Assembly (NCBI GenBank): GCA_045863235.1
Contig: BTUM01000106.1
Coordinates: 1 to 24,124 of the forward strand
DNA length: 24,124 nucleotides
From: Candidatus Xenobia bacterium
Lineage (GTDB): Bacteria; Vulcanimicrobiota; Xenobia; Xenobiales; QWHO01
Reading direction: 5' to 3'
The notes beneath the pieces were generated by a model that was not told where the DNA came from, searched no databases, and saw only the letters and a list, made by a program, of their open reading frames with translations. The stretch's first letter is position 1; each line of letters begins with the position of its first letter. The translations under genes and the position numbers were made by a program. Shown here piece after piece: positions 1 to 24,124 of this stretch.

Positions 1-162
1 TGAGGCAGGGCAAGTGCGCCTCATGAGGCGCGATCCCGGTGCCTCAGGGCAGGGGGATCGGTGAGGCAGGGCAAGTGCGCCTCATGAGGCGCGATCCCGG
101 TGCCTCAGGGCAGGGGCTCGGTGAGGCAGGGCAAATGCGCCTCATGAGGCGCGATCCCGGTG
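1..162. repeat. Tandem array of ~60-bp palindromic (REP-like) units; may continue beyond the window edge
   Basis: Units start at 1, 62 and 122 (the third is partial). Each contains the perfect palindrome GCGCCTCATGAGGCGC (16-31, 77-92, 137-152). The two full units add outer arms TGAGGCA...TGCCTCA. Confidence 0.95.
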
Positions 163-177
163 TTGAGCCCTCCACTC

Positions 178-204
178 AAACAAAAAGAGCCCTTTCGGGC
201 TCTT
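178..204 (-). terminator. Rho-independent terminator of rpsB-tsf
   Basis: Minus strand reads AAGAGCCC-GAAA-GGGCTCTT followed by TTTGTTT, about 20 nt after the tsf stop. Confidence 0.9.
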
Positions 205-224
205 CTTGTCGAGGTCGGAACGCT

Positions 225-818
225 CTATTCGCCCAGTACGAAGCGGGCGAAGCGCTTGACCTGGATGTTCTCGCCGGTCTTGGCGATGGTTTCCTTGACC
301 AGGTCCATGACCTTCTTGGACTGGTCGCGCATGTAAGGCTGCTCGAGCAGGCACTGCTGCTCGAAGTATTTCTCCACCTTGCCGGCCGCGATCTTGTCCG
401 CCATGTGCTCGGGCTTGCCCTCTTCCAGGACGGCCTGGCGGTAGCCGGCCTGCTCCTTGGCGATGAGGTCCTGGGGAACGTCCTCGCGCTTGACGTACAG
501 GGGCGACATGGCGGCCACCTGCATGGCCAGCTCGACGCAAAGCTTCTGGAAGTCTTCGGTCTTGGCCACGAAGTCGGTCTCACAGTTGACCTCGATCAGC
601 ACGCCCAGCTTGCCACCGGGGTGGATGTAGCTGGCCACCTGACCCTCGGAAGTGGCGCGGGTGGCCTTCTTCTCGGCCTTGGCGATGCCTTTCTGGCGCA
701 GCCAGTCGGCCGCCTGGTCGAGATTGCCCTCGTTCTTGTCGAGCGCCTCGCGGCAGTCCATGATGCCGGCGCCGGTGCGGGCGCGCAGCTCCTTAACGTT
801 CTCTGCAGTACTAGCCAT
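225..818 (-). CDS. tsf: Elongation factor Ts (short, 197 aa form)
   Basis: Motifs VKELRARTGAGIMDC, EVNCETDFVAK and C-terminal VKRFARFVLGE; AGGAG RBS; lies downstream of rpsB. Confidence 0.98.
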   Translation of the reverse strand: MASTAENVKELRARTGAGIMDCREALDKNEGNLDQAADWLRQKGIAKAEKKATRATSEGQVASYIHPGGKLGVLIEVNCETDFVAKTEDFQKLCVELAMQVAAMSPLYVKREDVPQDLIAKEQAGYRQAVLEEGKPEHMADKIAAGKVEKYFEQQCLLEQPYMRDQSKKVMDLVKETIAKTGENIQVKRFARFVLGE

Positions 819-843
819 GGTCTATCTCCTTCAGCTCCCAGTA

Positions 844-1749
844 TCAGTCTTCGGCGCGCCAGACGCCCAGGCGAACCTCTTCGGTCTCGCCTTCCTCGGT
901 GGTGTAGGTGACCAGCTCGGTCTCCACGGTCTCGCTGACCGGGGGCACAGCCGAGCCGTCGGCAACGATCTCGCCCTCGACCGGAGTCTGCAGCGAGGCG
1001 GCGCCCAGCTCGGCCTCGATCTCGGCCTTGGCCTCGATGATGGCGTCGGCGATCTTGCCGGTGATCAGGCGCACGGCGCGGATGGCGTCGTCGTTGCCGG
1101 GAATGGGATAGTCGATCTCGTCCGGGTCGCAATTGGTATCCACGATGGCCACCACCGGGATGCCCAGCTTGCGGGCTTCGGTCACGGCGATGTGCTCTTT
1201 GCGCGGGTCGACCACGTAGATGGCTCCGGGCAGAGCGGGCATGTCCTTGATGCCGCCCAGGAACTTTTCCAGCTTGCGACGCTCGTCCTCGAGCATCTTG
1301 ACCTCTTTCTTGGGAAGGCGGTCGAACACGCCGACGGTCTTCATCTCCTCGAGGTTCTTCAAGCGCTGTACGCGCTTCTGGATGGTCTTGTAGTTGGTGA
1401 GCATGCCACCCAGCCAGCGCTGGGTCACGAAATACTCGCCGCAGCGCTGGGCGTCTTCCTTGACGGTGTCCATGGCCTGCTTCTTGGTGCCCACGAACAG
1501 GATGGGGCGGGGCTCGCCTACGGGCGTCTCGGTCATGCGGAACTCTTCATAGTCGAAGCAGCCACGCGCCACGGCCTTGACGAAGTTGTAGGCCTCCTTC
1601 ATCTTGATGACGGTCTTCTGCAGGTCGATGATGTAGATGCCGTTTCGCTCGGTGAAGATGTAGCGCGACATCTTGGGGTTCCAGCGGCGGGTCTGGTGGC
1701 CGAAGTGTACGCCGGCCTCCAGGAGCTGCTTCATGCTGATCAAAGCCAT
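844..1749 (-). CDS. rpsB: 30S ribosomal protein S2
   Basis: Motifs [31 protein letters not shown] and [12 protein letters not shown]. Start placed at 1749 behind an AAGGAG RBS rather than the ORF-track start at 1830. Confidence 0.98.
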
Positions 1750-1886
1750 GAGATTCTCCTTACGTTTCCAGGTTGTCTGATACCCTCGCGACCTCTCCCC
1801 GCTGGGGAGTCCCGCTTGGCCCGAAGGCACCTGGACGGGAGGTGGCCGCTGTGAGATATACAGTCCGCCCTTTGCAAGGCGGACCA
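1750..1886 (-). promoter_or_regulatory. Structured 5' leader of rpsB (candidate autoregulatory RNA)
   Basis: Hairpin GTCCGCCTT-GCAA-AGGGCGGAC (1863-1884), hairpins GCC-TTCG-GGC and CTCCCC-AGC-GGGGAG, and long-range pairing TCCAGGT/ACCTGGA just before the RBS. Confidence 0.55.
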
Positions 1887-1893
1887 GTGTCAG

Positions 1894-1922
1894 ATTCTAC
1901 GGGTTTGTTACCCTTTCGTCAA
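1894..1922 (-). promoter_or_regulatory. Sigma70-type promoter of rpsB-tsf
   Basis: TTGACG-N17-TAGAAT on the minus strand. Confidence 0.85.
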
Positions 1923-1926
1923 GAGG

Positions 1927-2463
1927 TCAATAGCGTCCCTTGACCACGACCTCCCGTCCGATGACCGCATCCGGGAAGCGGGGGATCTGAAAGCGCACCG
2001 TCAAGACCCAGCGAATGGTCAGGTTGCCCTCCCGGTCGGTGGCCAACCCGTCGGGGCTGACCTGAAGCTCCTCGGAGAACATCTCCGGCTGGCCGGCCTG
2101 GAGGGTCCGGCCAACCGGGATGAGCCAGCTGTTCTTGACCACCGTGTCGTACTCCACGCGACTTCGCTTGCCCCAGCTGTTGCGATTGTCGAGGAACCAC
2201 TCGGTCTGCTCGTCCAGTCCGTGAGCCCCCTGGAACTCGCGGCGACGGCACTCGAGCACCAGCTCGATAGCGTCCAGCGCGACCTCCTGGCGGGGCTCCA
2301 CCCGCACGAAGACCTTGAAAGGCTGGCCAACCCGGGGTGTCTCCGGGTCGAGCTTGAGAGTGGGGGCCAGTGCCTGGCTGGCGGCCGAGCGGAGCATCAG
2401 GAAGACTCCCGTCCCCACCCCGAGCACCAGACACCCGAAGAAGATGACGCCCAGCGGCTCCAT
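1927..2463 (-). CDS. Hypothetical membrane-anchored protein with a probable beta-sandwich (arrestin/Spo0M-like) domain
   Basis: N-terminal hydrophobic helix followed by alternating beta-strand patterns; starts 3 nt after the preA stop. Confidence 0.7.
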   Translation of the reverse strand: MEPLGVIFFGCLVLGVGTGVFLMLRSAASQALAPTLKLDPETPRVGQPFKVFVRVEPRQEVALDAIELVLECRRREFQGAHGLDEQTEWFLDNRNSWGKRSRVEYDTVVKNSWLIPVGRTLQAGQPEMFSEELQVSPDGLATDREGNLTIRWVLTVRFQIPRFPDAVIGREVVVKGRY

Positions 2464-2466
2464 CCG

Positions 2467-3756
2467 CTACATGTAAGCCTCGTCGCCCTCGTGCAGGGGA
2501 TAGTTTCCACGCGGGGTCTCGCCGGCGGCCACGTACTCCTTGAACGACTTCACCGGTTGGCCGTTACGGGTCTGCATGCTGATGCAGTGGGGCACCGGGC
2601 AGACCAGGCTGCACAGGTTGCAGCCCACGCAGGTGGCCTCGTCGATGCGGGGCACGCGCGAGCCCTCCACCAGGCGGATGCTCTGGTGGGCGGCGTCCTC
2701 GCAGGCGATGTAGCAGAGTTGACAGCCGATACAGCGGTCGGGCTCGATGTGGGCCACGATGCGGTAGTTGAGGTCGAGCTCGCCCCAGTCGCGCATGCGG
2801 TTGGAGGCCAGACCTCGGAAGTCGGCGATGGTCTTGAAACCCTTGGAGTCCATCCAGCGGCTGAGGCCATCGATCAGATCCCCTACCATGCGAAAGCCGT
2901 ACTTCATGGCCGCGGTGCAGACCTGCACGCTGGTCGAGCCCATGGCGATGAACTCGGCCGCGTCCGACCAGCTCTCGATGCCCCCGATGCCGGAGATGGG
3001 GAGCTTGAACTCGGGGTGGTGCGCCAGGCTGCCCACCATGTTCAGTGCGATCGGCTTGACAGCGGGGCCGCAGTAGCCTCCGTGAGCCGAGTGGCCGTGC
3101 ACGTTGGGGTTGGGCACCAGGCTGTCGAGGTTGACGCCAGTCACCGAGTTGATGGTGTTGATCAGCGCCACCCCGTCGGCTCCGCCCCGCTGGGCGGCCA
3201 GTCCCGGGTAAACCACGTCGGCCACGTTGGGGGTCAACTTGACCAGCACGGGGATCCGGGCCGCTTCCTTGACCCACTCGGTGATCTGGCAGGTGTACTC
3301 GGGCACCTGGCCCACCGCCGAGCCCATGCCGCGCTCGGACATGCCGTGGGGACAGCCGAAGTTGAGCTCGATGCCATCGGCCCCCGTGTCGTTCACGCGC
3401 TTGACGATGTCGTGCCACTTCTCGCGGCTCGACTCGACCATCAGCGAGGCCACCACGGCCCGGTCCGGCCAGCGCTTCTTGACCTCACGAATCTCCTTGA
3501 GGTTGACCTCGATCGGACGGTCGGTGATCAGCTCGATGTTGTTGAGCCCCATGACCCGCTGACCCTTGTATCCCAGGGCGCCGTAACGCGAGTTCACGTT
3601 CACGATGGGATCGCCGATGGTCTTCCAGACCACCCCGCCCCAGCCGGCCTCAAAGGCGCGGTCGGCCTGGTAGCCGGTGTTGGTGGGCGGCCCCGAGGCC
3701 AGCCAGAACGGATTGGGCGAGCGAATGCCGGCCATGTTGATGGACAGATCGGCCAT
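2467..3756 (-). CDS. preA: NAD-dependent dihydropyrimidine dehydrogenase subunit PreA
   Basis: Motifs NPFWLASGPPT, GLNNIELITDR, ELNFGCPHGMSERGMG, and two C-terminal ferredoxin motifs (CIGCQLC, CVGCNLC). Start at MADLSIN, 4 nt after the preT stop. Confidence 0.95.
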   Translation of the reverse strand: MADLSINMAGIRSPNPFWLASGPPTNTGYQADRAFEAGWGGVVWKTIGDPIVNVNSRYGALGYKGQRVMGLNNIELITDRPIEVNLKEIREVKKRWPDRAVVASLMVESSREKWHDIVKRVNDTGADGIELNFGCPHGMSERGMGSAVGQVPEYTCQITEWVKEAARIPVLVKLTPNVADVVYPGLAAQRGGADGVALINTINSVTGVNLDSLVPNPNVHGHSAHGGYCGPAVKPIALNMVGSLAHHPEFKLPISGIGGIESWSDAAEFIAMGSTSVQVCTAAMKYGFRMVGDLIDGLSRWMDSKGFKTIADFRGLASNRMRDWGELDLNYRIVAHIEPDRCIGCQLCYIACEDAAHQSIRLVEGSRVPRIDEATCVGCNLCSLVCPVPHCISMQTRNGQPVKSFKEYVAAGETPRGNYPLHEGDEAYM

Positions 3757-3760
3757 GATC

Positions 3761-5113
3761 TCAGGCCCCCTTCCCATTGAGATAGGCGTGGATCGAGCGG
3801 GCGGCATCGCGCCCGTGGGCCACGGCATTGACCACTTCCTTGCCTCCGTTGAGGCAGTCGCCCCCGGCGAAGTAGCGGGGGTTACCGGTCTGGTAGCTCT
3901 CACTCACCACCACTTTGCCCGACTTGAGCACCAATCCCTTGACCTGCGAGAGCAGGCTCTCCTGGCTCTCCTGCCCGGTCGCCTTGATGACCAGGTCGGC
4001 CGGCATCTCGAACTCCGAGCCGGGGACCGGCACCGGGCGGGGCCGCCCGCTGGCATCCGGCTCGCCCGGCTGCATCTTCTGGCAGCGAAGGCCGGTGACT
4101 TTGTCGCCGCCGAGCACGGCCACGGGGTGGGTGAACCAGGCGAAGTCCACCCGGTCCTTGAGGGCCAGCTCATACTCGAACTCGTAGGCGGGCATCTCCT
4201 CGCGGCCGCGCCGGTAGACGATGGTCACCTGCTCGGCCCCCAGCCGGGAGGCCTCGGTGGCCGCGTCGATGGCGGTGTTGCCCGCCCCCACCACCACCAC
4301 CCGGCGTCCTACCTTCATCTCGTGGTAGGGCTTGCTGCGCAGCTCCTCGATCCACTCGGTCGCGCCCACCACCCCGGGAAGATCCTCGCCGGGGATCTGG
4401 AGCTTTCTGGAGCTCCCCAGACCCACACCCAGGAAGATGGCTGCGAACTCCTTCTCCAGCTCCTCCAGGGTCACGTCCCGACCGACGCGCACGCCCGCTT
4501 TCAGCGTGAAGCCCGCCGTCTTGCGCAGGTACTCCACCTCGTCTCTGGCTTCCTGATTGGTCATCTTGTAAGGAGCGATGCCGTAGCGGTTCAGACCCCC
4601 GGGCTCGGGTTTGTCGTCGAAAACCACCACCTGATAACCCAGCAGGCCCAGTTCGGTGGCCGCGGCCAAGCCCGCGGGGCCGGCTCCCACCACCGCCACC
4701 GAGCGCCCGTTGGGGGGGGCGGGCGGGCCTAACACCTGGATGTCGTGCTTCATGACGTGGTCGGTGGCGTAGCGCTGCAGGCGACCGATGTCGATGGCAG
4801 GCATCCCCATCTGGTGCATCACGCACATCCCCTCGCACAGCACCTCGGTGGGACACACCCGGGCGCAGCTCGCGCCCAGCGCGTTGGCTTCCAGGATGGT
4901 GCGCGCCGCCCCGGCCACGTTGCGGGTACCGATGCGACGGATGAACTCGGGCACGTCGATGTGGGTGGGACAGGCCTGCATGCAGGGGGCCTCATAGCAG
5001 TAGAGGCAGCGGTTGGCCTCCACCACCGCATACTCGTCGGAAAGAGGGGGCTTGATGTCGGCGAATTGCGCCTCCGGGTCGTGGGTGCGGCGATCCAGAT
5101 CTTGCTCGAGCAT
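3761..5113 (-). CDS. preT: Dihydropyrimidine dehydrogenase subunit PreT (GltD-like Fe-S flavoprotein)
   Basis: Motifs EANRCLYCYEAPCMQACP, CARVCPTEVLCEGMC, GAGPAG and GAGNTAID; AAGGAGG RBS before ATG 5113; adjacent to preA. Confidence 0.92.
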   Translation of the reverse strand: MLEQDLDRRTHDPEAQFADIKPPLSDEYAVVEANRCLYCYEAPCMQACPTHIDVPEFIRRIGTRNVAGAARTILEANALGASCARVCPTEVLCEGMCVMHQMGMPAIDIGRLQRYATDHVMKHDIQVLGPPAPPNGRSVAVVGAGPAGLAAATELGLLGYQVVVFDDKPEPGGLNRYGIAPYKMTNQEARDEVEYLRKTAGFTLKAGVRVGRDVTLEELEKEFAAIFLGVGLGSSRKLQIPGEDLPGVVGATEWIEELRSKPYHEMKVGRRVVVVGAGNTAIDAATEASRLGAEQVTIVYRRGREEMPAYEFEYELALKDRVDFAWFTHPVAVLGGDKVTGLRCQKMQPGEPDASGRPRPVPVPGSEFEMPADLVIKATGQESQESLLSQVKGLVLKSGKVVVSESYQTGNPRYFAGGDCLNGGKEVVNAVAHGRDAARSIHAYLNGKGA

Positions 5114-5281
5114 GCTGACCTCCTTGCATGGTGGACGGGGTACCTTCGGCTGAGAGGGCACAACCCCCTGGAGCCGGTAGCGGGTATCAGCGACCCGGCC
5201 AGCAGGCCCGCTTCAAGAACACCCGAGTCCATCGACCGGGTCGCGAAGGTCGGGCCGAGGGCATGGCGAAGCCCGCCTGGC

Positions 5282-5857
5282 GTGCCCACCATTGTGTTTC
5301 TTGCGGGCCCGAACGGCGCCGGCAAGACGACCTCGGCGCCTCGGCTGCTGCGCCACGAGTTCGAAGTCGTGGAATACGTCAATGCAGACGTGATCGCTTC
5401 GGGCATCTCGGCATTCAACCCTGAGAGCGCTGCGCTCGAGGCAGGTCGGGTTCTGCTTGCGCGAACCCGCGCTCTGGCCTCAAGACGAGTGAGCTTCTCG
5501 GTCGAAACGACGCTGAGCGGGCGTGCCTACGCGCCATGGCTGAAGCGGCTCATCAGCAGCGGATACGAGTTTTCGCTGCTGTTTCTCTCACTCCCATCCG
5601 AGGAGATGGCCGTGGCCAGGGTCGCCCAGAGAGTGAAGTTGGGCGGCCACGACATCCCCGAGGGGGTCGTTCGGCGACGATTCAGGGCCGGGCTGCGGCA
5701 CTTCTTCGAGCTCTATCAGCCGATCGCCGGTCGCTGGTGCTTTTATGACAACGCGGGCGACGCGCCCAGGCCCCTGGCGCACGGCTCGCGGTTGGCTGTG
5801 CAGTGTGTTCTTGACGAGAGCTCGTGGGGAGGTATTCTGAGAGCATGGAGCCGGTAG
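5282..5857 (+). CDS. Zeta-toxin-like P-loop ATPase/kinase (COG4185-type)
   Basis: Walker A GPNGAGKTT, plus YVNAD, ETTLSG, RVAQRVKLGGHDIPE and YDN. Start uncertain (GTG at 5282). Confidence 0.88.
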   Translation: MPTIVFLAGPNGAGKTTSAPRLLRHEFEVVEYVNADVIASGISAFNPESAALEAGRVLLARTRALASRRVSFSVETTLSGRAYAPWLKRLISSGYEFSLLFLSLPSEEMAVARVAQRVKLGGHDIPEGVVRRRFRAGLRHFFELYQPIAGRWCFYDNAGDAPRPLAHGSRLAVQCVLDESSWGGILRAWSR

Positions 5858-6045
5858 AGCCCAAGGATATTCAGGCGATCTTCGATCACCATCTCGACCG
5901 CATCACGCGAGCCATTGCACTCGGCTCTCGCGACGCGCTGATCAAGCACAAGGCTCTGGGTGTTCCCATCGCGACCTGGCGCGACGGTCAGGTCGTGATC
6001 GTCCCGCCCGAGGAGATCGTGATTCCCGAGATCCCCGACGAATGA
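5845..6045 (+). CDS. Small hypothetical protein, probable partner or antitoxin of the upstream ATPase
   Basis: 66 aa; overlaps the ATPase stop; GGAGG upstream; HKALGVPIATWRDGQVVIVPPEEI resembles small ORFs I recall paired with this ATPase family. Confidence 0.75.
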   Translation: MEPVEPKDIQAIFDHHLDRITRAIALGSRDALIKHKALGVPIATWRDGQVVIVPPEEIVIPEIPDE

Positions 6046-6095
6046 GAAGTAAGATTCTGTGCGGTTTGGCGGGCTAATCCCCAGGGCCATCAGGT

Positions 6096-7541
6096 TTACA
6101 GGATGAACCGGGACAGGTCCTGGTCCTTGAGCACCTCGGCCAGTTGCGAGCGCACGTACTCAGCGTCCACCACCAGGGCACGGTCGGTGCGGTCGGGGGC
6201 GTCGAAGCTGACGTCCTCCAGCACGCGCTCCAGGATGGTGTGCAGGCGCCGGGCGCCGATGTTCTCGGCCTGCTCGTTGACCTGCTGGGCAATTTTGGCC
6301 AGCTCGTCCAGGCCGTCCTCGCTGAAGGTCAGCTCCACCCCCTCGGTGGCGAGAAGGGCTCGGTACTGGCGGGTGAGGGAGTTCTCGGGCTCGGTCAGGA
6401 TGCGCCGGAAGTCGGCGCCGCTCAGGCTCTCGAGCTCGACCCGGATAGGGAATCGGCCCTGCAGCTCGGGGATGAGGTCGGAGGGCTTGCTCATGTGAAA
6501 GGCCCCGGCGGCGATGAACAGGATGTGGTCGGTCTTGACCGGCCCGTGCTTGGTGACCACCGTGGAGCCCTCGATGATGGGCAGGATGTCGCGCTGCACC
6601 CCCTCGCGAGAGACGTCGGGGCCGCTGCCGGACTTCTCGCGGCCGGCGATCTTGTCCACCTCGTCGATGAACACGATCCCGCGACGCTCCACCCGCGCCA
6701 CCGCCTCGCGCTTGACCTCGTCGAGATCGATCAGGCGGCGGGCCTCCTCCATGGAAAGCAGCTTGCGGGCATCCTTCACCTTGACGTTGCGAGCCTTCTT
6801 GCGCTTGGGCAGAAGGCCGCCCAGCACGTCCTGAAAGTTGATCCCCATCTCCTCGAGCCCGAGATTGGAGAAGACCTGGACCTCAGAGCCCACGCTCTCC
6901 TCCACCTCGATCTCGACGTACTGCTCGTCGAGCTCGCCCCGCAGCAATCGAGCGCGCATCTCCTCGCGCTCCTGGTCGAGATCGTCGGAGGGCGGCTCGG
7001 GCTCGGGGGCGGGCTGAGGACGCATCCCGGCCCCGAACAGGGCCTGGAACGGGTTGACCATGGCAGGGGCGCTGGACTTGCTCGGCTTGATCAGCGCCAC
7101 CAGGCGCTCGACGGCAAGCTCGTCGGCTCGCTCCTTGACCGACTCCACCCGCTCCTTCTCCACCATGCGCACGGCCACTTCGGCCAGGTCCCGGATCATG
7201 GAGTCCACGTCGCGGCCCACGTAGCCCACCTCGGTGAACTTGGTGGCCTCCACCTTGACGAAGGGCGCATTGGCCAGTCGCGCCAGGCGGCGAGCGATCT
7301 CGGTCTTGCCCACGCCGGTGGGCCCGATCATCAGGATGTTCTTGGGGATCACCTCGTCGCGCAGGTTGTCCGGCAAGCGCTCGCGACGATAGCGGTTGCG
7401 CAGGGCCACGGCCACGGCCCGCTTGGCCGAGCGCTGGCCGATGATGTAGCGGTCGAGCTCCTCCACCACCTGGCGAGGGGTGAGATCGGTGAAGACGGCC
7501 GGCTCGGCGGCCGTCTCACCGGGCATCGGAATGGGCGTCAT
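6096..7541 (-). CDS. hslU: ATP-dependent protease ATPase subunit HslU (ClpY)
   Basis: Motifs [47 protein letters not shown] and C-terminal DLSRFIL. Confidence 0.98.
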
Positions 7542-8659
7542 GGCGTGGCGAACTCGATGCTGTTGATCTCGGCCTTCTCGAGCGTGCGCGTGCCGTCTTT
7601 GTTCTGGATGTCGATCTTGCGGGTCATGAGCAGTCCTTTGTAGGTATCGCCTTTGGCCGTGGTCAGCAGGTCGAGGTCGAGCGTGCCCCCGATGTCGAGG
7701 CGCTTGATCTCTTCCTTCTTGAGGGTCAGGCTGTTGCCCCCGGTCTCGAAACGAAACTCGGGCGTCAGCACGACGCCTTCCACGGTCTCGCTGCCGACGG
7801 CGATGCGATCGACCCCGGCCGTAGCCACCGTGGCAACGGTCGGGGTGGGGGTGGCGACCGGCATGGGGGTGGCCTTGATCCGCCCCCCGGTTCCCACCAC
7901 GGGCGTGGCCGGATTGCCGGTCACAAAGTCGTGCTTGGGCCCGGGCGGGTTGCCCACCTTGTCATAACCGCCCATCCCGGGCACCTCGTAGCCGGCCGAG
8001 AACTCCAGGATGTTGCACTGCAGCCGTTCGCCCGAATAGGCGAGGGTCCACATCAGCGGCTTGAAGACGATCATGCCTCGCCCCTCGTGGCGCACCGCGC
8101 ACAGGGCCGGAGAGTCGTGGGCAAAACGCAGGAGGGGGACGGTATCCGCCTCGACCACCACGGCCGGGTAGCGCTCGCCCTCCGGATCCTTGAGCAGCGG
8201 CAGAAAGACCGTCGCCTCCCCCACCCCGGTCACCATCGGGTGCGAGCCGAAGGCCAGGCCGACCGTGGCCAGGCCGTCATATCCGCGCCCGCCCAGCTTG
8301 CCCGACTCGGGCTTGCCTCGGAACTGCTCTTTGCTCAACTTGTAATCCTTGAACCCGAAGTACTTTTCGGCCAGGCGGGAGTCGTAGAGCCAGAGGGTCT
8401 TGCCCTGACGCACCCAGTCGACCAGGGCCACGGCGGTGGCCTCGGGCACCTCTTCCACCATGGACTGCAGGGCGATCACCCGGATGTCGGGGTCGTGCAC
8501 GTAGCGCTGTACGTCGCCCACGTTGGCGCCTTCGACCACCCGGATGCCCAGTTCTTCCTCTTTGTGGTACTGAGAGCGGAGCGACTCGGCGATCTGGGCG
8601 GCGCCGGGCAGGGCCAGAGTGGCCAGAATCAGACCAGCAACTACAATTCTATTCAACAT
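7538..8659 (-). CDS. Hypothetical secreted protein with a Pro/Thr linker and two C-terminal ~40-aa beta repeats
   Basis: Sec-type signal peptide ([21 protein letters not shown]); ATGA overlap with the hslU start. Confidence 0.8.
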
Positions 8660-8671
8660 CGGGCGGTCTTT

Positions 8672-10747
8672 TCAGCGACCGGAGGCCAGTTCCTCTCGAA
8701 TGCGAGGCAAACGCACCCAAAAACGGCAGCCCCGGCCCTCTTCGCTCTCCAAACCGACCTGACCGCCCATCTGGTCCACCAGGGTCTTGGTGATGTAAAG
8801 GCCCAGGCCGCTCCCCTGAACCCGCCAGTTCTTCCGATCCTCCAGCCGGCGAAAGCGCTCGAACACAGAGCCCTGCTTGTCCCTGGGAATTCCCGGGCCG
8901 TCGTCTTGCACCCAGATCAGCACGTAGGAGCTCTCCACCTCGCTGGTGATGCGCACCTGCCCCCCCTGGGGGGAGTACTTGATGGCGTTGGAGACCAGGT
9001 TATTGAGCACCTGGTCGAGCTGATCCCGATCGGCCCGCACCTGCAAGGCGGGCTCGATCTCGTAGCTCAGGTTGTGCCTGCGCGAGCCCACCTGGTGCAG
9101 GCTCACCACCCGACGCACGGCCGGCTCGAGCGGCACGGCCTCGAGGTGGGCGGTGTGCTGCCCGGCCTCGTAGCGAGCCTGGAGGAGCAGGTTGTCGAAC
9201 ATGCGGGTGACCCGGTCGATCTCGGAGTTGATCACCTCCAGGGCCTCGTGGCGAGTGGCCTCGTCAAGCTTCTCGCCATGGCGCAAGAGGGTGATTGCGT
9301 AGCCCTTCATGGCTGTCAGCGGGGTTTTGAGGTCGTGCGAGAGGGCGGCCGCATAATCGGACTTCATCTGCTCGATGGCCTTCTTCTCGGTGATGTCGCG
9401 GAAGATCACCACCGCCCCGAGCAGGTCGCCCCGGTCGACCACCACCGAGTAGGTCGAGCTGACATAGCGATTCTCGCCCGCCCGGTTGCGGATGGTGCCC
9501 TCCACGGTGAGTCCGCTGTCCATCAAGCGCTGATTTGCCAGGAGGCGCATCAGGGGGCAATTCTCCTGGCAGTTGGCCGCCTCCATGCCGGGAGCCTCGC
9601 AGTAGCGAGCCTGGAACACCTCGGCACAGGTACGGCCCACGGCCTGCTCGGCCGTCCAGCCGGAAATGGCTTCGGCGGCCGGATTGAAGCTGGTGATACG
9701 CTTCTCCCAGTCGAGCGTGTAAACGCCGTCGGCCATGCTATCGAGCACAGCCCGCGCCACCACGCGCTCGAGGTCAGCGGTGGAGACCAGCATGGCGTTC
9801 TCGAGGATGAGGGAGACCTGGTGAGCCATCAGACGAGCCAGGTCGAGCTCCTCGGGGGCATAGCTGCGGGTGGAGGGATCGCCCAGAAGCAGCATACCCA
9901 GCACCTTGCCGTCCAGCTCCAGGGGGATGGCCAGCAGGCTCTTGAGCCCCAGGCGGGTGAAGAGCCGGCTGCGGTCGAGCCGGCCGAGATCCTTGGAGGA
10001 GATGAAGAACTCGCCGTCGCGCAGCACCCGTTTGCCGATGGAGCCGAGCTGGCGCGAGGGCACCACCGGACCGATGCGGCGGGTCAGCTCTTCCCCCCCA
10101 TAAATGCGAAGGCGCCGCATCTCTTGAATGAGGATGGCCGAGAAACGATGATCGAGCACGCTGGCGGCGCGCTCGGCCAGGCTGGGGAGGGCGCTGGCCA
10201 GGTGGGGGGTGGCCAGCATGCTGGCGGCATACTGGTGCCAGGAGGCCAGCGCTTCGGTGCGGCGCTTGGTGGTCTCCAGGGTGGGGCGCAGGCGCGAGTT
10301 GCCGCGACGCTGGGTGGCCTGAAGCTCCTCGCTCAGCTTCTGCACCCGCAGACGCAGGGCCTCGGCCTCGCGCTCGACCTCGATGCGCTGCAAGCAGAGC
10401 GAGACCTGCTCGATCAGCCGGGCAGGCGGGGCTCCGGGAGCTTCCAACAGCATGGCTCCTCGCCCCAGCGGGAAATAGTGAGCTGCCTGCGGGTTGGGAA
10501 AGGGGCACAGCCCGTTGAGCTGGCCGGCGGTCAGGTCGCCGGCGGCCTCGGGCAGGTCGCCGCTGAGCCGCCTCCGGGTGGGAGCGGCGGTGCCCAGACA
10601 GGCGATCAGGTCGTGACTGTCATCGGGACCGGTCGTAGGGAGCAGCACCCAACCCCGGGCGGCTCCAGCTCGCAGGCAGCAGGCCTCGAGGGCTTCTCCC
10701 AGGAGGCGGCTGGCCAGCTCGGGTAGACCGGGCCGAACCCACCTCAT
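8672..10747 (-). CDS. Cytoplasmic GAF-PAS sensor histidine kinase
   Basis: H-box SHDLKTPLTAMKG, N-box NLVSNAIKYS, G1 DDGPGI, G2 GSGLGL; PAS (DGVYTLD..FNPAAEAISGW); GAF (SLLAIPL..GKVLGML); ATGA overlap with miaB. Confidence 0.93.
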   Translation of the reverse strand: MRWVRPGLPELASRLLGEALEACCLRAGAARGWVLLPTTGPDDSHDLIACLGTAAPTRRRLSGDLPEAAGDLTAGQLNGLCPFPNPQAAHYFPLGRGAMLLEAPGAPPARLIEQVSLCLQRIEVEREAEALRLRVQKLSEELQATQRRGNSRLRPTLETTKRRTEALASWHQYAASMLATPHLASALPSLAERAASVLDHRFSAILIQEMRRLRIYGGEELTRRIGPVVPSRQLGSIGKRVLRDGEFFISSKDLGRLDRSRLFTRLGLKSLLAIPLELDGKVLGMLLLGDPSTRSYAPEELDLARLMAHQVSLILENAMLVSTADLERVVARAVLDSMADGVYTLDWEKRITSFNPAAEAISGWTAEQAVGRTCAEVFQARYCEAPGMEAANCQENCPLMRLLANQRLMDSGLTVEGTIRNRAGENRYVSSTYSVVVDRGDLLGAVVIFRDITEKKAIEQMKSDYAAALSHDLKTPLTAMKGYAITLLRHGEKLDEATRHEALEVINSEIDRVTRMFDNLLLQARYEAGQHTAHLEAVPLEPAVRRVVSLHQVGSRRHNLSYEIEPALQVRADRDQLDQVLNNLVSNAIKYSPQGGQVRITSEVESSYVLIWVQDDGPGIPRDKQGSVFERFRRLEDRKNWRVQGSGLGLYITKTLVDQMGGQVGLESEEGRGCRFWVRLPRIREELASGR

Positions 10748-12123
10748 GCAGCTGCTCGGGACCAGTCTCCGGGACGCGTCTCGTGCTCTTGCAGCTCTCC
10801 CACGAACCCCCAGGTGAAGTGTTGGTCGAGCCGCACCCGGGCCATCAGGCCGGTCAGGTCGCCCTCGGCCTCGAAGTGGACCAGCCGGCCACAGCGGGTG
10901 CGACCGGTGAAGCGGCGGCTATCCTTCTTGCTCGGGCCTTCGACCAGCACCTCGGCCACGCGGCCCAGCCGGGCGGCGTTGAGCTCCATGCTGATGGAGT
11001 TTTGCAGCTCGATCAGGCGATACAGGCGATCCATGCGCTCGTCTTCGGGGACCTGATCCTTGAAGAGTGCCCCGGGCGTGCCCGGGCGGGGCGAATAAGC
11101 GAACATGAAAGCGCTGTCGAAACGGGCCTGACGCACCAGGTCGAGGGTGCGCTGGAACTGCTCTTCGGTCTCGCCAGGAAATCCAACGATGATATCGGTG
11201 CTGACAGCCAGCCCCGGGATGGCGGCCCGCATGCGCGCTGCAAGCTCCAGGAACTCGGCTCCGGTGTAACCGCGCTTCATGCGCTTGAGCACCTGGTCGT
11301 CGCCAGCCTGGAGCGGCAGATGGACGTGCTCGCACATGGCCGGATTGGCGGCCATGGCCTCGATGACGCGCTGGGTGAAGTAGGCTGGATGGGGCGAGGT
11401 GAAGCGGAGGCGGTCCAGGCCGGGAGCGCCGCGCAGGCCATCGATCAGGTCGGCGAAATCGCTCCTGGGCTCCAGGTCGCGCCCGTAGTCGTTGACGTTC
11501 TGGCCCAGCAGCAGCACTTCGCGGTGGCCCTCGCGGGCCAGGCGGCGCACCTCGCTGACCACCTGCAGGACGGGTCGGCTCTTGAGTCGACCGCGCACGT
11601 AGGGCACGATGCAGAAGGTGCACCACTGGTCGCAGCCCATCGAGATGGTGACCATGGCCGAGAACCGTCGGGTGGGGCGGGCCAAAAGGTCGAAGGTGTC
11701 GCCCTGCTTCTCCACCCGCACGAAACGGCCCTCGCCCGACTGAACCTTGAGCACCATCTCGGGCAGGTCGCGCACGTTGTGGGTGCCCAGCACCAGGTCG
11801 ACCTGAGGGAAGCGGTTGAGGAAATCCTCGCCGTCCTTCTGAGCCAGGCAGCCCACCACGGCCAGCACCTGACGAGGGTGCTGGGCTTTGTAGCGCTTGA
11901 AGTCGCCCATGCGCCCGTAGACTTTCTGGTCGGCGTTGTCGCGGATGCAGCAGGTGTTGAACACGGCCACATCGGCCCTCTCCGCGTCCTCGGAGGCTGC
12001 CAGGCCCATGCCCTCGAGCATCCAGGCCAGAAGCTCGGAGTCATACTGATTCATCTGGCAGCCGTAGGTCTGCAGGTAATAGGTTCCCAGGCGGGGGATG
12101 GTCGTTTCGGGCGTAGCCAACAT
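10744..12123 (-). CDS. miaB: tRNA-2-methylthio-N6-dimethylallyladenosine synthase MiaB
   Basis: Motifs TYGCQMN, radical SAM CDQWCTFC, LLGQNVN, TDIIVGFPGET, YSPRPGT and a C-terminal TRAM domain. Start is 12123 or 12150. Confidence 0.95.
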   Translation of the reverse strand: MLATPETTIPRLGTYYLQTYGCQMNQYDSELLAWMLEGMGLAASEDAERADVAVFNTCCIRDNADQKVYGRMGDFKRYKAQHPRQVLAVVGCLAQKDGEDFLNRFPQVDLVLGTHNVRDLPEMVLKVQSGEGRFVRVEKQGDTFDLLARPTRRFSAMVTISMGCDQWCTFCIVPYVRGRLKSRPVLQVVSEVRRLAREGHREVLLLGQNVNDYGRDLEPRSDFADLIDGLRGAPGLDRLRFTSPHPAYFTQRVIEAMAANPAMCEHVHLPLQAGDDQVLKRMKRGYTGAEFLELAARMRAAIPGLAVSTDIIVGFPGETEEQFQRTLDLVRQARFDSAFMFAYSPRPGTPGALFKDQVPEDERMDRLYRLIELQNSISMELNAARLGRVAEVLVEGPSKKDSRRFTGRTRCGRLVHFEAEGDLTGLMARVRLDQHFTWGFVGELQEHETRPGDWSRAAA

Positions 12124-12133
12124 CTCAGGCTGA

Positions 12134-12163
12134 ACTATAGCGCCTGCCACCTGAGGAACGCAA
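12134..12163 (-). promoter_or_regulatory. Putative internal sigma70 promoter for miaB
   Basis: TTGCGT-N18-TATAGT, 10 nt before ATG 12123; no SD sequence. Confidence 0.55.
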
Positions 12164-12166
12164 GTC

Positions 12167-13771
12167 TCAGGGAGCCTCGGCCCGCGCAGCCTGCTTGTTG
12201 ATGAGCTCGATCGCCTTCTGAAGCTGGGTGTCGTGCTTGACCTTGCCCACGAACCGGGGCTCCATCTTCAAGCTCACGTCGGGCTCGATGCCCTTCTTGT
12301 CGATCACCTTGCCCGAAGGGGAGTAGAAGCGAGCGATGGTCAACTTGAGAGCGGAGTCGTCGGGGAAGGGGTAGAGCTGTTGCACCGAGCCCTTGCCGAA
12401 GGAGTGCGTGCCCACCAGGGTGGCCACCTTGTGGTCGCGCAGGGCGCCTGCAGTGATCTCGCTGGCCGAGGCAGAGTACTCGTTGATCAGAACCACCACT
12501 GGCACGTGGGGGCCGTCGCCCGAAACGCTGGAATTATAGTCGCGCCTCTTCCCGGTGCGGTTGACGGTGTAGACGACCAGGCTTCCCCGGCGCAGGAACT
12601 GGCCCACCACTCCCACGGCCGCGTCGATATAGCCCCCACCGTTGTTGCGAAGGTCGATCACGATGCCCTTGGCGCCCTGGGAGAGGACGTTCTGCACGCC
12701 CTGCTCGAGCTCTTCGGCCGTATCCTGACCGAACTGGCGCAGGCGCACGTAGCCGATCTGGTTGTCGAGCAGCTTGGAGGTCACCGAGACCACCTGGATC
12801 TCCTGACGGGTCACGGTGAAGTCCTTCGGAGCCGCTCCTCGGCGCTTGATGGTCAGCACCACGTTCGTGCCCGGCTTGCCACGGATGGCAGCCTGAGCCA
12901 TGTCGAGGGTGATGTTCTTGGTGACTTTGCCATCGATCTTGAGGATCTGGTCACCTGATTCCAGGCCAGCCTTGGCCGCGGGGGTGCCCTCGATGGGCTC
13001 GAAGACGGTCAACTGGTTCTTGTTGTCGCGGTCGAGCTCGATGTAGATGCCGATGCCGCCGAACCCGACGGCCTGCATCTGCTCTTGCAGCTTGCGATAC
13101 TCCTCCGGGGTCATCAGGACCGAGTAGGGATCCTTGAGCCCGTCGAGCATGCCGTAGATGGCGGCCAGGGTGAGCAGGCGCTCATCCACTTTGTTGCCGT
13201 AGAGGTCGACCAGTTGGACCAGAACGTTCTTGGACTTGTCCAGCCGCTTGAGGGCGTCGGGCGAGACCTTGGCCTGCTTGAGCAGGTTGGCCACCTCGGC
13301 CTTCAGGCCGTTGAAGAGGGCATCCTCGTTGACTTTCTCGACGTAATTCTCGCGGATCTGCCAGTAGATGTTCCGGAAGTACTCAGCATCCGGATCAAAC
13401 CCCATCGAGTCGGGGTTCTTGAGCCACTTGGAGTAGTCGCGAGGCTCCAGCTCGAGGTCTTTGTCCTTCTTCGGATCTTTGGGCTTTTGAGCCAGCTCGG
13501 GCGGCATCTCGGCCTCGGCCGGCTTCTCGGCCGGCTCGGACACGAACGTGCCGGTCTTCTCGTCGTTCATGCTGTCGGGGTCGAGGTTGACCACCATCGA
13601 ATCGGTGGCCGGACTCACGCGCACGTCGAGCTGAGGGCCATCGAGTTGGGCCAGCGTCTGCTCGACAGCCGGGCTAGCCTGGCCCGACCGGCTCAACAAA
13701 CCCCAGCCGAGCGCCAGCGTCGTCAGGAGCAACGCCAGCGCCGCGATTCCTATCAGTCCACCACGTCGCAT
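12167..13771 (-). CDS. ctpA: Carboxyl-terminal processing protease (S41A, CtpA/Prc family)
   Basis: N-terminal TM helix; LKDPYS, FGGIGI PDZ, DLRNNGGG, SASASEI and SFGKGSVQ; GAGGTG RBS before ATG 13771. Confidence 0.95.
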   Translation of the reverse strand: MRRGGLIGIAALALLLTTLALGWGLLSRSGQASPAVEQTLAQLDGPQLDVRVSPATDSMVVNLDPDSMNDEKTGTFVSEPAEKPAEAEMPPELAQKPKDPKKDKDLELEPRDYSKWLKNPDSMGFDPDAEYFRNIYWQIRENYVEKVNEDALFNGLKAEVANLLKQAKVSPDALKRLDKSKNVLVQLVDLYGNKVDERLLTLAAIYGMLDGLKDPYSVLMTPEEYRKLQEQMQAVGFGGIGIYIELDRDNKNQLTVFEPIEGTPAAKAGLESGDQILKIDGKVTKNITLDMAQAAIRGKPGTNVVLTIKRRGAAPKDFTVTRQEIQVVSVTSKLLDNQIGYVRLRQFGQDTAEELEQGVQNVLSQGAKGIVIDLRNNGGGYIDAAVGVVGQFLRRGSLVVYTVNRTGKRRDYNSSVSGDGPHVPVVVLINEYSASASEITAGALRDHKVATLVGTHSFGKGSVQQLYPFPDDSALKLTIARFYSPSGKVIDKKGIEPDVSLKMEPRFVGKVKHDTQLQKAIELINKQAARAEAP

Positions 13772-13784
13772 CAAACCACCTCGA

Positions 13785-14015
13785 TCAGGCAAATGTGGGC
13801 ATGTCGACCAGGCCGGAGCCGCAACATGCCGCGCAGGAACGACGACCACTTCCCTGGCAGTCGGCACAGGGAATTTTTTTCTTCCCTCGACAATCAGGGC
13901 AGTCCGGGCTCTGCTCGCGGGCACAGCGGGGGCAGACAATCTCAGTCGCACCCTGGCAGCGCTCACAGGTCCGTTGGCCGGTCCCCGAGCAGAACTTACA
14001 GAGAATCGTCGTCAA
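13785..14015 (-). CDS. Small stand-alone DnaJ-type zinc-finger protein (six CxxC motifs)
   Basis: CKFCSGTG, CERCQG, CPRC, CPDCRG, CADCQGSG and CAACCGSG; its TTG start overlaps the hpf TGA stop; GAGGA upstream. Confidence 0.8.
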   Translation of the reverse strand: MTTILCKFCSGTGQRTCERCQGATEIVCPRCAREQSPDCPDCRGKKKIPCADCQGSGRRSCAACCGSGLVDMPTFA

Positions 14016-14575
14016 TCGTTTTCTTCCTCGGTGCGAGGGTCGATCAGGCCATAGCCCCGCTCACGCTTGTAGATCACGTTGATCCGGGCGTTCGAGCTGT
14101 TGAGGAAGGTGAAGAAATTGTGTCCGTGGGCTTCGAGCTCTTTGATGGCCTCATCGATCGTCATCGGGGCGGCCTGGAAACGGTAGGTGTGCTCGATGCG
14201 AGGCGCATAGGCAGGGCCATTCTTGTTGCCGGGCCGTTCGCTGGGACGCGCCTCGGCTTCACCGCTCCCCTCGTGGCTATCGGTGGTGCGGCGCGCGATG
14301 GCTTTGCCCTTCTGTTTCTTGAGCTGGCGCTCGAGCTTCTCGAGCACCCGGTCAACCGAGTTGTACATGTCCTTCGTGCGCTCTTCCCCACGCATGTCGA
14401 ACCCTTTGCCGTGCATCGTGACTTCGACGATATGCCAGTTGCGCTCGGTGGTCATGGTGACATCGGCGGAGAGAACCGAGGCGTCGTGGCGGGCAACTTT
14501 GCCCACCCGCTCGGATGCGTAGTTCTTGAGCGCTTCGGTGACGTCGAAGTTCTTGCCCTTGACAGTGATCTGCAC
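14012..14575 (-). CDS. hpf: Ribosome hibernation promoting factor, long form (HPF/RaiA)
   Basis: Motifs QITVKGKNFDVTEALKNY, DMYNSVD..KLERQLKK and C-terminal PMTIDEAI...NVIYKR..YGLIDP; AAAGGAGG RBS before GTG 14575. Confidence 0.95.
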   Translation of the reverse strand: MQITVKGKNFDVTEALKNYASERVGKVARHDASVLSADVTMTTERNWHIVEVTMHGKGFDMRGEERTKDMYNSVDRVLEKLERQLKKQKGKAIARRTTDSHEGSGEAEARPSERPGNKNGPAYAPRIEHTYRFQAAPMTIDEAIKELEAHGHNFFTFLNSSNARINVIYKRERGYGLIDPRTEEEND

Positions 14576-14865
14576 TCGCAAGCCTCCTTTTGGCAGGGGT
14601 GTGATGGGGAGACAGATCTCCCAACGGAGGTGTATCCGCGATCCATTTTCGGGGCCGCTTTCCTCGACCCTGCCTGACCGGTCAAAGTGAAGCGTGCAGT
14701 CATCTGCGCCGACAGCTTGGAAAGAAGGCGCCCTGGAAGGATCGCCAAACCTCGAAGAGGACTTTTCATCATCCTGCGCTCTACAGATTCTCTCGATGAG
14801 AGCAAAAAAGTGTGGAACTCTCAAGTTCTTTTTGATAGCATGAGGCTACCGAAAAGTTCCCACTG

Positions 14866-16857
14866 ATGCTCGAGTCGACTTGCCCAGAACTCTTCAGCTC
14901 GATTCCCGCCCTGCGCCTGGAGCTGAGTCCCCAGCTAGCCGCGTTTGGCGCTGACCTTGCACGCCGCTTCGAGGCTCTGGCGGAGAGGCTGGCCCACGAG
15001 TGCCAGGCCCCGGTTCCCCCTCCCGAAGCCGTCGAGGCCACCTGGCTGAAGCCGAATACCTACCGGATTCTGGTCGGGGGAGCTCTGCGAGCGGTCGGGA
15101 CCGCCTACCCCGGTCGCCTGCTGGCCGTGGGTGACCTGCGCGGCCTGAAGGGCATTGCCGACCTGGACCCCATTCGAGCTCTGCCGGCGGCCTGGATCGA
15201 CCGCCGCCGGCGAGCCTCAGCCGAGAGTCGGGGGGCCCTGCTCTCCGAGCCGGCCGACCTGGTGCTGCGCCACGTCGAGCGCACCTTGCGCCAGGTGCTC
15301 AACGAGCGCGCTCATATGAGCCGGGTTTTCCACCAGGTGGCTCGCCTGGCCAACCGCAACCCCAACCTGGTGCAGCGGGCCACCCGTCGGGTGGGCCGCG
15401 AAGTGCTGTTGGTCTCGCTGGCAAGCCTCGAGAGCGAGGCGATCGTTTGCCGCGATCTGGCTCCCCTGCTCGATCGGGTTGCCAGCGCCGCCCCCCTGCG
15501 CTGCACGGCCCTCGAATGTATCGAGTGGTTGCGCAGCCGCTTGCGCAGCCAGATCTCCAGTGAGTATGCCCAGCAAGGTGTGCTCGAATGCGTGACTCTG
15601 GAGCCCGATCTGCAGCAATGGCTCTGGTGTCGCGCCTGGCAGGGTCGCCTCAGCCTGCTCGACCCGCCCGTGCGCAAGATTCTCGCCTGCCTGCGCGAGC
15701 AGGGACGACCTGTAACCCTGCTGGTGCTGCCCTACCTCAGACCCATCCTGAGCGCACTCTTGCGGCCCTATCTCGATGGCTTGCGGGTTCTCAAGACCGA
15801 TGAGCTCGAGCCGGGCACCCAGCTGTCGGTGCTGGCCAGCGTGCCGCTCGGGCTGCGGCGCTGGCAGCTTCCCTGGCAGCTGTGGAGGCAGGGGAAGTTG
15901 CGCCGCAAAGTCTTGCGCGAGCAACTGGAGGACTACGCTCGCCTTTCACGGGCGGGCAACGGGCCGCTCGTGCGCCCGGAGGCGGCGCCGGAGCCCGAAG
16001 TGACCGTTCCCCTGCGCCTGTCGGGCGCTCAAACTGCGGCGGTCTTCCTGCTCGAGTGCCCCACATGGCTGCTGCGCGAGGTACTGACGCGCCTGCCGGC
16101 CCGGGAAGTACACCGACTGGCTCAGGAGATGAGCCGGATGGGGCGCCAGAGCCTGCTGTATCGCGATCAAGTTCTGGAGAGCTTTCCCGGGCTCAACGCC
16201 GATAGCTCCGACCCGGTAGCCATCACCGCCCACCTGCGACGCCTCCTGACGGGAAGCGTGGCCGGCCCGGTGCGCGAGCTGGCCATCTCCCTTTTGGCGC
16301 TGGGCTCCGGCTATGGACCGGTGGCTCGCAAAGTTTTTGCCCGCCTGCCGGCCGAGACGGCCGAGCTGGTTCGAGCTGAGGTGGCCGAATTGCGAGGCCA
16401 GCAGAGTCTGTCTTTTCTGCCCACCCTCAACCGTTTCGCCGCCTTCTATCGCGGCGAGCGAGCCCACCTGGGAGTGCTTCCCGGCCCTGTCGTCAAGGAT
16501 TGGCTGCATGCCGCGGTGTTGCGCGACCCGGCCGGCATGGCTCGAGCCTTGCTGACCACCTGGTTGACGCCCACTCTGGATGCTTATCGCCACTGGGCGG
16601 CCGCCGACCCGGTGCGCACCGCTCGCTGGCTGTTCCGCTGGTGGCAGCATGGCCCCACCGGCGCGCAGGATCCGATCTGCCAGGCTCGCGCGGCTCTGCA
16701 ATGCCTGGACGCCGAGGTGGCCCACATGCTGAGCGCTTACCTCAGCCAGGAAACCTGGGAAGAGCTCACCCGCGGGCCGGCCGACGAAGACTGGGTATCC
16801 AGCGCGTCTCTCTGGCTCGCTTCGGGCACGCGGGCCTTCAGCCAGGCCCGGAACTGA
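14866..16857 (+). CDS. Divergent FlhA/FHIPEP cytoplasmic domain fused to FliG-N-like and FliF-C-like segments
   Basis: aa ~15-326 follow the FlhA-C motif order (LRLEL, LKPNTYRI, PGRLLA, DP..LPAAWI, NPNLV, E.I..RDL..LL, VTLEPDL, P.LR..L..LL...L.VL..EL). aa 385-440 (LSGAQTAAVFLL...EMSRM...RDQVLESF) resemble FliG-N. No TM segments. Confidence 0.75.
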   Translation: MLESTCPELFSSIPALRLELSPQLAAFGADLARRFEALAERLAHECQAPVPPPEAVEATWLKPNTYRILVGGALRAVGTAYPGRLLAVGDLRGLKGIADLDPIRALPAAWIDRRRRASAESRGALLSEPADLVLRHVERTLRQVLNERAHMSRVFHQVARLANRNPNLVQRATRRVGREVLLVSLASLESEAIVCRDLAPLLDRVASAAPLRCTALECIEWLRSRLRSQISSEYAQQGVLECVTLEPDLQQWLWCRAWQGRLSLLDPPVRKILACLREQGRPVTLLVLPYLRPILSALLRPYLDGLRVLKTDELEPGTQLSVLASVPLGLRRWQLPWQLWRQGKLRRKVLREQLEDYARLSRAGNGPLVRPEAAPEPEVTVPLRLSGAQTAAVFLLECPTWLLREVLTRLPAREVHRLAQEMSRMGRQSLLYRDQVLESFPGLNADSSDPVAITAHLRRLLTGSVAGPVRELAISLLALGSGYGPVARKVFARLPAETAELVRAEVAELRGQQSLSFLPTLNRFAAFYRGERAHLGVLPGPVVKDWLHAAVLRDPAGMARALLTTWLTPTLDAYRHWAAADPVRTARWLFRWWQHGPTGAQDPICQARAALQCLDAEVAHMLSAYLSQETWEELTRGPADEDWVSSASLWLASGTRAFSQARN

Positions 16858-16903
16858 CTGGGAAGCGGCCTCAAGGGCCGACTTACTGCGCGCGGAGGTA
16901 GGT

Positions 16904-17653
16904 TTAGCGCCCCCAGGCCTTCTTGACCTTGACCACGTAGCGCTGCGTTTCGGCGAAGGGAGGCACGCCGCCGGCCCGCTCCACGTTGCCGGGACCCGCG
17001 TTGTAAGCTGCAATGGCCAGAGTCCAGTCCCCGAAGCGGTCCTTCATCTGGCGCAGATACTTGGCGCCAGCTTCGATGTTCTGCTCGGGGTCGAACCGAT
17101 CGCGGCAACCCAGGTGGTAGGCCGTGCCGGGCATCAGCTGCATCAATCCCCCGGCTCCGGCGTTGGAGACGGCGTAGGGCTTGAAGGCCGACTCCACCTC
17201 GATGACGGCGCGAATCAGCCTGGGGTCGAGGTCATACTTGCGCGCTTTGGCCAGGATGATGGGAGTGATATCCACGGTCTCCACCGCTTTACGGGAGACT
17301 TCCTTGTAGCCCACCACCCGGTTCTGGGCGGGCGCGGCCGCGCCGCGGCTGGCCAGCGAACGGCGCTGGTGACTGTAGACGGGCACCTTCACCTTGCGGC
17401 TCACCTGGACCTTGACCATGATGGGGGGCAGGTCACCCTGGACCACTTCCTCCTTGGCCGGAGCGGCCTTGGTGCGGATCAGGCCGAGATTCTCGAGTTC
17501 TTCGGTGGAGAGCCGGAACAGGCCCGCCGGCTCTTCAGCAGGCACCAGGCTGCCCGAGATCCCCTCGCCGGGCACTTCGGGCGACTGGGCGGCGGCGCCG
17601 GTCCACAACATGCAGCTCAGCGTCAGAGCTGCGAAAGTTCGCATGATCTTCAT
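16904..17653 (-). CDS. Secreted lytic transglycosylase (SLT domain)
   Basis: Signal peptide; AVIEVESAF, GAGGLMQLMPGTA, AAYNAGPG and ETQRYV; GGAGG RBS before ATG 17653. Confidence 0.95.
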   Translation of the reverse strand: MKIMRTFAALTLSCMLWTGAAAQSPEVPGEGISGSLVPAEEPAGLFRLSTEELENLGLIRTKAAPAKEEVVQGDLPPIMVKVQVSRKVKVPVYSHQRRSLASRGAAAPAQNRVVGYKEVSRKAVETVDITPIILAKARKYDLDPRLIRAVIEVESAFKPYAVSNAGAGGLMQLMPGTAYHLGCRDRFDPEQNIEAGAKYLRQMKDRFGDWTLAIAAYNAGPGNVERAGGVPPFAETQRYVVKVKKAWGR

Positions 17654-17692
17654 CGCAAGGACCTCCCTCCCGTCCCAGGGGACGGAACACAC

Positions 17693-17721
17693 ATTCTATC
17701 CCTGGCTCCGCAGGTTGTCAA
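17693..17721 (-). promoter_or_regulatory. Sigma70-type promoter of the SLT gene
   Basis: TTGACA-N17-TAGAAT, followed by a CCGTCCC/GGGACGG inverted repeat and the RBS. Confidence 0.85.
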
Positions 17722-17741
17722 ACCGAACGAAGCCAGGCCTG

Positions 17742-18350
17742 TCAGGACGGGCTTTCCGGCGCAGGCCTGAAGGATGGGAGCCGACGCAGGGCCCTCAAGC
17801 GTCGCAAGACCGACCAGCGGGCCAGCATCAACAGCGCCAGGGCCAGCAAGTAAGCTGCCGGCACGAACAGGTCGGCTTTGCTGATCCAGGCCACATGGAC
17901 CACCGCCAGCAGGGCCGCCAGGTAGGTCAGCCGGTGCAGTCGCTTCCAGTTCCTCCCCAGCTTGCGCATCCAGGCCCGGGTGGAGGTGACCGCCAGAGGC
18001 ACCAGGATCAGGAAGACCGCCAACCCGACCAGGGCGTAGGGTCGGTCGGGCAGCACCTGGTCGAGCCAGCGCAGCTTGAAGTTGTAGTCCACCAGGAAGA
18101 TGAGCAGGTGCAGACAGGCATAAAAAAAAGCATACAGCCCGAAGCGTCGACGCTGAGCCGCGAAACGACGCCAGCGCAGCCAGGTCAGGGCCGGTGTGCA
18201 AGCCAGCCCCAGGAACAGGAAAAAGAGCGCCGCGTGGCCCGTACGGGCGGTGATGTCGTAGACCGGATCGGTAAGATTGCCCAGGGCCCAGTTTCCCACC
18301 AGCAAAGCCAGCGGAACGAGGCAGAGCAGGTCGATGGGTCTTAGAACCAA
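17742..18350 (-). CDS. msrQ: Methionine sulfoxide reductase heme-binding membrane subunit MsrQ
   Basis: Motifs RRRFGLYAFFYACLH, PLAVTS, WKRLHRLTY and VVH; multiple TM helices; directly downstream of msrP. Start uncertain (TTG at 18350). Confidence 0.9.
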   Translation of the reverse strand: MVLRPIDLLCLVPLALLVGNWALGNLTDPVYDITARTGHAALFFLFLGLACTPALTWLRWRRFAAQRRRFGLYAFFYACLHLLIFLVDYNFKLRWLDQVLPDRPYALVGLAVFLILVPLAVTSTRAWMRKLGRNWKRLHRLTYLAALLAVVHVAWISKADLFVPAAYLLALALLMLARWSVLRRLRALRRLPSFRPAPESPS

Positions 18351-19258
18351 CGCTTGAGGTCCATCCCCGCATAGAGACCGGCAACCTGCTCGGCGTAGCC
18401 GTTGAAGGGCAGGGTCGCCCGGCGCCGGTACTCCCCCACGCGCCGCTCGCTCTTCTGGGCCCACCGAGGGGTGGAGACGTCCGGATTCACATTGGCGTAG
18501 AAGCCGTAGTTCTTGGGGCTGGCCTTGACCCAGAAGGTGGTGGGCGGATGCTCGACCAGGTCGATGCGCACGATGGCTTTGAGACCCTTGTATCCGTACT
18601 TCCAGGGCACAACCAGGCGCAGGGGGGCGCCGTTCTGGGCGGCCAGCGGGCGGCCATAGAGCCCGGTGGCAAGCAAGGTCAGGTCATGCATGGCCTCGTC
18701 CAGCCGCAGACCCTCGGTGTAAGGCCAGGGCAACTTGCCCAGCAGGCCGCGCTGGCCAGGCATCTGCTCGGGTCGCTGCAGGGCCTGGAAACGAACGAAC
18801 CGGGCGCTGCCCATGGGCTCGACCTGCTCGATCAGACGACGAAGAGGGAAGCCCTCCCAGGGGATGACCATGGCCCAGCCCTCCACGCAGCGGTGGCGGT
18901 AGACGCGCTCTTCGGTGGGTTGAGCCAGCAACTCGTCCAGGGTGAAGGTGCGGGGCTTGTGGCACAGGCCGCCCACGCGCACGATCCAGGGGCGCAGTTT
19001 CAGCTTGCTGACCTTTTTGAAGACCTTCTCCTTGTCCTGGCCGAACTCATAGTAGTTGTTGTAGCGCAGGATGCGACGCAGCGGAGTAGCCTGGCTGCCG
19101 AGCTCGTCGACATAAGGGCCGATCAGCTTCTGGCTGCGCTGGTGGGCGTGGCTCGAAGCCGCCCCCAATCCCAGCACCGTGGCCATGGAGGCCAGCAAAA
19201 GCTCGCGGCGGGTGAGATAGAGCCCCTCGGGAGTGATGGCACTGGAGGGGGGTTTCAT
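18341..19258 (-). CDS. msrP: Methionine sulfoxide reductase catalytic molybdo-subunit MsrP
   Basis: Tat motif TRRELL; YNNYYEFG, RHRCVEGW, YTEGLRLDEAMH, QNGAPLRLVVPWKYG and YGFYANVNP. Confidence 0.96.
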   Translation of the reverse strand: MKPPSSAITPEGLYLTRRELLLASMATVLGLGAASSHAHQRSQKLIGPYVDELGSQATPLRRILRYNNYYEFGQDKEKVFKKVSKLKLRPWIVRVGGLCHKPRTFTLDELLAQPTEERVYRHRCVEGWAMVIPWEGFPLRRLIEQVEPMGSARFVRFQALQRPEQMPGQRGLLGKLPWPYTEGLRLDEAMHDLTLLATGLYGRPLAAQNGAPLRLVVPWKYGYKGLKAIVRIDLVEHPPTTFWVKASPKNYGFYANVNPDVSTPRWAQKSERRVGEYRRRATLPFNGYAEQVAGLYAGMDLKRWF

Positions 19259-19306
19259 CTCTGGATCATACTTCGGGCGTCGCGAGCGTCCTGCCTCTGC
19301 GCAGAT

Positions 19307-20440
19307 TCATCCGCTCCTGTCGTCGCGTCGTCGCCGCAGACTGGCCGCCTTCCCCCCGCGGCGCACCTTGATCAGCTCGGCCAGGATCGCCACCGCGATC
19401 TCCTCGGGAGTCTCGGCCCCGATGTCCAGCCCGATGGGCGCGTGGATGCGCCCGAGCAGCTCGTCGGAAACTCCCTCCCGGGCCAGATCGGCGAACACGG
19501 CGCCGGTGCGCCGGCGGCTGCCGATCATCCCCAGGTAGGCCCAGGGGCGGTGCAGCACGGCCCGAAGGCACTCCTCATCGTGCTTGTGACCCCGGGTAAC
19601 CAGCACGATGTGGGTGCGCGCGGTCACCTCGAGGCCCTCGAAAACCTCGGCGAAGGGGCGACAGACCACCCGGGCGGCCTCGGGGAACCAGCGCGGGTCC
19701 GCAAAAATCTCGCGGTCGTCCACCACGGTCACCTGGTAGCCGCACAAAGTGGCCATGCGGGTGAGCGGGCGGGCGATGTGGCCCGCTCCGGCGATGATCA
19801 GCTCGGCCGGGGCCTCCAGCAACTCGACGAAGACATCCACCCCGCCCACCGACTCGACCCGATGACCCTGGCCGGGCAGGCGCGAGAGCAGCTCGGCGTC
19901 CAGCTCGGGGGCTCCCAGCGTGCCGTGCAGCTCGCCACTGGACAAAAAGAGGAGGCGCTCGCCGGCCCTGGGGTCCGTTGGGCGCGGGGACTTCCAGGCC
20001 GGAGGACCGCTCGGACCCAGGCGGGTGACCACGGCCACCGTCCTACCCTGCTCCAGGCCCCGGGTCAGCCTGCGGACCAGCCCGGAGAGATGCTCGTGCT
20101 CGGGGCGCCACAGATCGACCAGCACGTCCAGCCTTCCTCCACACACCTTGCCGTCATCGGTGTCCAGGGCCTCGGTCAGATCGACGTGCACCTCGCGGGT
20201 GCGGCCGTCCGCCAGCACCTCCTGGGCTTCCTGCCAGACCTCGGCCTCGCCGCAGCCTCCCCCGATGGTGCCCGCAATGGATCCGTCGGTGTCGACCAGC
20301 ATCTTGGCCCCCACCTCTCTGGGAGTGGAGCCCCAGGCCCGCACCACGGTGGCCACGGCCACGGGACGATTGGCTTCGAGTCGGCGCTCGAGCTCGAAGT
20401 AGAGCCGATGCTCCTGCGGGGCCCCGTCGGCGTAGCGCAA
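19307..20440 (-). CDS. xdhC: XdhC/CoxI family molybdenum cofactor chaperone
   Basis: Motifs GSTPREVGAKM, GTIGGGCGE, CGG, GAGHIA, TRGHKHD, YLGMIGSRRR and PIGLDIGAETPEEIAVAI. Confidence 0.9.
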   Translation of the reverse strand: MRYADGAPQEHRLYFELERRLEANRPVAVATVVRAWGSTPREVGAKMLVDTDGSIAGTIGGGCGEAEVWQEAQEVLADGRTREVHVDLTEALDTDDGKVCGGRLDVLVDLWRPEHEHLSGLVRRLTRGLEQGRTVAVVTRLGPSGPPAWKSPRPTDPRAGERLLFLSSGELHGTLGAPELDAELLSRLPGQGHRVESVGGVDVFVELLEAPAELIIAGAGHIARPLTRMATLCGYQVTVVDDREIFADPRWFPEAARVVCRPFAEVFEGLEVTARTHIVLVTRGHKHDEECLRAVLHRPWAYLGMIGSRRRTGAVFADLAREGVSDELLGRIHAPIGLDIGAETPEEIAVAILAELIKVRRGGKAASLRRRRDDRSG

Positions 20441-20441
20441 A

Positions 20442-20885
20442 TCAGGCCAGGGCGGCAGCCGGGATGGCCGGCGGGGGGCACTGCTCGCGCAGCCAGGAAA
20501 GGAACTCCTCCGGCTCGGCGTCGGCCCAGCGGGTCAGCCGGCTCAAGTTTTCATCCAGGTTCGAGCCCGCCTGCTTCTTGAGCTCGGCGGGCAGGCGCGA
20601 AACGGCGAAGCGCACCACCGGCTTGACCAGGTTGCGCCCGTTGCCCTTGATGGTCGAGCCGGCCTCGATGTAGCCCGAGCGGACCTCGGCCGGCAGGGCC
20701 AGCAGCAGGCGCGACGTGGTGCCGGGGGGCAGCAGGGTGATCAGTACCCAGCCCCGCTGGGCCGCGCTGAGCTGGCCGAAGCCGGTGGACACGGCCGCCA
20801 GCTCGCGGATGCGTATGAACTGCATGACGGCCACCAGCGGAGCCAGCAGACCGATGACCTGCCACCATTCCAGACGGTCAAACAT
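20442..20885 (-). CDS. Hypothetical membrane-anchored protein with a FliG-N-like segment
   Basis: N-terminal hydrophobic helix; LSAAQRGWVLITLLPPGTTSRLLLALP; TGATG overlap with the upstream gene. Confidence 0.7.
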   Translation of the reverse strand: MFDRLEWWQVIGLLAPLVAVMQFIRIRELAAVSTGFGQLSAAQRGWVLITLLPPGTTSRLLLALPAEVRSGYIEAGSTIKGNGRNLVKPVVRFAVSRLPAELKKQAGSNLDENLSRLTRWADAEPEEFLSWLREQCPPPAIPAAALA

Positions 20886-21964
20886 CAGAAGCTCGGTTTA
20901 TCCTTGAGCACCAGGGGCTGCTCCATCAACTTCGGCTTGTCGGGATTGACTCCCTTGGCGATGGAGAGGTAGTAGCACATCAGCTGCAGATAGACAAGGC
21001 TCACCAGCATGCGCGAGAGCTCACTCAGGCCCGACTTGAGCTCGACCACGAACTCGGAGCGACGCATGGTCTGGGAGGCCTCCTCACAGATCACGAAGCG
21101 AGGGGCGCGCGACTGGGAGATGAAGGTCAAACACTCCTCCTCGAAGTTGCGCAGGGTGTCACTCACCAGAGCCACCACGAAGTTCAGGTTGGTCAGGCCG
21201 CAGTGACTGCCGTGACGGTACTCGAGCGGTTGCTGGTACTCCCCGGGAATGCCCACCATCTCGCGCATCTTGAGAGCCCCCTCGGCGGCCAGGCCGAGAT
21301 AGGCGCCCGAGCCCAGGAAAACGGCGTGCTGGGGCTGAGGCTTGAGCTGGCCGATGCCGCGGACTCGATCGGCCACCGCCTTCGGATCGAGCATTTCGGG
21401 CACCCGATTGACCTCGTGCAGCAGGGCGTCGGCCTTGCCCTGGGCCAGGAAGCAGCCGAGCACAATGCTGGTCAGCAGCATGCAGCTGGCGCTCTTGGTG
21501 GCGACGGGCCCGAACTCTTCGCAGCCGTCGAGGCGGAAGGTCTGATCGCACAAGCTGCTGAGCGCTCCGTTGACGACCGAAAGAGCCATGGCCTTGCAGG
21601 GGGGGTTCATCTTGCGCAGTTTCTCCACCGCCCACAGGGTCTCCGAAGTCTCTCCCTGACGCGACATCGGCACCAGCAAGGTCTTGATGCGAGGATCGTA
21701 GGGTGGACGGTTGAGGTAGAGCATCTCGCTGGAGGAGAGGGGCACTGCATTCAGTCCCGAGACCCGGTGAGTGATCCGGGCAGCCGTGAGAGCCACGTTG
21801 TAGGCCGATCCCGAGCCCAGGAAGACGACCTGTCCGAAGTTCTCGCCGCGCAGCCAGCCCTGGATAGCCTCCCGGCCGCTGGCCAGGCGATTCAGAGTCT
21901 CACGCCACAGGCGCGGCTGGTCGTTGATCTCGTTGTAAACGGCCTGTCCCTTTTGATAGAGCAC
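20885..21964 (-). CDS. Tandem SIS-domain amino-sugar phosphate isomerase/deaminase (GlmS isomerase/AgaS-like)
   Basis: Motifs EINDQP, GSGSA, SRQGETSET, ATKS, EGALKMRE, EYRHG and KGVNPDKP; no glutaminase domain. Confidence 0.88.
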   Translation of the reverse strand: MLYQKGQAVYNEINDQPRLWRETLNRLASGREAIQGWLRGENFGQVVFLGSGSAYNVALTAARITHRVSGLNAVPLSSSEMLYLNRPPYDPRIKTLLVPMSRQGETSETLWAVEKLRKMNPPCKAMALSVVNGALSSLCDQTFRLDGCEEFGPVATKSASCMLLTSIVLGCFLAQGKADALLHEVNRVPEMLDPKAVADRVRGIGQLKPQPQHAVFLGSGAYLGLAAEGALKMREMVGIPGEYQQPLEYRHGSHCGLTNLNFVVALVSDTLRNFEEECLTFISQSRAPRFVICEEASQTMRRSEFVVELKSGLSELSRMLVSLVYLQLMCYYLSIAKGVNPDKPKLMEQPLVLKDKPSF

Positions 21965-21965
21965 T

Positions 21966-22955
21966 CTATCCTCCCCGCGCCACCCTCAGCTCCTGGTAAT
22001 GAGCTGTGGCGGTGCCGGCAAAGTAAAAATTCAAGATCTCCCCATAATCCTTCCCAGACCGGGACAGGCCCAGTGCGCCCCATTGGCACATCCCCACCCC
22101 GTGCCCCCAGCCCTGCCCGACGAAGGCAAAGCCGCCCGGCTGCTCCTCTACCTCGAACCGCGTGCTGTAAAGCTTCTTGCGCTGGCCCTCGGCGTTGGTT
22201 CCGAACAGAAGACGGCGCATGTCGTCGCCGCGAAGCTCGAGACCGGCCTCGTTCAAGCGCAGCCGGCGGACGCGTCCACTCGAGTCGCGCTCGGCCACGA
22301 CCAGCCCGGTCAAGGGTTGAACCGGTTTCCCCAGCGAGCGCTCCAGCTCCTGCCCGAGCGCGTCAGCGGCGGCCTCGAGCCGCCAGCGATAAAGCGGGGA
22401 GGCCTGGCAGTAAGTGCAGGGGACCGATTTGAGGTAGTCCACCGGCAGCCCTGCGAAAACCTGCTCTTTGTCGGCAGTGGCTCCCCCGCAGGTGGAGTGA
22501 TAGAGCACGTGCTCGGCCAGTTGGCCCTGATAGGTGACCACGACGCCCTCGGTCTCGCGCACGGCCCGGGTGGCCAGCTCCTGCTCGGCCGACTGGCCCC
22601 CGTAGACCTGGCTCCTGTCCGTGGCCGAGAAGTCCCACCGCTTGCCCGGGCGCAGGTGCGACAGCGCGTAGGTGCGGGCCACGATGGCCTGGGCCTTGGT
22701 GGCTTCGAGCTCGTTGCAGGAGAGCTCTCGAGGCACCACCCCGCAGAGGTAGTCCTCCAGGGGAAGGATGTTGACCACCTGGACCTTGCCGTTCTCGCGG
22801 AAGACCTCCAGGCGCCCGCGCCACTTCGGGTCGGCGGGCAGCTCTTCGTGGGCCGGACCTTCGCGGGGCACCGGGTGGGAGACCAGCACGCGCACCTCCA
22901 GCGGCTCGGCGGTGACCGGCAACAGCAGAAGCAGCCAGAAGAGGATCAGCCGCAC
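21966..22955 (-). CDS. SpoIID/LytB-domain lytic transglycosylase
   Basis: Signal peptide; [35 protein letters not shown] and [13 protein letters not shown]. Confidence 0.93.
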
Positions 22956-24025
22956 TGAGCCCTCCAGCGCAGCAAGTGGTCGGCCAGCACCAGGGCCATC
23001 ATGGCCTCCACGATAGGCACGGCTCGGGGAAGAACGCAGGGGTCGTGGCGTCCCTTGGCAGCCAACTCGGTCGACTGACCCTGGCGGTCCACCGTCTCCT
23101 GGGCCCGGGCGATCGTAGCGGTGGGCTTGAAGGCTACCTTGAGGTGCAGGTCCTCGCCGTTGGAGATGCCTCCCTGCACGCCGCCCGAGTGGTTCGAGCG
23201 GGTGCGCACGTTGCCGTCCTGGAGATAGAACGGATCGTTGTGCTGCGAGCCGGTGAGGTAGGTTCCGGCGAACCCCGACCCCACCTCGAACCCTTTGACG
23301 GCGGGCAAGCTGAGCATGGCCTTGGCCAGGTCCGCCTCCAATCGGTCGAAGACCGGCTCGCCCAGGCCCACGGGCAACCTGCGGGCCACGGCCTCGATCA
23401 CGCCTCCCACCGAGTCGCCCTGCTCCTTGAGTTGATGGATCCGCTCCACCATGCGGGCGGCCACCTCCGGGTCGGGGCAGCGCACGATCTGCGCCTCGAC
23501 CTGCTCGCGTTGGACTGCGGCGGGGTCGAGGATGGCCTCCAGGTCGTGGATGCGGCGCACCCAGGCCACGATCTCGACCTGGTGCAGCTGGGAGAGCAAC
23601 TTGCGGGCCACCGCCCCGGCCGCGACGCGGCCCACCGTCTCACGGGCGCTGGAGCGTCCTCCGCCCCGGTGATCCCTGATTCCGTATTTTTTCTCGTAGG
23701 TGAAATCGGCGTGGGACGGACGATACACGTCCTTGAGATGGTCATAGGCCTCAGGACGCTGGTCCTGGTTGTGCACCAGCAGCGCGATCGGCGTTCCCAG
23801 CGTCTTGCCTTCGAAGATGCCCGAGAGGATGTGCACCTGGTCGGTCTCGTCGCGAGGGGTGGTGACCGAGCTCTGGCCGGGGCGGCGCCGATCCAGCTCG
23901 AGCTGGATCTCCTCGCGGGCGATCGCAAGGCGCGGCGGGCAGCCGTCGATCACCGCTCCCACCGCTCCCCCGTGGGATTCGCCGAAGGTGGTGACCCGGA
24001 ACAGCTTGCCGAAGGTGTTGCCCAT
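22946..24025 (-). CDS. aroC: Chorismate synthase
   Basis: Motifs [41 protein letters not shown] and GRHDPCV. Confidence 0.98.
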
Positions 24026-24124
24026 ACCCGGGCGGGTTACCCTGCCAGGGGGGAGAGTCCTTCCGGGGTCGCCTGGAATGCACCGTGGCCTACGCCGCGG
24101 GCGGCGAGCTCGACCGCGACACCT

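Follow-up and report, generated by a model that had tools for sequence, protein, structure and literature searches.

Few parts of type III machines are as conserved as the cytoplasmic domain of FlhA (FlhA-C) and the FliF-FliG junction, which normally occur once per machine and on separate proteins. The locus described here raises the question of what one soluble protein carrying pieces of both is doing, and for which machine. The window, that is the whole stretch of DNA analysed (24,124 nt), is an entire contig (G000:C106) of the host genome G000. The initial annotation had described its open reading frame P0001 as a membrane-less FlhA-C fused to FliG-N/FliF-C-like modules, and had proposed a ring scaffold, decoy or adaptor of a possibly undescribed flagellum-derived machine.

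A soluble fusion of export-gate and rotor domains

P0001 (14866..16857, + strand) encodes 663 aa comprising a soluble FlhA-C and a triple FliG-N/FliF-tail cassette, as assigned from the intact ORF, Pfam matches, orthologs and dN/dS. The uninterrupted frame of 663 codons noted initially is confirmed. The transmembrane/FHIPEP region had been considered absent, with no room for it in the 290 bp between the P0001 start and the start of the divergent hpf gene (14575). This holds as well: since the open frame spans 672 codons from stop to stop and hydropathy peaks at 1.31 (19-residue window, no membrane helix), no membrane domain can be encoded in P0001.

The gene is flanked by hpf (S30AE family; 14012..14575, - strand) and by a convergent lytic transglycosylase gene (SLT; 16904..17653, - strand). 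The order hpf - P0001 gene - SLT is common to families f1 and f2; hpf is kept in G042, G050, G072 and G086, and SLT in these four genomes and in G076. We read this synteny as a conserved position, and any functional link of the two neighbours to P0001 is putative. P0001 otherwise sits outside the export operon amid unrelated housekeeping genes, and genome-wide family searches placed no second FHIPEP, FliG_N or rod-family gene on this contig, in agreement with the initial view that no fli, flh or sct gene lies elsewhere in the window. A 147-aa ORF (20442-20885) that appeared FliG-like by eye was dropped, since neither Pfam nor HMM nor BLAST searches supported it. Pieces of P0001 are covered, with few or no differences, by contigs from four RNA libraries (four studies; RNA runs with small word shares were left out); these are not counted as expression, DNA carry-over being uncontrolled in them.

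The FlhA cytoplasmic domain occupies aa 15-326 (14908..15843, + strand), without the transmembrane/FHIPEP part. The Pfam FHIPEP profile (PF00771) matches aa 27-317 above its curated cut-off (E = 8.5e-28), covering profile positions 349-655 of 657 and leaving 1-348 unmatched, the NCBIfam FlhA model (TIGR01398) stays with 89 bits far below its cut-off of 772, and PDB sequences of FlhA-C match aa 30-325 (E = 1e-16). Foldseek finds FlhA-C with the predicted AlphaFold model of P0001 (pLDDT 76; E = 2.6e-18), and pLDDT is mostly 80-95 across aa 11-330, pointing to a complete FlhA-C fold in the model. The assignment of the N-terminal ~326 aa to FlhA-C is thereby borne out. P0001 shares fold and motif order with the FlhA/SctV cytoplasmic domain (PF00771, TIGR01398; PDB 3a5i, 6ch1, 7amy, 3mix) at about 25% identity, but differs from FlhA/SctV in lacking the membrane/FHIPEP part, in its unconserved linker and in the replacement of R391, K392, F459 and T490; it is also fused to FliG-like repeats, located outside the operon and one of five such paralogs.

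According to the available part of PMC5916509, the linker and R391/K392/K393 of Salmonella FlhA are required for rings and for binding of FliJ and chaperones, D456/F459/T490 form the chaperone dimple, and FlhA-C in solution is a monomer; the linker contact also appears in the accessible text of PMC8213127. The corresponding positions in P0001 are A39/E40/R41 and D101/R104/R135, so that only D456 is kept among the dimple residues. Across the family alignment (16 rows, close relatives included), the N-terminal stretch that corresponds to the FlhA linker is unconserved, R391 is retained in 5 rows and lost in 11, and the K392 position is basic in just 2. T490 is replaced in 16/16 family rows and present in 5/5 full FlhA rows, the D456 position is D or E in 16/16 and the F459 position is aromatic in 9/16. 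R391 of FlhA is reportedly the subject of a bioRxiv preprint. Because the ring-forming linker is unconserved, R391 and K392 are missing from most rows and T490 from every one, a free nonamer or a chaperone dock is doubtful, and the FlhA-C copy in P0001 is predicted to be chaperone-blind. The idea of a soluble protein of export-gate and rotor parts thus stands, while that of a ring scaffold is weakened.

A linker (aa 327-383; 15844..16014, + strand) with two helices predicted in the model (329-340 and 344-363) and a low-confidence Pro-rich stretch (pLDDT <50 at 365-383) leads into the C-terminal half. Here the initial annotation had seen one FliG-N segment; the segment is real, with a Pfam FliG_N match at aa 385-442 above the curated cut-off (E = 1.9e-8), but there are three repeats. 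These were identified by profile-profile comparison (hhalign) of the 16-row family alignment with FliG (22 rows) and FliF tails (27), all taken from the same phylum. Repeat 1 (aa 384-442; 16015..16191, + strand) matches FliG-N at 98.0%, with support from VIA-align, repeat 2 (aa 466-532; 16261..16461, + strand) matches FliG-N at 95.9% and repeat 1 at 94.5%, and repeat 3 (aa 603-655, or 598-660 in the profile comparison; 16672..16830, + strand) reaches 91.7% over 30 columns. FliG residues 5-64 are the aligned region for all three.

A copy of the FliF C-terminal tail lies at aa 545-569 (16498..16572, + strand), which matches the profile of 27 FliF tails at 92.9% and the FliG EHPQ helix pair at 0.8%, with three control segments below 2%; the tail was detected by the family profile only, and an HMM of FliF tails gave no score on P0001 alone. 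Three such tails had been considered in this half and were cut to one clear case. A second helix-Pro-helix motif (aa 572-591; 16579..16638, + strand) is a possible worn FliF tail that is not significant (7%), and the helix after repeat 1 (aa 448-462; 16207..16251, + strand) is unsupported (0.5%), being either a worn tail or FliG-N's own next helix; its counterpart in an alignment is the FliG helix that follows the N-domain core. The FliF-C-like module proposed initially is therefore supported at aa 545-569, alone among the three candidates, and for repeats 1 and 3 hhalign gives no statistical support to a FliF tail. P0001 shows no match to PF14841 or PF01706 at E up to 1, hence the FliG-M (EHPQ) and FliG-C torque domains are absent, as are the two membrane helices and the periplasmic ring domains of FliF (Pfam, hydropathy).

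Structural comparisons of the predicted C-half model (pLDDT 79) are consistent with this reading. FliG chains are the top 8 of 48,161 representatives in VIA-align, including 3hjl (Z 8.2, rmsd 14.5, 157 aligned); repeat 1 aligns with 5wuj_B (Z 7.2, rmsd 3.5, 69 aligned) and 5tdy_D (Z 6.4, rmsd 3.6, 65 aligned), these Z values being modest for a helical protein and valid only jointly with the sequence evidence. The segment aa 542-659 resembles FliG-M (4fq0_D; Z 5.4, rmsd 2.8, 75 aligned), as expected for a co-folded unit. Foldseek returned no match for the C-half at E up to 0.001, and its top six rows are FliG or C-ring entries. An Atlas search with the C-half gave scores <0.9, a lead only, and a search for longer proteins bearing it recovered only 6 known family members, which is weak evidence on range. 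Complex prediction of the C-half with the FliF tail of the host system (0.02 and 0.00, mark 0.32) neither supports nor opposes binding.

FliG-N co-folds with the FliF tail, as stated in the available text of PMC6079021. Both the FliG-N fold and the FliF-tail copy of the FliF-C:FliG-N complex (PDB 5tdy, 5wuj) are also found in P0001, but P0001 has three repeats in one soluble chain, in a permuted order with FliG-N preceding the FliF tail. Unlike FliF-FliG fusions, it has neither the FliF membrane ring nor the FliG torque domain; the fusion in the accessible part of PMC6079021 joins a full FliF to a full FliG. Tandem duplication of the junction between fliF and fliG is the likely origin of the permuted unit. 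The three f1 genomes carry an extra gene between fliF and fliG that encodes a FliG-N and ends in a FliF-tail-like motif (6.5 bits only), which is the product expected of a junction duplication and thus suggests how the permuted unit originated.

Range, selection and paralogs of the family

Both Pfam domains are present over 89-100% of the query in 9/19 database matches, at 34-95% identity. Full-length orthologs were found in at least 11 of 121 phylum genomes and in 6 of 19 families (top 9 candidates per genome scored); none of the 11 contains an internal stop, and the architecture persists even at 17-21% identity. The triple cassette reaches further (25/121 genomes, 11 families) and is absent from the matches in 96/121 genomes, with 0/72 in families f12, f13, f14 and f18. 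As a FlhA-family match exists in 116/121 genomes, the cassette is dispensable. Among its 28 matches, FlhA-C lies in the same ORF in 24, is split off by an assembly gap in 1 and is missing in 3; a membrane helix is predicted in 9/28 cassette matches and in 0/11 orthologs. Judged from these sequences, it is the cassette that stays more constant across the wider family.

P0001 is under purifying selection and is neither decaying nor a chimera. Its dN/dS is 0.114 against G042 (662 codons; 49 non-synonymous and 135 synonymous differences), a value inside the span of nine neighbour genes (0.02-0.17), and 0.218 against G050 (neighbours 0.12-0.44), with both halves alike (0.10-0.22). Readings as a misassembly or a pseudogene are ruled out by the full-length relatives, the lack of stops and dN/dS. 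What would have spoken against the initial annotation, namely missing profile or structural matches, a decaying fragment or a chimera, was looked for and not found. The FlhA-C part has nevertheless changed about 9 times faster than FlhA-C of the host export system (dN 0.199 vs 0.021). We conclude that P0001 is a real protein built from known parts and is not FlhA, FliG or FliF as such; its mechanism is inferred.

The host genome contains six FHIPEP genes above cut-off, one full flhA and five without a membrane domain. The latter comprise P0001 itself, an FlhB-C-like fusion and a paralog on contig C107 with the whole cassette among others. A seventh match (C24, 21 bits, below cut-off) was set aside as a membrane protein. 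Single genomes contain as many as 12 FHIPEP matches, and other FlhA-C fusions among the matches include duplicated FlhA-C, long N- or C-terminal extensions (by eye) and a fusion to FlhB-C.

The export machine of the host

A full flhA, a fliG and a fliF are all present in G000, in the only export operon of the genome, located on contig C27: flgB-flgC-fliE-fliF-(extra FliG-like gene)-fliG-fliH-fliI-fliJ-SLT-fliK-rod/hook-like-fliM-fliN-fliN-fliP-fliQ-flhB-flhA, the last gene being the single full flhA. Contig C74 adds two further rod genes, a rod-binding protein and a sigma factor. Flagellin, MotA, MotB and FlgD were not found in G000 (97.6% complete), and FlgK gave no match over cut-off; C74 ends downstream of the rod genes, a possible assembly gap that concerns G000 alone. 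The missing flagellin and stator are not only an assembly gap, because in the order flagellin and MotA are both confined to the same 7/34 genomes; in family f2 they are found in 0/17. The system FliG has D or E at the position of Salmonella R281 in 20/20 rows and lacks a basic counterpart of R297 in 19/19, while flagellar FliG keeps both in 2/2; we take R281 and R297 to be the torque residues of FliG.

Downstream of flhA lies an 81-aa gene with three identical protein copies, 9 matches in G000 and matches in 44/121 genomes. The protein has no Pfam match, and its Atlas look-alikes (0.91 and 0.90, clusters with HrpA_pilin on 23-24% of members) are a lead only. No secretin SctC was seen among the operon ORFs scanned. 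Taken together, the gene content of this operon looks like that of a flagellum-derived, filament-less and stator-less machine, which agrees with the undescribed machine that the initial annotation had thought possible. The C27 operon holds flgB, flgC and fliE, whose absence marks an injectisome, and also the export core; the rule in the available part of PMC3459982 would therefore class the host machine as a flagellum.

True flagella exist in the same order. The 7/34 genomes with flagellin and MotA each carry a second flhA beside motA; in G056 this second FlhA shares 43% identity with the C27 FlhA, and the syntenic copy 83%. The two FlhA types separate in a 56-row tree (quick stage, with long-branch warnings). 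For all 11 orthologs of P0001 the mean score is higher with system FlhA-C than with flagellar FlhA-C, a comparison biased by the slow evolution of system FlhA. The best tree (24 rows) joins the orthologs with system FlhA-C (52/98), the AU test does not reject the flagellar alternative (p-AU 0.086), and ancestry is not settled by this tree, which excluded the four other paralogs and the FlhA of f14 and f18. Full-length flhA is present in 10/11 ortholog genomes; the remaining one, G072, is 85% complete and yielded neither a full-length flhA nor a full-length fliF. Flagellin is present in 5/11, and neither flagellin nor MotA in the other 6 (G000, G042, G072, G076, G086 and G080), which makes the filament-less machine the likely partner of P0001.

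Flagellar export and basal-body genes without flagellin, as in the host, are reportedly retained in Buchnera. They are likewise kept in Lysobacter enzymogenes OH11, as described in the accessible text of PMC7688988. In contrast to Lysobacter and Buchnera, the host-type system forms a separate slow-evolving clade beside true flagella in the same genomes and comes with multi-copy 81-aa pilin candidates and soluble gate paralogs; moreover, Lysobacter secretes FlgD, which the host system lacks. The secretin-less non-flagellar T3SS of Myxococcales is a motility-less flagellum derivative thought to translocate proteins (PMC3459982, in the part available). These systems are listed there without FlgBCDEK, FliE and FliG, whereas the host system keeps FlgB, FlgC, FliE, FliG, FliM and rod proteins, and so appears to have arisen independently and to be less reduced. 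The accessible part of PMC9259500 lists T3SS_sctV and partial-coverage Flg_sctV matches as 'no_decision' and treats the genes as flagellar. The sole cultured member of the phylum has no flagella and no flagellin gene according to the available text of PMC9758169. A literature search, in which subscription journals were thinly covered and to which the supplement of PMC9259500 may be relevant, found no paper on the P0001 family, nor one on a type III system without flagellin in the phylum.

Possible roles of P0001

We favour, at a little short of an even chance, an accessory role in which P0001 would dock onto the non-rotating machine at the FliF-FliG junction and modulate the gate. The three repeats would fold as FliG-N/FliF-tail units, with a single chain providing an arc of the inner C-ring. 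The cassette could then dock on the basal body, either by taking a FliF tail into a free groove or through side-by-side FliG-N contacts, and the FlhA-C copy would be held beside the true gate, where it may tune or damp export. It would compete for gate partners (FliJ, FlhB-C, neighbouring FlhA-C) and load no substrates itself. Several observations speak against docking: the gene is unlinked to the operon and the cassette dispensable, the ninefold faster change of FlhA-C fits poorly with tight binding to a near-invariant gate, and no free FliF-binding site would be left if all three grooves were filled in cis. Descent from flagellar FlhA is also not rejected, and G072 has an ortholog with neither full-length flhA nor fliF found. 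A broader proposal, which we hold only tentatively, is that Vulcanimicrobiota possess an independent, undescribed machine on the way from flagellum to injectisome. It would have kept the rod, FliF and FliG/M/N, lost the stator and flagellin, use the 81-aa HrpA-like pilin as its filament and be programmed by interchangeable soluble gate/ring paralogs, P0001 being a single-chain FliF-FliG ring arc with a gate-domain module.

P0001 might instead have left export altogether, its FlhA-C and FliG/FliF folds now serving as generic protein-interaction modules in another process. Such repurposing would account for the scattered location, the long branches, the lost functional residues and the many other FlhA-C fusions among the matches, but we think it rather unlikely given that every recognisable part comes from one machine, that the halves occur together in 24/28 cassette matches and that 10/11 ortholog genomes have a full-length flhA. 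A free cytosolic nonamer staging chaperone-substrate complexes before hand-over to the gate appears improbable: the predicted FlhA-C fold is complete, and D456, the aromatic F459 position and R391 are kept in 16, 9 and 5 of 16 rows, but the linker and basic residues needed for rings are unconserved or mostly lost, T490 is lost throughout and FlhA-C is monomeric in solution (PMC5916509, as far as available).

Nor do we give much credence to a long-lived, nearly functionless duplicate that stays folded under weak selection in paralog-rich genomes. The FHIPEP copy numbers, patchy presence and faster change than system FlhA point that way, yet dN/dS lies in the range of the neighbours over 662 codons, stops are absent from 11/11 orthologs and the architecture persists in distant relatives. 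Lower still we place a regulator of a true flagellum, or a decoy exported into other bacteria to jam their flagellar export. Flagellin in 5/11 ortholog genomes, the unrejected flagellar ancestry and the proposal, in the accessible part of PMC9259500, that relatives of the host are predators speak for such roles; however, 6/11 ortholog genomes, the host included, have neither flagellin nor MotA, and a 663-aa multi-domain protein with worn binding sites would be a poor mimic.

A selected, lineage-wide and anchor-less fusion of this kind suggests a mode of regulation not described for flagella or injectisomes. P0001 also flags the host machine itself, apparently a non-rotating flagellum derivative kept beside true flagella; should this machine secrete through its own pilin, it would be a second living intermediate of the origin of injectisomes from flagella. 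Although the host is uncultured, P0001-type proteins are soluble and can be tested in vitro.

Relatives of P0001 lacking the FlhA membrane domain

The FlhA-C protein studied here (P0001) has a 750-aa paralog in the same genome (G000:C107:13658-15910; L010:8662-10911), in which a FliG-N/FliF-tail unit is followed by a predicted membrane helix, a partial FlhA-C domain and a triple cassette of the P0001 type. Paralogs of this kind are also present in genomes G042 and G050. Three further FlhA-C paralogs without the membrane domain were located in the host genome (L013:9635-10897, L011:8016-9437 and L012:8977-10257), one of them fused to an FlhB-C-like domain. Among the matches, four (P0026, P0034, P0052 and P0073) were read by eye as additional membrane-less FlhA-C fusions, with FlhA-C domains in tandem and long repeat-like extensions.

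The C27 export operon and other flhA or fliF-like loci

The flagellar-type export and basal-body operon of the host (G000:C27:60720-79363; L008:15724-18977 and L009:89-14363) carries no flagellin, hook cap or stator gene. Its synteny is shared with G002, G012 and G056, and it is a locus distinct from the true flagellar locus. Between fliF and fliG lies an extra FliG-N/FliF-tail-like gene (G000:C27:75357-76223; L009:10360-11223), which, among the fliF loci examined, was found only in the three genomes of family f1.

On the same contig, three genes encode an identical 81-aa protein alongside a gene for a 533-aa Gly/Pro-rich protein (G000:C27:54348-57051; L008:10990-12052 and 9352-10950). The 81-aa protein may resemble HrpA pilin, shares its C-terminal motif with the 533-aa protein, and has 9 matches in the host genome and matches in 44 of the 121 sampled genomes. 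Both proteins are candidate filament subunits or substrates.

Elsewhere in the phylum, six genomes contain extra full-length FliF-like genes (G050:C25, G056:C2, G046:C23, G074:C105, G044:C10 and G032:C41, the last on L108), with 28-34% identity and on contigs other than that of the main system fliF. Genomes of families f14 and f18, such as G010 (L074-L075), bear a more divergent operon whose flhA is often the only one where the genome has no flagellin.

Upstream region and other genes of the window

The non-coding stretch 5' of the P0001 start codon (window:14800-14865) is near-identical across G000, G042 and G050, whereas the G050 ortholog protein is 73% identical. This stretch, in which no obvious ribosome-binding site was seen, is possibly a common promoter in these genomes, serving either the P0001 gene or the divergent hpf.

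An orphan 147-aa ORF with a hydrophobic N-terminal stretch (window:20442-20885, minus strand) is kept in f1 (dN/dS of 0.11 against G042); its likeness to FliG was unsupported. An AAA_33/Zeta-toxin-like ATPase gene (window:5219-5857, plus strand), flanked by hslU and a preT/preA-like dihydropyrimidine dehydrogenase pair and lying on the opposite strand, may represent a toxin-antitoxin insertion.
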